Program-made: the position numbers and the translations under genes
Shown: one piece after another, positions 1-64,000 of the stretch
Position numbering within the stretch: position 1 is the stretch's first letter
Layout: each line of letters opens with the position of its first letter
Notes under the pieces: model-generated
What the model was told of the DNA's origin: nothing
Database searches by the model: none
What the model saw: the letters and a program-made list of their open reading frames with translations, nothing else
DNA from: an uncultured Collinsella sp.
GTDB lineage: Bacteria; Actinomycetota; Coriobacteriia; Coriobacteriales; Coriobacteriaceae
Assembly: GCA_900542155.1 (NCBI GenBank)
Contig: UQMD01000003.1
Span: 88,099 to 152,098 of the forward strand
Direction of reading: 5' to 3'
DNA length: 64,000 bases

Positions 1-3000
1 GCTGTCGTGGCAGAGCTGGCGATACAGCAGATCCTCAAACGCACGCGCCTTCTCCATGGCATCACGCAGCGCGTAAATGCACTTCCAGTCATCCTCGGTC
101 TTCTCGGGCTTGGCAAGCAAGCGCGTATGCTGAAGCTCATAGCCCTCGCGCTCGCCCTTCACCTTCTGCATACGGACGTTCACGTTCTCCCAGTTCTTGC
201 TGGCATCGTTCACGCCGTAAATACCGGTAAAGATGCCGATGCCCTGGGTCGCCGCGGGAAACGCCTGGCCGGCCGCCTTCCACGCATCGGTCTTAAAGAC
301 CTGGCCGAACATCTCGCACTCGATCTTATAGCTCTTGAGTGAGCGAATCGTGCGGATGAGCTTCATATGGGCGCTCACGTCGCCGTTGCGCTTCCAAGCC
401 ATAAGCCAGCCGCGAATCGTAGAGTTATTGAGGCTATGGACCACGTTCCAGTTATCGTACAGGTTGTCCAGAATGTCGCACTGCATGGCGATCGAGTTAA
501 ACAGAAGCGCCTGGTTCTTGTTGTTATTGGAGTTCTCGATAAATTCCGACTCGATATAGGCCGTCTGCTCGCCATCGGGCGCGGCGACTTTAAAGCCCTT
601 GACGGTATCGTCGTCAGCCGCCTTGTAGCTCAGCGAGCTGCCGAGCGCCTGGCCCAAATCGTTAAACCCGCTCGTCGACTGGCCGCTGTACTCGCTGGCC
701 TTAATGCCCGCACACTTGTTGAGCGCCGCAGCGGTTGCGTCATTCCAGCTTCCGTATTGGTTGAGCTGGCCGATACCCATCGACTGGCCCACCAGATCCT
801 CGGCCTGCTGGGCAATAAACTCCGCTCGCGATGCATGGTCAACAAGCTCCTTGAGCGCCGCCGCGTCCGCCGCGCTTGCACCCTGGGCCGACGCGAGTTC
901 CTGGTACCAATCCTCGCCGGTGCCGTACGCGTCCTCAAAGATCATCTTGTCCACATTGACGCCATAGCTGTCGCCCTGCTTGGTCAGCAGCGCCGACGAG
1001 CCGCCAACCGCAACCTTAAGCTCGGCGGCAAACTGCGCGGCCTCGTCGTTGCCAGCATCATCACCCTCGCCGTCGCTGGCAGCAGGGGCGCGACGAGCCT
1101 TACGCGCGTTGCCGCCCTCGTCCTTGCCGTCCTTGTCCTCCTCAGCAAACGCATCGGCGACCATCTGGTCAATCGCATCGTTAAAGGCCTGGTCCACGTC
1201 GTTAAAAGAGTTATCCATCATATACTCGTGCCACTGCTGCACGGCATTCGAGAACTCCTGCTGGCGCTCCTCGGCCGCGGCGGAATGCTTTTTGGCCGAA
1301 GCGTTGGCGTCAAAACTCAGCATGGTCATAAGCTGAGCATTGGAGATGCGGTAGGTCTGCGGCATAAAGATCTGCTCAAAGTTGCCGCAGTTCACATAGG
1401 TCGAGTCATTCGCCTTGTTAAACTCGTCGAGCAGCTTGAGATACCCCTCGTCCACATACTCCGCCACATAGCGCACACGGGTGCCCTCGCGCGACTTTTG
1501 AGTCAGAGGAATCGTCACCGTCTTGCCATCCACGCAGTCCACGTACAGGTCGAGCGTGTCGGCGGCCTCTTCGTTTCCCACCTCGAGCGTGATGTCAAAG
1601 GTCCAGTAGGCGTTCTTCTTTTGTGGCAGATGATGGAAGGTCCACAGGCTCTTGCCGGTGTCCTTGCCGTCCTTGACCAGGTTTTGCGTACCGCCACGAT
1701 ACGTCACATCAAAGTTCCAGACCGAAGCGCCCGGAACATAGCGCACATAATTGCGAGCCGTCACCTCTGCGGCAGCGGCGGCGACGTCGGTCGAGCCCAC
1801 GCGCGCTTCGAGCGTCACACGCTCGGCGGCAAGCGTATCCTGCGGCAGGTCGTATTCAATCTTGGCACGGCCGAGTTTATTGGTCTTGCCAGTGTACTTT
1901 GCGGCCGAGGCGCCCGCGCCCACGGTAAGCTGCACGCTTTTGCCGGGCGCTGCGTATACGTAGGCCACATTGCCCAGCAGGCTGTGAACGTCGGTGCTGT
2001 CGACCTCGATGCGCGATCCGCTAATCTCGAGTGTGGTGCTTCCCAGCGGCAATGTCACCTCGCCCAGCGTAATAAGCGGTGAGATGGCATAGATGCCCGC
2101 GGCCTTAGGCTTAAAGCGCACAAACACATCGGCGCCCGCACTCTTCTTCATATCGAGAACGAGGTTGTCGCCCTCCCAAGTTGTGCCAGCCCACATGGCA
2201 TCGGAGCTGGCGCCGGCTTCGCGAGCGCCTGCGGACACATCCTCGACGGCATCCTTGGCCAGCGGAATCTCAATCTTGGCAGCCTGGCTGTCCTTGAGCT
2301 CGTAATGAATGCGCAGCTCGGTCTCCACGCCAACGACCGCGGACGAATCAGCGATAACCGAGCCCGCCGTCAGCCCACGCTCGGCACGATACGTCTCCAC
2401 GTCAAACGTGGGGACGTCGAGCGTCACGTCGAGCTGTTTGCCGTCCTCGATCTTCACCTGCTTTCGCGCGATATGCTTACCCACGGTCAGCCCTAGGCGG
2501 CTAAACGTGGAATAGCTCGTCGCTTGGATGTCGTAGCTCGTCTTGTTAAAGGCGACGATGGTGTACGAACCGGCCTTAAGACGCGGCGTCTCGGCCTTCA
2601 TGATAGGCGTGGTGCCATCGTCTTCGTAACCCATCAAATAGGTGACACCGTCGGCGACGAGCTTGCCGTCGGACGTACGGAACACCAGCACGCGGTTGGC
2701 GCCCTGGTAGTCGCCCTTGGTCGTGACCGTCGCCGTACCCCAAGGCTTCAAGTCGATATCGACCTTGCCGGCCGAAGGCTTCACCGTCGCCGTCGCCCCA
2801 CCCAGCTTGAGGCTGTCTTTGGGCACGAGCGTTATCTCCAGATCCTGGTCCGCGTCGGCAATGGCCTGCGACACCACGAGCGCTGTACCCTGGATACGGT
2901 AGTCGTTTTCCTTGTCGCCCTTGGCAGGTTTGAGCGTCTTGCCGCCGCTCTTCACCGTCAGATCGATGTTATCGAGACTATCGAGCTCAATGCGTTCGGT

Positions 3001-4782
3001 CTTATCCTGGCCTGCGACCGGTTCGAGATAGGCCACATTGAGTTCAATCGCGCGCGAAGTCGGAATCTTGGTAAAGTCCTCCGCCTTAATCTCTCCGATA
3101 TTCCACGTGCCCGTCATCTGGTCGCCCGGGCGCGCCAGCACCATGTCATAGTAACCGCTGAGCGAAATGCGCAGGGTGACTGCTGTCTTGGAGAGAGCGT
3201 CCGCTGTAAAGCTGCCGCCATCGCCAACCGCCAGCGGCGTGGACTGCCCCGCCTGCACGAGTGTAGCCGTCGCGCTCTGGGGAAGTTTGCCCGTCACCTG
3301 GGCCGCCTCGCCCATCCACTCAAACGTGTAGGCAGGCTTCGAGGAATCGACGGAGTCCTTGCGATCGGCCACGGCATCGGCAAGCTTTTTGACCATCGAG
3401 GGGTTGCCAGCCGAATCGGTCGCATAGGCATAGATGGCCTGGCCTTCACTAAAGGGAATCGCATACGTTACGCCATCGATTGTCACGCGCTCATTATAGT
3501 CGCCCGAATAGCCCGCCTCACCAAACTGAAGATCGGGGTTCATCACGCGCAGGGCAACGGCATTATGGTTCGTCTCGTTTCCGTATCTCGTGTTCTCAAA
3601 AGCTCCCCACTCTATCATTTCCACGCTTTTGGGTAGCACAATCTCTTTGCCGGCAATCGCAGGATCAAGAGAGGCGAACGCGAGCGCCCCGATAGATTTG
3701 ACACCATCGCCAATCGTCACCGACGACACAAAGGAGCACCCGTCAAAGGCATGTTGCTCAATCCGCTCCACCGTGCCCGGCACATTGATCTGCGTAAAGG
3801 TGAGCACTGTTGTGTCCGAGACATAGAACTGTGGCACGCCGCAATAGGCGAATGCAAGATAGGCGATAGTTTTGACCGAAGGCGGCAGCGTTGCCACCAC
3901 ATTGTCGTCAAGTTGTTCACATTCCTTAAAGGCCTGCTCGGGAATCGTGGTAAAGGCCGCGTTGTTGGGCCAGGTTACCGTTTGGAGCGTCTTGCTTTTG
4001 TAGAATGCATAGCTCTTGAGCTCCTCGACCGAATCGGGCAGTGCGATCTCTTTGATGCTGCTGCCGCCCAAACCGCCCACAGAGCGGACATGCGAATTAG
4101 GGGCGAAGGTGATCGATGTGAGCGCAGCGCTTCCCATACCCGTAAGGCTTACGACATTTTTGTCGTCGATGGTCGAGGGCACCTCCAACGTGGTAATGCC
4201 CGCGTCGCCATACTCGATAGAAATTTCGTTGGTGAGGCTATCGATCGAGAAGTAGTACTGCGCGGGGGTCTGCTCGCCGGCCACGTAGCCATCGTCGTAT
4301 TCGTCCTTTACGCCTGTGGCGCCCTTCGAGGTTGCCCAGAGTTCAAGTTCCTCGTTCCAGGTTGCCTCGGCACCGGAAGCCTCCTCCTGCTTCTGCTGTT
4401 CGGCGAGCTCCTTACCCTCGACAAGATCGGTGGCGAGCGTACCCGCAGGTGTGCTCTCGGTCTGCCCGGCGCCCGTCAGGCCCGCCGCCGATGCAATCTC
4501 GGAGGCCGGGGGCGTAGGGGTGTCACCGGCATCGAGCACTGTGGGGTCGGCAGCGCCGGCATCGGGCATGGAGTCGGCGGAAGCAGAGTCTGACGTTTGG
4601 GCGTCAGCCGAATCGGCGGAAGCGGCGTCGCCTGCTTGGCCGTTATCCGTCTGCACAAAGGTGCTATCGGTGGTGAGGGCCTCGGCAAACGCGCCCACAG
4701 GCAACGAGCCCGTCACCATGGTGAGGGTCACCGCGGCAATGGTCAGGCGGCGGCAAAGCGCTCGAACAGTAGTCCACCTCAT
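1..4782 (-). CDS. Secreted BspA-type leucine-rich-repeat (LRR_5-like) surface protein, N-terminal >1590 aa; the ORF continues past the window start so its 3' end is missing
   Basis: The ATG at 4782-4780 (minus strand) is preceded by an AGGAAAGGA RBS. Hand translation gives MRWTTVRALCRRLTIAAVTLTMVTGSLPVGAFAE, a Sec signal peptide. This is followed by an acidic Ser/Asp/Ala linker, then units such as GMGSAALTSITFAPNSHVRSVGGLGGSSIKEIALPDSVEELKSYAFYKSKTLQTVTWPNN, which are typical of BspA/LRR_5 repeats. The ORF track lists no minus-strand ORF between 1 and 4782 even though any internal stop would create one. The frame is therefore open to position 1. The overlapping plus-strand ORFs (367-2082, 2524-3636, 3751-4593) have the R/L/V/G/H-rich composition of antisense artefacts. 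Confidence 0.7.
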   Translation of the reverse strand, partial: MRWTTVRALCRRLTIAAVTLTMVTGSLPVGAFAEALTTDSTFVQTDNGQAGDAASADSADAQTSDSASADSMPDAGAADPTVLDAGDTPTPPASEIASAAGLTGAGQTESTPAGTLATDLVEGKELAEQQKQEEASGAEATWNEELELWATSKGATGVKDEYDDGYVAGEQTPAQYYFSIDSLTNEISIEYGDAGITTLEVPSTIDDKNVVSLTGMGSAALTSITFAPNSHVRSVGGLGGSSIKEIALPDSVEELKSYAFYKSKTLQTVTWPNNAAFTTIPEQAFKECEQLDDNVVATLPPSVKTIAYLAFAYCGVPQFYVSDTTVLTFTQINVPGTVERIEQHAFDGCSFVSSVTIGDGVKSIGALAFASLDPAIAGKEIVLPKSVEMIEWGAFENTRYGNETNHNAVALRVMNPDLQFGEAGYSGDYNERVTIDGVTYAIPFSEGQAIYAYATDSAGNPSMVKKLADAVADRKDSVDSSKPAYTFEWMGEAAQVTGKLPQSATATLVQAGQSTPLAVGDGGSFTADALSKTAVTLRISLSGYYDMVLARPGDQMTGTWNIGEIKAEDFTKIPTSRAIELNVAYLEPVAGQDKTERIELDSLDNIDLTVKSGGKTLKPAKGDKENDYRIQGTALVVSQAIADADQDLEITLVPKDSLKLGGATATVKPSAGKVDIDLKPWGTATVTTKGDYQGANRVLVFRTSDGKLVADGVTYLMGYEDDGTTPIMKAETPRLKAGSYTIVAFNKTSYDIQATSYSTFSRLGLTVGKHIARKQVKIEDGKQLDVTLDVPTFDVETYRAERGLTAGSVIADSSAVVGVETELRIHYELKDSQAAKIEIPLAKDAVEDVSAGAREAGASSDAMWAGTTWEGDNLVLDMKKSAGADVFVRFKPKAAGIYAISPLITLGEVTLPLGSTTLEISGSRIEVDSTDVHSLLGNVAYVYAAPGKSVQLTVGAGASAAKYTGKTNKLGRAKIEYDLPQDTLAAERVTLEARVGSTDVAAAAAEVTARNYVRYVPGASVWNFDVTYRGGTQNLVKDGKDTGKSLWTFHHLPQKKNAYWTFDITLEVGNEEAADTLDLYVDCVDGKTVTIPLTQKSREGTRVRYVAEYVDEGYLKLLDEFNKANDSTYVNCGNFEQIFMPQTYRISNAQLMTMLSFDANASAKKHSAAAEERQQEFSNAVQQWHEYMMDNSFNDVDQAFNDAIDQMVADAFAEEDKDGKDEGGNARKARRAPAASDGEGDDAGNDEAAQFAAELKVAVGGSSALLTKQGDSYGVNVDKMIFEDAYGTGEDWYQELASAQGASAADAAALKELVDHASRAEFIAQQAEDLVGQSMGIGQLNQYGSWNDATAAALNKCAGIKASEYSGQSTSGFNDLGQALGSSLSYKAADDDTVKGFKVAAPDGEQTAYIESEFIENSNNNKNQALLFNSIAMQCDILDNLYDNWNVVHSLNNSTIRGWLMAWKRNGDVSAHMKLIRTIRSLKSYKIECEMFGQVFKTDAWKAAGQAFPAATQGIGIFTGIYGVNDASKNWENVNVRMQKVKGEREGYELQHTRLLAKPEKTEDDWKCIYALRDAMEKARAFEDLLYRQLCHDS

Positions 4783-4886
4783 GGTCGTTCCTTTCCTGCA
4801 AACCAAAAGTCATCCAGCGTAATCGTTGTCCAAAAACAAAGCGAACGGTAGGTTCATATATACGAACCTACCGTTCTACCTGTGCA

Positions 4887-4923
4887 AACCGCCACAAAGG
4901 GGACAGGCACCTTTGTGGCGGTT
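4887..4923. repeat. Palindromic hairpin element, family copy 1 (AACCGCCACAAAGG-ggacaggca-CCTTTGTGGCGGTT), inverted relative to copies 2 and 3
   Basis: The sequence shows a perfect 14-bp stem and a 9-nt loop. The same element recurs at 7528-7560 and 9135-9175, with a degenerate copy at about 15149-15165. Copy 1 carries G/C where the others carry A/T at stem position 3, which preserves pairing. Confidence 0.85.
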
Positions 4924-4930
4924 CTGGACT

Positions 4931-5092
4931 TGGCCGGCCAGTTTGTCTCGATCTGTAACAGTTAGAGGTCAAATTCCCCGCTTGGTGTTACAGATCGAGA
5001 CATTAGGTTGGCGGCCATTCGGTTCATCTCAATCTGTAACATCTAGAGCCGTTTTGGGCAGTTTGGTGTTACAGATTGAGATTTTGCTGAGG
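4931..5092. repeat. Two tandem about 81-bp repeat units, each containing a 55-bp hairpin with 15-bp perfect arms (TCTC[G/A]ATCTGTAACA ... TGTTACAGAT[C/T]GAGA)
   Basis: Unit 1 hairpin is at 4946-5000 and unit 2 hairpin at 5027-5081. The arms differ at a single position, G vs A, and the partner base changes compensatorily, C vs T. The 25-nt loops differ between units. The array lies in the intergenic region between the LRR gene start and the stop of the LAXTG protein gene. Confidence 0.85.
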
Positions 5093-5118
5093 CCGAGAAC
5101 GAGAGCCGTCACCCAGCT

Positions 5119-7500
5119 CTAATGCTTGCGGCGCTTGGTCGCGGCGAGGCCGGCGGCGGCTACGGTTGCGCCGGCGATGCCTAGGGCGGCGACCGTCATC
5201 GCGGTGGTATCCCCCGTGGTAGCCAGGACAGCATCGCCCTTCTTGGCCTGCGTGGTTTTCTCAACCGTCTTGGTCGTGGCGGTTGTCGTGGCCGGCTTGG
5301 CCGCGGGCTTCACCTCGGGCTTGGTCTCAGGCTTAACCTCAGGCTGCGGCGTCGGCTTGGGATCCGGCGTAGGCTGCGGATCGGGGGTCGGCGTGGCTTC
5401 GGGCGTAAACGTCAAATCGGTGTTGAGCCACAGGGTGTAGATCCAGCCGCTGTCCTCATCGGATACGCTATCCGCGACCTGGTAGCCGCACTCCCGGCCG
5501 TTGATCACCAGCTTGGTGTCGGGCGTAAAGTAGAAGCCGCGCGCGGACTTGAGGTAGATGCCGTAGCGATAGGTCACGCCAGGCTTAAAAGCATCGATGT
5601 GGTTTGTAATGTTCTGATTCCAGAACTTCTGGGAGTTCACTTCGCTGCCGTCGCTACCCGTCCAGAACTCACACTGAGGAAGGGAGTTGGAACCCATCGG
5701 AACACTCGCCGTAAAGACCGGCTTATCGCCCGCCCTGAAGGTGGTCGTGGCACCGTCGATCTCGATAACGTCGATGGCACGCCATTCGTCGATCGGCTGC
5801 TCGCACAGCATATTGTCAGCGTTTGGCGCGAAGACGCCGTTGACGGTCTTGATGTGGTGCGTCCAATGGCCGTTGACGTACATCATGCAGTCATCGGCCA
5901 CGGTATTGTCGTCCTTGAGCCTCAGCTCAACGGAATACATGTAGAACTTGCCCTCTTCAAAGTGCTCGATCTTCCTCGCGCCCGTCGGATACTTGGAAGG
6001 GTCGGAATACCAGAAGGCAACGGGTGTGAGCTCCGCGGGGTCACTGCCGTCCATTTCCTCCCAGCACTCGTAGGCAATCTCGTACTTGTCGGCGTCAGCA
6101 GCGGGAATCGTCGCGGTCGCGCGGGGCGCCTCGCCGGGCGCGTAGTCGGTCTTCACGTCGTTGACGTTCAGGTTATGGAGGGCTTCGTTTTCCGACGAAG
6201 CAGGCATCGTAATTGTTTTAATAGCAGGGACATACAGGAATTCTCCGCTTAGACTCGACTTTACGGTTTCCCCGTTTACGGTAACAACGGTTTCATCGCT
6301 GAAGGAATATCCGTCTTTTGGCTTCAGCATAAGAGAATACACGTACTCTTTCCCGCTTTTAAATTTTGTAATAGTCGGTAGGGAACCATGTGAGCCGTTA
6401 TCGGAATACCAGGCAGCAACGGGTTCGTTGTTTTCAAATTCCTGCCAGCATTCATAAGCGATTTCGTATTTATCTGCATCGTAGTTAAGGACACCTGCCG
6501 TCGCCTGCGGACCAGTATCCAGCTGCCAATTGAAGTTCGTATTCTGAACATTGGCAAAGGAGATGGATTCCGATTCTGATTCCGCTGCCGGGATAACAAG
6601 GCACGCCCTCTCGTAGACATGAGTGCGGGTGTAGTAGTCATCCCGGATCTCGTTAATAGTGGGTTTCCCGGTCGCCTCGGTGTCTCCTTTAAAGGCGTCG
6701 TCCGGATCACCGATGATGATATTCCCGGGCTCTGTACCCGTATACGTAAGCTTGGATCCATCATAGGTGGTCGTCATCTTGGACTTATTCTCCTTGTACT
6801 CCGTAAAGTACTTCTGCTCCTCCTTCTGTCTCTGAATCTTGCTGATATCCAGGGTAAGCGTTGTTTTATTGCTCGCACTGTCATACGCCGCATGGACGAT
6901 CAAGTCCCCCAGGCCGATAAAAGTCAAAGCGCTACCATCGAGAGCAGACTGGTCTCCATCTACAAGGGCAATCCCCTTCACATACTCAATCGTTTCTTCT
7001 TTCTTGATGTCGGTGTAATTGTTCCGCACCGTAATATTGACCCTAACGCCGCTGCCGCCAACAACATCGGTCACACCGCAGGGCATGATGGCGTCATTCG
7101 CCGGCGTGGCGGCGTTGTCGCTGGGAGTATTTTGTTCAGCGGGTGCCGCATCGTTGGATTCATCGGTGGCGCCAGTCGGGGCCGTCTGCTGAGGCTCAGC
7201 GGTGGCTTGCGCCGCCGGAGCAGCATCGGTTGCAGGCGCGGTCGAAGCAGCTGGTGCGGTCGTTGCAGCCGTATCCTCCGCAACCGTCGGCGTCACCGGA
7301 GCCGCGGCAACCTCATCCGTCCCAGCGGCGGAATCGGCGCATTCCGTCGCCAGCGCCACGCTCGGCAGCAGAAGCTGGCCAACCATAAGCGCACACGCGC
7401 CGGCGCAAGCTATTTTGGCACCCACACAACGCCAGGTACCGTGAACCAGCGAGCAGGTGGACTCACGTTGAGTTTGCTTGTCAAAGTGACTTGCGTTCAT
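5119..7500 (-). CDS. Cell-wall-anchored surface protein with an LAXTG sorting signal, Thr/Pro-rich stalk and two internal about 150-aa repeats
   Basis: The C-terminus is ...AVLATTGDTTAMTVAALGIAGATVAAAGLAATKRRKH, which is an LAxTG motif followed by a hydrophobic segment and a basic tail. This matches a sortase substrate of the actinobacterial LAXTG kind. A TPEATPTPDPQPTPDPKPTPQPEVKPETKPEVKP stalk precedes it. The repeat DADKYEIAYECW(Q/E)E...WYSD occurs twice. The N-terminus MNASHFDKQ...IACAGACALMVGQLLLPSVALA has a hydrophobic signal region. The ATG at 7500 is preceded by an AAGGAGG RBS. The track ORF start at 7584 merely reads through the upstream hairpin. Confidence 0.85.
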   Translation of the reverse strand: MNASHFDKQTQRESTCSLVHGTWRCVGAKIACAGACALMVGQLLLPSVALATECADSAAGTDEVAAAPVTPTVAEDTAATTAPAASTAPATDAAPAAQATAEPQQTAPTGATDESNDAAPAEQNTPSDNAATPANDAIMPCGVTDVVGGSGVRVNITVRNNYTDIKKEETIEYVKGIALVDGDQSALDGSALTFIGLGDLIVHAAYDSASNKTTLTLDISKIQRQKEEQKYFTEYKENKSKMTTTYDGSKLTYTGTEPGNIIIGDPDDAFKGDTEATGKPTINEIRDDYYTRTHVYERACLVIPAAESESESISFANVQNTNFNWQLDTGPQATAGVLNYDADKYEIAYECWQEFENNEPVAAWYSDNGSHGSLPTITKFKSGKEYVYSLMLKPKDGYSFSDETVVTVNGETVKSSLSGEFLYVPAIKTITMPASSENEALHNLNVNDVKTDYAPGEAPRATATIPAADADKYEIAYECWEEMDGSDPAELTPVAFWYSDPSKYPTGARKIEHFEEGKFYMYSVELRLKDDNTVADDCMMYVNGHWTHHIKTVNGVFAPNADNMLCEQPIDEWRAIDVIEIDGATTTFRAGDKPVFTASVPMGSNSLPQCEFWTGSDGSEVNSQKFWNQNITNHIDAFKPGVTYRYGIYLKSARGFYFTPDTKLVINGRECGYQVADSVSDEDSGWIYTLWLNTDLTFTPEATPTPDPQPTPDPKPTPQPEVKPETKPEVKPAAKPATTTATTKTVEKTTQAKKGDAVLATTGDTTAMTVAALGIAGATVAAAGLAATKRRKH

Positions 7501-7527
7501 AACGGCCTCCTTGGTCGTAGGGACATA

Positions 7528-7560
7528 CCACCACAAAGGTGTCTGTCCCCTTTGTGGTGG
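7528..7560. repeat. Palindromic hairpin element, family copy 2 (CCACCACAAAGG-tgtctgtcc-CCTTTGTGGTGG)
   Basis: This is a perfect 12-bp stem with a 9-nt loop. It lies 28 bp upstream of the LAXTG gene ATG, in the intergenic region shared divergently with the LuxR gene. Confidence 0.85.
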
Positions 7561-7597
7561 TCCTGTACCACCAAGATGTGCCAAGTGACTCCGTATG

Positions 7598-7623
7598 CCT
7601 AGGTTCGTAGATGTGAACCTAGG
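7598..7623. promoter_or_regulatory. Lux-box-like palindrome CCTAGGTTC-gtagatgt-GAACCTAGG, a candidate operator upstream of the LuxR-family gene
   Basis: The arms are a perfect 9-bp inverted repeat separated by an 8-bp spacer. The element sits about 105 bp upstream of the TTG start of the membrane LuxR gene. LuxR-type HTH dimers characteristically bind 18-26 bp dyad sites. Confidence 0.35.
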
Positions 7624-7726
7624 CCTCTACCTGCGGTTTAATTCAATATGATTTCGCCATCGCCACACGCGTCCCGGGAACGCTACAATCGAGGACACGA
7701 TCATTCGTCCACCCAAAGGACCGTCC

Positions 7727-9130
7727 TTGAACCTGAGCAGGCCTAAAATCAACGCGCTTCTGGCACTCGCGCTCTTTACCTTTGTCTTTCTTGCCGCCGA
7801 GTTTCGATTCGACATTAATGTCGGGCTGCTCGCCGGTGCCGAGCGTGTTGTGATTGCGCAGGGCTTTATTCTAGGTGCGAGCGTGCTCGGCTTTATCGGA
7901 TATGCGCCGCTGCTCGGGCTCGCACAGCGCAAAGGCCGGCCTCGGGCAGTTGTCAGCACCGCCGTCCCCATCGCCATCTTGGGGTTGACTCAGATTCAGT
8001 TCCCTACGACCCCGCTTGCCCTCGAAATTCTGGGCTGCGTGGCATTCCTTGGACTCGGCCTGCTGGGTGCCGCCGCTCACCACGCCTTCGCGACGGCATT
8101 CCAAGACGATTCCAAGCTTGCCACTGGCGCGGGAGCGGCATATGCCGCGGGCATCCTGATGCAGTTCGCCGTCAACCTGCTCAATTGCGGCGGTATCGCA
8201 GAGCTCATCGTCCTTGGCACAGCGACGATCGCCATCTCCGCCCTCAGCGCCACTACCCAAGCGGCAAACGAGGGCCCCAGGCCCGCCATCAATCCCTTTG
8301 TCGAACCTTCGCACGCCCTCGCCAAGCAGGCATGTTGGAGCATCGCGCTCGTCATGATTCTTGCCTGCTTGTTCTCGACCCTCGACAATGTGGTCACGCT
8401 CTCCAACGCCCACGGCACCATTGCCGTGCAGACCTGGCCGCGCCTCTTTTTGGCTGCAAGCGGCCTTGCCGCCGGCATTATCTTTGATCTTGCCGAGCGC
8501 CGATACATGGGACTTGTCATGCTCGGCATCGCCGTGCTCTCGACCATTTCCATCCTGGCCGTGGAGGCCGGCGCCGATCTCAACCTGGGCCTTGTCGTCT
8601 TTTACCTGAGCTCGGGCTTTTTTGTCACGTTCTTTACCGCCACGTTTACACAGCTGGCACCGCGCATGCATGCACCCGCCCTCTGGGCCGGCATGGGGCG
8701 CGCAGCCAATAACGTGTGCGCGTTCATCACGTCGGGCGTCTCGCTTGCGCTTGTGACCTCGGGCAATGTTGCTCTCATCATGATCGGTGCGCTCGTTTTG
8801 CTCGTCGCGGCTTGCGTGGCATTCGTTGCCGCCGGCCTGTTCCGTCTACCCCAGACCGAGCAGGAGCGCGAACATCAACAGCTTGCCGAGGAAGCACTCG
8901 CCGCGCCCACCGTCGAGGAGCAGCGCCAGGCCTTCATCGCCAACCACGCTCTCACCCCGCGCGAAGTCGACGTGCTCATGGCCGTAACCCAAGACGAGCG
9001 CCCGCTCAAACAGGTCGCCGAGGAGCTTGGAATCTCGATGCGCATGGTGCAGCGCCACCTGAGCTCTATCTACCAAAAGACCGACACGCAGACGCGCGCC
9101 GGTCTCACCAAGGCCTTTCCCTCGGCCTAA
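7727..9130 (+). CDS. Membrane-anchored LuxR-family transcriptional regulator (multi-pass transmembrane N-domain plus C-terminal LuxR/GerE HTH)
   Basis: About 10 hydrophobic segments are followed by the C-terminal ...LTPREVDVLMAVTQDERPLKQVAEELGISMRMVQRHLSSIYQKTDTQTRAGL. This is the LuxR-type HTH signature. The start is TTG at 7727, which the track reports as 'M', and it is preceded by AAAGGA. There is no internal ATG for the first 140 codons. Confidence 0.8.
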   Translation: MNLSRPKINALLALALFTFVFLAAEFRFDINVGLLAGAERVVIAQGFILGASVLGFIGYAPLLGLAQRKGRPRAVVSTAVPIAILGLTQIQFPTTPLALEILGCVAFLGLGLLGAAAHHAFATAFQDDSKLATGAGAAYAAGILMQFAVNLLNCGGIAELIVLGTATIAISALSATTQAANEGPRPAINPFVEPSHALAKQACWSIALVMILACLFSTLDNVVTLSNAHGTIAVQTWPRLFLAASGLAAGIIFDLAERRYMGLVMLGIAVLSTISILAVEAGADLNLGLVVFYLSSGFFVTFFTATFTQLAPRMHAPALWAGMGRAANNVCAFITSGVSLALVTSGNVALIMIGALVLLVAACVAFVAAGLFRLPQTEQEREHQQLAEEALAAPTVEEQRQAFIANHALTPREVDVLMAVTQDERPLKQVAEELGISMRMVQRHLSSIYQKTDTQTRAGLTKAFPSA

Positions 9131-9134
9131 AACA

Positions 9135-9175
9135 AAAACCACCACAAAGGTGTCTGTCCCCTTTGTGGTGGTTTT
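9135..9175. terminator. Bidirectional rho-independent terminator, the family copy 3 hairpin flanked by A- and T-tracts
   Basis: The sequence is aaaaACCACCACAAAGG-tgtctgtcc-CCTTTGTGGTGGtttt. It lies between the stop of the LuxR gene (9130) and the stop of the convergent cytidylate-kinase-like gene (9182). Confidence 0.7.
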
Positions 9176-9181
9176 GGTCGG

Positions 9182-9805
9182 TTAGCCTTCGAGCTGCGCC
9201 AGCTTGTAGCGGTAGGCCGCCGCGATGACATCTTTGCAGCCCTCGCGTCCCAACTTGGCGCGGTTGACGACGATGTCCTTGCCGCTCGTCATCTTCCACT
9301 TGCCGGCGCTATAGCGCTTATAGAACGCCTCGCGCGCCTTCTGCTGCTGTTTGACCAGCTTGGCGCCCTTCTTTTTGTTGAGGCCACGCTTCTTGCGCAC
9401 AATCTCGACGCGGTCCTCAAAGGGAGCGGTCACCAACACGGCAATGTGGTTGGGGTTGTTGCGAAGCAGGTAATCGGACAGGCGGCCTTCGATAATGCAG
9501 CTCTCGGTCTCACCCAAGTCCAAAATCACCTGGCTCATCTTTTGGAATAGCTTGTCCGAGTACGAACGGGCATCGTAGCGGTCGGGCAGAAACGCCATGT
9601 TCTCCACGGCCAGGCGCTCGTCGTAGGCGGCCATCTTGTCGAGCGACTCGCCCGCACGCAGCGACGCACGTACCAGCAGTTCGTTGTCGTACAGCGGAAT
9701 CCCCAGCTCGTTGGCAAGCATTCGGCCAATCTCGTGGCCCTCGGCACCAAAATCGCGCGCGATGGTAATGACCACAGGATTCTTCTTGTTCTCCAGATCG
9801 CTCAT
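9182..9805 (-). CDS. Cytidylate kinase-like family protein (P-loop AAA_28/Cytidylate_kin2-type)
   Basis: The N-terminus ...VVITIARDFGAEGHEIGRMLANELGIPLYD matches the conserved start of the cytidylate-kinase-like family (xxITIxRExGSGG...). Confidence 0.7.
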   Translation of the reverse strand: MSDLENKKNPVVITIARDFGAEGHEIGRMLANELGIPLYDNELLVRASLRAGESLDKMAAYDERLAVENMAFLPDRYDARSYSDKLFQKMSQVILDLGETESCIIEGRLSDYLLRNNPNHIAVLVTAPFEDRVEIVRKKRGLNKKKGAKLVKQQQKAREAFYKRYSAGKWKMTSGKDIVVNRAKLGREGCKDVIAAAYRYKLAQLEG

Positions 9806-9972
9806 CGCGATTCCTTTCTAACAAATGAGAAAAGGGCTGTTTATCTCTTATTCCCACGATACCGTACCTGGGTTTTCCTGGTGCCCAAGATTGGCCTGAA
9901 AGAGGAGCGACGCGTACTTTGGTACGCGAGCGACGGTTTGAAGGCCAAGGTTGGGTGCCAGGGAAAGCCAGG

Positions 9973-10611
9973 CTATGCGGCTACGATGCGGCGTTGGTAA
10001 GCTCGGACCAGCAGCGAGATACCAAAGTTGAGCACAAAGTACATCGCAAACACCAGTCCGTAGAGCATAAGCACCTGCGACAGATCAATCGCGTGGGCCA
10101 TCACGACGTTTGCCGTGTACATGAGCTCGGCCACGTTAATGCCCGAAAGATACGAGCTGTCCTTAATGACGGTCGTGCACTGGCTAAACAGCGCCGGAAT
10201 GATCGTCTTAAACGTCTGCGGCAGAATGATGTAGCGCATGGTGGCAAAGAAGCCAAAGCCCTGGCTCTGCGCCGCCTCAAACTGGCCGCGCGGAATCGAG
10301 TTAAGACCGCCGCGCACGATCTCAGCCATAACGGCGCTGGTAAACAGCGTAAAGGCGATGGTCGAGATCACGATGTCCAAGCCCTGCACCGTAAAGTAGA
10401 TAAACAGGATCCACAGCAGGTTCGGTGTGCAGCGGAACAGCTCGATATAGGCGCTCACCAAAATGCGGAACGGGCGGGGCGCATAGCTTTTAACAAGCGC
10501 CAGCACCGTGCCAAAGATGAGCGAGAAAAAGATCGACAGCGCCGAGATCTCGATGGTCTTAACAAAACCGCCCCAAATGTAGAGCAGGTTGGTCGCGTTA
10601 AAGATTTCCAT
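9973..10611 (-). CDS. Polar amino acid ABC transporter permease (His/Glu/Gln/Arg/opine family)
   Basis: The protein is 212 aa and multi-pass. The EAA-like region ...AAQSQGFGFFATMRYIILPQTFKTIIPALFSQ is typical of HisM/GlnP-type permeases. It is the last gene of the 4-gene operon. Confidence 0.9.
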   Translation of the reverse strand: MEIFNATNLLYIWGGFVKTIEISALSIFFSLIFGTVLALVKSYAPRPFRILVSAYIELFRCTPNLLWILFIYFTVQGLDIVISTIAFTLFTSAVMAEIVRGGLNSIPRGQFEAAQSQGFGFFATMRYIILPQTFKTIIPALFSQCTTVIKDSSYLSGINVAELMYTANVVMAHAIDLSQVLMLYGLVFAMYFVLNFGISLLVRAYQRRIVAA

Positions 10612-10614
10612 GCG

Positions 10615-11361
10615 CTAGGCCTCCTCTACGTTGTCGAGCCCCAGCTCGGCCAGGCTCACTCCGCGCGGACGCTCCTTGGAGCGGCGCTCGAGCCACTGCA
10701 CCAGCATGGCGAGCGGAAAGCAGATGATGAAGTACATAAGGCAGCAGACGATGTATCCCTGCAGGTAACCGTACAGACTCACAAAGTTGTCGGAACGGTA
10801 CATAAGGTCGCCACCGGCCACAAGCGCCAGCACCGACGTGTTCTTGACCAGGTTGAGCGCCTGGTTACACAGCGGCGGCAGAATGATCTTGAACGTCTGG
10901 GGCAGCACGATGTACCAGTATGCCTGTGCACGGGTGAAGCCCTGGCTCTGGGCCGCCTCCATCTGACCGCGCGGAACCGCCTCGATACCGGTGCGGATGA
11001 CCTCCGAGATGTAGGCCGCGTGATACAGGCCCACACCCAAGAAGCCCAGCACGAACGGCGCGATGCGCACCGGCTGGTCGGCGCCGGTTATAGCCTGCAA
11101 AAACTGCGGGCCAGCCATATACATAAAGAGCACCTGCACGGGTAGCGGGGTATTCTGGTAAAACTCAACGTACACGCGGCTGATGGCGCGCAGTACACGC
11201 GAACGGGTGGTCGAGAACACGCCCAGCAGCGTGCCCAGCACCAGCGACAGCAGCAGACCAGCAACGACCACCTGCAGCGTCACGCCAAAGCCCTCCCAGA
11301 AGGGCCCCATGTTTTGAAATGTCGTCGACCAGCGGTCGGCGTCAAACAATCCTTCGAGCAT
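10615..11361 (-). CDS. Polar amino acid ABC transporter permease
   Basis: The start is placed at the ATG of MLEGLFDADRW (11361) with a GGAAGGA RBS 25 nt after the stop of the binding-protein gene. The track's longer N-terminus is Arg/Pro-rich read-through. The motif ...EAAQSQGFTRAQAYWYIVLPQTFKIILPPLCNQ is present. Confidence 0.9.
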   Translation of the reverse strand: MLEGLFDADRWSTTFQNMGPFWEGFGVTLQVVVAGLLLSLVLGTLLGVFSTTRSRVLRAISRVYVEFYQNTPLPVQVLFMYMAGPQFLQAITGADQPVRIAPFVLGFLGVGLYHAAYISEVIRTGIEAVPRGQMEAAQSQGFTRAQAYWYIVLPQTFKIILPPLCNQALNLVKNTSVLALVAGGDLMYRSDNFVSLYGYLQGYIVCCLMYFIICFPLAMLVQWLERRSKERPRGVSLAELGLDNVEEA

Positions 11362-11386
11362 TTGATTCCTTCCTTGGACGATGCGC

Positions 11387-12265
11387 CTACACAAGACCCC
11401 AGGTCTTGACCTCTTGATCGAGCCAGCCGTCGGCCAAGCGATCGCAGACCACCTGATTGACCACGGCCGAGAGGTCGCAGCCCTTCTTGGTCGCCACGCC
11501 GTAGCCCTGCTCGCCAAACTTGACCTCGGGCTGCAACAGCTCAACGGTCTCGTTCATGTAGCCGGCCAGCGTGGAGCGGTCCATGGCAAAGACGTCGATA
11601 TTGCCGGCGTCGAGCGAGCTCTTGATGATGGGGTAGCCGCTAAAGGCCCTAAACTCGGGCTTGCAGCTAAAGCCGTTGTCCTTGATCATCTGCTCGATCA
11701 GGCCCTGCGTGGTGGCACCCTGGCTCACGCCGATGACCTTGCCGTCCAGGTCCTCAATCGAGGTAAAGCCCGAACGTTTCTTGACCATGAGGCCCACGTA
11801 GTCGGTGCGATACGGCGTCGAGAAATCCCAGCTCTTCTTGCGCTCGTCGGTGATGGTGTAGGTCGCTGCGACCACGTCGAGTTGGCCGTTATCGATCAGC
11901 GGGCCGCGTGTCTTGGGCGTTACGTCGGTAAACTCGACAAGCTCCTGGGCACGGGCTTCCTTGTAGCTCACGCCAAAGACAGCGGCGGCGATCTGGTAGC
12001 ACAAATCGACTTCCATGCCCTCAAAGCGGCCTTTGGCGGTGTCGTAATAGCCGTAGCCGGGAACATCTTTCTTGACGCCGGCATTCAGATGGCCGCGCGA
12101 CTTGATGGCCGCAAGCTTGGATCCCTTGTCGGAACCCTCGCCGCTGGTGGAGTTGCCGCAACCGGTGAGCGCGGTCCCCGTCAGCGCGAGCATGCCGGCG
12201 CCCGCCAGCTGCAAAAAGTGACGGCGCGACACGGCCGCCCTCGTCATATCCGTCATGTCCATCAC
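11387..12265 (-). CDS. Amino acid ABC transporter substrate-binding lipoprotein (TAT signal plus lipobox)
   Basis: The N-terminus ...SRRHFLQLAGAGMLALTGTALTGC carries a twin-arginine motif and a lipobox Cys. The mature part resembles SBP_bac_3 amino-acid binding proteins. Confidence 0.9.
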   Translation of the reverse strand: MMDMTDMTRAAVSRRHFLQLAGAGMLALTGTALTGCGNSTSGEGSDKGSKLAAIKSRGHLNAGVKKDVPGYGYYDTAKGRFEGMEVDLCYQIAAAVFGVSYKEARAQELVEFTDVTPKTRGPLIDNGQLDVVAATYTITDERKKSWDFSTPYRTDYVGLMVKKRSGFTSIEDLDGKVIGVSQGATTQGLIEQMIKDNGFSCKPEFRAFSGYPIIKSSLDAGNIDVFAMDRSTLAGYMNETVELLQPEVKFGEQGYGVATKKGCDLSAVVNQVVCDRLADGWLDQEVKTWGLV

Positions 12266-12270
12266 CGCGC

Positions 12271-13002
12271 CTAGTGCAGAATCTTGGACAGGAACTCGCG
12301 GCAGCGCGGGTTCTCGGGGTTATCGAAGAAGTGCTCGGGCGTGCCCTCCTCCAGGATGCGGCCGTCCTCCATAAAGATGACGCGGTCGGCCACCTGGCGC
12401 GCAAAGCCCATCTCGTGCGTCACGCAGATCATGGTGATGTCCTCCTGCGCGAGCTCAATCATAACGTCCAGAACCTCCTGGACCATCTCGGGGTCGAGCG
12501 CCGAGGTCGGCTCGTCAAACAGGATGATGGGCTGCTTGGTACACAGGGCGCGGGCGATGGCGATGCGCTGCTGCTGACCACCCGAGAGATTCTGCGGATA
12601 CTCGCCGGCCTTATGCGCCATGCCGACGCGCTTGAGTGCGGCGATGGCGATCTCGGTCGCCTCCTCCTTGCTCTTCTTTTGCAGCTTGATGGGCGCGAGT
12701 GTCAGGTTGCCCAGCACCGTCATGTTGGGATACAGGTTGAACTGCTGGAACACCATGGAACTATACTTGCGAGCCATCTCCAGGTGATTCTTTTTGGTGA
12801 GCGGCGTACCGTCGATAATGACCTCGCCCGACGTGGGCTCCTCAAGATAATCGACGCAGCGGATGAGCGTCGACTTACCCGAACCAGAGGGCCCGATCAT
12901 TACGAGCTTCTCGCCGCGCTTGACGGTGAGGTTGATATCTTTGAGCACATGCAGGTCGCCAAAGTACTTGTTGAGATGCTTGATCTCGATCATGTCTGCC
13001 AT
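12271..13002 (-). CDS. Amino acid ABC transporter ATP-binding protein (GlnQ/HisP-like)
   Basis: The Walker A motif GPSGSGKST, the signature [15 protein letters not shown] and the Walker B motif [11 protein letters not shown] are all present. It is the first gene of the operon. Confidence 0.95.
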
Positions 13003-13321
13003 GAATGTCCCTTCCCTGCGTTTACACGAGTTGAACTATTGTACGGAAAGAACCACGTTTCCGCAGCCCACACTACATCCCCGTAAAGAACCCGCAATCT
13101 TCCACCCACTCATTGGGCACTCATTTAAGTCTGTCCCCAGTGAGCGCCCAACCGCCCTTGTTGAGCATAAGTCAGCGAAAACCCGTACACGCGAGCAAGG
13201 TGACGTGAAATGAAAGGGCGCAGACCTTATGGTCGCGCCCTTGAAATTGAACGTCAGATTGCCGCGTGTACGGGTTTGCAGCGTCGAGCCGTTACGCGGT
13301 TTGGTAAAACCGCGTAACAAA
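13003..13321 (-). promoter_or_regulatory. 319-nt structured leader and promoter region of the amino-acid ABC operon, with nested inverted repeats
   Basis: A 15-bp inverted repeat AAACCCGTACACGCG (13173-13187) pairs with CGCGTGTACGGGTTT (13263-13277). It encloses an 8-bp hairpin AAGGGCGC...GCGCCCTT. A separate 12-bp-stem hairpin GTTACGCGGTTT-ggta-AAACCGCGTAAC lies at 13283-13310 just after the yqeY stop. No known riboswitch class could be assigned by eye. Confidence 0.3.
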
Positions 13322-13765
13322 TTACGCGAGTTTAGCTCCGACGATCTTTGCCGCGGCAGGCTTGTCGAAGTTGCCGCCGGTGGCCTTGCCGAGCGCGCCC
13401 ATGACCTGGCCCATCTGCTTCTTGGACGTGGCACCCAGCTCGGCGATAACCTGCTCGATCAGGGCCTCGAGCTCCTCGCCCGAAACCTGCGCGGGCAGCA
13501 GGCTCTCCAGAATCTTGACCTGCTCGGTCAGGTTGTCGGTACGCTCTTGGTCGGTGCCGGCCTTGATGGACATCTCCAGCGTCTCGCTCGTCTGCTTAAT
13601 CAGACGCTTGATCATGCTGTTGACGTCTTCCTCGGTCACATCGCGACGCTCGTTGACCTCGATGTTCTTCACTTCGGCCTTAACCTGGCGAATGATGGAC
13701 AGGCGAACCTTGTCCTTGGCCTTCATGGCCGCGATCATTTCCTGCTGCAGCTCTTCGTTGGTCAT
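13322..13765 (-). CDS. yqeY: GatB/YqeY domain-containing protein
   Basis: The sequence MTNEELQQEMIAAMKAKDKVRLSIIRQVKAEVKNIEV...GATSKKQMGQVMGALGKATGGNFDKPAAAKIVGAKLA is the YqeY/GatB C-terminal-domain family. The ATG at 13765 is preceded by a GAGGAGGA RBS. The track's upstream start adds 12 aa without an RBS. Confidence 0.85.
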   Translation of the reverse strand: MTNEELQQEMIAAMKAKDKVRLSIIRQVKAEVKNIEVNERRDVTEEDVNSMIKRLIKQTSETLEMSIKAGTDQERTDNLTEQVKILESLLPAQVSGEELEALIEQVIAELGATSKKQMGQVMGALGKATGGNFDKPAAAKIVGAKLA

Positions 13766-13819
13766 CTGCAAATCCTCCTCAATAGTGCGGGCGGCACTCA
13801 CACGAGCGCCGCCCCATGA

Positions 13820-15043
13820 TTACTCAGTCGTCGACGAATTGTCGGTCGAACTCTTGATGACGCCCTTCAGGCTGACGTTGTACGGCACGTCCTTGGGCAT
13901 GGGGTTAACGGTGATGTCGGCGTCCTTCTTGTACTGCTCCAGCCACTCGCTGTACGCAGTGCTCTCTGCCTGCGTCTTCACCACGTTGGAGACATACTTC
14001 TTGATGTCCTTGGGCACCTGTTTAATGTCATCGACCTGGCTATCGACATGGAAGTAGTCGGTGCACTTGATGATGTGGTAACCATACGTCGACTCGACGA
14101 CGTCGCTCACGTCGCCCTTGTTAAGGCCTTCGAGCGCCGCCTGATAGCTGTCGACGAAGGTGGTGAGCTTGTCCCAGCCCACGTCGCCCTTCTTCTCCTT
14201 GGAACCGGTGTCGTCGGAATACTGCTCCACGGCGTCTTCGAAGCTCAGCTCGCCGGAGTTAATCTTGTCCAGGCACTCCTGCGCCTTGGCCTTGGCGGCA
14301 GCCTTGTCCTCGTCGGATGCGTCGGAATCGACCTTGATCAGAATATTCGACGAGCGGCGGGCATCGTTGTACTTCGACAGGTTCTCGTTGATGTAATCGA
14401 CGATCTCGCTGTCCTTGGGCTTGCTGGTGGGCGCCACGGCTTCCTTGAGCTTTTGCTGCGCCAGGCTCTCCTTGAGCGAGCTCTTATAGGTGTCCTCGGT
14501 GTAGCCGTAAGTCTTAAGGGTCTTCTTAAAGGTCTTGGCGCCGCCCGCGCTCTTGCACGCGTCCTTCCAAGCCTTCTCGACCTCCTTGTCCGACACCGTC
14601 ACGCCGTTTTCCTTCTGCGCCTGCTGAAGCAGAATCTGCTGCGCGTAGGAATCGATGAGCTGTTTGCGGTACTTCTTGGGCGTAAGGTCGTTGTTGACCA
14701 GGTACTGCGCCCAATCCTTGTCCTTGGTATAACCATAGGACGTGCGCATACTCATGATCTGCTTGGTCACGGTATCCTCGGTGAGGTTGGCGCCGTTGAT
14801 GGTGGCGGCAACGCCGCCGGTGAGCTTGTAGCCCGAGCTGGCGCTTTCGGTCTGCGACATCAGGCCGGAGCACGCCATGGCCGAGACGGAGAGCAGCATC
14901 GCCAGCACGCCGATGACCACCAGGACAATCTTGACGGTCTTGGACACGTACGTCTTGCGCTGCTTCTTGCGAGAGCTGGAGGCGGCGCGGGCCTGCTGCT
15001 CGGGCGTCGGCGCGACCTCGGGGTTCTTTTTCTTGTTTGCCAT
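13820..15043 (-). CDS. Membrane-anchored parvulin-type peptidyl-prolyl cis-trans isomerase (PrsA/SurA-like foldase)
   Basis: An N-terminal transmembrane helix KIVLVVIGVLAMLLSVSAMA is present. The C-terminal PPIC/rotamase domain carries the GYHIIK signature (...STYGYHIIKCTDYFHV...). Confidence 0.85.
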   Translation of the reverse strand: MANKKKNPEVAPTPEQQARAASSSRKKQRKTYVSKTVKIVLVVIGVLAMLLSVSAMACSGLMSQTESASSGYKLTGGVAATINGANLTEDTVTKQIMSMRTSYGYTKDKDWAQYLVNNDLTPKKYRKQLIDSYAQQILLQQAQKENGVTVSDKEVEKAWKDACKSAGGAKTFKKTLKTYGYTEDTYKSSLKESLAQQKLKEAVAPTSKPKDSEIVDYINENLSKYNDARRSSNILIKVDSDASDEDKAAAKAKAQECLDKINSGELSFEDAVEQYSDDTGSKEKKGDVGWDKLTTFVDSYQAALEGLNKGDVSDVVESTYGYHIIKCTDYFHVDSQVDDIKQVPKDIKKYVSNVVKTQAESTAYSEWLEQYKKDADITVNPMPKDVPYNVSLKGVIKSSTDNSSTTE

Positions 15044-15230
15044 GTTTGGCCTTTCACATCACGAATCGAACAAACGCCATTGTGTCACAACGCAGCCCCC
15101 GAGACACACCTGGTGCATGGGAGACGGTTTAATCTGCACCATTTTGGTGCAAAGGGGACAGGTCTGGCAGTTGGCAGTTAGGGACGTTCCTTTTCTGCCG
15201 ACAGTTAGGGACAGCCCCCAAGTGCCGGCC

Positions 15231-15698
15231 TTAAAAGCGGCGGCGGATGGCGTCGACCATGCCCTGCGGCGTGGTCTGGCCGAGTACATCGGCTGCAGCG
15301 TCGGCATCCATAAAGATATTCATAAGCGCTTGCAGGGCCTCGACCTGGCCGCCCGGCTCGGCAATGCCCAGATTGATGATAATCTGCGCCGGCACCGGGG
15401 CGCCCATGCCCGCCATCGCGTTGAACGTCACAGGTGCGGCGGGCTTTACCACTGCGATATAGGGCTTGGCCACAAATCCCGGATCGGTATGCGGAATGGC
15501 GATGTTTGCCGCCGGCATAGCGAGACCCGTGGGATAGGCGTCCTCGCGCGTGCGGACGGCGTTGAGCCAACCCTCGGCAATGTAGCCGCGCGGGGCAAGC
15601 TCACCCTCGAGCCGCGCAAACACCTCATCCGGCGTCGCGCACTCCCAATCAAAAAACACCAGCTCAGGCGAGAAAAGCGCCTCGGCGTTATCCGCCAT
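15231..15698 (-). CDS. PTS EIIA type-2 (fructose/mannitol/nitrogen-regulatory PtsN-like) protein
   Basis: The start is placed at the ATG of MADNAEALF (15698), preceded by GGAGG. The phosphorylation-site region is ...AANIAIPHTDPGFV, i.e. the 'IAIPH' motif of the PTS_EIIA_2 family. Confidence 0.75.
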   Translation of the reverse strand: MADNAEALFSPELVFFDWECATPDEVFARLEGELAPRGYIAEGWLNAVRTREDAYPTGLAMPAANIAIPHTDPGFVAKPYIAVVKPAAPVTFNAMAGMGAPVPAQIIINLGIAEPGGQVEALQALMNIFMDADAAADVLGQTTPQGMVDAIRRRF

Positions 15699-15763
15699 AC
15701 CGTCCTCCAAAGTTGCATGGGGTTCACATTGCCCCATATGATAGCGAAACCAGACAGACAAGG

Positions 15764-16231
15764 TTAGTCGAGGATCCCGATCATCTCGAGTGCACGCGCG
15801 GGCGTCAGACAAACCTCGGGCATCGCCTCCAGCATGCGCCGGTCACTCGTGACCACGTAGTCAACATCTGCCGTCTCGCCCGAAGCGATGATGAGGTTGT
15901 CTTCAAGATCCGGCAGGCGCTTGCCAAGCATGCGTGCCATCTCGCACTCTGCCAACGAAAGTGGAGAGGCCGTTGCTACCTGCATCATATGCTCGATGCA
16001 GGCCCATGACGCCGAGGCAAACGACACGCTAATCCCATTCGCATTCCGCCGGGCCAGACGACGAGGCAGAATATAGAACACATCCTTTGCCGTCGTGGGC
16101 GCATACAGAAGGTCGATCTTTCCCGCCTCGGCCAGTTCAACCAATCTTTTCGCTTCGTCGAACGCCCCCTCTTGCAGGTAATAATCGAGCCAAACGTTCG
16201 TATCTACCAAGAGATGCTTTGCCTCAATCAT
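15764..16231 (-). CDS. vapC: PIN-domain toxin (VapC-like ribonuclease)
   Basis: The sequence MIEAKHLLVDTNVWLDYYL... carries the PIN-domain acidic residues; D13 is within the conserved 'VDTNV' motif. The start ATG overlaps the antitoxin stop by 4 nt (ATGA), which is the classic TA arrangement. The track's longer form uses TTG. Confidence 0.75.
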   Translation of the reverse strand: MIEAKHLLVDTNVWLDYYLQEGAFDEAKRLVELAEAGKIDLLYAPTTAKDVFYILPRRLARRNANGISVSFASASWACIEHMMQVATASPLSLAECEMARMLGKRLPDLEDNLIIASGETADVDYVVTSDRRMLEAMPEVCLTPARALEMIGILD

Positions 16232-16572
16232 CGGCAATTCGCCTCGATGTCGGCAATCATCGCGTCATACATATCATCTCGTACGGCATCCCAGTCTTCC
16301 GCAGATGATCCAGCTGGCGCAAAATCCGAAGCGCTTAGCCCCAACGAGGAAAAAGCTAGGCCACACCCCTGCTCGGCCAGGCTCTCCGCACGGGGCGCCT
16401 CGCGCTTATCCGCCACCATAAATCCCGGCAGCGTTTGATGTTCGACGAGATAGGCCCAAAGCGCACGAATGGCATCGCTCGGCCCCAATCCATTGCGAGT
16501 TAGGACCGCATCGCCACCAGCTTTGAGCATAGGATCGATTCGTGTGTTGAGCTGCACCGTTGCTGTACCCAT
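16228..16572 (-). CDS. RelB/DinJ-family antitoxin with a C-terminal extension
   Basis: The N-terminus MGTATVQLNTRIDPMLKAGGDAVLTRNGLGPSDAIRALWAYLVEHQTLPF resembles the DinJ ribbon-helix-helix N-terminus (..VRIDEDLKNQA..VL..MGLT.SDAVR.FL..V...ALPF). A GAGAGGAG RBS is present upstream. Confidence 0.7.
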   Translation of the reverse strand: MGTATVQLNTRIDPMLKAGGDAVLTRNGLGPSDAIRALWAYLVEHQTLPGFMVADKREAPRAESLAEQGCGLAFSSLGLSASDFAPAGSSAEDWDAVRDDMYDAMIADIEANCR

Positions 16573-16856
16573 AGCGGCTCCTCTCTACCTGCTAGCAGTA
16601 TAGCAAACATGAAAGGCCACGCAAAAGGACCCCGTCCACACACGGACGAGGCCCTGTCAGATTGGTAGTCTCGAGAAAGTTGGTGTAGCGCCCGATCCGA
16701 AGCGAGTCGGCCTGGCGTCCAAGAACCTAGAATACGGTTGATGCCCTATGCCGCCGACCGGCATATGAAAGACAGCGAGCCAAAAGCCCCATGGCTTCTA
16801 GCCCGCAGAAACATCGATGTTTCCAAATGATCGCAGCTTGTGTTTCAAGCGCTTTT

Positions 16857-17048
16857 CTACGCTACCGGCGGATGCAAATCCCAATCGGGAAAGCAGTTTG
16901 CAAAGCCTGAGAGATTTTGAGTCAAAACATTGTTCTCAGCTTGCTTCAGTCGCTCGTCCTCTTTAAACAGACTATCGAGCTCGCTCAATGCATCGAAGTC
17001 CTGCATCGCGGCATCGTTATGGTCGAAATCAGTCACTTCATCAGTCAT
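16857..17048 (-). CDS. Small acidic hypothetical protein (63 aa)
   Basis: The ORF follows immediately after the 554-aa gene, 42 nt downstream on the same strand. The composition is Asp/Glu-rich, and no homology is recognised. Confidence 0.35.
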   Translation of the reverse strand: MTDEVTDFDHNDAAMQDFDALSELDSLFKEDERLKQAENNVLTQNLSGFANCFPDWDLHPPVA

Positions 17049-17089
17049 CTATTTCACTCCATTCATGGTTATCGAGTCAATCCTATCGG

Positions 17090-18754
17090 CTAGGCAACCT
17101 TATCGAGCTTAAGCAGGTCGCTGCGCTCGGCCGCCGCTTCCTTCGCGCTCTTCCACTGATTAAGCGCCAGATCGATCTCGGAACAGCCTTCCTGGATCCG
17201 TTTGGAGTATTTGGCCTCAATCTCTTCTGCCTCCGCAGCGCGCTGCTTGCTCGAGAGGCCCGTCTTTACTAGACAATAGCCAGCCCCCGCAAGAAGCAGA
17301 ATGCCAATAACCTGGTTTACAAACGCAAAGAAAGCTACTCCCAAAACAGCGAGGACAACGGCCGCTATCTTGTGGCTCTTGTTGCCCTTCGCAACCTTGA
17401 CATCAAGCTCAGCGAGCTCCTTTTTCTTCTCTTCACCGACATAGCGAACATAATCGCCGCGCAGCGCATTACCCTCATCGCCGGTAACCGCCCTGCTTGT
17501 CCATCCGTCGAAGTCAAGGGTGATCGCCTGCGGAAATTCGGGGATATCGCTCTTGCGATACCGGTTGAAACCACCGTTGATATAGGAACCCAAAAACTGA
17601 ATCGCGGTCTTCTTCTTATGCACATCCACAGACGCACTCTGGTCGCGCATCGAGCGTGTCATCTGGTCGATGATGTTCATCGTCTGCTGACGCTTCTCAT
17701 CGCGGCGACGATTGACGAGCTCTCGGGCGCGCTCTACGTCTCCGCCAAATGCTTTGACCGCAAGAAGATACTCCTCCTGGCGGCGCAAATTTCGCTCCTT
17801 GGAGTCATCGGAGTTAACGAGCTCCATCAAATGCCTGTCAACCTGCTCGGCAAGCGTCCTCTCGTCAACATCAGAAGCCTTGAGGTCGGCGAAGTCATTG
17901 GAGATGCTCTCGATTGCCTCGACTTTTCCGAGATACTTATTTATGTAGTCAAACTCCTTGACCACCACCTTGAGCGCCGGATATCTCGAGCTCATATCCT
18001 CCTCGTAGCCGGTAAAGTACTCCGCCCATGACTCTGACTGCTCATTCTCGAACTCAGGGCTCTGATTTCTGATCTGCTCGATCCAGCCCGCCATATAGTC
18101 GTCGCACAGGTGCTTTTCGTCGGTTCCGAAGATGCCGTTGATATAAGCATCGATGTAGACCATCGCATCGGCATCGATGCGGGCGGCGTTTTGCGTCGAG
18201 AAGTAGCGTGCTAGCCATTCGTAGCACGTAGCCGTGCGGTTATTACGTCTGCAGATCAGAGCCATCGCAAGCGACGTGTGCTCGTTGTCACGTTTGACAG
18301 CCTCGCGTATTGCGCGCTCTGCAAGATCTCGGTTGTTGTTGATCCATGCCGCAAGGGCAACCAGGACAGGCGCCAGCCAGTAGTCCGGGGTAGAAATCAT
18401 TAACTCCTCGGAGACCGTCGAAATCGTCGCCTTGCGCACGAGCGCTGCATCGGTTGCCTGGAGAATACCGACCATGGTGTTTCGAACCACCGAGTAGTTG
18501 CCGAACTTCTTGTCCATCTCCTGCCGGACGCTCACGAGCTCCGTAGTCGCCTGCTCAAGTGCGGCGGTACGACGCTGTTCGAGCATCATCTCGAGAAAGT
18601 CCTTTCGGAGCTTTTTAAGGTCCTTCCGCACTTCCTCCATTTGGGATTCGACCTTATCGACCTTCGTGGTCATCTGGTCAACTTTTGTTCCAATAGCGGC
18701 GATCCTGCGCTCGATAAGGGCAGTATCTAATCCCGAATCACTCATCTGTACCAC
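17090..18754 (-). CDS. Large coiled-coil protein with a C-terminal transmembrane anchor (hypothetical; part of the SPFH gene cluster)
   Basis: The 554-aa protein has an N-terminal heptad-rich segment (..ERRIAAIGTKVDQMTTKVDKVESQMEEVRKDLKKLRKDFLE..). Near the C-terminus lies a single hydrophobic helix IAAVVLAVLGVAFFAFVNQVIGILLLAGAGYCLV. No catalytic motif is recognised. Confidence 0.7.
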   Translation of the reverse strand: MVQMSDSGLDTALIERRIAAIGTKVDQMTTKVDKVESQMEEVRKDLKKLRKDFLEMMLEQRRTAALEQATTELVSVRQEMDKKFGNYSVVRNTMVGILQATDAALVRKATISTVSEELMISTPDYWLAPVLVALAAWINNNRDLAERAIREAVKRDNEHTSLAMALICRRNNRTATCYEWLARYFSTQNAARIDADAMVYIDAYINGIFGTDEKHLCDDYMAGWIEQIRNQSPEFENEQSESWAEYFTGYEEDMSSRYPALKVVVKEFDYINKYLGKVEAIESISNDFADLKASDVDERTLAEQVDRHLMELVNSDDSKERNLRRQEEYLLAVKAFGGDVERARELVNRRRDEKRQQTMNIIDQMTRSMRDQSASVDVHKKKTAIQFLGSYINGGFNRYRKSDIPEFPQAITLDFDGWTSRAVTGDEGNALRGDYVRYVGEEKKKELAELDVKVAKGNKSHKIAAVVLAVLGVAFFAFVNQVIGILLLAGAGYCLVKTGLSSKQRAAEAEEIEAKYSKRIQEGCSEIDLALNQWKSAKEAAAERSDLLKLDKVA

Positions 18755-18817
18755 CTTTCAGTTTGAACTGTTTAGATCATCCAATAGCTTTAAGCGAGTA
18801 AGCACCCGCCATCCGCT

Positions 18818-19642
18818 TTATTGAGAGGCCATGCTTCGGTATTGCTCGGACACCTGCTGATAGGCCACGAGAAACTTCTGTTTGTATTGGCTTGCCTTCA
18901 TCGAATTGACGATGCGCCCGACGGGCTCCACATAGTGTTCGAGAAAGTACGAGGTCCTTCTTCGTAACGCAAACGAACCAGTTTTATAGGGGGACCCGGG
19001 GTTCTCTCTAATGCCCTTGAGTAGTGCGAGACACGTCTTGGGTATGTTGCAGTTGGCGGCGATATCTTGATAGAAGCTCTCCCGCTCTGCGGTCATAAAG
19101 TCTTCCGAAGCATACCGCGCTATGCAGAACGGGCACACAGCATCGATAAAGCTCTCAAGCCGAGACCGATCCTCCATGCTCTGCATATTGGCGACCACGA
19201 GCGATACCATCTGAACCTCAAAGTCACGCATGTTGTAGAGCGTCGACTCAAACAAGTCGATCAAGTCACGCACTTCGTCATATTCGAGAGGGATATCTTC
19301 GGCCCTTTTAAAGAAAACCGTCATCGAACCCGAAAGACCTTCGCAAAACTCATCGCAGTACGCAACCATAAACTGTGCTGCCGCGTTGTCTTGCATCATA
19401 TTGAGCACGTCCGCGGCAAATTTGCGGGCCTCCGGAAAGTTACCACCCTTAAAAAACTTGATGGCATTGTCCTTGGCAAACGCGATTTTGCCCGTGGCCC
19501 CCAGACGCGCCCGCGAATAGTACATCTCGCGACCGCACTGGTTGCAATGAACCTTTCGAGTTGCGGGGTCAAACTCGACATCGGTGCTGCCGCAGCCCTC
19601 ACAAGTTATACCGTTGATTTCCAATAGCTTCCCCCACTTCAA
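18818..19642 (-). CDS. Zinc-ribbon domain protein (N-terminal CxxC-x18-CxxC), hypothetical
   Basis: The motif is ...ITCEGCGSTDVEFDPATRKVHCNQCGREMYY... The remainder shows no recognisable domain. The gene is co-directional and tightly spaced with its neighbours. Confidence 0.7.
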   Translation of the reverse strand: MKWGKLLEINGITCEGCGSTDVEFDPATRKVHCNQCGREMYYSRARLGATGKIAFAKDNAIKFFKGGNFPEARKFAADVLNMMQDNAAAQFMVAYCDEFCEGLSGSMTVFFKRAEDIPLEYDEVRDLIDLFESTLYNMRDFEVQMVSLVVANMQSMEDRSRLESFIDAVCPFCIARYASEDFMTAERESFYQDIAANCNIPKTCLALLKGIRENPGSPYKTGSFALRRRTSYFLEHYVEPVGRIVNSMKASQYKQKFLVAYQQVSEQYRSMASQ

Positions 19643-19678
19643 CCATCAAAGTGCCCTGGCAAAAAGCAGCGCGAGCCC

Positions 19679-20380
19679 TTATTTGACAGCGGTCAGCGCC
19701 GCATTGCGCTTTTTCCAGATATTGCGCGCATCATGGACAAGGCCAACCGTAACATCTGCCGGCTCATCGGCACTCATGGAATTCGAGACCGCCTCAAGCG
19801 CGGCGGAGAACTGTCGCTCGATCTCTTGAACATGGGGTTGCGACATGTTGGAACTAAAGGAGATGTCATCCTTAAGCGCTTTGAGTTCGGCTTTGACCTG
19901 AGCGTCCTGCGCCACGGCGAGGAGCTGTCCCACATACGATCCGAACTGCGCCGTTTGAACCGTCTTTGCGGCCACGGCAGCAACCTTTTGGTCAACCTGG
20001 CGGCCATTGAAGCCCAGACCCATCTGCACAAGGACAAGCACAGCAAGAAGGACAACGTTTACGACGACTGGAATCGTGCTGCCGCCCCACCCATATGCCG
20101 CAAACACAAAGTACGTGTTGGCCAGAAGGGCAACGACAAAGTAGGCACAGCTGGATGCGGCCGGCAAATAATGGATTTCGGTCGTGCTTTTGACCGTGGA
20201 CTGCTTATCGGACATGGCAGCCGAAATCGAAGCCGCCGCAAAAGCCAAAACCCCAAAGCCAAGCGACATAGCAAAGACGATAGGGTTCATCAGCGCGTTT
20301 TTGCAGACAAACATGATTACAAGCCACGCCACCAAGACGATTGCCTCGCCCAAAATGACACGTTTAACAGAACCGTTCAT
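19679..20380 (-). CDS. Integral membrane protein (about 4 transmembrane helices), hypothetical
   Basis: Four hydrophobic helices lie in the first 120 aa and are followed by a soluble C-domain. The gene starts 13 nt downstream of the SPFH gene stop. Confidence 0.7.
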   Translation of the reverse strand: MNGSVKRVILGEAIVLVAWLVIMFVCKNALMNPIVFAMSLGFGVLAFAAASISAAMSDKQSTVKSTTEIHYLPAASSCAYFVVALLANTYFVFAAYGWGGSTIPVVVNVVLLAVLVLVQMGLGFNGRQVDQKVAAVAAKTVQTAQFGSYVGQLLAVAQDAQVKAELKALKDDISFSSNMSQPHVQEIERQFSAALEAVSNSMSADEPADVTVGLVHDARNIWKKRNAALTAVK

Positions 20381-20392
20381 CTTTGTTTCTCC

Positions 20393-21769
20393 TTATTGGA
20401 TCTTAGTTCCACAATCGGGGCAGAATTTGGTCCCTTCGGGCAACTCGGCTCCGCAGCTCGGGCACCTTGGCGAGATCAACCGGTTCCCGCATTCCAGGCA
20501 GAACTTGGCACCGACCGGGTTAAGATGCCCACACGCCAAACACGCAACACCCTGCTCGAGCTTTTGTCCGCATTCCAGGCAGAACTTAGCACCCATCGGA
20601 TTAACGTTTCCGCAACTGGGACACACGGGACCGTTTTGCATACCTGCGGACGCGGAAGCCGTTCCAACCATGGGAGCAACAGCGCCCATGGCCTGGTTGG
20701 CCAAGTTGGAGAAGCCAGCTCCAAATGCACCGCCCATGCCAACGCCCATGCCGAGTCCCATGCCGGCTCCCATGAGGCCCGATGCGGCACTCCCCTCATT
20801 GCCCGCAGCACTCTCCATTACGTCCATGCCGCGCTCCTGCTGATAGTTGTAGCCTTCGCGCGCACGCTTCCTGGCAAGTGCCTCGGACTCGATGTCCATC
20901 TGGGCAGCGTTACCCTGCGCCTCGAGAATGCTCCGCTTACGCTGGATCTTCATCTCGTTGATGGCAGCAAGATCCTCTTCGAAGGGCTTGATGCTGTTGA
21001 ACGAGAAGTTATCGAGCGTGAGACCAAACTCATCGAAATAGTTAACGAGCTTGCCCTGCATCTGAGACGAGAAGTCGCTCAGATGCGTCGCAATTTTAAG
21101 AACGGAAACCTCCTGGTCAACAATCGCCTTGGCAAGCAGGTCAGGAACATACTCAAGGATTTTTGCCCGCATAAAGGAAGTAAGTTCTTCTCGCGTATAG
21201 CGATCTCGCGTGCCCACGACCTTAACGAGGAACTTCCTCACCTGAATGGGAACCAGGCTCGAGTCATTCTGCTCGATATGCGCGCCAAACAAACCGAAGG
21301 CGCGAACATGAACGTTGACGTCTTCCTCAGGGTCTTGGACAATGATGGGCTCGGTCGTGCCCCAGCGCAGCTCGTTCATGTAGTTAGTATTGATAAAGTA
21401 CACAACGGAATGAAACGCCGAGCTACCGCCGGTAAGCGAATGGGCGGCATTGCGGAACGGGGCGAATCGGCTGTCTCCCGTGTCGAGCTTGATCTTGCAC
21501 GGACCGACAAACACGCTTACCTGAGAATCGCCGGCACCCGTAGCGTCAGTAGAACTGCCCGCCCCCATATTGTTGGTAAAAACGGCAATCTGCGATTGCG
21601 CAACCTGAAGATAGGACCCGTTGGGAAAATCCTCGTAGGGATAGCGGAATGAGACAAGCGAGGCATCTTCGTCGTTGCCAGGCTCCCATTTGATATTGTC
21701 GACAGAAAAGGCACCGAGAATTCCGCTGTGCTTTTCTTCCTTTTCGTTATCGCTATGGAACAGTGACAT
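20393..21769 (-). CDS. SPFH/Band-7 (stomatin/prohibitin-family) protein with three C-terminal zinc ribbons (COG4260 / YdjI-like)
   Basis: The C-terminus contains CPSCGNVNPMGAKFCLECGQKL, CLACGHLNPVGAKFCLECGNRL and CPSCGAELPEGTKFCPDCGTKI. A Gly/Met-rich linker precedes them. The N-terminal about 300 aa resembles the SPFH-domain family that includes B. subtilis YdjI. The start is reset to the ATG of MSLFHSDNEK (21769), preceded by AAAGGAA; the track start is TTG. Confidence 0.8.
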   Translation of the reverse strand: MSLFHSDNEKEEKHSGILGAFSVDNIKWEPGNDEDASLVSFRYPYEDFPNGSYLQVAQSQIAVFTNNMGAGSSTDATGAGDSQVSVFVGPCKIKLDTGDSRFAPFRNAAHSLTGGSSAFHSVVYFINTNYMNELRWGTTEPIIVQDPEEDVNVHVRAFGLFGAHIEQNDSSLVPIQVRKFLVKVVGTRDRYTREELTSFMRAKILEYVPDLLAKAIVDQEVSVLKIATHLSDFSSQMQGKLVNYFDEFGLTLDNFSFNSIKPFEEDLAAINEMKIQRKRSILEAQGNAAQMDIESEALARKRAREGYNYQQERGMDVMESAAGNEGSAASGLMGAGMGLGMGVGMGGAFGAGFSNLANQAMGAVAPMVGTASASAGMQNGPVCPSCGNVNPMGAKFCLECGQKLEQGVACLACGHLNPVGAKFCLECGNRLISPRCPSCGAELPEGTKFCPDCGTKIQ

Positions 21770-21964
21770 GCTGATTCCTTTCGTTAATCCCAAACCACGC
21801 GTTCCGCGTGTCTAATAAATTGTGAACTGCCGAGTCGACAGGCGCATCGAAAGCCTGTGCGCCTCAATCTGTCCCCAACTTAGCTTGGCTAATTATAGCC
21901 CTCAAGTCATCTCATTTAGCCACCCCCGATGAGCGGCAATAATGTCGCACCTTTGGTCAACTGA

Positions 21965-22055
21965 CGAAGAACCGGGAGGGTTCGAACCCCAGATGCCCTT
22001 TTGGGGCATACCCGCTGAGCGGGCGAGCGCGTTCGGCCTCTCGGTCAGCTCTTCG
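21965..22055 (-). other. tRNA-like structured element (T-arm GGGTTCGAACCC, 8-9 bp acceptor-like terminal stem, variable-arm-like hairpin); possible degenerate tRNA or integration-site remnant
   Basis: The minus-sense read is 5'-CGAAGAGCU...GGGUAUGCCC-CAAAA-GGGCAUCUGGGGUUCGAACCCUCCCGGUUCUUCG-3'. The 5' and 3' ends pair over 8-9 bp. A GGTTCGAACCC T-loop-like motif and a perfect 6-bp hairpin ATGCCC/GGGCAT are present. I could not fold a canonical D-arm or anticodon arm, and no CCA is encoded, so this is not a confident tRNA call. Confidence 0.3.
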
Positions 22056-22154
22056 TAACGTCCGTTTTAGCCGCAACTAAACTCGTCGGATGGAACAAGG
22101 GGAAAGGCATAAGAGCCGCGCGCGCGCTGTAATGCCAAAACGGCTCGGTTAAAG

Positions 22155-23648
22155 TTACCAGCTCTCGTGATAGGCCATAATCGACCGACATGGGTACCCT
22201 TCGGAGCCGCATTCCGCAGACGCTACGACCTTTCCGTCTTTATAAAACTCGACGTACCAAACGTACGTTGCCGCCCCCTCCCAATAGTTTGGCTTATCAG
22301 CGACCTTGAACGTAATAGAGGCGTCATCTGGCACAATCAACTCGCGCTTGGCGTTTGCAATGAACGCATCCATGTCGGCGATCACGCCATCGCCGCGCGC
22401 AGCGGCCTCCCCATCGTCGCTGCTATCGGATGCCGCTTCAGATGGTGCTTGAGATGCGCCAGATCGATCGTCCGCAGTGCCAGAGCCGTCCTTCAAAGAG
22501 CCCTCCGAAGGCTCCACCCCTTTGAATGCCTTCCACATATCGCTGCTTGCGGACGGCATTTCAATGTCGGCCTCCGGATACTTCCCGGCGAGCTCGTCAA
22601 GAATTCTGCACGCTTCCTCACGCCCCTGGACCATCGCCTCCTGCGGTTTGCCACCATCCTCAACGGTCCTCACCAAGTAGGCGCCATTCTGCCTATCGAA
22701 TTCCTTATTTTGAATTTGCACCGCGTCTACGACCTCAGGACCCTCTGCAGTAAGCGAAATATAGAAATCTGCCTGGTTACAATCCTGACTACAGGTAAAT
22801 TTAACGATGCCGTCCTTACAGACAGTAATGACTTGGCTCTCACCCTGAGCAATAAAACCGTCATACTGATTCGTCATATTGCTGGAGCCTTCTACCATCT
22901 CTGACGAAGGCATAACCGAAACGGCCTCTCCATCAACAAAGCAGTAGGCACCCACAATCGCCGAAATATCGTTCTGCGCATCGACAAACCCAACAAGCAG
23001 CTCGTCAATTCCGTCGCCATTCAAATCATCGAAAGCATAGTAGTAGCTTAAAAAGCCGGGGGCAGTCTGGTTGTTATAAACGAATATCTGCCCCAGTCCA
23101 GAATCATCACCGCGTCCCTGGGCCCAGTCGTCGTAGCTGGCAGCACCAGCCCCCTTCCGCTCGCAATAGCTCGCAAAGTCCTCGTAACGCGCAACCACGC
23201 CCGCGTAAGCCCTGCGTGCTTTCTTGTTTGTTGCCGCGACCTTCTTTTTGGACGACTTCTCCTCGACTGCAGCCGGCTGCTCCTGCTGCTGCGCTTGAGG
23301 CAGCACAAAGGCTTCGTAAGCTTTGACCAGGGCGTAAGCGACACCAGCGGTAAAGATGATTGCTGCAAGAATGGTGACAAACGTAGGCACAGCAAAACGG
23401 CCGATCTGCCGACGCTGCATCATAAAGGCCGCAAAGGACATATGATCAGAGGGCGCCGGAGAAGGGCCCTCTGCGCGAGATACAGCAGGATCGCTTGTCG
23501 CTTTTCTATCAGCAGACGCCTTTGGTGTACCTGAAGGAAGCGGCTGCTGAGCATTCGCCGGCGCATCATCCACATCCAACGGTTTTCCGCATGCAGAACA
23601 GAATCGCGCCCCGTCTTTGATCTTTGCCCCGCAGCTTGCACAGTACAT
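22155..23648 (-). CDS. Zinc-ribbon / single-transmembrane-helix / extracytoplasmic-domain protein (paralog family member A)
   Basis: The N-terminus is MYCASCGAKIKDGARFCSACG, a zinc ribbon. A Pro/Ser-rich linker follows, then a transmembrane helix FAVPTFVTILAAIIFTAGVAYALV. The about 330-aa extracytoplasmic part contains a DLNGDGIDELLVGF calcium-binding-like loop. Confidence 0.8.
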   Translation of the reverse strand: MYCASCGAKIKDGARFCSACGKPLDVDDAPANAQQPLPSGTPKASADRKATSDPAVSRAEGPSPAPSDHMSFAAFMMQRRQIGRFAVPTFVTILAAIIFTAGVAYALVKAYEAFVLPQAQQQEQPAAVEEKSSKKKVAATNKKARRAYAGVVARYEDFASYCERKGAGAASYDDWAQGRGDDSGLGQIFVYNNQTAPGFLSYYYAFDDLNGDGIDELLVGFVDAQNDISAIVGAYCFVDGEAVSVMPSSEMVEGSSNMTNQYDGFIAQGESQVITVCKDGIVKFTCSQDCNQADFYISLTAEGPEVVDAVQIQNKEFDRQNGAYLVRTVEDGGKPQEAMVQGREEACRILDELAGKYPEADIEMPSASSDMWKAFKGVEPSEGSLKDGSGTADDRSGASQAPSEAASDSSDDGEAAARGDGVIADMDAFIANAKRELIVPDDASITFKVADKPNYWEGAATYVWYVEFYKDGKVVASAECGSEGYPCRSIMAYHESW

Positions 23649-23797
23649 AAATCCCCCTAGAACTTCAGCATATCGAAACGATAGCCCACAGCCTGCAAAC
23701 AGAAAAGGCCCAGGAGCAATTTGCTCGACTGTAAACCTTTTCTTTCACCTTTCAAATTCGCCTGACCCCACGCGGAAGGCATGCGACGGGCTACTTG

Positions 23798-24415
23798 CTA
23801 GGCGCGAGCCATGTGCAGCTTGATTGCCTTGAAGATGATGTTGGCAACCGAGGCAATAGGCCAGAGCGCCACGATCGTCATCGGAACCGATTCGGGAATA
23901 ACAGGAACCGCCCCGTGAATCACGCTGCCCAACCAGTAAAAAAGCATCAGAACCACGACAGGAAGGCCCACGAGAACCACAAGCTCGATTAGCATAATCG
24001 TGATACCGATAATGCCGCTACCATAGACAAAGGGAAGCCTTACACCGCTGCGGTACAGCGAGATAATCACCTTCCAGGGACCAATCAGAAGCAGCGCCAG
24101 CGGAATCATATTGTTAAGTCCCAGCGAGCCACCTCCCAGCACGTAATTGAAAAAGAGCACATAGAGCAATGAAATCACCGCTGCTCGCCCAAGCGACCCG
24201 ATGGACTCGTGAAGCGAATCCTGCAGGCAAGCAGCGGCCTCTGCATCCTCCGCCGCTTGAAACTGAGCCTCGACAGACTGGCTCTCAATCGGCTGGGCCT
24301 CGACGTAAATCGCATCCCCCACCGCGCTGGCCGCAGCCGCGACCGTAGGCGTTCCGCACACGCCGCAGAACTTGGCGCCGTCGTTAATCTCTGCTCCACA
24401 CTGTTTGCAATGCAT
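23798..24415 (-). CDS. Zinc-ribbon membrane protein (paralog family member B; N-terminal zinc ribbon plus about 4 transmembrane helices)
   Basis: The N-terminus is MHCKQCGAEINDGAKFCGVCG. The C-terminal half is polytopic and hydrophobic. Confidence 0.75.
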   Translation of the reverse strand: MHCKQCGAEINDGAKFCGVCGTPTVAAAASAVGDAIYVEAQPIESQSVEAQFQAAEDAEAAACLQDSLHESIGSLGRAAVISLLYVLFFNYVLGGGSLGLNNMIPLALLLIGPWKVIISLYRSGVRLPFVYGSGIIGITIMLIELVVLVGLPVVVLMLFYWLGSVIHGAVPVIPESVPMTIVALWPIASVANIIFKAIKLHMARA

Positions 24416-24554
24416 AATCGGGTCCTTTCTCGTTACCCCTTTTCTTGACGATCACAAGATACGATTTGTCGTTTATCCGATATAGAGATTTTGACCGGGT
24501 AATTTTCCTAAACGTGCTACGCTATTAAACCTGCAGCTAGAGACAGGGGTAACA

Positions 24555-25913
24555 ATGTTTGAGTTCTCCCAAACACGCACCGTTGAAGGTTCGATTCCGT
24601 TTAAGAAAGTCAACCTCATAGAGAACGAACCCAATAGGCCCGTTGGCGAGGCCCAGCTTGTCTTTGAACTCTACATGCCCACCGAGCTGGCCGGCAACAA
24701 AAGCAACGAAGGGCCCGCACACAGCGAGCGCCATGCCGATCTGATCAGGCTGGCATCATGCATCGAACCCACCGCCGTTAAAGAGCAGCCCTTCCGCGCA
24801 AGCCTCTTTAACGTACTTGATTACGCCGAACAGACCGGGCCGCTTTTTGGCAAGCACGCAATAGAATCAGTACGCGATTGGGCCAATGCCGCGATGGCAG
24901 CACTTATTGCCATGCGCATCCAGGAATACCTCAACGGGAGCTGCACCATCGCAAAGGTCTCCGCATTGGAAAGAATCGAGAAATCAGTGGTGACCTGCGC
25001 GGCAAACGGGTCATCCTTCAAGATCTACACCACTATCCTGAGGGCGGGTGGTGATTATACCGACTCATTCAAAAGCCTGCCCATCGTGCGCAAAATCGAA
25101 TCCGATGCGGGATATTTCTACGCCTTTATGTTTATGATCGACGAGGAAGAATCCCTCGTTGCACTCAACGTGCTCTCTTTTGAACACGAGCTCACCGCCA
25201 ATGACTTCAGTGTTTTGCAGGCGATGTTCTACATGGACGAAGACTCCAGCTCGGAGATTTCAGCGCGGCTCAAGGTCAGCAATAGCGAGGAGAGCTTCTA
25301 TGTAATCGACCCTCAAGCAGATATCCAGGAGCGCCGCGAAGAACTTGAAAACGATGACCGCGATGCACTCACCGCTTTGGTGCAGGCGCTCGTGATCTCG
25401 CATCTCTCGGGCGCGCACGTGGATGTGTTCCAGGGTAACGAGTCCACAGGGTTCCTCTCCTTTGACAGCTATCTCTCGTGGCTCTGGTTTGATTTTTCAC
25501 GCAAGCTGAGCACCGTCAAAATTGGCTATTGCGAGCAGTGCGGACGCGCCTATTCACTTGCCGGGCATCGTGGCGTCAAACGGCACTACTGCAGCGATCG
25601 ATGCAAGACCGATGCCAAAAATGAGCGCACGCGCAAGGAGACGGCAAAGATACGCGAGTTGTTTGGAACGGGCACCAGCGTACGCGACATCGCCAACGAG
25701 ATAGAACGTCCCGCGGCCTACGTGCGCTCGCAGCTCAATAAATGGACCAAGCTCAAGCACGATCTGGATGAAGACATTGAGTCAAACGGCTTTGACAGCT
25801 CCAACCTACTCAAACGCTGCACCGCCGAGAAGCTCGACCTCAACAACCTCCTCAACGCCAAGCGCAAAAAGCAAGTTCAGGACTATGCCAGACTCAAGCG
25901 CCACGTTAAGTAG
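24555..25913 (+). CDS. Hypothetical protein with a C-terminal zinc-finger plus putative HTH (lower-GC insert)
   Basis: The 452-aa protein has an N-terminal about 330 aa with no recognised domain. The C-terminus reads ...CEQCGRAYSLAGHRGVKRHYCSDRCKTDAKNERTRKETAKIRELFGTGTSVRDIANEIERPAAYVRSQLNKW, a Cys4-like finger followed by an HTH-like helix pair. The local GC content is about 50-53%, versus about 64% in flanking core genes. Confidence 0.7.
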   Translation: MFEFSQTRTVEGSIPFKKVNLIENEPNRPVGEAQLVFELYMPTELAGNKSNEGPAHSERHADLIRLASCIEPTAVKEQPFRASLFNVLDYAEQTGPLFGKHAIESVRDWANAAMAALIAMRIQEYLNGSCTIAKVSALERIEKSVVTCAANGSSFKIYTTILRAGGDYTDSFKSLPIVRKIESDAGYFYAFMFMIDEEESLVALNVLSFEHELTANDFSVLQAMFYMDEDSSSEISARLKVSNSEESFYVIDPQADIQERREELENDDRDALTALVQALVISHLSGAHVDVFQGNESTGFLSFDSYLSWLWFDFSRKLSTVKIGYCEQCGRAYSLAGHRGVKRHYCSDRCKTDAKNERTRKETAKIRELFGTGTSVRDIANEIERPAAYVRSQLNKWTKLKHDLDEDIESNGFDSSNLLKRCTAEKLDLNNLLNAKRKKQVQDYARLKRHVK

Positions 25914-26015
25914 AAACGCTGTCATTTCTGTTCCATCCGATTGACGGGTGGAAAGTTGCTCACATACGTGTTAGTAATATATATGTTAGTAATACGTATA
26001 TGAGCGAGGCATATC

Positions 26016-27398
26016 ATGTTTGTTGGACGTCGGGAAGAGCTTGAATCCCTGGAAACCGCCTATCAAAAGGGTTCCTTTCAGTTTGCTGTAGTCTATGGAA
26101 GGCGTCGCGTAGGTAAAACTAGCCTGCTTCACGCCTTTACACAGGACAAACCCCATGTGATCTTCTTTACTGGGCAGCAAACCGTTGCAAGCGAAAATCT
26201 CGCGCTGCTCAGCCGCGAGATACTTGGCGATAGCGCCGCAGGAGCAGCGTTCCCCTCTATCCAGGTTGCACTCGAATCCGTCTTCGAACACGCCAAGACA
26301 GAGCGAATCGTTCTGATTATTGACGAGTATCCCTACCTCGCCGAGAGCGATCCAGGCATCTCTTCGTGCCTGCAAACGCTTATCGATCGACATAAAGACA
26401 CGAGCAAGCTGTTCCTCGTACTCTGCGGGTCGTCCATGAGCTTTATGGAACACCAGGTACTAGGACACCAAAGCCCTCTTTATGGACGCCGCACCATGCA
26501 GCTGCGCATTGACCCCTTCACCATCTTCGACGCGGCGCTCATGCTTCCCGATGCACCCATCGAAAGGGTCATCGAGCTGTATTCCGTTGTTGGCGGGATG
26601 CCGCTCTATCTATCACAGCTCGATGGCGCGCGTTCCACCCAATGGAACCTTGAGCATGCGCTGCTGCGTCAAGATGCGTTTTTGTATGCCGAACCCCAGA
26701 ACTATCTGCTGCAAGAGGTCCGCAGCCCGGCTATCTACAATGCCGTCATAACCGCCATTGCCAACGGCTATGTACGCTCCAAAGAGATTGCCGATGTTAC
26801 CCACCTCGCAACACCACAGGTCGCGCGACTGCTCGACGCATTGATCGAGCTGCGAATCGTTGAGCGCGTCACGCCTGTTGTAAAGGCAACAAAACGTCAA
26901 GTAATCTATCGGATCTGCGACAACTTGTTTAGGTTTTGGTATCGTTTTGTTCCACAGTACGCGGGAACAATTGAGGAGGGGCTCGGAGCCGCTGTGGCCG
27001 CGCGTATCGCCAAGCATGATTTGTCCACCTTTGTGGGTCCTGCATTTGAAGAAGTGTGCCGCCAGTGGTTGATGCGGCAGGTTGTTGAGAGCGAGCTGGA
27101 TGTGCTGCCCAAGGCAATCGGCTCTTGGTGGGGCACGAACCCGAACACGCGCCGGCAAGAAAAGATTGACGTTGTGCTTGAGGACGCCGATGGGGAGCTC
27201 ATCGTTGGCGAGTGCAAATGGAGAAACGAGCCCGCTGACGTCGATGTGCTTGAGACGCTCATGCGTCGCGGAACATTGTTGGGCAGGCCGATCCAACGAT
27301 ATTACCTGTTTAGCAAGGGTGGATTTACGGAGGCATGTCGAGAGAAAGCCGCCCAAGTGAACGACACAAGGCTTATTGACCTTGAGCAGCTGCTCTAA
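26016..27398 (+). CDS. ATP-binding protein of the 'archaeal ATPase' (Arch_ATPase, PF01637) plus DUF234 family
   Basis: The N-terminus MFVGRREELESLETAYQKGSFQFAVVYGRRRVGKTSLL carries the Walker A motif GRRRVGKT. A Walker B-like motif LIIDEYPYL is also present. The C-terminal region matches the DUF234 pattern. Confidence 0.85.
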   Translation: MFVGRREELESLETAYQKGSFQFAVVYGRRRVGKTSLLHAFTQDKPHVIFFTGQQTVASENLALLSREILGDSAAGAAFPSIQVALESVFEHAKTERIVLIIDEYPYLAESDPGISSCLQTLIDRHKDTSKLFLVLCGSSMSFMEHQVLGHQSPLYGRRTMQLRIDPFTIFDAALMLPDAPIERVIELYSVVGGMPLYLSQLDGARSTQWNLEHALLRQDAFLYAEPQNYLLQEVRSPAIYNAVITAIANGYVRSKEIADVTHLATPQVARLLDALIELRIVERVTPVVKATKRQVIYRICDNLFRFWYRFVPQYAGTIEEGLGAAVAARIAKHDLSTFVGPAFEEVCRQWLMRQVVESELDVLPKAIGSWWGTNPNTRRQEKIDVVLEDADGELIVGECKWRNEPADVDVLETLMRRGTLLGRPIQRYYLFSKGGFTEACREKAAQVNDTRLIDLEQLL

Positions 27399-27399
27399 G

Positions 27400-27435
27400 A
27401 AAAGGGGCCTGGACGCAATTTCCAGGCCCCTTTTT
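27400..27435. terminator. Bidirectional rho-independent terminator between convergent genes
   Basis: The sequence is AAAAGGGGCCTGGA-cgcaatt-TCCAGGCCCCTTTT. It lies between the ATPase stop (27398) and the stop of the convergent zinc-ribbon gene (27442). Confidence 0.75.
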
Positions 27436-27441
27436 CAACTT

Positions 27442-29058
27442 TTATTCAATCCCCAACTTTTTTAGTGTGCTATTGGTGCGGTCGGACATTTGGCTGCAAC
27501 CAACAACGGGCACATCTGAAAATGATCCCTGACTTGAGCTTGAGAAGTCAACAAAATAATACGTGCAGTATTGATGATTGAAATCTGTGTAGGAATTTAA
27601 CGCGTTGAAATCCTTCTCGGATATCTCCTTGCCGTTAGATGCGTAATAGTCTCCAAGATTACCGCCAGAAACAGAGACGGACCAAGCTTCGCGATTTAAC
27701 ACCAACGAAAGCGAATCATCCTTTTTGCCGAATAAAGACCAGTTATCGCCATAGGTTATCTGTTTACCTGAGAGCTTTGCTTTGAGCGCATCGCACATTT
27801 CGTACGTACGCTTGCCAAGTAAGACGTTTTGCTCATCATCCTTAACAAGAGGCAGGTACATCGATCCTCCGTTAGAGTTGTCGAGCCATTTTTGGCTATA
27901 TATCCTTTTGATACCGCCGTCTTCCGCCGACCAAACCTCTACGGTGTAGGACTTCTGAAGCTCTTCAATATTTCCGTCCCAGGCGCTTTTCATATCGTCC
28001 GCGCTCATATCGTTAACAACCGTCACGAGCTCAGAAACGCCGTCGTTGTCGAAATCAACCAAATCAGCCAAGCAAAAACCTCTAAGGGCTGACATATAGT
28101 CCTCAATCTCAACCATTTGAGGTTCACCATAACGCGCAAGATATTCCTGGCATTTTTGCTTATAGGCAGCGGATGCAGCAGCATTGTCCGCAGCGGCGTT
28201 TCCGTCCTTTTTGTCGCCCTCGTCCGCCTTTGCGTCTGCGCTGTCAGCCTTAGGCACCTCGAGCGAAACATCCTTCACGGCCTCATCGGACTTGGAATTG
28301 TCGACCACCTCGACAGGAACGCTCCACTCAACCTTGGTCTTGGAGTCCTTAACGGTAAGAGTATATTTTCCCGGTTTGATATCGGGAAGCTGGCTTACCG
28401 TGAAGCCCTCGTCACCCTTAACCTCAGCATTGGTGCTGTAGCCGTTGTCGCCGTTCAGGGTCACCGAGTACTTCTTGATCTTCTCGCCCTTTGCGTCGGT
28501 CGGGGTAATCTTGGATTCTTGGGCTACCACGATGGCCTTGTCCTGGCCGTAATGGGCAACGTCGTCGCTGGACTTGCTAAAGAACAGCAGGTAGCTAAAG
28601 ATGGCAATGGCTGCCAGGCCAACGATGATACCGACGATATAGAGCGCCTTGGGGTCCTTTTTCTGTGCGGATACATTCGCCGCAGGCGCAGGGGCTGGCG
28701 CCGCGACGGGCTTGGCGACCGGATTGCTCGGCTTTGGCCGGTCGGCGCGCACGGCTGGAATCGAAGGCGTTGCATCGGACGACACGTCGTCCTTGGGCCG
28801 GTCGTCTTCTTCGTCCGCTACGGGCTCGCTCTCCACGGGCGACTTTTCCTCCCCCGCCTCGGCACCGGCGGAAGGCTCCTTCTCCGTTTCGTCACTAGCG
28901 AAAATCTCTTCCGCAGCCTCATTGATAACGGAAGGCTCTTCTGCCACTTCGTTGCTGGCAGAGTTCAGCACCGCCTTTGCATCTTCGAGTGCATAGCCAC
29001 ACTCGGTGCAGTATCGCAAATCGCCATCAAGCTCAAATCCACAGTTGGGACAGAACAT
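27442..29058 (-). CDS. Zinc-ribbon / single-transmembrane-helix / extracytoplasmic-domain protein (paralog family member C)
   Basis: The N-terminus is MFCPNCGFELDGDLRYCTECG. An acidic Pro/Ala linker follows, then the transmembrane helix LYIVGIIVGLAAIAIFSYLLFF. The extracellular part contains DLVDFDNDGVSELV, which is similar to the corresponding loop in member A. Confidence 0.8.
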   Translation of the reverse strand: MFCPNCGFELDGDLRYCTECGYALEDAKAVLNSASNEVAEEPSVINEAAEEIFASDETEKEPSAGAEAGEEKSPVESEPVADEEDDRPKDDVSSDATPSIPAVRADRPKPSNPVAKPVAAPAPAPAANVSAQKKDPKALYIVGIIVGLAAIAIFSYLLFFSKSSDDVAHYGQDKAIVVAQESKITPTDAKGEKIKKYSVTLNGDNGYSTNAEVKGDEGFTVSQLPDIKPGKYTLTVKDSKTKVEWSVPVEVVDNSKSDEAVKDVSLEVPKADSADAKADEGDKKDGNAAADNAAASAAYKQKCQEYLARYGEPQMVEIEDYMSALRGFCLADLVDFDNDGVSELVTVVNDMSADDMKSAWDGNIEELQKSYTVEVWSAEDGGIKRIYSQKWLDNSNGGSMYLPLVKDDEQNVLLGKRTYEMCDALKAKLSGKQITYGDNWSLFGKKDDSLSLVLNREAWSVSVSGGNLGDYYASNGKEISEKDFNALNSYTDFNHQYCTYYFVDFSSSSQGSFSDVPVVGCSQMSDRTNSTLKKLGIE

Positions 29059-29059
29059 G

Positions 29060-30271
29060 TTAGTCCTCCTTATCGACTTTCACCGTTGTACCGTCCTTGA
29101 CCTCATCAGGGGTTACTTCGGACCCAACTTGAGACTCATCATCCCAGGACGCAACCAAAATCTCGCAATTGCCGTCCGCAAAAGTACCGAGCTCATAGTC
29201 TTCGGTGCGATACACCAGCCCCTTGGATGTCACATACAAGCATGTTGAACCCTTGATTGAATAGTCTGAAGAATTGCTCCGCATGAGCATAGAGTTGTAG
29301 TCAGACGGATACTCTCTGTCTCTGCCTATTTCCGTAAGATACGGCCAAACTGCCGAACTCATAGAACTGGCAAGATCCTCGGTATCAATGCCAAACATAT
29401 CCTGAGGACTAACAGTATCACCCGTATGCAAATCAAAAATAACACCAGTCACAACCGTGCCGCCATGCGGGCCCCATCCCGTCGAATAGCGCTCGTCACG
29501 GATACAGAAATAGTTCTCATCCATGTACGTAACCGTCACGTTTCTCGATATGCAGGGAAATTCGCCGTCGGGGTACAACTCAGCATCTGATTGCTCATTA
29601 TCTGATGCTCGATTCGTTCGCTCCGCATCAATTTGAAGGGGCTCGAGAATCGCCTTGTTAATTTTGTCTGCAACGTCGTCTTTGGTGGAGCTCTTAAGTT
29701 GCGGATAGGACCATTCCATGTCCCTCCGCTCGCCCTGTTCGAGCATAGGGTCGACCGGAGCAGACGCCGTCAATGACTTTGCCTCCAACGTATAGACAAC
29801 TTCTTCGACCGCTCTCTCGTCCTTCTTGGGCCTTTCGGTCGCTTGCTCCTGTTGCACGGATTGCTGCTGGAGATTGGGCTCAATGACGTTCTTGTAGAGC
29901 ATGAAAGCAGCGTAAGCGATGCCTGCAGCGGCGATAAATGCGGCGATCATGATAGCAAACTGCGGCACTAGGCGGTTGCCGACCTGACAGCGTTGCATAA
30001 AGAAGTTGTACATCTGGGAGTGACCGCTATTCGCGGTCTTCGAGACCGGCTCGGGGCTCGGTTCTGCTGTGGACTCGGCATTCGCGGATCCTATCGCAGA
30101 GTCCGTTTCGGTATCTGTGGGTTCCATTATGACTTCAGCGGACGATGATTCTCGCTCCGACGGCTCGGCCTCGGCCGCAGTCTTGCCCGAGAGCCCGCCC
30201 AAGGGCAGACCGCATTCGGTACAGAACCGCGCATCATCACCAATCTTGCTGCCACATTTGGGGCAAAACAT
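29060..30271 (-). CDS. Zinc-ribbon / single-transmembrane-helix / extracytoplasmic-domain protein (paralog family member D; extracellular part DUF4163/RsiV-like)
   Basis: The start is reset to the ATG of MFCPKCGSKIGDDARFCTECG (30271), preceded by GGAGAAGA. The segment MYNFFMQRCQVGNRLVPQFAIMIAAFIAAAGIAYAAFMLYK parallels MSFAAFMMQRRQIGRFAVPTFVTILAAIIFTAGVAYALVK of member A. The gene lies 1 nt after the stop of member C. Confidence 0.8.
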   Translation of the reverse strand: MFCPKCGSKIGDDARFCTECGLPLGGLSGKTAAEAEPSERESSSAEVIMEPTDTETDSAIGSANAESTAEPSPEPVSKTANSGHSQMYNFFMQRCQVGNRLVPQFAIMIAAFIAAAGIAYAAFMLYKNVIEPNLQQQSVQQEQATERPKKDERAVEEVVYTLEAKSLTASAPVDPMLEQGERRDMEWSYPQLKSSTKDDVADKINKAILEPLQIDAERTNRASDNEQSDAELYPDGEFPCISRNVTVTYMDENYFCIRDERYSTGWGPHGGTVVTGVIFDLHTGDTVSPQDMFGIDTEDLASSMSSAVWPYLTEIGRDREYPSDYNSMLMRSNSSDYSIKGSTCLYVTSKGLVYRTEDYELGTFADGNCEILVASWDDESQVGSEVTPDEVKDGTTVKVDKED

Positions 30272-30569
30272 GAACCTTCTTCTCCTATTCCTTTTACTCT
30301 CGCTGAGTCGTGAGTTACCCACGTGCCGTTTGTTTCGTAGTTTAACTATTTCTTAAACAAATCGATGGGTCACTTGAACAGACGCATACCCGCTCAAGCA
30401 ACTCTATACCGGCTAGTTATCCTTGCTCATGACATGGGTGTCAGTGCAAGAAAATCGTTGAACAGGGTTGCTACCTCGAAGTTCGAACCGATACTGAACT
30501 TGAAGCCATCTTTATTTACCGAGATGGAGAAATCGCCGCTGATATCCATATCATGCGCGCAGCCAACCA

Positions 30570-30580
30570 CCCCCCCCCCA
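30570..30580. repeat. Homopolymeric C tract (10 C)
   Basis: The sequence ...AACCACCCCCCCCCATTTTTCGG lies inside the 456-bp lower-GC spacer between zinc-ribbon gene D and purN. Confidence 0.9.
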
Positions 30581-30635
30581 TTTTTCGGTCCCACCTGTCA
30601 CGTTATCAGGAGCCCGAAATCGAAGAGATGGTAAA

Positions 30636-30677
30636 AGCCGCTTGGGGCACATGTGGTTCCATATGCCCCAAGCGGCT
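30636..30677 (-). terminator. Strong hairpin (13-bp perfect stem), a probable terminator of the purF-purM-purN operon
   Basis: The sequence is AGCCGCTTGGGGC-acatgtggttccatat-GCCCCAAGCGGCT. It lies 50 nt beyond the purN stop on the minus strand. On that strand it is followed by only a short U run (UUU). Confidence 0.45.
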
Positions 30678-30727
30678 ATTTCGATTGCTTATGTCACAAA
30701 GAAACCTAGGTGACCTGTTTACACGCG

Positions 30728-31426
30728 CTAGCGCGCCGGGTCGATAGCCACCTTGCCGCTCTCCAGCACGTGGACGCGACCGTCGGCGAGCATTTGTACG
30801 ACCTCGGGATACAGCACATGCTCGATCGCATGGATGTGCTCCTCGAGCGTGTCGACGTCCCAGCCTTCCTCGACAGCCAGCGCGCGCTGGGCGATGATGG
30901 GGCCGTTGTCGTAGATCTCGTTGGCAAAGTGCACGGTCACGCCGGTCACCTTGACGCCGCGAGCAAACGCATCGTCAATCGCATGGGCACCGGTAAAGCT
31001 CGGCAGCAGTGCCGGATGCAGGTTGACCACGCGATTGAGGAACGCCGCCAGCAGCGGCGTGTGCACCATGCGCATATAGCCGGCCATCACCACGTACTCG
31101 CAGCCACGCTCGAGCAGCTCGTGCGCGATAATCTCGTCAGCCGCGATGGGGTCGGCATAGACATCCTTGGACAGCGTAAGCGTCTGGATGCCCGCGCGCT
31201 CGGCGCGCTGCAAGCCCTTGGCCGAAGGACGGCTCGACACCACAAGTTCAATCGAGGCGTTGAGCTTGCCGGCGGCGATCAGGTCGATCAGCGCCTGCAG
31301 GTTGGTACCAGAGCCGCTGATGAGCACGCCGATCTTGAGCGGCTCGACCGTATCGGTGCCGGTCGGACGGGTGTAGGGCACATAGCCCAGGCCCTCGGCA
31401 GCAGCCATCTGCTCGTTAGCGCTCAT
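30728..31426 (-). CDS. purN: Phosphoribosylglycinamide formyltransferase
   Basis: The N-terminal motif is ...KIGVLISGSGTNLQALID. The downstream residues are NLHPALLP..HAIDDAFARGVKVTGVTVHF. The start is placed at the ATG of MSANEQ (31426), which overlaps the purM stop by 11 nt. The alternative start is MAAAEG. Confidence 0.9.
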   Translation of the reverse strand: MSANEQMAAAEGLGYVPYTRPTGTDTVEPLKIGVLISGSGTNLQALIDLIAAGKLNASIELVVSSRPSAKGLQRAERAGIQTLTLSKDVYADPIAADEIIAHELLERGCEYVVMAGYMRMVHTPLLAAFLNRVVNLHPALLPSFTGAHAIDDAFARGVKVTGVTVHFANEIYDNGPIIAQRALAVEEGWDVDTLEEHIHAIEHVLYPEVVQMLADGRVHVLESGKVAIDPAR

Positions 31427-32519
31427 CGGAGTACACGACCTTACCGGAACCCTCGACGCACTCGCCCACATGGAACGGCTTCTCGCCCAGCGCGACCAGA
31501 GCCTCGGTCACGGCGGCCTCGTCCTCGGGAGCGACGATCAGGCACAGGCCAACGCCCATGTTGAAGGTCTTGCATGCCTCGTTGGGCGCAAGCTCGGCCT
31601 GGCGCGACACGTAGGTGATGACGGGCGGAACGTCCCAGCCCATCTCGGCGCCGTTGCGGGTGACCACGGCGTGGACGTCGTCGGCGAGCGCGCGGTTGAG
31701 GTTCTCGGTGATACCGCCGCCGGTGATGTGGGCGATGGCGTGCACGTTAGCGCCACCGCGCAGCAGCTCCAGAATCGGCTTGACGTAGATGCGCGTAGGA
31801 GCCAGCAGAGCGTCGGCCAGCGAAGCACCGCCGAGCTCCTCGAGCGGACGGCTCAGTTCCTCGGCCTTAGCGGCGGCCTCGGGCGTACCCGGCTTGATGC
31901 CGTCGACACCGATGACCTTGCGCACGAGCGAGTAGCCGTTGGAGTGCACGCCAGTGGAGGGCAGGCCCAGGATCACGTCGCCGGGGCGAACGTTCGCGGG
32001 ATCAAGCATCTTGGGACGGTCGACGACGCCCACGGTAAAGCCGGCGAGGTCGTAGTCGGCCGGAGCCATGACGCCCGGGTGCTCGGCCATCTCGCCGCCC
32101 ACGAGCGCGCAGCCCGCGAGCTTGCAGCCGTCGGCCACGCCCTTGATGATCTTTGCCATGTGCTCGGCCTCAATGTGACCGATGGCAACGTAATCCAGGA
32201 AGAACAGCGGCTCGGCGCCCGAAGCCAAAATGTCATTGACGCACATGGCGACCAGGTCCTGGCCCACCGTCTCGTGACGGTCCATGATCTGGGCGAGCAC
32301 GAGCTTGGTGCCCACGCCGTCGGTGCCGCTGATCAGGATCGGGTCTTCCATATCCTTAAGCGCGGCGGCCGAGAACAGGCCACCGAAGCCACCGATGCCG
32401 CCGATAACCTCGGGGCGGTTGGTGTCCTTGACCATCTGCTTAATAGCGTCAACGGCGCGGCCGCCCTCGGCGGTATCGACGCCGGCGTCCTCGTACGTCA
32501 CATGCTTGCTGTCGCTCAT
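31416..32519 (-). CDS. purM: Phosphoribosylformylglycinamidine cyclo-ligase (AIR synthase)
   Basis: The PurM signature ...GGIGGFGGLF...DGVGTKL... is present and the protein is full length at 367 aa. Confidence 0.95.
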   Translation of the reverse strand: MSDSKHVTYEDAGVDTAEGGRAVDAIKQMVKDTNRPEVIGGIGGFGGLFSAAALKDMEDPILISGTDGVGTKLVLAQIMDRHETVGQDLVAMCVNDILASGAEPLFFLDYVAIGHIEAEHMAKIIKGVADGCKLAGCALVGGEMAEHPGVMAPADYDLAGFTVGVVDRPKMLDPANVRPGDVILGLPSTGVHSNGYSLVRKVIGVDGIKPGTPEAAAKAEELSRPLEELGGASLADALLAPTRIYVKPILELLRGGANVHAIAHITGGGITENLNRALADDVHAVVTRNGAEMGWDVPPVITYVSRQAELAPNEACKTFNMGVGLCLIVAPEDEAAVTEALVALGEKPFHVGECVEGSGKVVYSDER

Positions 32520-32640
32520 CCGAGCCTTCCTCTCCCATTACCGTGGCGCCGCGCGGGCGCCAAACGGTGCTCATAGTTGCGTTCATTTCGGCGCGCGCCA
32601 TAACAGCGCGCGCCGTCATATCAACAAAACAGCAGGTAAA

Positions 32641-32677
32641 ACCTACCAAAATAAACCTGTCCCTACATGGCAGGTTT
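32641..32677 (-). terminator. Hairpin plus U-tract immediately after the purF stop, a possible partial terminator or attenuator between purF and purM
   Basis: The minus-strand read is AAACCUGCC-AUGUAGGGA-CAGGUUU followed by AUUUUGGUAGGUUUUACC. A second 9-bp GC hairpin CGGCGCGCG-ccataacag-CGCGCGCCG lies at 32588-32614 in the same 157-nt spacer. Confidence 0.4.
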
Positions 32678-34347
32678 TAGGCCTCGCCGTGTTCCTCTTC
32701 CCAGCTGCGGTCGTCGTATTTCTCGACCACGGCGTCGTCGTCAAAGTGCAGCGGCTTGTCCAGGTTGCGGGGCTTAAAGCCCTCCATGAACTTGTCGCGG
32801 CCAAAGCTCTCGGGAATCGCCACGGGGTAGCGTCCGGTAAAGCACGCATCGCAGTAACCGCCCTTGGGCATGACCTTAAGCAGGCCCTCGACCGAAAGGA
32901 AGGCCAGCGAATCGGCGCCGATATACTCGCAGATCTCATCGACCGTCTTGTTGGCGCTGATAAGCTGCGACTGCACGTCGGTATCGATACCGTAGAAGCA
33001 CGGCCAGATGACCTCGGGCGAGTTGATGCGGATGTGAATCTCCTTGGCGCCGGCGTTGCGCAGCATCTTGACGAGCTGCACCATAGTGGTGCCGCGGACG
33101 ATGGAGTCGTCAATGACGACCAGGCGCTTGCCCTCGATGTTGTCGCGCAGCGGGTTGAGCTTCATACGCACGCCCATGGCACGCAGCTCCTGCGTAGGCT
33201 CGATGAACGTACGGCCCACATAGCGATTCTTGATGAGGCCCTCGCCAAAGGGAATGCCGCTCTCGTGCGAATAGCCCTCCGCGGGCGGCAGGCCGGAGTC
33301 GGGCACGCCGATGACCAGGTCGGCCTCGACGGGCTCCTCATGTGCCAGCTGACGACCCATGTCATAACGGCAGGCGTAGACGCTCTTGCCGTTCATGATG
33401 GAGTCGGGGCGGGCAAAGTAGACCTGCTCAAAGATGCAGTTAGCAGGCTCTTCGGCTGCAGGCACGCCCTGCTCGGACACAAGGCCCTCGGCGCTGATGC
33501 GCAAGATCTCGCCGGGACGGACATCGCGCACGTACTCGGCGCCCACAATGTCGAGTGCGCAGGTCTCGGAGGCAACGACCCAGCCGCCGGCGCGGGTAAC
33601 ATGGGTGGTGGCGTCGACCGTCACGGCGCCGTCCTGCGACGGCAGCTGCGAAACGGATGCGGCATCGGCCTGGTCCAGACCCTCGTCCACCAGCTTGCCC
33701 AACACCAGCGGGCGGATGCCGTGCGGATCGCGGAATGCGTAGAGCGCCTGCTCGTTGATGAGCGTCATGGCATAACCGCCACGCACGAGCTCCATGGTCT
33801 TGCGAATGCCCTCGCGCAGGTGGCCCGTACGCTGGGTAAAGTAGCCGATGAGCTTGGTCGCGACCTCGGAATCCGAATTGGAGAGGAACGGCACGCCCAG
33901 CTCAATCAGCTGGCGACGCAGCTCGTCGGTGTTGACGAGGGTACCGTTGTGCGCGAGCGCGATAATGACGCTATTGATGGTAGAGAGGTGCGGCTGAGAG
34001 GCTTCCCAGCTCTTGGCGCCGGCGGTGCCGTAGCGCACATGACCCACGGCCAGCTGACCGGAGAGCGTCGACAGGTCGGCGTTGGAGAACACGCGGTCGA
34101 GCAGGCCCAGATCCTTGCGGACCATAACCGTACCGCCGTCACCCACGGCGATTCCCGCCGATTCCTGGCCGCGATGCTGCAGCGCGCGCAGACCAAAGTA
34201 CGTCAGTCGAGCCACATCGCGATCGGGTGCCCACACACCAAAAACACCGCATTCCTCATGCAGCTGGTCGGAGTCCGGATCATACGTCGACATGGTGTTC
34301 ACCTGTCCCGTGGCACGCTCGGCCGCGCGGATGGTTTCTTGAGACAT
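32677..34347 (-). CDS. purF: Amidophosphoribosyltransferase
   Basis: The protein contains ...LHEECGVFGVW..., the propeptide plus the catalytic Cys. PRTase motifs are present (VVIDDSIVRGTT) and the C-terminus has the CxxC cluster ligands typical of the PurF type. An internal ATG at 34293 (MSTYDPD...) would give a more typical 13-aa propeptide, so the start is uncertain. Confidence 0.9.
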   Translation of the reverse strand: MSQETIRAAERATGQVNTMSTYDPDSDQLHEECGVFGVWAPDRDVARLTYFGLRALQHRGQESAGIAVGDGGTVMVRKDLGLLDRVFSNADLSTLSGQLAVGHVRYGTAGAKSWEASQPHLSTINSVIIALAHNGTLVNTDELRRQLIELGVPFLSNSDSEVATKLIGYFTQRTGHLREGIRKTMELVRGGYAMTLINEQALYAFRDPHGIRPLVLGKLVDEGLDQADAASVSQLPSQDGAVTVDATTHVTRAGGWVVASETCALDIVGAEYVRDVRPGEILRISAEGLVSEQGVPAAEEPANCIFEQVYFARPDSIMNGKSVYACRYDMGRQLAHEEPVEADLVIGVPDSGLPPAEGYSHESGIPFGEGLIKNRYVGRTFIEPTQELRAMGVRMKLNPLRDNIEGKRLVVIDDSIVRGTTMVQLVKMLRNAGAKEIHIRINSPEVIWPCFYGIDTDVQSQLISANKTVDEICEYIGADSLAFLSVEGLLKVMPKGGYCDACFTGRYPVAIPESFGRDKFMEGFKPRNLDKPLHFDDDAVVEKYDDRSWEEEHGEA

Positions 34348-34632
34348 GGCATCCCCTCAGAGCCTCGTTATTTGGCGTTACCCGCCCTATTATACGCACG
34401 GCAAGACAAGCACTCCCGTGCATGAGCAGCGCTTTTTAAAAGCCCACTGAGCTTATAATCCGTTTTGCGGCCAAACATTTTATCGGTCTGTCCAATGCAA
34501 GCGCCCACGCCCCCAGATGGCCGCCGCGTCCACCGTTGGGGATTACAAAGTTGCAATTGGGACGTTCGTCCTGTCTTTTGTCAGGTCGGCAGCGTATCCT
34601 TATAACCTGAAACAAAGCGAGAAAGGTTCTGT

Positions 34633-35862
34633 ATGAATCGAAACGAACTCGACCCCAGCGTCCCCAGCGCCACGGAGGTCAAGAAGATCCCGCTCATTAT
34701 TAAGGTGTACGCCGTCCTATGCATTCTGTCCGGTGTAGGCACGCTCCCGTCGGTCGCTGCCTTTATGTGGCAGGTCATCACCGCGCTCATTAACGGCAAC
34801 GCCGCCGAAAAGCTCGGCGACAATATGCTGCTCGCGGTTGGACTCATCGTCGCCGGCATCATGCTCTCTGCGGCAAGTGCCGTCATCCTGATCATCTTTG
34901 GCCTGGACCTCATCAAGAACCAGCGCCGCAATGCCGCCCGTCTGTCCTATATCCTTATCGCATTTACCATCGTTGAGCTTTTGGTCGACGTGATGCTCCA
35001 GGGTATCGGGCCGTTCTTGCTGCGCCCCGCCATCCAGCTCGGCATCCTCGTCGCGCTTTCGGCCACCGTCGACCCCACGCTGCGTCAGGAGCGCGAACTG
35101 CAGCGCCGCCTGCAGGAGATGCTCGACCGCGACGCTGCCGCAGAGGGTATGCTCGGCCGCGATGAGACCGGCGAAGGCTACATCAAGCTCAACTACTTCA
35201 ACCTGTTCTGGGTGTTCTTTGTCTGCTGCATACTCGGCCTGGTCGCCGAGGACATCTGGCACATGACGGTCGACGACCCGGGCGTCTACCAGAACCGCGC
35301 CGGCATGCTGTTTGGCCCCTTCAGCCCCATCTACGGATTTGGCGCCGTGCTCATGACCATGGTACTCAACCGCTTCTACAAAAAGAGCCCCATCATCATT
35401 TTCCTGGTAAGCGCTGTGCTCGGCGCAAGCTTTGAGGTGTTCGTGGGCTGGTTTATGCAGACCTCATTTGGCGTGGTCTCGTGGAGCTACTCGCACATGA
35501 AGCTGTTCGGCATGCCCGACCCACTCGCCGTTCTTACAGGCGGACGCACCTGCACGGGCTTTGCCTGCCTGTGGGGTCTGGGTGGCCTTATCTGGATCAA
35601 GCTGCTGCTGCCGAGGCTGCTCAAGCTCATCAACATGATTCCGTGGAAGAGTCGCTACTCGGCTACCGTCATCTTTACCGTCATTATGCTGGTCGACGGC
35701 GTCATGACGCTGCAGTCGCTCGACTACTGGTACCAGCGCGTCAACGGCACGGAGCCGGATATTCCCGTCGCGCAGTTCTACGGCAAGTATTTCGATAACG
35801 ACTACATGGAGAACCGCTTCCAGAGCATGACCATGAGTCCCAAGGATGCGACGCGCGTGTAG
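34633..35862 (+). CDS. Membrane protein with a C-terminal 'putative ABC-transporter type IV' (CmpB/PF06541-like) domain fused to an N-terminal 4-helix membrane domain
   Basis: The C-terminal half contains ...YFNLFWVFFVCCILGLVAEDIWH...GMLFGPFSPIYGFGAVLMT.... This matches the GPxxPIYGxG core of the PF06541 family. The family assignment is made from memory of the motif. Confidence 0.6.
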   Translation: MNRNELDPSVPSATEVKKIPLIIKVYAVLCILSGVGTLPSVAAFMWQVITALINGNAAEKLGDNMLLAVGLIVAGIMLSAASAVILIIFGLDLIKNQRRNAARLSYILIAFTIVELLVDVMLQGIGPFLLRPAIQLGILVALSATVDPTLRQERELQRRLQEMLDRDAAAEGMLGRDETGEGYIKLNYFNLFWVFFVCCILGLVAEDIWHMTVDDPGVYQNRAGMLFGPFSPIYGFGAVLMTMVLNRFYKKSPIIIFLVSAVLGASFEVFVGWFMQTSFGVVSWSYSHMKLFGMPDPLAVLTGGRTCTGFACLWGLGGLIWIKLLLPRLLKLINMIPWKSRYSATVIFTVIMLVDGVMTLQSLDYWYQRVNGTEPDIPVAQFYGKYFDNDYMENRFQSMTMSPKDATRV

Positions 35863-35932
35863 CGCCACGCAATGCCGAGATTTTCCAACGCACAGAAAAG
35901 CCCGCTGGCAGACTGACCGAGCCTGTCTATCG

Positions 35933-36006
35933 TGGCTGGGGCAGAGGGATTCGAACCCCCGTAGCTGGTACCAAAAACCAGGGTCCTGCCGCTGGACGAT
36001 GCCCCA
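35933..36006 (-). tRNA. tRNA-Gln (anticodon UUG)
   Basis: The minus-sense read is UGGGGCAUCGUCCAGCGGCAGGACCCUGGUUUUUGGUACCAGCUACGGGGGUUCGAAUCCCUCUGCCCCAGCCA. There is a 7-bp acceptor stem with U1-A72, as in bacterial tRNA-Gln. The anticodon stem is CUGGU/ACCAG and the loop UUUUGGU carries the anticodon UUG. The T-arm is GGGGG-UUCGAAU-CCCUC, and the discriminator G plus an encoded CCA follow. Confidence 0.85.
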
Positions 36007-36107
36007 AATGGGTGTGGGCGCGCAAGCGCGCCGCTCTAGTGTAGCGTACCTAGTCGCTCAGCGCATCACATAGGCCGTCGAGAAGGCGAACGGCCAGAGT
36101 TTGCGCA

Positions 36108-36962
36108 TCACTTGAAGTGAACGTGCCGTAGCCGGTGATGCCCGTGAGCTCGATGCGGAGCTTGATCGGGCGGGCGGGTGGCCGCCGCGGCGACCGCCGT
36201 CTTGATGCGCAGTGAGAGGTTGTTGCACTCGGCCAGGGTGATCGTGGCGCGCGGCTCGGCGTCGTCGGGCAGCGCATCGGAGGCGATCTCGACCGTCAGG
36301 TCCACATCCTCGGGCGCGACGTCGTCATACAGCACGATGCCGCTGCCATCGGTCGTTGCGGTTGCGATATTCCACACGCGCGAGGCGACGTTGCGGGCGA
36401 TTGCGTCCTCGCCGCCGATGGCGATGCTCCAGCTTTCGAGCACGCTCGCGGCGCGGGCGAACCCCATGCGGGCCTCAGCCTCGACATCGATCACAGAGGG
36501 CTTGCCCTCCCACACATGGTGCAGGCGGTTCACGTAGTTGAAGGTGTCCTGGAACGCCATGCCATCGGCGAACAGCCCCACGTTCTCCTGGAACTGCTGC
36601 AAAGCGGCCTCGGTATGCGGGCCAAAATAGCCGTCGTCCACGCCGCAGGCAAAGCCGAGCGTGTTGAGGGCGCGCTGCAGGGCGCGTACGTCGGCACCGT
36701 GGAAATTGGGAAGGCGCAGGTACAGCGTGCGATCGCCGAGTTTGTAAGACTCGTCCACCAGCGCGCTCCAGCATGTACCGTCCACATCCTCGCCCGCATC
36801 CAGTCCCTGCTGGGTGCGAAACGCGCGAACGGCCGCAACCGTAGTTGCGCCGAACTCCTTTGCCGTCATTTCGGCGGCGTCGATCATATATCCAAGCGAG
36901 GAAAGGCGCGTCTGCACGTCCTCGACGGCAGGCCCTTGCATTCCCTGCGAAATGGGTTCCAT
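36108..36962 (-). CDS. Protein with two peptidoglycan-binding (PG_binding_1) domains and no recognisable signal peptide
   Basis: The first domain reads GPAVEDVQTRLSSLGY...GEFGATTVAAVRAFRTQQGLDAGEDVDGT.W. The second reads GADVRALQRALNTLGF...GYFGPHTEAALQQFQENVGLFADGMA. Both are classic PG_binding_1 repeats. The N-terminus MEPISQGMQ lacks a hydrophobic leader. Confidence 0.7.
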   Translation of the reverse strand: MEPISQGMQGPAVEDVQTRLSSLGYMIDAAEMTAKEFGATTVAAVRAFRTQQGLDAGEDVDGTCWSALVDESYKLGDRTLYLRLPNFHGADVRALQRALNTLGFACGVDDGYFGPHTEAALQQFQENVGLFADGMAFQDTFNYVNRLHHVWEGKPSVIDVEAEARMGFARAASVLESWSIAIGGEDAIARNVASRVWNIATATTDGSGIVLYDDVAPEDVDLTVEIASDALPDDAEPRATITLAECNNLSLRIKTAVAAAATRPPDQAPHRAHGHHRLRHVHFK

Positions 36963-37127
36963 GAGATCCCCTTACAACCTGGCGCACGCTGCGGACTTAC
37001 AGGCCGCACGGCGCGTCTTCATGCGCGCGGGAGAACGAGTGCCTTCGCGCGGCATACATCATACAGTCTACCAAGAGTGCCGACGGCTCCGCATAAAGTA
37101 CAGCAGAGTGCCACCTTGCAAACGGAG

Positions 37128-37844
37128 TTAGCTTGATTCGCTTACGCGTACTTCAAAGTCAAAGGAGTTACTTTCGCCTCGATACGTCGCCACGGAATAC
37201 TCGACAGGAGAGTCAAGCGCGTCTCGTGCAACGGTTTGGAAAATGATGAGGGGGTCGCCCTCTTCAATGTCGAGCAGGGCGGCGGTCGTCACATTGGCTT
37301 TTGAGACCTCGAGGTGGCGGTGCGCTCGCTCGACTGGGTTGCCAGATTTGCTCATGGCAAAATACAGGCTGGTCTCTTCAAAGTTGACAGCATCGAAGTC
37401 TTGGTACGGTTTGCAGGGAATATAGCTTTCCACAAATACGTTGGGGGTGTCGTCGGCATATCTTAGGCGGACGAGTTTGTACACGTCTTCGCCGGGCTCC
37501 AGCTCAAGCTTGCTGGCGATTTCGGTTGTTGCTTTGACTCGCTTGAAGGTGAGGACCTTGGTGCGTGGTGCGCGTCCGGCTCGCTTCATCTCGTCCTCGA
37601 AGCTCATAATGCGCATGGCAAAGGCCTGATCGACCTTGGGGAGCGTTACAACGGTGCCACGGCGCTGCCGTTTTTCCAAGTAGCCTTCGCTTACAAGGGT
37701 TTGCATGGCCTGGCGAATAGTTGACCGGCTGACGCCGTACATATCGCATAGTTGCATTTCAGAGGGGATGGTTTCGCCCACGGCGTACGTGCCGTTTTTA
37801 ATTTTGGCGAGTAGATCATCTTTGATTTGGTCATAGAGCGTCAT
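37128..37844 (-). CDS. GntR/HutC-family transcriptional regulator (winged HTH plus UTRA effector domain)
   Basis: The N-terminus is MTLYDQIKDDLLAKIKNGTYAVGETIPSEMQLCDMYGVSRSTIRQAMQTLVSEGYLEKRQRRGTVV. A UTRA-like C-domain follows. The gene lies downstream of the PTS-man operon 1. Confidence 0.9.
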   Translation of the reverse strand: MTLYDQIKDDLLAKIKNGTYAVGETIPSEMQLCDMYGVSRSTIRQAMQTLVSEGYLEKRQRRGTVVTLPKVDQAFAMRIMSFEDEMKRAGRAPRTKVLTFKRVKATTEIASKLELEPGEDVYKLVRLRYADDTPNVFVESYIPCKPYQDFDAVNFEETSLYFAMSKSGNPVERAHRHLEVSKANVTTAALLDIEEGDPLIIFQTVARDALDSPVEYSVATYRGESNSFDFEVRVSESS

Positions 37845-37958
37845 TTTGTCATACCTTTTTAAGGCCGAAGTTGGAACGAATATAACATATGGGGCGGAGC
37901 CATAAGGCTCCGCCCCGATGGTCGGGTTAAATTGTTGGCTTGCCGATTGAGCTATTGC

Positions 37959-38810
37959 TTAGAAGACGCCCAGCAGGCAGAGCGCGGAGACCACGACGGT
38001 CAGGATGACGATGACCTTGGTGGGGCTGTACTGCTTCTTGCCCAGCATCCACCAGGTGATCAGCACGGTCGCCAGGGGAAGGATGGAGGGGAACACGCCG
38101 TCGAGGGTTGCCTGCAGGGGCTGCCATTCGCCGCCCAGCGGGATGTTGAGGGTGGTGGTCAGGCCGATGTTGCCTGCGGCGAGGGCGCCGATGACCATGA
38201 TGCCCAGGATGTTGAAGGCATCGGTGATGCGGCGGGCGTTCTCGCCCACGATGACGTCGATGGCGCCGACGCCGAGCTTGTAGCCGGTGCGGTAGCTGAT
38301 GAACGAGATGAGCGGGCCGAGGATACCGTAGGCGATCATGTAGAACAGCGGGCCGATCGGGCTACCGCCCGTGGCGAGGCTCATACCGATCGAGAGCAGG
38401 ATCGGGACGATGATGCCCTGGATGATGGAGTCGCCGATGCCCGCCAGGGGGCCCATGAGGGTTGCCTTGATGTTGTTGGGCATATCCTCGGAGACCTCGC
38501 CGCCCATGGCGATGTTCTCCTCGAGGGAGGTCACGATGCCGTTGATGAGCTGGCCGGTCTGGGGCTCGGTGTTGAAGAACACGGAGTGGCGGACGAGCAG
38601 GCGGCGCTTGGCGTCGGGGTCATCCTTGTAGTACTTCTCGGCAAAGGGGAGCTATGCCCAGGCGTAGGCGTGGCCCTGGAGCTTCTCGTAGCTCATCGAG
38701 GACAGGTGGGTGAAGGCCCAACGCAGCCAGATGGTGTTGAGCTCCTTGTTGGAAAGGTGGCCGCCGTTTTCGGTCTTCTTGGCGGGTGGGCTGGTGAGTT
38801 CCGTAGTCAT
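37959..38810 (-). pseudogene. PTS mannose-family IID component interrupted by an in-frame TAG at codon 53 (pseudogene, sequencing error or programmed readthrough)
   Basis: Hand translation from the ATG at 38810 (RBS AAGGAG) gives MTTELTSPPAKKTENGGHLSNKELNTIWLRWAFTHLSSMSYEKLQGHAYAWA*LPFAEKYYKDDPDAKRRLLVRHSVFFNTEPQTGQLINGI... The single in-frame TAG is at 38654-38652. The paralogous IID at 46883-47710 reads FGYLCAMLP at the same place, so the stop replaces the conserved Met (ATG vs TAG). The track only reports the downstream GTG-initiated piece, 37959-38582. Confidence 0.65.
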
Positions 38811-38831
38811 GTGAGTTCGCTCCTTCGGGGA

Positions 38832-39665
38832 TTAGAACAGATCGTCATCTTCGTAGACCGCGGTGGTCTCCTGGGGCTCGGAGGTCGCGAGCGCGGGTTC
38901 GGCGGTCTTGCCGCTCGACAGGAACACGAGGTAGGCGACGAGTGCGGCGAGGAACACGATGGCGATCATGGAGAGGCCGGCGAAGGAGAGGAGCACGAAG
39001 CCCGCGAGGAAGAAGATCAGCTGGGCCTTGTCCTTGATCACGATGTTCATGAGCATGCCGATGCCGAGAGCGGGAAGGACGCCGCCGAGGACGGAGATGA
39101 TATGCGTGACGACCTCGGGAACGCTATTGAGCAGGGTTTCGACCACGCCCTGGCCAAAGTAGACGACCAAAAACACCGGGACGGCGCGGATGAAGAAGGT
39201 GCAGATTTGGGGGTAGATGATGTGCCACTTAGTGATGCCGCGACCATCGTTGGCCTCAGCGGCGGTCTGGGCCTTGCCGTTGAAGAAGGAGTAGAGGGCC
39301 ATGCGGGTGTTGTAGAAGATGAGGCCGAGGGTTTGGCCCATGAGCACGGAAAGGGTGACGGCGATTGCCGGATCCTTGGTGGTGGCCATGGCCAATCCGA
39401 TGCCGCCGTAGGAAGCGTAGGTGATTTCGGAGTTGATCGCGCCGCCGGTGGACAGGTTGGCGATGAAGACGGCCTGGACGGCGACGCCGCATAGAACGCC
39501 GGCGCTCACGTCGCCGAAGACGAGGCCGCACAGCAGGCCGGCGACGAGCGGGCGGCCCATTACGTAGTAGCCACCGGACATGCCGAACAGGCAGGCGCTC
39601 TCGATGGCGCCCAGGTAGCAGAAGACGCCGCACATGAGCGCGGGGAAGAGCAGGGTAAGGTCCAT
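38832..39665 (-). CDS. PTS mannose/fructose/sorbose-family IIC component
   Basis: The 277-aa polytopic protein matches the ManY/AgaW type (MDLTLLFPALMCGVFCYLGAIES...). It lies between the IIB and IID genes. Confidence 0.9.
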   Translation of the reverse strand: MDLTLLFPALMCGVFCYLGAIESACLFGMSGGYYVMGRPLVAGLLCGLVFGDVSAGVLCGVAVQAVFIANLSTGGAINSEITYASYGGIGLAMATTKDPAIAVTLSVLMGQTLGLIFYNTRMALYSFFNGKAQTAAEANDGRGITKWHIIYPQICTFFIRAVPVFLVVYFGQGVVETLLNSVPEVVTHIISVLGGVLPALGIGMLMNIVIKDKAQLIFFLAGFVLLSFAGLSMIAIVFLAALVAYLVFLSSGKTAEPALATSEPQETTAVYEDDDLF

Positions 39666-39695
39666 GGTGTTCCTCCTAAGCTGGTGTTGATGCGT

Positions 39696-40190
39696 TTACA
39701 TCGACTGGTACTTGGTTTTGACCGCGGGCCAGGTGCGGACAGCGTCGTCGGGCAGCAGCTGGAACTGAAGGTCGATGCCGGCAGCCTCGAGCTCATCGAG
39801 CGCGACGACGTCCTCGTCGTTCATCATCACGGTATTGCCCATGTTCTTGGTGCCCTCGCGCGTGGCATTGAGGTTTCCGATGTTGAGCACGCCGCCGAAG
39901 TCGCCGTCGATCTTGACCAGGTCGGCGAAGTTGCGGATCGAGTCGGAGATGACGAAGAAGTTCTTTGCCGAGGCCTGGGCCTTGGCGAGGGCCTCAGGTC
40001 CCTGGGCGAGGGTGTAGATGCCGAGCTTGAGTTTGCCCGCTGCGGCTTTGAGCACCTTGCAGCGAAGCTGGTCCGCGGCGATCTTGTCGCTGATCACCAG
40101 GATGGCGTCAGCCGGCTTCACCGCGACCCACCGGGTGGTGGTCTGTCCGTGGATGACTCGGTCGTCCACGCGTGCGAGCACGATTGCCAT
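39696..40190 (-). CDS. PTS mannose-family IIB component
   Basis: The sequence MAIVLARVDDRVIHGQTTTRWV carries the PTSIIB_sorb active-site His. The start is the ATG at 40190, preceded by GGAAGGAG. Confidence 0.9.
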   Translation of the reverse strand: MAIVLARVDDRVIHGQTTTRWVAVKPADAILVISDKIAADQLRCKVLKAAAGKLKLGIYTLAQGPEALAKAQASAKNFFVISDSIRNFADLVKIDGDFGGVLNIGNLNATREGTKNMGNTVMMNDEDVVALDELEAAGIDLQFQLLPDDAVRTWPAVKTKYQSM

Positions 40191-40235
40191 TGTGTCTCCT
40201 TCCATTGGGCGATTCTTTTGGGAATCGCGTTATCA

Positions 40236-40664
40236 CTAAAACAGGTCGTCGTCCGCGAGGGACTCATCTTCATCCGGGAGGGCCGCTGCGGTGACGCCGG
40301 AGGTTCCAGCGTTGAGCGCGAGTTCGACGGCGGCGTCCAGGTCGTCACTTGCCGCAGCCGCGACGCCGACCTCGATGAGCATGCCGAAATTGAAGCCCGA
40401 TACGACGCGCAGGTGCTCGGGGTTTTCGAGGAACAGGGCGTAGGCCTCGTTGTAGGGGGTTCCGCCGAGTAGATCCGCGAGGATGAGCGTGTTGCCTGAT
40501 TCGAGCTGCGTCTTGACCGCATTGGAAAGGTGCTCGCGGAAGACGTCGACGCCGTCGTCGCCCAGACCCACGGCGACGATGGGGCTGTCGCTCGAGACCA
40601 TCTTCTTATAGGTGTCGAGCATGCCGTCGCAAAGCGTGCCGTGTGAAGTCAATACGATGTTCAC
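40236..40664 (-). CDS. PTS mannose-family IIA component
   Basis: The sequence MNIVLTSHGTLCDGMLDT... is an EIIA-man fold with its phosphorylatable His near the N-terminus. An acidic tail is present. It is the first gene of operon 1. Confidence 0.85.
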   Translation of the reverse strand: MNIVLTSHGTLCDGMLDTYKKMVSSDSPIVAVGLGDDGVDVFREHLSNAVKTQLESGNTLILADLLGGTPYNEAYALFLENPEHLRVVSGFNFGMLIEVGVAAAASDDLDAAVELALNAGTSGVTAAALPDEDESLADDDLF

Positions 40665-40685
40665 TGATATCTCCTTTCGTCGCGA

Positions 40686-40799
40686 TTAATCATATATGTA
40701 TGACCAAAATGTTTAGAGATTGAATCTTTTTGAGTCCACAAACGGTATTAAATCGGACATAAACGGTAAATAGTATTATTTAGCATCAATATGTATGAC
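40686..40799. promoter_or_regulatory. AT-rich divergent promoter region with two direct copies of ATATGTATGAC (40686-40696, 40789-40799), candidate GntR/HutC operator sites
   Basis: The repeats are exact 11-mers 103 bp apart, within the 184-bp spacer between the PTS IIA gene (minus) and deoC (plus). Each contains a GT..AC core resembling GntR-family half-sites. A second direct repeat AAACGGTA occurs twice (40739-46 and 40761-68). Confidence 0.3.
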
Positions 40800-40848
40800 A
40801 ATATGCTAGGATGCAGGCACGCACCAATCCTCAACGAAGGGAGCCGTC

Positions 40849-41559
40849 ATGGCACGTTACACGCTCGATGATCTCGCCCGTCTGGTCGACCACACCAACC
40901 TCCACCCCGACGCCACGCGCGAGGATATGGAGAAGCTCTGCCAGGAGGCGAAGGACTACCACTTCAAGATGGTCGCCATCAACTCCGTCCAGTCCAAGCT
41001 CTGCTCCGAGCTCCTCGCCGGTACCGACATCCACACCGGTGCCGCCATCGGCTTCCCCCTCGGCCAGACTACCATCGCCACCAAGGTCTTCGAGACCAAG
41101 GACGCCCTGGCCAACGGCGCGAATGAGATCGACTACGTGATCAACCTCACCGAGCTCAAGGCCGGCAACTGGGCCTACATCAAGGACGAGATGCAGCAGA
41201 TCGTCGACGTCTGCCGCGAAGCCGGCGTCCCCTCCAAGGTCATCTTCGAGAATTGCCTGCTTACCGAGGATGAGAAGCTCGAGCTGTGCAAGATCGCCAG
41301 CGAGGTCCTGCCCACCTTCGTGAAGACCTCCACCGGCTTCTCCACCGGCGGCGCGACCGTCGAGGACGTCCGTCTCATGCGCGAGCACACCGACCCCCGT
41401 GTTAAGGTTAAGGCCGCTGGCGGCATCCGCACTGCCGACGCCTTTCTCGACATGGTCCGTGCCGGCGCCGAGCGCATCGGATGCAGTGCCGGCATGCCCA
41501 TCATCGATGAGCTGCGTACCCGCATGGAGAGCGAGGGCATCGACGCCTTCGAGCTGTAA
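40849..41559 (+). CDS. deoC: Deoxyribose-phosphate aldolase
   Basis: The protein has ...[14 protein letters not shown]... and ...VKAAGGIRT..., which are the Schiff-base Lys region and the phosphate-binding loop of DeoC. The N-terminus is ...LVDHTNL. Confidence 0.9.
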
Positions 41560-41568
41560 GGAGTGCAT

Positions 41569-42513
41569 ATGGGCCCCATCCTGCTCAAGCCCAACTACAT
41601 CTCTCCCGTCTGGTCGGGCCCGCGCGTCAACGAGGCGCGCGGCCTTTCCGGGGACGCCCTGTACGGTGAGTCGTTCGACGTGTCCGTGCACGATGGGCTG
41701 GTCAACGATGTCGACGGCGGTCCGTTCGACGGCATGCCGCTCGACCGCGTGATAGCCGAGAACAAGACCGCCATCATGGGTGAGCTCGATCACGACGGCA
41801 TCGTGCAGATCATCACGATGGACGCCGGTGAGAACCTGTCCATCCAGGTGCATCCCGACGAGGCGTATGCCCGCGAGCGCGAGTCCGACCACGAGAAGGC
41901 GGAGTCCTGGTACATCCTGGACGCCGAGCCCGGCGCCTCGATCATCTGCGGCACGACGACCGACGACCTCGACGCGTTGCGTGATGCGACGGCAGATGAT
42001 AGCGTGGGTGACCGCTACGGAAGGCGCGTCCCCGTGAGCGAGGGCGATTTCGTGCTCATCCCCGCGGGGACCTTGCATGCGATGGGCGAGGGCGTATTCG
42101 CCCTCGAGGTCGGCAGTCTGGGCTTCAAGACGTACCGGTTCTGCGATTGGGGTCGCGGTCGCGAACTCCATGTCGAGCAGGCGTTCGATGTGCTCGACAC
42201 TTCGATCCGTCCCGAGCCGGCGCACTTCGGCGCCTTCGATCCGAAGGCTCCCGCGAGCGTGCATCGTGGCGTCACGCACCGTCTGTTCACCTCAGACGTC
42301 GTTGACGTCCGGGGCGAATGGGAATGCCTCCTGGGCGATCGATATGCCGTTCTGTCCTGCGTGGGCGGTCATGCCCGGGTGGTCACGGACGACGGTGCCG
42401 TCGATCTTCCCCGCACCGCCTCTGCGCTGATTCCTGCGAGTGCGGGATCGTTCACGGTCGAGGGGACGTGTCGCGTGTTGGTGAGTCGCGTCGTCGATGA
42501 GCGTGACGGCTAG
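41569..42513 (+). CDS. manA: Mannose-6-phosphate isomerase, class I (cupin)
   Basis: The class I PMI signature ...SIQVHPDEAYARERESDHEKAESWYILDAEPGASIICG... is present. The ATG at 41569 has an AAGGAG RBS; the track start at 41563 is GTG. Confidence 0.85.
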   Translation: MGPILLKPNYISPVWSGPRVNEARGLSGDALYGESFDVSVHDGLVNDVDGGPFDGMPLDRVIAENKTAIMGELDHDGIVQIITMDAGENLSIQVHPDEAYARERESDHEKAESWYILDAEPGASIICGTTTDDLDALRDATADDSVGDRYGRRVPVSEGDFVLIPAGTLHAMGEGVFALEVGSLGFKTYRFCDWGRGRELHVEQAFDVLDTSIRPEPAHFGAFDPKAPASVHRGVTHRLFTSDVVDVRGEWECLLGDRYAVLSCVGGHARVVTDDGAVDLPRTASALIPASAGSFTVEGTCRVLVSRVVDERDG

Positions 42514-42540
42514 CGCGACGGGGAGTAATTGGGGGTCGAT

Positions 42541-43419
42541 ATGTCCGGATCAAAGTCTCGTGTTGTGGTGACGGGTGCGAATGGGTATCTTGCGAGCCTC
42601 ATTCGTTTGTACAACGCCGATAAGTTCGAGTTCGTGAGTGTTACTCGCGCCGACGTGGACCTTTCAGACGTCGAGGCGGTTGCCGAGTTTTTCTCTGCGC
42701 TTGAGTTCGACGTCTGCCTCCATATGGCGGCGGATGCCTCGACGGCCCGCTGCGAGGGCGATCCAGAGGGTACACATCGAATCAACACGGAGTCGTCCAT
42801 CGCTATCGCCCGAGCGTGTCGCGCCCGTGGTGCGCGCATGGTCTTCTTCTCGACCGAGCAGTGTTTTAACGCCTCGCCCGGTGAAGCGCCGTTCCATGAG
42901 GACGACGAGATGGCAACCACCACACGATACGGCGCGCAGAAGATGGAGGCGGACGCCTGGATCAGGGAGAACCTCGACAATTATCTGATTTTGCGCCTCT
43001 CGTGGATGTTCGGCCTTCCTATGCCCGGGGCAAAGCCCGCCCCTAACATCCTTACGAACGTGCTGCATGCGGTTCGGACGGGAGAGCCTGCGGCGTTTCG
43101 TGTGCATGAGCGGCGGAACATGACGTACGGTCAGGAGCTGGCGAGCGCCATATCGCAAATTCTCGTGCTGCCCAGCGGCGCGTATCATTTTGCGAGCCAA
43201 AACGGCCTGAGCACCTACGAGACTGCCCGTCTCGTGGCCAGCCGCCTCGGTTGCGACGAGCACCGTATCGAGGAGCTCGTGCTTCCCGACACCGAGACCT
43301 ATGCCGATCGACCACGGGACTTCCGTCTTTCCTCGGAAAAGCTCGCGCACGCGGGGGTACATCTGGGAACGTTCGAAGATGGCCTCGAAAGATGCTTGAG
43401 AGATTTCGGAATGCTGTAG
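42541..43419 (+). CDS. NAD(P)-dependent sugar-nucleotide epimerase/reductase (RmlD-like SDR)
   Basis: The N-terminal Rossmann motif is VVVTGANGYLAS. A YxxxK-containing central region is present (..RYGAQKMEAD..). The length matches the dTDP-4-dehydrorhamnose-reductase-like family. The ATG at 42541 follows GGGGG. Confidence 0.7.
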   Translation: MSGSKSRVVVTGANGYLASLIRLYNADKFEFVSVTRADVDLSDVEAVAEFFSALEFDVCLHMAADASTARCEGDPEGTHRINTESSIAIARACRARGARMVFFSTEQCFNASPGEAPFHEDDEMATTTRYGAQKMEADAWIRENLDNYLILRLSWMFGLPMPGAKPAPNILTNVLHAVRTGEPAAFRVHERRNMTYGQELASAISQILVLPSGAYHFASQNGLSTYETARLVASRLGCDEHRIEELVLPDTETYADRPRDFRLSSEKLAHAGVHLGTFEDGLERCLRDFGML

Positions 43420-43518
43420 CGCGTGGAACGCGTGCGACATATTGGCCGTTCAACTCGAAGGCCCGATCGGTGATTGAACTGCCAGCGGGCTTTTTGTTGG
43501 CGAGTGCTGCTGCCGGCA

Positions 43519-43938
43519 TTACGCCTCGCGCTCGACCTCGCTCACACATTCATTTTTGATGGTACCGACGAGCGCCTGCAGCGCATCGACCACATGCGGG
43601 CGAATGTCCCCGCCAATGAGCACGAGCATGATATCGTCGCCCACGGTAAGCTCGCCGCTCGCCAGCCACACGCGCACATAGCCGATACCCGGCATCGCGC
43701 GCGTTGCCTCGATAGCGGCCTGCACCTTTTCGGCATCGAAGCCAAACACCATGCCGCCCACCTTATGTCCAGGCGCCACACCATCTGTCTCGACCCCACG
43801 CACCTCGGACTTAGGCGTCGCACGCACCACACCGTTATGCGTCAGGTACATGCCGCACGCAGATGCCGACGAATCGGCCTTGGCCTCGCGCAGCCAAGCA
43901 TCAATCGAAGGCATCGGTTTGCCACTTTCAAGCATCAT
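43519..43938 (-). CDS. Conserved hypothetical protein (139 aa)
   Basis: The sequence is MMLESGKPMPSIDAWLREAK...CGMYLTHNGVVR...GHKVGGMVFGFD...IMLVLIGGDIRPHVVDAL... I cannot assign a family with confidence. Confidence 0.6.
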   Translation of the reverse strand: MMLESGKPMPSIDAWLREAKADSSASACGMYLTHNGVVRATPKSEVRGVETDGVAPGHKVGGMVFGFDAEKVQAAIEATRAMPGIGYVRVWLASGELTVGDDIMLVLIGGDIRPHVVDALQALVGTIKNECVSEVEREA

Positions 43939-44003
43939 TTCTCCCTTTTACCGTCGTCGAGTAGCTCATTTGGGACGGGGCTTTTTAGCTACTCTTGAAC
44001 AAC

Positions 44004-45002
44004 TTATTCCTCGACCGGCGTGAGCACCATGACGGCGCGCGTATTGCTAAATGACAGCGAGCGGCAGGTCACAAGCGTTACGACCTTGGTTGCCGAAGCG
44101 GCACGATCGGTGGCATCGCTCGCCACGGCAGAGGCACCGGCAAGCATCTCGGACAGGTAATTCTTCAGTCCGTCATCGCCCTCAAAGTTGGGCGTGCGCG
44201 CCTTGGCATACGTGTCCTCGACCACCTTGGTCGCCAGTGGGCGCAACTTATACGTCGCATCGCGCGTAATGTAGTACACGTATTCTATGCTGTCGAACGT
44301 CGCCTGATCGGTCGTACCCGAAATCACGTTGAACATCGAACCGTCGTTCATGTGATGACCGTAAATCGTGGTCTGCTGATCCACCATGCCCGGCGCGGTG
44401 TCGTCGCTATCCAAGAAGATGGCTCCCGAGGCATTGGCGGTGCCGTCGAACAGCGTGTTGAGGTACTTGGAGTTGTTGTTGGTCTGTACCACGGGGTAGT
44501 TGATGTTGGTGCCGGGCGCGTAAATCCAACCCACAACCTCGGGATTTGTCTGGGCGAGCGCATTGAAGTCGATAATCGGCACGCCGCTGGCGTCCTTGTC
44601 GCTCACATATTGTTTTTCGATCTTTTGATACGACTCGCTCGCCTGCTTGTAGCCAATCTGGGCATTAATAAAGATGGCGGCCGCAGCAACGATCAGGCCG
44701 ATGCCAATGATGATGAGCAAGATGGGGATAACGGAGCGGCGCTTTTTGCGCGGTGGCTCGGTATGGCTCGATGGCGCGGTATGCGCCGAAGAGCGAGGTG
44801 ACTTCTTGGCCGTACTGTATGACGAAGGGCGATATGCAGCAGGTGTATCCTGGCGGCGATGCTTCGCCGGCGTCACGGGGCGTGGCGCGCGCGGCTGCTG
44901 AGGAGAGGATGTCCGACCCTGTTGCGGCGCGCGGGCTGCTCCCGACGTGGCTGGATCGGGAATCCGAGAAGCCGAAAAACGCTTTCCCTGATAGTCGGAC
45001 AT
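44004..45002 (-). CDS. srtB: Class B sortase (SrtB family) with an N-terminal Pro/Arg-rich cytoplasmic extension and one transmembrane helix
   Basis: The catalytic Cys lies in ...KVVTLVTCRS.... A His is present in IYGHHMNDGSMF. The segment VVGWIYAPGTNINYPVVQTNNNSKYLNTLFDGTANASGAIFLD matches the class-B sortase N-terminal signature. The transmembrane helix is VIPILLIIIGIGLIVAAAAIFI. Confidence 0.8.
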   Translation of the reverse strand: MSDYQGKRFSASRIPDPATSGAARAPQQGRTSSPQQPRAPRPVTPAKHRRQDTPAAYRPSSYSTAKKSPRSSAHTAPSSHTEPPRKKRRSVIPILLIIIGIGLIVAAAAIFINAQIGYKQASESYQKIEKQYVSDKDASGVPIIDFNALAQTNPEVVGWIYAPGTNINYPVVQTNNNSKYLNTLFDGTANASGAIFLDSDDTAPGMVDQQTTIYGHHMNDGSMFNVISGTTDQATFDSIEYVYYITRDATYKLRPLATKVVEDTYAKARTPNFEGDDGLKNYLSEMLAGASAVASDATDRAASATKVVTLVTCRSLSFSNTRAVMVLTPVEE

Positions 45003-45038
45003 GGCTCTCCTTATGCTGCAAATGGACTGGCAGAGCGC

Positions 45039-45503
45039 TTAGGCGTCAGCCATCTCCTGCTTCATCTTCTCGATAACCTTGCGGTACTCGGGGTCGCATG
45101 CGCCCAGAATCTGCGTGGCGTAAATGGCAGCGTTCTTGGCACCGTTGATGGCCACACAGGCAACGGGCACGCCCGAAGGCATCTGCACCATCGACAGCAG
45201 CGAGTCCATACCACCCAGATCGCTCGTCTTCATAGGCACGCCGATGACCGGCAGTGGCGTAAAGGCCGCCACGACACCGCCCAGGTGAGCAGCCTTGCCG
45301 GCAGCAGCGATAATCACCTTGATGCCGCGATCGGCAGCAGTCGAGGCCCACTCATGGACCTTCGCCGGCGTGCGGTGCGCGCTTGCAATCACGAGCTCAT
45401 AGGGCACGCCTAGCGCCTCGAGCTCGGCGGTGCAACCTTCCATAACGCCCAGATCGGACTTGGAGCCCATGATGATCCCGACAACCGGCTTCTGATCTGC
45501 CAT
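45039..45503 (-). CDS. purE: N5-carboxyaminoimidazole ribonucleotide mutase
   Basis: The sequence MADQKPVVGIIMGSKSDLGVM...AHRTP...GVPVA... is a canonical PurE. The ATG at 45503 is placed with a GGAGG RBS 10 nt upstream; the track start is TTG. Confidence 0.9.
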   Translation of the reverse strand: MADQKPVVGIIMGSKSDLGVMEGCTAELEALGVPYELVIASAHRTPAKVHEWASTAADRGIKVIIAAAGKAAHLGGVVAAFTPLPVIGVPMKTSDLGGMDSLLSMVQMPSGVPVACVAINGAKNAAIYATQILGACDPEYRKVIEKMKQEMADA

Positions 45504-45596
45504 AAACAAAGACCTCCTGTTGAGAGCGGTGACGCGGCGAATCCGCGACCCTTAACTACTGAGAGTAGTATAGCTGCTCCCGTCCCTGCGGTCTGC

Positions 45597-45688
45597 GGGT
45601 GCCCCGCGGCGGTCTGGTGTTTTCATCTCCACTCCGGTTGCTTCGCAAAGTCGTTCAGATGAAAACACCAGACCGCCGCGGGGCACCC
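45597..45688. repeat. Perfect 32-bp inverted repeat with a 28-nt loop (GGGTGCCCCGCGGCGGTCTGGTGTTTTCATCT ... AGATGAAAACACCAGACCGCCGCGGGGCACCC) in the marR-purE spacer
   Basis: The two arms are exact reverse complements (45597-45628 and 45657-45688). The element lies about 95 nt upstream of the purE ATG and about 125 nt after the marR stop. Confidence 0.9.
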
Positions 45689-45815
45689 TCGACCTACCGG
45701 GGATTGCCATGACGTACGTTGGCTGATTTTGTTTGGAATGAAATGTTGACGGTGGCTGATGGGCACAATTGGCCCGGATGCATTTCATGATGCACCTAAA
45801 TGTCTGTCTTTATCC

Positions 45816-46292
45816 TTATAGATTGTCCAGGTAATCGTCGGCATCATAGGTAAGGCTATAGGCTTTATTCAGAATGCGCACGAGCTCCTGGGCATCGTGC
45901 TCGCCGAGCGCTGAGAGTTGTTTCGAGAGCGATGCCACACTCTCGGCATTTTTTTTCGCCGCGAAATCACGGCCTTCCTCGGTGATGCTCACCAGCACAC
46001 GCCGACGATCGTTTGGATCGGTCCTGCGCTGAACGTAACCCTTGCTCTCGAGTGAATCCAAGATATGCGACATGCGCGCACGGGAGAATTTCAGCTTCTT
46101 GGCAATCTCGGAGGGAATGACATCACCGTCAATACCCGATAGATACTGTAAAACCGGTGCCTCGCCCACACTGGCGCCGCCGGCAGCACTCAAGGATCCC
46201 TTGGCAAGGGAACGTGAGTACACAATCAGTTTTCGAGCGACGTCATCGTAATCCACTGGGGATATTGTCCTTTGCAACTCTAGAAGGGCCAT
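45816..46292 (-). CDS. MarR-family transcriptional regulator
   Basis: The winged-HTH region is ...GDVIPSEIAKKLKFSRARMSHILDSLESKGYVQRRTDPNDRRRVLVSITEEG.... Confidence 0.9.
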   Translation of the reverse strand: MALLELQRTISPVDYDDVARKLIVYSRSLAKGSLSAAGGASVGEAPVLQYLSGIDGDVIPSEIAKKLKFSRARMSHILDSLESKGYVQRRTDPNDRRRVLVSITEEGRDFAAKKNAESVASLSKQLSALGEHDAQELVRILNKAYSLTYDADDYLDNL

Positions 46293-46360
46293 AAAACCGT
46301 CATTTGCCGTACATTAGTTAACATTCGCAACAATTATTTATGATACCCCAACGCGGAAGT

Positions 46361-46729
46361 CTATTGCTCGTCCTTCTTGCGTCGCATAAGCTCCTCAACG
46401 TCGACACCAGCGGCCTCGAGCATGCGCTCGACATTCTTTTTGGCGTTGGTCGTGCCGACCTTAAGCACGATCGAAAGCGGAGTGCCCACCACCAGGCACA
46501 CGATGCCCACGGGGACACCCCAGCCGGGGCCGCCCTGCATACCCCACATCCCCACCAAAAAGCCAATAGCCACGAGCGAATAGCCCAGGCGCAGCCAAAC
46601 GTTGAGCCGCTGAATAGCATCGGTCTGCATCTTTGCCTCGCGGATCAAGTCGTCGCGCGAAAGGTCGTGTCCATGTTTCTCGTGCATATGGTCCTCCTCA
46701 TGCAAAGTGTGCATCATGTGCAAGTACAT
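46361..46729 (-). CDS. Small membrane protein, hypothetical (His-rich N-terminus, 2 transmembrane helices)
   Basis: The sequence is ...LGYSLVAIGFLVGMWGMQGGPGWGVPVGIVCLVVGTPLSIVL.... The start codon is uncertain. Confidence 0.45.
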   Translation of the reverse strand: MYLHMMHTLHEEDHMHEKHGHDLSRDDLIREAKMQTDAIQRLNVWLRLGYSLVAIGFLVGMWGMQGGPGWGVPVGIVCLVVGTPLSIVLKVGTTNAKKNVERMLEAAGVDVEELMRRKKDEQ

Positions 46730-46817
46730 CGTTTTTCGAATACGTCATCTTTCAAGAGCAATATAGCGGGTGTCGTGTAGGCGATGGAGGTCGCTGGCCA
46801 TATTGCCCTTGAAGGGC

Positions 46818-46860
46818 GGCGCAAAATCAGAAGGCCGTGCGGTTGAGGCCGCACGGCCTT
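46818..46860 (-). terminator. Rho-independent terminator after PTS operon 2
   Basis: The hairpin is AAGGCCGTGCGG-ttgagg-CCGCACGGCCTT (46831-46860). It is followed on the minus strand by CUGAUUUUGCGCC and begins 22 nt after the IID stop. Confidence 0.55.
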
Positions 46861-46882
46861 ACAGGGGGCCAGGGGATGATGA

Positions 46883-47710
46883 CTAGTAGCTCAGTGCCGG
46901 GTCGAAGAAGCCAATGAGAACGCCCACAAATGCGATCACAACGAGGATCAGCATCATAACGATGGGGTTGACCTTCTTCTTGGTCATCATGTACCAGCAG
47001 AAGATGATGAAGACCATGGGCAGCAGGTGCGGATAGATTCCGTCGAGCGTGTCCTGGAACTTACCGCCGCCGGGCAGCACCAGATTGGGGCTGCAGGTGA
47101 TGGAGACCCAGGTGGCGCCCACGGCACCGATGACCATGGTACCGACCATCACGATGGAATCACGCAGAGCCTTGGCCTTGGGGCCGACGAGGGCCTCGAC
47201 CGCCTTGCCGCCGAGCTCATAGCCCTGGTTGTAGGCAAAGCGCATGCCAAGGAACATGAGCAGGTTCCACACGACAATATAGAAGATGGCGCCGAGCGGG
47301 GAGCCGCCGGTCGAGAGACCGAGGGCGATACCGAGCAGGATCGGGATCAGGGTACCGACGATCAGCGAGTCGCCAAGGCCGGCGAGCGGGCCCATGAGGC
47401 CGGCGCGGATGCCGTTGATGGCGTCGTCGTCGATGGCCTCGCCGTTTGCGCGAGCCTCCTCGAGGCCGGCGGTGACGCCGACAATCATGGTGCCGATCTG
47501 CGGCTCGGTGTTGAAGAACGCTGAGTAGGTCTGGAGGGCCTGCTTCTGCTCCTCGGGCGTGTCGTAGAGCTCCTCGACAATCGGAAGCATGGCGCACAGG
47601 TAACCGAAGGTCTGCATGTGCTCCTGCGAGAAGCAGGTCAGGTTGCCATAGGACCAGTTACGGAACGACTTGGCAAGCGTTTTCTTAGAGAGCTTTTTCT
47701 TCTCTGCCAT
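46883..47710 (-). CDS. PTS mannose-family IID component (intact paralog)
   Basis: The sequence is MAEKKKLSKKTLAKSFRNWSYGNLTCFSQEHMQTFGYLCAMLPIVEELYDTPEEQKQALQTYSAFFNTEPQIGTMIVG.... The start ATG overlaps the IIC stop in a TAATG arrangement. Confidence 0.9.
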   Translation of the reverse strand: MAEKKKLSKKTLAKSFRNWSYGNLTCFSQEHMQTFGYLCAMLPIVEELYDTPEEQKQALQTYSAFFNTEPQIGTMIVGVTAGLEEARANGEAIDDDAINGIRAGLMGPLAGLGDSLIVGTLIPILLGIALGLSTGGSPLGAIFYIVVWNLLMFLGMRFAYNQGYELGGKAVEALVGPKAKALRDSIVMVGTMVIGAVGATWVSITCSPNLVLPGGGKFQDTLDGIYPHLLPMVFIIFCWYMMTKKKVNPIVMMLILVVIAFVGVLIGFFDPALSY

Positions 47711-48567
47711 TAGATGTCCTCCTCTTCCTCACCATCTGAGCCCGAGGCGATAGCTGCCTTGGGAGCGTTTGCGAGGTCGATCTTGAGCGAAGCGATCTCA
47801 TAGTTGATCAGGGCGAAGAAGCAGCCGATGCCGGCAGCGGCGATCAGGTTGCAGCCCATAACAGCGGACAGGGTGAAGCCGAAGAAGAACGTCAGGAAGT
47901 CCGTGGGCTTAGAGATGACCTGCTTGAGCAGGATGGCGATACCGACGGTAGGCAGCAGCGAGCCGACGGTAAACAGCGTCTTCATCGCGATGCCGTCCAT
48001 GGGCATGTAGGTCTTCATGAGGTCGACCATGGCGGTGCCGCCCATGGTGATGATGAACGTCGGGAGGAACGAGCAGACGATGTGACCGATCCAAGGCAGA
48101 ACGTTGTTGACCAGGTAGAGCTTGTGGAGATCGCCCTTCTCGAGCCACTTCCAGCCCATGCCCTGCCACACCAGGTTGATGGTGGCGGTGCCATAGAAGA
48201 GCACAGTGCCGAGCGTGCCGACGGCGGCACCGAGGGATGCGGCCATGCCGGCAGCCTCAGCGGAGGCGGGATCGATGCCCGAGTTCTTGATGGCGAGGAT
48301 CGCCAGCGGGATGCCGATATAGGACACGGCGCGGACGTCGGCGGAGACGGTTCCGCCGGGGGTCACGAGAGCGATGTAGACAACCTGGATGGCAGCGCCG
48401 ACGAGGATACCCGTCTGCATATCGCCCATGATGATGCCGACGATGAGGCCGGCGACCAGAGGACGACCCAGAGTGTAGTTGCCGATCGTCGTGCCGCCCA
48501 TGCCAGGCAGTGATGCCAGGCAGGCGAACAGGCCGAACAGCGCGGCTTGGAATGCATTGATTGCCAT
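47710..48567 (-). CDS. PTS mannose-family IIC component
   Basis: The 285-aa polytopic protein has an acidic C-tail EEEEDI. It is a ManY-like paralog of 38832-39665. Confidence 0.9.
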   Translation of the reverse strand: MAINAFQAALFGLFACLASLPGMGGTTIGNYTLGRPLVAGLIVGIIMGDMQTGILVGAAIQVVYIALVTPGGTVSADVRAVSYIGIPLAILAIKNSGIDPASAEAAGMAASLGAAVGTLGTVLFYGTATINLVWQGMGWKWLEKGDLHKLYLVNNVLPWIGHIVCSFLPTFIITMGGTAMVDLMKTYMPMDGIAMKTLFTVGSLLPTVGIAILLKQVISKPTDFLTFFFGFTLSAVMGCNLIAAAGIGCFFALINYEIASLKIDLANAPKAAIASGSDGEEEEDI

Positions 48568-48639
48568 GCTTTCCCCTTTCTTTATTCCTCAGCCCCTTTC
48601 ACCAAGGGCTGTAGATACCAAAATGCGGCTGGCACCTAA

Positions 48640-49128
48640 CTAGAAGCCAAACTGACCGCGGAACTTGGGCCACTCACCGATGGACTTCTCCTTGATAAGG
48701 GCGAACTCGACCGTGTAACCGGCGTTGGTGAGATCCTCGAGCGCCTGGGCCTCTTCCTGCGTGATCGACTGGTTGTTGCCAAGCTTGGTGGTGCCGGGAC
48801 GATCGTTGCAGGGACCGACGATGATGCGGTCCATGCCGGGCTTAAAGCCAAAATCGACGAGAAGTTCCTTCATGTCGAGCGGGTTCTTGGTGATCAGGAA
48901 GTACTTGGTGTCGGACTTGAGAACCTTCTCGGAGACCTCCTTGAAGTGCTCCTTGGTCCACACGAACGTCTTCTTGCCCGAGGCACTCTTGTAGGCCTCC
49001 TTGAGCACGGGGTTGGACGCTGCAGCGTCGTTGACGGCGATAAGACCGTCGCAGGGATACTCGAGGGCCCAACGGGTAACGGTCTGTCCATGGATCATAC
49101 GGTCATCAATACGGATGAACGAAATCAT
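48640..49128 (-). CDS. PTS mannose-family IIB component
   Basis: The sequence is MISFIRIDDRMIHGQTVTRWA.... Confidence 0.9.
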   Translation of the reverse strand: MISFIRIDDRMIHGQTVTRWALEYPCDGLIAVNDAAASNPVLKEAYKSASGKKTFVWTKEHFKEVSEKVLKSDTKYFLITKNPLDMKELLVDFGFKPGMDRIIVGPCNDRPGTTKLGNNQSITQEEAQALEDLTNAGYTVEFALIKEKSIGEWPKFRGQFGF

Positions 49129-49207
49129 GCGTTCTCCCTTTCTTTATCACCGGGGGTCTTTCCTCTTAACCCCCGCTCCATCACGAAAATTTGGGCGGAT
49201 GCGCTGC

Positions 49208-49642
49208 CTAGATGTCGTCGTCCTCGTCGTCGGCGTCATCGGTCGGGACAACGAGCTCGGACATACCGTTCTTGCCCTCCTGCAGCATCATCTGCTTGAG
49301 GGAATCCAGGTCCATGGTGGCAAGCCCCATCATGGCGGTCATAGCCATGGGCAGATTCATACCGCCGAAGGCAATGGTGTGGGCGAGCAGGCCCTTCTCG
49401 GCCAGCGTGTTCATCGCATTGGTGAGCGGCGATCCGCCCAGGATGTCACCAAGCAGGACAACCTCGTCATCGGCGGTAACGGGAGCGAGCATCGCCTTGA
49501 CGTTCTCGACATACTCGTCAGCGCCCATGCCGTCCACGAGACTCGTCGACAAGATGTTCGGGGCGTCATTGCCGAGCATCTTGAGGACACTGTGCAGTCC
49601 GGGAGCGAGCGTTCCGTGACTGACCATTACCAGATACCGCAT
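49208..49642 (-). CDS. PTS mannose-family IIA component
   Basis: The start is placed at MRYLVMVSHGTLAPGL (ATG 49642, RBS GAGGAG). The track's 27-aa N-extension is Arg/Asn-rich and starts without an RBS. An acidic tail DDADDEDDDI is present. Confidence 0.8.
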   Translation of the reverse strand: MRYLVMVSHGTLAPGLHSVLKMLGNDAPNILSTSLVDGMGADEYVENVKAMLAPVTADDEVVLLGDILGGSPLTNAMNTLAEKGLLAHTIAFGGMNLPMAMTAMMGLATMDLDSLKQMMLQEGKNGMSELVVPTDDADDEDDDI

Positions 49643-49728
49643 GCGGTCTCCTCTCGACCTGCCGTGTGTCGCACGGCTTTGCTTTTTGCTGAGATTATTG
49701 TTGCGCCGGGGCATGTTCGGCACAAGAA

Positions 49729-49775
49729 AATAGTTGCGAACGGCAACTATTCATCGGTTAACGGTAGCAACTATT
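49729..49775. promoter_or_regulatory. Palindrome AATAGTTGC-gaacg-GCAACTATT plus an extra half-site GCAACTATT 16 bp downstream; candidate GntR/HutC operator in the divergent PTS-2/gntR promoter region
   Basis: The perfect 9-bp inverted repeat lies at 49729-49751 and a third copy of the half-site at 49767-49775. They sit in an AT-rich 270-bp spacer between the IIA gene (minus) and the GntR gene (plus). Confidence 0.35.
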
Positions 49776-49950
49776 TTTGTGCCTAAATTATTTTTTCTTC
49801 TAATTATTTTTAAAATAGCAGGTAGATTGCCTGATAAATGTTTTATGTTCCTTATGCACCATACATACCAGCAAGAATCGGGCCTGGCATCTCCGGTTTG
49901 CCCCGCAGTGTCAGACCATGTCACGTACGCCCACGACATGGAGGTACCCC

Positions 49951-50733
49951 ATGGATATGATCTCGTTTCTCGCCTCCGAACCCTTCGACCGCAGCGGTGA
50001 TACGCCGCTCTATGTCCAACTTAAACATCGAATCGCCCTACTTATCGCCAGCCAGGCGTTCGACACCAAGACGCCGCTGCCACGCGAGCTCGAAATCTGT
50101 GAGCGGCTAGAGTTATCGCGCGCGACCGTGCGCCGTTGCTTCCAAGATCTCGTCATCGAGGGGCGCGTGGTGCGCAAACGTGGGCAGGGCACGTTCATCA
50201 AACCCCAAACCTCAGCACCCGGCATCGACCTGGCCCTGAATTTCAGCGCGCGGATGCAGGAAGCGGGACGGGTTCCGAGCTCGCAGATTCTCGCCTTTTC
50301 AAGCATACCGGCCGTCCGCGGCATCGCCTCCGGGCTCAAAGTGCCCGAAGGGACACCCGTCTGGGAGATTCGCCGCCTGCGTCTCGCCAACGACAAACCC
50401 ATGGAGCTCAACTACGTCTATATCCCCGTGTCACTTTGCCCCGAGCTCACACGCAAAGACGTGGATGGCTCGCTCTACGCCTATATCGCGGAAAAGACCG
50501 GCATCCTGCCCGCAAGCGTCGATGCCGTCTACGAGACGGTCAACCTCGACAAGCATGAGGCGCGCCTTTTGGGACAGAACACCGGTAAGGCGGCGATGCG
50601 CATCGTGCGTTCGACCTACGACAAGACGGGAACCCCGTTCGAGGTAGGCGTGCTCATCAGCTGCGACGGTCAGGCAAAGCTGCACGTGCACATCGCCGCC
50701 GACAAAACAACCTTCACCGCCACAGCCCAATAA
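49951..50733 (+). CDS. GntR/HutC-family transcriptional regulator (UTRA domain)
   Basis: The start is at MDMISFLASEPFDRSGDTPLYVQLKHRIALLIASQAFDTKTPLPRELEICERLELSRATVRRCFQDLVIEGRVVRKRGQGTFI, from the ATG at 49951 with a GGAGG RBS. The C-terminal part is an UTRA domain. Confidence 0.85.
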   Translation: MDMISFLASEPFDRSGDTPLYVQLKHRIALLIASQAFDTKTPLPRELEICERLELSRATVRRCFQDLVIEGRVVRKRGQGTFIKPQTSAPGIDLALNFSARMQEAGRVPSSQILAFSSIPAVRGIASGLKVPEGTPVWEIRRLRLANDKPMELNYVYIPVSLCPELTRKDVDGSLYAYIAEKTGILPASVDAVYETVNLDKHEARLLGQNTGKAAMRIVRSTYDKTGTPFEVGVLISCDGQAKLHVHIAADKTTFTATAQ

Positions 50734-50856
50734 ATCCAAAACGTGGGCGCCGTCGTTCAAACGAACGACGGCGCCCACGCTCACTTTCTTTTTCAGCCCT
50801 AGTCATCGCGCAAAGCCCCTTCGGCAGCACACGGTGCAGCCGAGTCACCGTAGGCC

Positions 50857-50952
50857 GGGGCGGAGGGGGCTGAGTTTCCCGCTGAGCGACTCTGCTTGCA
50901 GCCGGAGCGAAGGGGGAAACTCAGCCCCCTCCGCCCCGGCCGGACAGCTCAA
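50857..50952. terminator. Perfect 28-bp inverted repeat (GGCCGGGGCGGAGGGGGCTGAGTTTCCC ... GGGAAACTCAGCCCCCTCCGCCCCGGCC) between convergent gntR and carB, a probable bidirectional 'I-shaped' terminator
   Basis: The arms lie at 50857-50884 and 50925-50952 with a 40-nt spacer. The second arm ends immediately before the carB stop (50954). There are no flanking T-tracts. Confidence 0.4.
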
Positions 50953-50953
50953 T

Positions 50954-54268
<3,315 letters not shown>

Positions 54269-54269
54269 G

Positions 54270-55708
54270 TTAGTTCTCCTCGGTCTCGGTCGCGGCGGTC
54301 TCGGCGAAATTCCAGCCGGCAAGACGGTCCTTCGCGGTGTCGATGTCCAGATAGTTCTGATCGCCGTCCATGAGTCGCGTAAAGGCGGTAAAGAGATAGT
54401 GGGCATCGGTGGGGCCGGGCGAGGCCTCGGGGTGGTACTGGACCGAGAAGCACGGCGCATCGAGCAGCTGGATGCCCTCGGCTGTGCCGTCATTGAGGTT
54501 TACGTGCGTCAGGCGAATGCGGCCGAAGCGCTCGTTCATCACGACCGGCGCAATGCCTCGACGCACCCAGACGCGCAGATCGCCATCGGCCGCGTGCTCG
54601 GTTTCGCCGCCGGAAAGCTCGGGGACAAGCTTGCCCAGGCTGGGGAACAGCAGGCCAAAGCCGTGGTTTTGCGCGGTGATCTCCACGCGGCCGCTCACCA
54701 GGTTCATAACCGGCTGGTTGCCGCCACGGTGACCGAACTTGAGTTTTTCCATCTGGGCGCCACAGGCCAGACTGATCATCTGGTGACCCAGGCAAATACC
54801 AAAGACCGGCACCTTGCCGATCAGCTGCTGCACCTGCTCGTAGGTCTCCACCACGGCATCGGGGTCGCCGGGGCCGTTGGATAAAAAGACACCGTCGGGA
54901 TTCATGTCGAGTACCTCACTCGCGGGCGTATCCCACGGCACGACAGTAAGGTCGCAGCCGGCGCGGACGAGGCCCTCCAGAATGCCGCGCTTGACGCCGC
55001 AGTCGTAGGCGACCACGTTGTGGCGGGAAGGAGCGGCAGGGGCAAGCGCAAAGTCATGCGTAGCGGGCAGGTCGCCCGCGGAAAAAGCGTGGGGCTCGGG
55101 GCAGCTCACGGTCTTGACCAGATTCTCGCCCACCAGCGTCGGCGCTGCGGCCAGACGCTCGGCAAGCTCGTCGACGTCAAAGATCTCGGTCGAGATAATG
55201 CCCATCTTGGAACCGTTGTCGCGCAGGCGGCGCACCAGGGCTCGGGTGTCGACGCCCTCGATGGCGACGATGCCGTGGGCACGCAGATACTCCGGCACGC
55301 TGACGGCCGAGCGCCAGTTGGAAGGCGTGGCGCACATGTCGCGGACGATCATGCCGCGCATGGCGGGAGCGCTCGCGGGGCGAGCGGTATCGCCGGGGAA
55401 GGCCGACTGGACGTCGGTCTCGTCGATGCCGTAGTTGCCGATCTGCGGATAGGTCATGGTTACGATTTGGCCGGCATAGCTCGGATCGGTCATAACCTCA
55501 AAATAGCCCTCGAGCGAGGTGTTGAAGCAGACTTCGCCGGTTGCGGTACCCTCGGCACCACATGCACGGCCATAAAAAATGGTCCCATCCTCAAGACACA
55601 GGATGCAGGGACCGCAGGTGCCCTTGCTGGTTTTTGCCAGCATACGCTGGCACAACTCGCTGGGCGCGATGGTGCGGGCGGCAGCGCCCGCAATATGGTT
55701 GTTCGCCA
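54270..55708 (-). CDS. carA: Carbamoyl-phosphate synthase small subunit (glutamine amidotransferase), unusually long at 479 aa
   Basis: The ...[20 protein letters not shown]... CarA N-domain is present. The GATase triad region is ...[17 protein letters not shown]...HGFGL.... The ATG at 55708 follows GGAAGGAGAA. An about 35-aa N-terminal leader, internal insertions and a 25-aa acidic C-tail account for the extra length. Confidence 0.9.
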
Positions 55709-55872
55709 TAATTCTCCTTCCCGGTCTCACAGGACCGGCTTAAAGGTTGGTAGTTAGGCCTCGCGGTATTCTAACCGTAAGCATCGCCTATGGCATTAAT
55801 TACATAGAATTGTTTACAAAATGATAATTATGACTTCCCATGCATAATGTTTTTTCTGGGACGGGGATTAAA

Positions 55873-55905
55873 AATCATCCCGCGTGGGCTTGTGACTCAC
55901 GCGGG
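55873..55905. terminator. Rho-independent terminator (ATCATCCCGCGTG-ggcttgtgact-CACGCGGGATGAT flanked by A5 and T4)
   Basis: It lies immediately after the stop (55916) of the minus-strand 319-aa gene, with an A-run on one side and TCGTTTT on the other. Confidence 0.6.
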
Positions 55906-55915
55906 ATGATTCGTT

Positions 55916-56875
55916 TTATTTATCCTGCTCCAGCAGATCGGACGGTGTGCGATCGGGCTTGCCGCCGCGGAAAATCTCGCGGCCATGCAGACGATGCTCC
56001 AGGTCACGTTCGGCCTTTTCCTCGTCAATCTTGGTCTGGCTTACCGCCGGGTCCTCAATCAGCGACGACACCGAGTTCACCTGCTTTTGGATGCGCTCGG
56101 CAATCGTGTCGTCCATGCTCACGATACGCATCTTCCAGTCGATGCTCGTGGCATTTGACGAGCTCTTGGTCCACACAAACGTCAGAATGGCACTCTGATG
56201 GCCCCGTGCGGGAAACATGCCAAAGAAAGAGTCGTGCTGGATCTTGCTGTCTTCGTCGATATAGGCGTGCACGTTATACACCACGCGGTCGATCTTATCG
56301 TTGAGCAACGCATTGGTCGCAAGTGCCGCAGCCTGAATCTGCCCGTTGGACAGCAGCTCGAGCTCGTTGGCAGACGACGTGTCCAACACCGTTACCTCGA
56401 CCGTGCCCGTACGTTCATCGGCTTCATCGACGGTAAAGTCGAGCGGGAACTGCGTAAAGCCGTTGCCCCACTCAAGGCCGCCCTTCAGTGCCGTGGAAAC
56501 GGTATCCACCGAAACGCTCTCGGACAGGTTGGCAGTGTTCAGGCGGCGCATCACGCCGTAGCCAATCTGCATTCCCACGATCAACACCAGAATGCCGATA
56601 ACTACGGCCATGGCAGTCTTCGTAATGGTATGGCTCACCCGCGAACCCGAAGGGTCATCCTCGGACAGCGGGTCGATATGTTTTGCCTGGCTCGCGCGGT
56701 CCTCGCTGCGCAGGCGTGCCAGCGCAGTCTTGTCACCGCGCTTGGCCGCAGCCTCTTTTTCGCGCATGCGCTCGGTGCGCTTTTTGGCAAGCGTCGGATC
56801 CAAGACACCGGATGCGTCGATTTCGGAGAATAACTCCGTCACTTCTTCCGGAGTCAAAGGGTTCTTATCAGCCAT
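55916..56875 (-). CDS. Membrane-anchored hypothetical protein (N-terminal charged cytoplasmic region, one transmembrane helix, extracytoplasmic domain)
   Basis: The transmembrane helix is AMAVVIGILVLIVGMQIGYGV. No recognisable catalytic motif is present. Confidence 0.65.
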   Translation of the reverse strand: MADKNPLTPEEVTELFSEIDASGVLDPTLAKKRTERMREKEAAAKRGDKTALARLRSEDRASQAKHIDPLSEDDPSGSRVSHTITKTAMAVVIGILVLIVGMQIGYGVMRRLNTANLSESVSVDTVSTALKGGLEWGNGFTQFPLDFTVDEADERTGTVEVTVLDTSSANELELLSNGQIQAAALATNALLNDKIDRVVYNVHAYIDEDSKIQHDSFFGMFPARGHQSAILTFVWTKSSSNATSIDWKMRIVSMDDTIAERIQKQVNSVSSLIEDPAVSQTKIDEEKAERDLEHRLHGREIFRGGKPDRTPSDLLEQDK

Positions 56876-56894
56876 AAACTTCCTGTCATATCAA

Positions 56895-58664
56895 TCAGTC
56901 GAGCTCGTGCGCACGCGCACCTTCGAACTGCATTCGATAGTAACGGGCATAGGTGCCGCCACGGGCGAGAAGCTCCTCGTGCGTGCCACGTTCCACAACG
57001 CGACCATGCTCGACGGTCGCAATCTCGTCGGCATGCTTAATGGTCGAGAGGCGGTGGGCAATGATAATCGTGGTGCGCCCGCGCGCCAAGCGCTCGAGCG
57101 ACTCCTGCACCGCCTCCTCGCTCTCGTTATCCAGAGCACTCGTCGCCTCATCCAAAATAAGAATCTTGGGATTCTTGAGGAACACTCGCGCAATGGCGAC
57201 GCGCTGCTTTTGACCGCCCGAAAGACGGCTGCCGCGCTCGCCCACCACGGTGTCATAGCCCTGCGGCAGCGATTCAATGAAGGTATCGATATTGGCGCGG
57301 CGGGCGGCCTCGGCGACCTCTTCTGCCGTGGCGCCCGGCTTGCCGTAGGCGATATTCTCGCCAATCGTACCGTCAAACAGGTAAACGTCCTGCTGCACCA
57401 GGCCAATAGCGCGGCGCAGGCTCTGTTGCGTCACGTCGCGCACGTCTTGGCCGTCGATGCTGACGGATCCAGCAGCTACGTCATAAAAGCGCGGCAGCAG
57501 CGAACACGTTGTGGACTTGCCACCGCCCGAGGGGCCGACCAGGGCAATGGTCTGGCCGGGCTTGATGGACAGATCCATATGGTCAATCACGGGACGAGCC
57601 TCTTCGCCGCCACCCAACTCAACATCCTCGTAGCTAAAGCACACGTCGCGATATTCAACCGCGCCCGCCGTCACCTGCAGGTCCGCGGCATCCGGCTTGT
57701 CCTGGATATCCGGGGCGGTCGAAAGCACCTCGTCCATGCGCTTAAAGCCGGCAATGGCCTTCTGATACGTCTCAGCCGAGTTCACAAGCGTCTCGAGCGG
57801 GGTGCAGAACAGCGAAATGTAGAGCGCGAAGGTTGCCATATCGACCGCCTGCAGTTGGCCTTGCGCCACCAGCCAACCACCCAGCAGCACCACGATCACG
57901 TACAACACGCCCGAGAGCAGGCCATACGTCGCAGTGTAGACGCCCATGGCGTGATACATATTCTCCTTGGACGAAAGATAGCGGTCGTTAGAGGCACGGA
58001 ACTTGGAACGCTCAGCTTCCTCGTTCGCAAAACTCTTGACCACGCGCATGCCTGCCAGCGAATCCTGCAGCTGAGCATTAATACCGCTGATCTTTTTGCG
58101 GTTGTCGCTAAAGACCTCGCGCATGCGCATGTTCTGCCAAAACATGATGACCGCAAACGCCGCCGTCACCACGGCCATGGCAAGAGCCAGCGCCGGGGCA
58201 ATAGCAAAGAGGATCACAAACGAGCCGACGATCTCGATGCCGCAGATGATAATCCACTCGGGCACGTGGTGTGCCGCCTCGCAGATATCGAACAGGTCGT
58301 TGACCACGCGGCTCATCATGTCACCCGAGCTGTTGCGATCGAAGTACGCAAAGCTAAAGCGCTCGTACTGATCGAACAGGTCATCGCGCATCTTGGACTC
58401 CATGCGCGCGCCCATCACGTGGCCCCAGTAACTCACAAAGTAGCGACAGGCACAACGGATGGCATACATCAGTACCAGGCCAACCGCGATCATACCAAGC
58501 GCCTGCATGATGGCCGCCTGGGCCTGGGTAAACAGCCCACCGGTCAGATTGCGCAGGATAATGGGAAACGCCAGGTCAATGGCGGCAAGCACCAGGGCGC
58601 AAACAGTATCGGCAACAAAAAGCCCCATCTGGGGCTTGTAATACGACAAAAAACGCTTCAGCAT
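56895..58664 (-). CDS. ABC transporter, fused permease/ATP-binding protein (MsbA/multidrug exporter type)
   Basis: The protein has 6 transmembrane helices followed by an NBD with Walker A GPSGGGKST, the signature LSGGQKQRVAIARVF and Walker B ILILDEATSALD. Confidence 0.9.
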   Translation of the reverse strand: MLKRFLSYYKPQMGLFVADTVCALVLAAIDLAFPIILRNLTGGLFTQAQAAIMQALGMIAVGLVLMYAIRCACRYFVSYWGHVMGARMESKMRDDLFDQYERFSFAYFDRNSSGDMMSRVVNDLFDICEAAHHVPEWIIICGIEIVGSFVILFAIAPALALAMAVVTAAFAVIMFWQNMRMREVFSDNRKKISGINAQLQDSLAGMRVVKSFANEEAERSKFRASNDRYLSSKENMYHAMGVYTATYGLLSGVLYVIVVLLGGWLVAQGQLQAVDMATFALYISLFCTPLETLVNSAETYQKAIAGFKRMDEVLSTAPDIQDKPDAADLQVTAGAVEYRDVCFSYEDVELGGGEEARPVIDHMDLSIKPGQTIALVGPSGGGKSTTCSLLPRFYDVAAGSVSIDGQDVRDVTQQSLRRAIGLVQQDVYLFDGTIGENIAYGKPGATAEEVAEAARRANIDTFIESLPQGYDTVVGERGSRLSGGQKQRVAIARVFLKNPKILILDEATSALDNESEEAVQESLERLARGRTTIIIAHRLSTIKHADEIATVEHGRVVERGTHEELLARGGTYARYYRMQFEGARAHELD

Positions 58665-58746
58665 GTGTCCCTCAAAGAAATATCAGCAACGTAAGGCCCT
58701 GGGACAAAACAATCAGTAGTATTTGTCCCAGGGCTATCCTCACTCG

Positions 58747-59451
58747 TTAAAGCTCCGCGCCCCCAAGGCGATGCGCGATGCTATCGCAGGCCAAGGCGCC
58801 TACGACGGTCTTGGCATCTTCGATCTTGCCATCGAGCACGGCATCGATCAGCTCGTGCAGCGGCACGAGGTCCACGTTGACGAACTCGTCATCATCGGGG
58901 TTGGGCGCATCAAACTCGAGCTTGGTGGCCAGGTAGATATGAATGATCTCGTCGCAGAAGCCGCAGGTCGTGACAATCGACGTCAAAAAACGAATGCGGC
59001 CGGCCCTAAAGCCCGTCTCCTCGTGCAGCTCGCGCTTGGCGCAATCGAGCGGGTCCTCGCCTGGATCGAGCTTGCCGGCGGGAATCTCGACCGTCACGCG
59101 GTCGATGGCGGTGCGGTACTGACGCACCAGCACAATCTTGCCGCTCTCGGTCAGCGCCACAACGGCCGCCGCGCCCGGATGGCGAATGATGTCGCGGGCG
59201 CTACGGTGGCCGTTGGGCAGCTCAACCTCAAGACGGTGGACGTCGAGGATCTTGCCCTTCCAGGCGCACTCCTCCGAAAGAATCTTCTCGTGCAGCTCGG
59301 CATCGTGCGGGTCGTCATCGCCCAGCACCAGCATCGGCTCGTCGACAACCTCGCCACCCGGCTCGCCCTCGGCGTGTCCGTACGCGCGGCTATCTTCTTC
59401 GACGATCTGCGCGTCCACGAGCTCTTCGTTCTTCTCGTCCATCCGTCTCAT
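58747..59451 (-). CDS. NUDIX hydrolase (ADP-ribose pyrophosphatase-like)
   Basis: The Nudix box is ...GKLDPGEDPLDCAKRELHEETGF... (GX5EX7REUXEEXGU). Confidence 0.85.
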   Translation of the reverse strand: MRRMDEKNEELVDAQIVEEDSRAYGHAEGEPGGEVVDEPMLVLGDDDPHDAELHEKILSEECAWKGKILDVHRLEVELPNGHRSARDIIRHPGAAAVVALTESGKIVLVRQYRTAIDRVTVEIPAGKLDPGEDPLDCAKRELHEETGFRAGRIRFLTSIVTTCGFCDEIIHIYLATKLEFDAPNPDDDEFVNVDLVPLHELIDAVLDGKIEDAKTVVGALACDSIAHRLGGAEL

Positions 59452-59463
59452 TCCTCTCGGACT

Positions 59464-60778
59464 TTAGGCATCCCAGGCGTCGCGGCCGCGCAGCGCGCGC
59501 AGGCCGATGTCATGACGCAGAGTCTTGCCCTCAAAATCAATCTTCTCGCAGGCCTCGTAGGCAAGGTTGCGAGCGTTCTCGAACGTGTCGCCCAGCGCGG
59601 TCACGGCAAGCACGCGGCCGCCGTTGGTCACGAGCTGACCGTCCACCACGGCGGTGCCGGCATGGTACACGGTCACGTTCTCCATGGCCTCGGCGTCGGC
59701 GATGCCGGTGATGACTTTGCCCTTCTCATAGCTGCCGGGGTAGCCCGCGCTCGTCAGGACAACAGCCACGGCCCACTCGTCGCGCCAGTCGAGCTCAATC
59801 TGATCAAGCTCGCAGTTGGCACAGGCGAGCATAACCTCGACCAGGTCGTTCTTGAGGCGCGGCAGCACGACCTGCGTCTCGGGGTCGCCAAAGCGGGCAT
59901 TGAACTCCAGCACCTTGGGGCCGGCGGGGGTGAGCATAAAGCCACCGTACAGGCAGCCGCGGTAGTCGATGCCCTCGGCAGCAAGCTCGGCCACGGTCTG
60001 CTCCATGACCGCCACCATGGTGGCGTGCTCCTCGTCGGTCACGATGGGCACCGGGCTGTAAACGCCCATGCCGCCGGTGTTGGGGCCTTTGTCACCCTCG
60101 AGCGCGCGCTTGTGGTCCTGCGAGGTGGCCATGGGGCGCACGGTCTTGCCGTCGGTAAAGGCCAGCAGCGAGCACTCGGGACCAACAAGCATCTCCTCGA
60201 TAACCACGGTGTTGCCGGCATCGCCAAAGGTGCCGCCAAAGCACTCGCGCACGGCCTCCTCGGCCTGCTCGAGTTCAGTCGCCACGATAACGCCCTTGCC
60301 TGCGGCCAGGCCGTCAGCCTTCACGACCAGCGGGGCACCCTGCTCACGCACATAGGCGAGAGCCGAAGCCTCGTCAGTAAACGAGCCATAGGCGGCCGTC
60401 GGAATGCCGGCACGCTCCATGAGCTGCTTGGAGAATAGCTTGGAGCCCTCCATCTGGGCACCCTCGGCACCCGGACCAAAGCAGGGAATACCCGCCGCGC
60501 GCACGGCGTCGGCCACGCCCGCCACGAGCGGAGCCTCGGGGCCAATCACCACGAGTCCGCATCCATGGCTCTGGGCAAACGCCGCCACGGCCGCAGGATC
60601 GCAATCGTCGAGAACCACGTTCTCGCCGCAGCTCGCGGTGCCGCCGTTGCCCGGCGCAATGTAGAGCTTGCCGGCGCGCGGTGATGCTGCGAGCTTAGCT
60701 GCCAAAGCGTGCTCGCGGCCGCCGCTGCCCAACAACAGGATGTCGATGGTTTGAGTGTCCGCCTTCAAGGGTGCCTCC
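59464..60778 (-). CDS. purD: Phosphoribosylamine--glycine ligase
   Basis: The sequence contains ...IDILLLGSGGREHALAAKLAASP... and the full ATP-grasp body. No in-frame ATG sits near the conserved N-terminus. A TTG at 60778 with an upstream GAGGAGG RBS (5-nt spacer) gives (M)KADTQTIDILLLGSGG, a 438-aa protein. The track's ATG at 60936 adds a non-conserved 52 aa. Confidence 0.85.
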
Positions 60779-60886
60779 TCTATGGATGAATGGCTCGCTC
60801 CGCGCGAGCCCTTTGCAAGCAAATATACCCCTCGGCCGCCCGCTTGGGCTGCAAAGGGGTATATCGCAATAACCGAATAGTGCCGA

Positions 60887-62182
<1,296 letters not shown>

Positions 62183-62266
62183 TTACATTCATGGACTGTC
62201 TACGTGCCACGCCGGCACGCAGAAGCACAAAACATTCCCAGTATACCCGTGCAACGGGCGCCTGTC

Positions 62267-63670
62267 CTACTCCTCGGTATGCGCCCCATCAAGCTCATAG
62301 AACTTGGTGGATGCCGGCAGGAACATCAGGTCGACGTCACCGATCGGGCCCGAACGGTTCTTGGCCACGACGATACGCGTAACGCCCTCGTCGGGTCGAT
62401 CGTCACGCGAGGCCTCGGCCTCGTCGGCGGATCGGTCCAAGAACATAACGATATCGGCGTCCTGCTCGATGGAGCCCGATTCACGCAGGTCGGACAGCTG
62501 CGGGCGCTTGCCGGTACGGGATTCAACCTGACGCGACAGCTGCGACAGCGCGATCAGCGGAATCTTGAGCTCCTTGGCCATAATCTTCAGACCTCGCGAC
62601 ATCTCGGAGACCTCGACGGTGCGGCTCTCGGAACGACGTCCCGGCGGAGGACTCACCAGCTGCAGGTAGTCCAGGATGATGATGGCCTTCTCCTTGTTGT
62701 GGAGCATGCGGCGGCTCTTTGCGCGGATCTCAGTCACTGTGGTGCCGGGCGTATCGTCAATCAGAATGTCGAGCTTAGACAAGGTCTGCGTGGCCTCGTT
62801 GATATTGGCCCACTGCTCGGGGCTAATGCGGCCCATGCGGAAGTCACTGATCGAGATCATCGCATAGGCGCAAATCAGACGCTGGGCAATTTCCTTACCC
62901 GACATCTCCAGCGAGAAGAAGCCGACGGTATAACCGGCAGCGGCAGCGTTGAGCGCCAGATTCAGGGCGAACGACGTCTTACCCACAGCAGGGCGAGCGC
63001 CGATAATGATGAGCTGACCCTCGCGGAAACCCATGAGCATGCGGTCGAGCGACGGGAAACCCGTGGGCACGCCCGCAGCCTGGCCGCCGGCCTGGCATAC
63101 TTCCTCGGCCTCGTTATAGGCCTCGACCATAAACTCGGTCAACGTCTTGTAGCTCGACTTAACCTCGCGCGCCGTGACCTTGAGCAGCTTGCTCTCGGCC
63201 AGCTCCACGACCTCCTTGGTGTCGGTGGGGGCGTTATAGGCCAGCGCGTTGATCTCGTTGGTGGCGCCGATCAGCTCACGCAGCATCGAATCGCGACGGA
63301 CGATGGCGGCATGGTGCTGCCAGTTCACGAGCGACAGAGTCTGACCCATCAACTCCAAAATGTAGGCCTCGCCGCCCACGGCATCGAGCTTGTTGATGCT
63401 TCGCAGGTAATCGATCAGCGAGATGGAGTCGATGGGAATGCGGCTGTTGTACATATCGACCATCGCGGTGTAGATGGTCTTATGAATGGGCCGGTAGAAG
63501 TCATCGGGCTGCAGCTCGACCTGGGCCTCCTCGACCACCTCGGGCGATAGCAGCATAGCGGCCAGTACGTTGGCCTCTGCATCTTGGTTTTGAGGGAGAC
63601 CCAACTTGGAGCCGCGGTCCTCAACCGTCAGCCCCGTCTCCCTATCGTCGTATGCCATGAGCATCCTCAT
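62267..63670 (-). CDS. dnaB: Replicative DNA helicase
   Basis: The N-terminal domain is ...LPQNQDAEANVLAAMLLSPEVVEEA.... The RecA-like domain has GARPAVGKTSFALN (Walker A). The start may alternatively be the ATG at 63658 (MAYDD...). Confidence 0.9.
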   Translation of the reverse strand: MRMLMAYDDRETGLTVEDRGSKLGLPQNQDAEANVLAAMLLSPEVVEEAQVELQPDDFYRPIHKTIYTAMVDMYNSRIPIDSISLIDYLRSINKLDAVGGEAYILELMGQTLSLVNWQHHAAIVRRDSMLRELIGATNEINALAYNAPTDTKEVVELAESKLLKVTAREVKSSYKTLTEFMVEAYNEAEEVCQAGGQAAGVPTGFPSLDRMLMGFREGQLIIIGARPAVGKTSFALNLALNAAAAGYTVGFFSLEMSGKEIAQRLICAYAMISISDFRMGRISPEQWANINEATQTLSKLDILIDDTPGTTVTEIRAKSRRMLHNKEKAIIILDYLQLVSPPPGRRSESRTVEVSEMSRGLKIMAKELKIPLIALSQLSRQVESRTGKRPQLSDLRESGSIEQDADIVMFLDRSADEAEASRDDRPDEGVTRIVVAKNRSGPIGDVDLMFLPASTKFYELDGAHTEE

Positions 63671-63810
63671 TCATATCGCTTGCGAGCATCCATAGTATCA
63701 GCCACGGTCCCAAAACGGGCCACGCGCCGCCAATCATCACCGAACGAAACGGATGAACGGTCCCGTATATAGGACTTCGACGCAACGTTCACCATGACAC
63801 TCACTCAGCG

Positions 63811-63852
63811 CAAAAAACAAAAAGGGCGCCCCGGTTTCCCAGAGCGCCCTTC
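63811..63852 (-). terminator. Rho-independent terminator (AAGGGCGC-cccggtttcccaga-GCGCCCTT followed on the minus strand by UUUUUGUUUUUU)
   Basis: It lies 33 nt downstream of the stop of the edge-truncated minus-strand gene. Confidence 0.7.
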
Positions 63853-63884
63853 TTAGAACAAGATTGTTGCGTTGCAGCAAATGC

Positions 63885-64000
63885 TACTCGGCAGCAGCCT
63901 CAGTCTCGACCTCGGCGGTCTCGGCCTCGGCGACCTCAGCGGCCTCCTCGACCTCAGCCTCGGCAGCGAGCTCCTCGGCGGTAACGCCGACGAGAACGAC
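63885..64000 (-). CDS. 3' end of an unidentified gene with an acidic Ala/Glu-rich C-terminal tail (...VVLVGVTAEELAAEAEVEEAAEVAEAETAEVETEAAAE*); it runs off the window end
   Basis: The frame is open from 64000 to a TAG at 63887-63885. It is not in the ORF track because it has no in-window start. Its position upstream of dnaB is typical of rplI or rpsF-neighbourhood genes, but the product cannot be assigned from 38 residues. Confidence 0.5.

What the first reader, a model, noticed from the sequence alone, without database searches (positions are those of the whole stretch)
4887..9175. Palindromic repeat family CCACAAAGG-N9-CCTTTGTGG: three intact copies with compensatory stem substitutions plus a degenerate fourth
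The copies lie at 4887-4923, 7528-7560 and 9135-9175. They share 12-14 bp perfect stems and a TG(T/C)CTGTCC loop. Copy 1 is inverted relative to the other two. Its stem carries G/C where the others carry A/T, a covariation that preserves pairing, so the hairpin structure itself is under selection. Copy 3 is embedded in A/T tracts and acts as a bidirectional terminator. Copy 2 sits 28 bp upstream of the LAXTG-protein start codon. Copy 1 sits about 100 bp upstream of the giant LRR gene. A degenerate relative (GCACCATTTTGGTGCAAAGGGGACAGG) occurs at about 15134-15165. The element is therefore either a REP/BIME-like dispersed repeat or a shared operator or RNA motif. It could link the two surface-protein genes to the LuxR regulator they flank.
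Basis: seen in the sequence. Interest (0 to 1): 0.55.

Follow-up and report, generated by a model that had tools for sequence, protein, structure and literature searches.

The report
Collinsella-wide conserved gene-end hairpin repeat
The three palindromes belong to a hairpin repeat of near-constant sequence, apparently not yet described, that is scattered through Collinsella genomes mostly just after stop codons; it most likely acts as a transcription terminator and is not a control site for the neighbouring LuxR regulator.

Summary
There are three exact matches to CCACAAAGG-N9-CCTTTGTGG, against 0.01 expected by chance, and a covariance model finds no fourth member in the 64 kb. The element ("E", about 41-47 nt, AAAACCACCACAAAGG-GGACAGGCA-CCTTTGTGGTGGTTTT) is not specific to this locus. 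A scan of reference genomes stopped at its 120-locus limit, and almost every hit was Collinsella. These loci cover about 60 junction types, beside housekeeping genes of 144 Pfam families, with no enrichment for LuxR or surface proteins. E usually lies 10-25 nt after a stop codon. The strand entered by the gene has a richer U-tract and a preferred loop orientation. This is how an intrinsic terminator behaves, and the closest analogue is the Mycobacterium TRIT motif. In the window only copy 3 is a canonical bidirectional terminator. Copies 1 and 2 lack U-tracts and bracket the LATTG surface-protein gene; the trio is conserved in all 14 further strain contigs examined. Sequence conservation, not covariation, dominates: the loop is 93% identical between orthologous copies, the flanks 76-86%. 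The loop motif GGG-N-CAGG recurs on unrelated stems in sister families. No RAYT transposase, recombinase or Rfam family was found. I classify E as a new member of a known kind, of moderate interest.

The parts
4882..4928 (+). E copy 1. The stem is 4887-4923 and the loop reads GGACAGGCA on the + strand. It lies 200 nt downstream of the LATTG gene stop and about 104 nt upstream of the giant LRR gene start. Its U-tract is weak on both strands.
   Evidence: Exact pattern match. Model R1 gives 64.1 bits, E=1e-17. It folds at -29.4 kcal/mol. The tails have 3 T in 7 nt.
7521..7567 (-). E copy 2. The stem is 7527-7561 and the loop reads GGACAGACA on the - strand. It lies in the divergent region between the LATTG gene (ATG at 7500, - strand) and LuxR (start 7727, + strand). 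It has no U-tract.
   Evidence: (60.1 bits). It is conserved with the same orientation in every further strain contig that covers this position.
9132..9178 (-). E copy 3. The stem is 9135-9175 and includes A/T-tract pairs. It lies between the convergent LuxR gene (stop at 9130) and the cytidylate-kinase-like gene (stop at 9182) and has the form of a bidirectional intrinsic terminator.
   Evidence: (68.2 bits). The tails have 5 and 6 T in 7 nt on the two strands. Orthologous copies sit beside the same kinase-like gene in L102, L114, L089, L108, L107 and L044.
4944..5082 (.). Array of two family-a hairpins (4944-5002 and 5026-5082). The arms TGTCTCGATCTGTAACA / TGTTACAGATCGAGACA are separated by exactly 25 variable nt. 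The array lies between the LATTG gene stop and copy 1 and forms a composite with E.
   Evidence: (I13, I19).
4843..4876 (-). Hairpin GAACGGTAGGTTC-N8-GAACCTACCGTTC, followed on the - strand by GCTTTGTTTTT. It is a canonical terminator-like site just after copy 1 and upstream of the giant LRR gene. It is an inverted copy of the hairpin at 7597-7624.
   Evidence: Terminator scan, inverted repeat I5, pattern count of 2 against 0.04 expected.
7597..7624 (.). Palindrome GCCTAGGTTC-N8-GAACCTAGGC in the LuxR/LATTG divergent region, 35 nt from copy 2. It is specific to this module.
   Evidence: Among 256 loci it occurs only in the orthologues L096 and L102. It is present in one strain group of the module and degraded in the other.
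15105..15170 (.). Decayed doublet of the sister family E-b (GGTGCAAAG stem, GGGNCAGG loop).
5119..7500 (-). Gene for a 793-aa LATTG-anchored surface protein, bracketed by copies 1 and 2.
   Evidence: Translation. The C-terminus reads LATTG followed by a hydrophobic segment and RRKH.
7727..9130 (+). Gene for a membrane-associated LuxR-type regulator (GerE HTH at residues 408-460), bracketed by copies 2 and 3.

Best explanation
The three palindromes are copies of a dispersed hairpin repeat that is specific to the genus Collinsella. I call it E. Its consensus is AAAACCA-CCACAAAGG-GGACAGGCA-CCTTTGTGG-TGGTTTT, and there are probably tens to about a hundred copies per genome. E sits mainly just after stop codons and most likely serves as an intrinsic, often bidirectional, transcription terminator or 3'-end hairpin. 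It resembles the TRIT motif of Mycobacterium in that both sequence and structure are conserved. What is shown: the wide dispersal, the position at gene ends, the orientation bias and U-tract bias, the conservation of the loop, and the lack of any link to LuxR or surface-protein genes. What is inferred: that termination actually happens. No RNA data were available. In this window copy 3 is the working bidirectional terminator between the LuxR gene and the kinase-like gene. Copies 1 and 2 lack U-tracts. They mark the two ends of the surface-protein gene within a conserved module (surface-protein gene, LuxR gene and three E copies). Their role there is unknown; they may act as an RNA-end or leader hairpin, or as an insulator. 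The near-identity of copies is probably maintained by selection on the loop motif GGG-N-CAGG together with gene conversion between copies.
For: Dispersal. The reference-genome scan reached its 120-locus limit, and almost all hits were Collinsella or Coriobacteriaceae. I found 175 copies, 93 flank clusters and 60 junction types.

Position. There are 84 copies in tandem, 44 in convergent and 18 in divergent gene contexts, and 3 inside genes. In tandem pairs the median distance is 22 nt after the upstream stop and 100 nt before the next start.

Orientation and U-tract. On strands where a gene runs into E, the loop reads GGACAGGCA in 103 cases and the reverse in 42. Those strands have 4.03 T in the 7-nt tail against 3.29 on other strands (p=4e-6).

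Structure. 88% of stem cells are paired, and 9 pairs show double changes against 5.0 in shuffles. Stabilities are -24 to -29 kcal/mol.

Neighbours. They are functionally diverse.

Loop constraint. The loop is 93% identical between orthologous copies and the flanks 76-86%. The same motif, with the same variable position, appears in a sister family that was fetched by its stem alone and on other stems.

Gene conversion. Copies 2 and 3 of the window share a loop variant found in only 2 of 138 other copies, and their orthologues lack it.

Copy number. E occurs about once per 20-37 kb in 972 kb that was sampled without reference to E.

Precedent. TRIT has 147 conserved palindromic terminators restricted to Mycobacterium (PMC3152330). 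Actinobacterial 3'-end stem-loops are reported to be long and often poor in U (PMC13613805).
Against: There is no transcript 3'-end data, so termination is inferred from anatomy alone. About a third of copies lack a good U-tract, and these include window copies 1 and 2. Copy 2 lies in a divergent promoter region, where it cannot terminate either neighbouring gene, yet it is conserved in every strain contig that covers it. A plain terminator needs no conserved loop sequence, so termination alone does not explain the invariance. My gene calls were crude (ORF length plus GC3 bias), so the context counts are approximate.
Confidence: 0.7

Rival explanations
1. E is read by a dedicated trans-acting factor through its loop. 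The factor could be a protein that binds RNA hairpins (a termination, stability or processing factor) or one that binds single-stranded DNA hairpins. The hairpin families that share the loop motif GGG-N-CAGG would then form one functional system. This reading can hold together with the terminator reading.
For: GGGACAGG lies in a hairpin loop in 157 of 190 occurrences, against about 2 of 40 for control 8-mers, and it does so on at least five unrelated stems. The sister family, fetched by stem alone, has loops GGG(T/A/C/G)CAGGTTA, and 91 of 120 are within one mismatch of the motif. The variable position is the same one that varies in E. The loop evolves more slowly than the flanks. The authors who described TRIT made the same suggestion for that motif.
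Against: No candidate protein was identified. E and the sister family share about 21 central nt, so common descent combined with gene conversion could explain part of the resemblance. The motif is not enriched outside hairpins.
Confidence: 0.25
2. E is a REP/REPIN-like non-autonomous mobile element that is copied to new sites by a transposase acting on hairpin DNA. Its terminator-like position would be a by-product of where insertions are tolerated.
For: E occupies many unrelated sites with sharp element boundaries. At an orthologous site it is replaced by a different long palindrome, and elsewhere it is decaying. The sister family forms head-to-head doublets like REPINs. E forms mosaic clusters with other repeats, as in BIMEs.
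Against: E. coli RayT has no homologue in 2.0 Mb of sampled Collinsella DNA; the best tblastn E-value is 0.7. E has no conserved GTAG/CGTC-type tag at its 5' side, only an A-tract. No clean pair was found in which one genome has the empty site and another has E alone inserted. Orthologous copies are stable across many species (304 pairs with the same orientation).
Confidence: 0.12
3. E is a site for site-specific recombination. Its layout, 13-bp inverted arms around a 9-bp asymmetric spacer, resembles lox and FRT sites. Gene cassettes would be inserted, excised or inverted at E.
For: In L085 a HicA/HicB cassette lies between two directly oriented E copies, while L116 has a single E between the same flanks, with the junction at the element's edge. 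In L114, L089 and L044 a single E occupies the position of the LATTG-LuxR module, and each outer E of the module keeps one of the original flanks. In 183 pairs that share only one flank, homology ends 2-9 nt past the core. A need for identical spacers between partner sites would explain why the loop is invariant.
Against: Gene adjacency is lost no more often across E junctions than across E-free junctions: 28% in both. The outer E copies of the module are in inverted orientation, so simple excision cannot produce the single-E state. No recombinase gene recurs beside E. The loop flipped only once among 309 orthologous pairs. Deletion between repeats, or genes simply travelling with their own terminators, gives the same pattern. 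A 9-bp spacer is longer than those of known tyrosine-recombinase sites.
Confidence: 0.07
4. E is an operator or RNA motif that places the two surface-protein genes under the control of the flanking LuxR regulator.
For: The three copies in the window surround the LuxR gene and lie upstream of both surface-protein genes, and this trio is conserved across strains.
Against: E is found across the genus at about 60 junction types, beside housekeeping genes of 144 Pfam families. Most copies lie downstream of genes. A perfect 13-bp palindrome with A/T tracts does not look like an operator. A better local candidate exists: the TAGGTTC-N8-GAACCTA palindrome, which is found only in this module.
Confidence: 0.03
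5. The stem of E is made of an inverted pair of DNA-uptake sequences, as in the terminators of Neisseria and Haemophilus.
For: In those genera, uptake sequences in inverted pairs form terminators of conserved sequence.
Against: The arm occurs only about 100 times per Mb, and mostly within hairpins. The window has 6 paired arms and 1 single arm. In an uptake-sequence pair the loop would not be conserved, but here it is.
Confidence: 0.02

Closest known systems
TRIT (Tuberculosis Rho-independent terminator) motif of Mycobacterium (Gardner et al. 2011, PMC3152330)
   Same: Both are palindromic hairpins conserved in sequence as well as structure, with on the order of 100 dispersed copies. Both are tied to gene ends, mostly bidirectional, restricted to one actinobacterial genus, and conserved enough to suggest an unknown binding factor.
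   Different: The sequences are unrelated. TRIT overlaps the end of the coding sequence (around -8 from the stop), whereas E lies about 10-25 nt after the stop. E carries A/T tracts, and it has sister families that share its loop motif.
REP / BIME / REPIN elements of Enterobacteria and Pseudomonas, with their RAYT transposases
   Same: Both are extragenic palindromes of 35-45 nt at the 3' ends of genes. Both form mosaic clusters with other motifs and occur as subfamilies and doublets. Concerted evolution and gene conversion have been proposed for REP too. REPs have roles in mRNA 3'-end stability and in termination.
   Different: No RAYT homologue was found in the sampled DNA. E has no GTAG/CGTC tag. 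Its stem is perfect, not bulged. Its copy number is lower. About two thirds of copies have a U-tract, which operational definitions of REP exclude.
Canonical bidirectional intrinsic terminators
   Same: Copy 3 has the standard anatomy: an A-tract, a stable stem-loop and a T-tract, placed between convergent stop codons.
   Different: Ordinary terminators are unique sequences. Most other gene-end hairpins in this window are unique. E is one near-invariant sequence used at many genes.
lox/FRT-type tyrosine-recombinase core sites and integron attC sites
   Same: E has 13-bp inverted arms around an asymmetric centre, and some gene cassettes, including a toxin-antitoxin pair, are bounded by directly oriented copies.
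   Different: The spacer is 9 bp. No cognate recombinase was found. Rearrangement is not elevated at E. E is scattered beside housekeeping genes and is not arranged in a cassette array.

Membership tests
Intrinsic (Rho-independent) terminator | A stable G+C-containing RNA hairpin | tested here: met
   -24 to -29 kcal/mol with z-scores of -3 to -6 for all three copies on both strands. 88% of stem cells are paired family-wide.
Intrinsic (Rho-independent) terminator | A U-tract immediately 3' of the stem | tested here: inconclusive
   Copy 3 has 5 and 6 T in 7 nt. Copies 1 and 2 have 3 of 7 on each strand. Family-wide, 64-68% of strands entered by a gene have at least 4 T, against 47-62% of other strands.
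Intrinsic (Rho-independent) terminator | Position shortly downstream of a stop codon, on the transcribed strand | tested here: met
   The median is 22 nt after the upstream stop in tandem contexts, and convergent pairs are common. Copy 3 is 11 and 13 nt from two stops. Copy 2 is an exception, in a divergent region.
Intrinsic (Rho-independent) terminator | Transcript 3' ends map to the U-tract | not testable with these tools
   No RNA-seq or Term-seq data were available.
TRIT-like conserved terminator family | The same sequence and structure repeated at many gene ends in one genus | tested here: met
   The estimate of about 60-120 copies per genome is rough.
TRIT-like conserved terminator family | Sequence homology to the Mycobacterium TRIT motif | not tested
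   No TRIT model was available. No Rfam family matched E. The resemblance is in how E works, not in membership.
REP/RAYT system | Extragenic palindromes in many dispersed copies, often in mosaic clusters | tested here: met
REP/RAYT system | A conserved 5' tetranucleotide tag (GTAG or CGTC) next to the palindrome | tested here: not met
   The flank consensus is only an A-tract on one side and a T-tract on the other.
REP/RAYT system | An associated RAYT (Y1 transposase) gene, typically flanked by the repeats | tested here: inconclusive
   tblastn with E. coli RayT against 2.0 Mb of sampled Collinsella DNA gave a best E-value of 0.7. No whole genome was searched, and only one query was used.
LuxR-box operator / regulon motif | Found in the promoters of a defined gene set linked to the regulator | tested here: not met
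   The neighbours are diverse, most copies lie downstream of genes, and neither LuxR nor surface proteins are enriched.
Tyrosine-recombinase core site (lox/FRT-like) | Inverted binding arms around a 6-8-bp asymmetric crossover region | tested here: inconclusive
   E has 13-bp arms but a 9-nt centre.
Tyrosine-recombinase core site (lox/FRT-like) | Recombination products: empty and filled sites, inversions, more rearrangement at the site, and a cognate recombinase | tested here: not met
   There are two cases of indels bounded by E. However, adjacency loss is 28% with E and 28% without it, there was one loop flip in 309 orthologous pairs, and no recombinase appears among the neighbours.
DNA-uptake-sequence terminators | The arm sequence is highly over-represented as single copies throughout the genome | tested here: not met
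   About 100 arms per Mb, mostly paired, and one single arm in 64 kb.

The most novel reading that the evidence does not exclude
Collinsella may carry a previously unrecognised system of hairpin elements: E, its sister family E-b, family C and others. What defines them would be the loop motif GGG-N-CAGG presented on interchangeable stems, read by a dedicated trans-acting protein. That protein could be an RNA-hairpin factor for termination or mRNA stability, or an enzyme that acts on single-stranded DNA hairpins and spreads and homogenises the elements. The strictly alternating family-a arrays (arms about 19 nt, gaps of 25 nt) that accompany E would be a second component with no known counterpart. 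Under this reading the elements also mark the edges of gene modules, such as the surface-protein/LuxR pair and a HicAB cassette, and so help shape the very high gene-content diversity of the genus.
Probability: 0.25. Interest if true: 0.7.

Novelty: new member of a known kind. Interest (0 to 1): 0.42.

Why it matters
Collinsella is an abundant and very diverse human-gut genus, and almost nothing is known about how its genes are punctuated. A terminator-type hairpin of near-constant sequence, present in tens to about a hundred copies per genome, has several uses. It marks operon boundaries in annotation. It is a ready-made genetic part. It gives a handle for finding a factor that reads the conserved loop, which is the same open question raised by the Mycobacterium TRIT motif. 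It is also a practical warning. Identical 40-nt repeats at gene ends can break assemblies and can mimic horizontal-transfer breakpoints in split-read analyses; Collinsella ranks high in one such survey, in which palindromes were a learned feature of the called sites (PMC7771070). That link is my inference and was not tested. For this locus, the result removes the attractive but unsupported idea of a LuxR regulon marked by these palindromes.

Tried and rejected
1. Known RNA families. Rfam at gathering threshold on the window and on 130 kb of E-rich loci, and at relaxed E-value on 4700-5200, gave only a tRNA and sub-threshold eukaryotic miRNA hairpin noise.

2. The fourth copy. It is rejected as a family member and reassigned to a sister family.

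3. Regulon link. Rejected on neighbour-gene content.

4. Fast phase-variable loop inversion. Rejected: loop orientation is the same in 304 of 309 orthologous pairs.

5. Rearrangement hotspot. Rejected by the control within the same loci, 28% against 28%.

6. Phage origin. There are only 7 hits in 2.9 million viral contigs.

7. RAYT partner. None was found in 2.0 Mb. This is a weak negative.

8. DNA-uptake sequence. Rejected on arm counts.

9. Sequestration of the LATTG ribosome-binding site by a helix extending copy 2. The window's fold shows it, but it is not conserved in the second strain group and has no covariation support.

10. Prior description. No paper in the library prints these sequences or describes such a repeat in Collinsella.

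11. Exact count per genome.
Full report
**The observation.** The pattern CCACAAAGG-N9-CCTTTGTGG matches exactly at 4892-4918, 7531-7557 and 9142-9168, and nowhere else in the window even when three mismatches are allowed. Shuffles give 0.01 matches. The perfect stems run 4887-4923, 7527-7561 and 9135-9175. Copies 2 and 3 are identical over 35 nt. Copy 1 is inverted as judged by its loop (GGACAGGCA on the + strand, against TGTCTGTCC) and has one G-C pair where the others have A-T. All three fold at -24 to -29 kcal/mol on either strand. A covariance model built from 64 family members finds only these three copies in the 64 kb, at 60-68 bits.

**Gene context.** A giant protein with a BspA-type LRR domain starts at 4782 on the minus strand and runs off the left edge of the window. 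A 793-aa LATTG-anchored protein is encoded at 7500-5119 on the minus strand. A LuxR-type regulator with a membrane domain is encoded at 7727-9130 on the plus strand. A cytidylate-kinase-like gene lies at 9805-9182 on the minus strand. Copy 3 therefore lies between two convergent stop codons, 11 and 13 nt away. Copy 2 lies in the divergent region, 26 nt upstream of the LATTG start codon. Copy 1 lies between the stop of the LATTG gene and the start of the giant gene.

**Distribution.** Almost all were labelled Collinsella or Coriobacteriaceae. In these loci plus the window I found 175 copies with at most four mismatches to the 27-nt core. The loop, which the search pattern did not constrain, is TGCCTGTCC or its reverse complement in 101 of 138 exact-stem copies. 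Conservation extends to AAAACCA on one side and TGGTTTT on the other, and then stops. The flanks fall into 93 clusters and 60 junction types, so this is a truly dispersed repeat. In 972 kb of gut-metagenome contigs that were selected through a different element, E occurs once per 20-37 kb. That suggests very roughly 60-120 copies per 2.4-Mb genome. E is rare on viral contigs, with 7 hits.

**What E does.** With rough gene calls, 84 copies lie between tandem genes, 44 between convergent genes and 18 between divergent genes, and 3 lie inside genes. In tandem pairs the element sits a median of 22 nt after the upstream stop and 100 nt before the next start. On strands where a gene runs into the element, the loop reads GGACAGGCA in 103 cases and the reverse in 42. 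The 7-nt tail on those strands is richer in T (4.03 against 3.29, p=4e-6). This is the anatomy of an intrinsic terminator, often a bidirectional one. The closest precedent is TRIT in Mycobacterium, with 147 conserved palindromic terminators restricted to that genus (PMC3152330). Actinobacterial 3'-end stem-loops are reported to be long and often poor in U (PMC13613805). Termination itself is inferred, because no transcript data were available. In the window only copy 3 has good U-tracts (5 and 6 of 7). Copies 1 and 2 have 3 of 7 on each strand.

**The regulon idea.** The 100 non-redundant neighbours of E match 144 Pfam families. These include PEPCK, ribosomal protein L1, EF-G domains, glutamate dehydrogenase, DegV and various transporters. 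GerE/LuxR and surface-protein domains are not among the families matched by the most neighbours. Regions with four E copies in 3 kb hold Ogt-like, DegV, B3/4-domain and PEPCK genes. E is therefore not a motif of a LuxR or surface-protein regulon.

**Selection on the sequence.** Covariation exists but is modest. Nine stem pairs show double changes, against 5.0 in shuffles (0 of 500 shuffles reach that), and 88% of cells are paired. The main signal is invariance of both stem and loop. At 31 orthologous sites the loop is 93% identical between genomes, while the flanks are 76-86% identical even though they include coding 3' ends. Two processes probably contribute. The first is selection on the loop. 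GGGACAGG lies in a hairpin loop in 157 of 190 occurrences, against about 2 of 40 for control 8-mers, and it does so on at least five unrelated stems. A sister family (E-b, TGGTGCAAAG-N11-CTTTGCACCA), fetched by its stem alone from metagenomes, has loops GGG(T/A/C/G)CAGGTTA. Its variable position is the same one that varies in E. The second process is gene conversion. Copies 2 and 3 of the window share the loop variant TGTCTGTCC, which occurs in 2 of 138 other copies and is absent from their orthologues. The A-U to G-C change of copy 1 also recurs in copy 2 of two other strains.

**This locus compared across strains.** In many strains the layout is: GltD-like gene, E(-), surface-protein gene on the minus strand, E(+), LuxR gene, E(+), kinase-like gene on the minus strand. 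All three E copies keep these orientations, and there are no other E copies in the surrounding 17 kb. Other species (L114, L089, L044) have a single E between the GltD-like and kinase-like genes, with the flanks matching right up to the element. L107 keeps a 30-nt remnant of the LuxR 3' end. A second clean case involves L116 and L085. L116 has one E. L085 has, between the same flanks, E, then a 690-nt HicA/HicB cassette, then a diverged E' whose stem carries a compensated variant. In 183 pairs of copies that share only one flank, homology ends 2-9 nt beyond the core. This could suggest that E is a recombination site. Its 13-9-13 layout also recalls lox and FRT sites. A control within the same loci argues against that reading, however. 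Gene adjacency is lost in 28% of comparisons across junctions with E and in 28% across junctions without it. Loop orientation is stable, the same in 304 of 309 orthologous pairs. No recombinase recurs beside E. The simplest reading is that each gene carries E as its own terminal hairpin, so conserved blocks end at E.

**Other readings I tested.** No Rfam family matches. E. coli RayT has no homologue in 2.0 Mb of sampled DNA, and E has no GTAG-type tag. So E works somewhat like a REP, but membership of the REP/RAYT system is not established. The arm is not over-represented as single copies, which excludes a DNA-uptake sequence. At one orthologous site E is replaced by a different long palindrome between the same A and T tracts. 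Elsewhere it is decaying, or its stem has been recoded while the loop is kept. Hairpins at a given gene end therefore turn over. The fold of the window's LATTG leader suggested that copy 2 caps a helix that hides the ribosome-binding site, but that helix is not conserved in a second strain group.

**Verdict.** E is best described as a conserved hairpin family of terminator type, specific to Collinsella and apparently not yet described. It is a new member of a known kind, with TRIT and REP as its nearest relatives in function. Three things remain unexplained: the loop motif shared across different stems, the conserved U-less copy 2 in a promoter region, and the family-a arrays that accompany E.

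Noticed in passing
window 4944-5002 and 5026-5082; also L006, L013, L038, L057, L074, L096, L106, L107, L117, L120, L265-L269: These are family-a arrays. Arms of about 19 nt (TTTGTCTCGATCTGTAACA) alternate strictly in orientation. The gaps between them are exactly 25 or 26 nt and vary in sequence, with an A/T-rich centre. There are 2-6 arms per array. The arrays lie almost always 10-35 nt from an E copy, on the side where E reads GGACAGGCA. They occur at 10 or more different genomic sites, are present in one strain group of the LuxR module and absent from another, and are not in Rfam. I could not work out what they are.
   Followed up: partly
window 4843-4876 and 7597-7624: The palindrome TAGGTTC-N8-GAACCTA occurs twice, against 0.04 expected. 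One copy is upstream of each surface-protein gene, and the two are inverted copies of each other. Among 256 fetched loci it occurs only in orthologues of this LuxR module (L096, L102), and it also appears in the L265-L269 strain group. It is a better candidate than E for an operator of the adjacent LuxR regulator. The copy at 4843-4876 also has a T-tract and looks like a terminator.
   Followed up: partly
window 32636-32680; 32 copies in 28 of the 121 sources, plus 27 in the metagenome loci: This is the family-C hairpin, AAACCTGCCAAAA-TAAACCTGTCCCT-TTTTGGCAGGTTT. Its loop carries the same CCTGTCCC/GGGACAGG motif as E, on an unrelated stem. It often lies 24 nt from an E copy. In L075, for example, it lies beside each of the two E copies that bracket an MFS transporter gene.
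   Followed up: partly
window 15105-15230: The region holds a decayed doublet of the sister family E-b (GGTGCAAAG stem), followed by repeated GTTAGGGAC motifs (15182-15215). Nearby sequence resembles another small hairpin family seen elsewhere (TGCCGGCACTT-N13-AAGTGCCGGCA, with loop AGGGACGTTCCCA).
   Followed up: partly
window 7531-7557 and 9142-9168: Copies 2 and 3 share the rare loop variant TGTCTGTCC, which their orthologues in other genomes lack. This suggests gene conversion between copies 1.6 kb apart.
   Followed up: partly
window 7562-7585 (minus strand, just upstream of copy 2): CACATCTTGGTGGTA resembles the loop end and 3' arm of E (CACCTTTGTGGTGGTA). It may be a half-copy left by an earlier event. 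It can also pair with the 5' arm of copy 2.
   Followed up: no
L085 2975-3740 compared with L116 1112: A HicA/HicB toxin-antitoxin cassette of about 690 nt lies between two directly oriented E copies in L085. L116 has a single E between the same flanks.
   Followed up: yes
L060 1462-1578 and L042 251-367: At the site where six other genomes have E, these two carry a different long palindrome with a stem of about 33 bp (AAATGATCCCTTGGGGACGGAGGAAAACGGATCAT...), between the same A and T tracts. The hairpin at a fixed gene end has been swapped.
   Followed up: partly
L076, L115, L100 and others (15 copies in 7 loci): A further long-loop hairpin family, CACAACATTCGA-N23-27-TCGAATGTTGTG, also lies next to E copies.
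   Followed up: no
window 45597-45688: A very long perfect hairpin: a 32-bp stem (GGGTGCCCCGCGGCGGTCTGGTGTTTTCATCT) with a 28-nt loop.
   Followed up: no
window 27028-27036: A single unpaired copy of the E arm (CCACAAAGG, minus strand), away from any E hairpin.
   Followed up: no
window 35936-36006: A tRNA gene on the minus strand (Rfam RF00005, 55.8 bits). This is the only Rfam family hit in the window.
   Followed up: no
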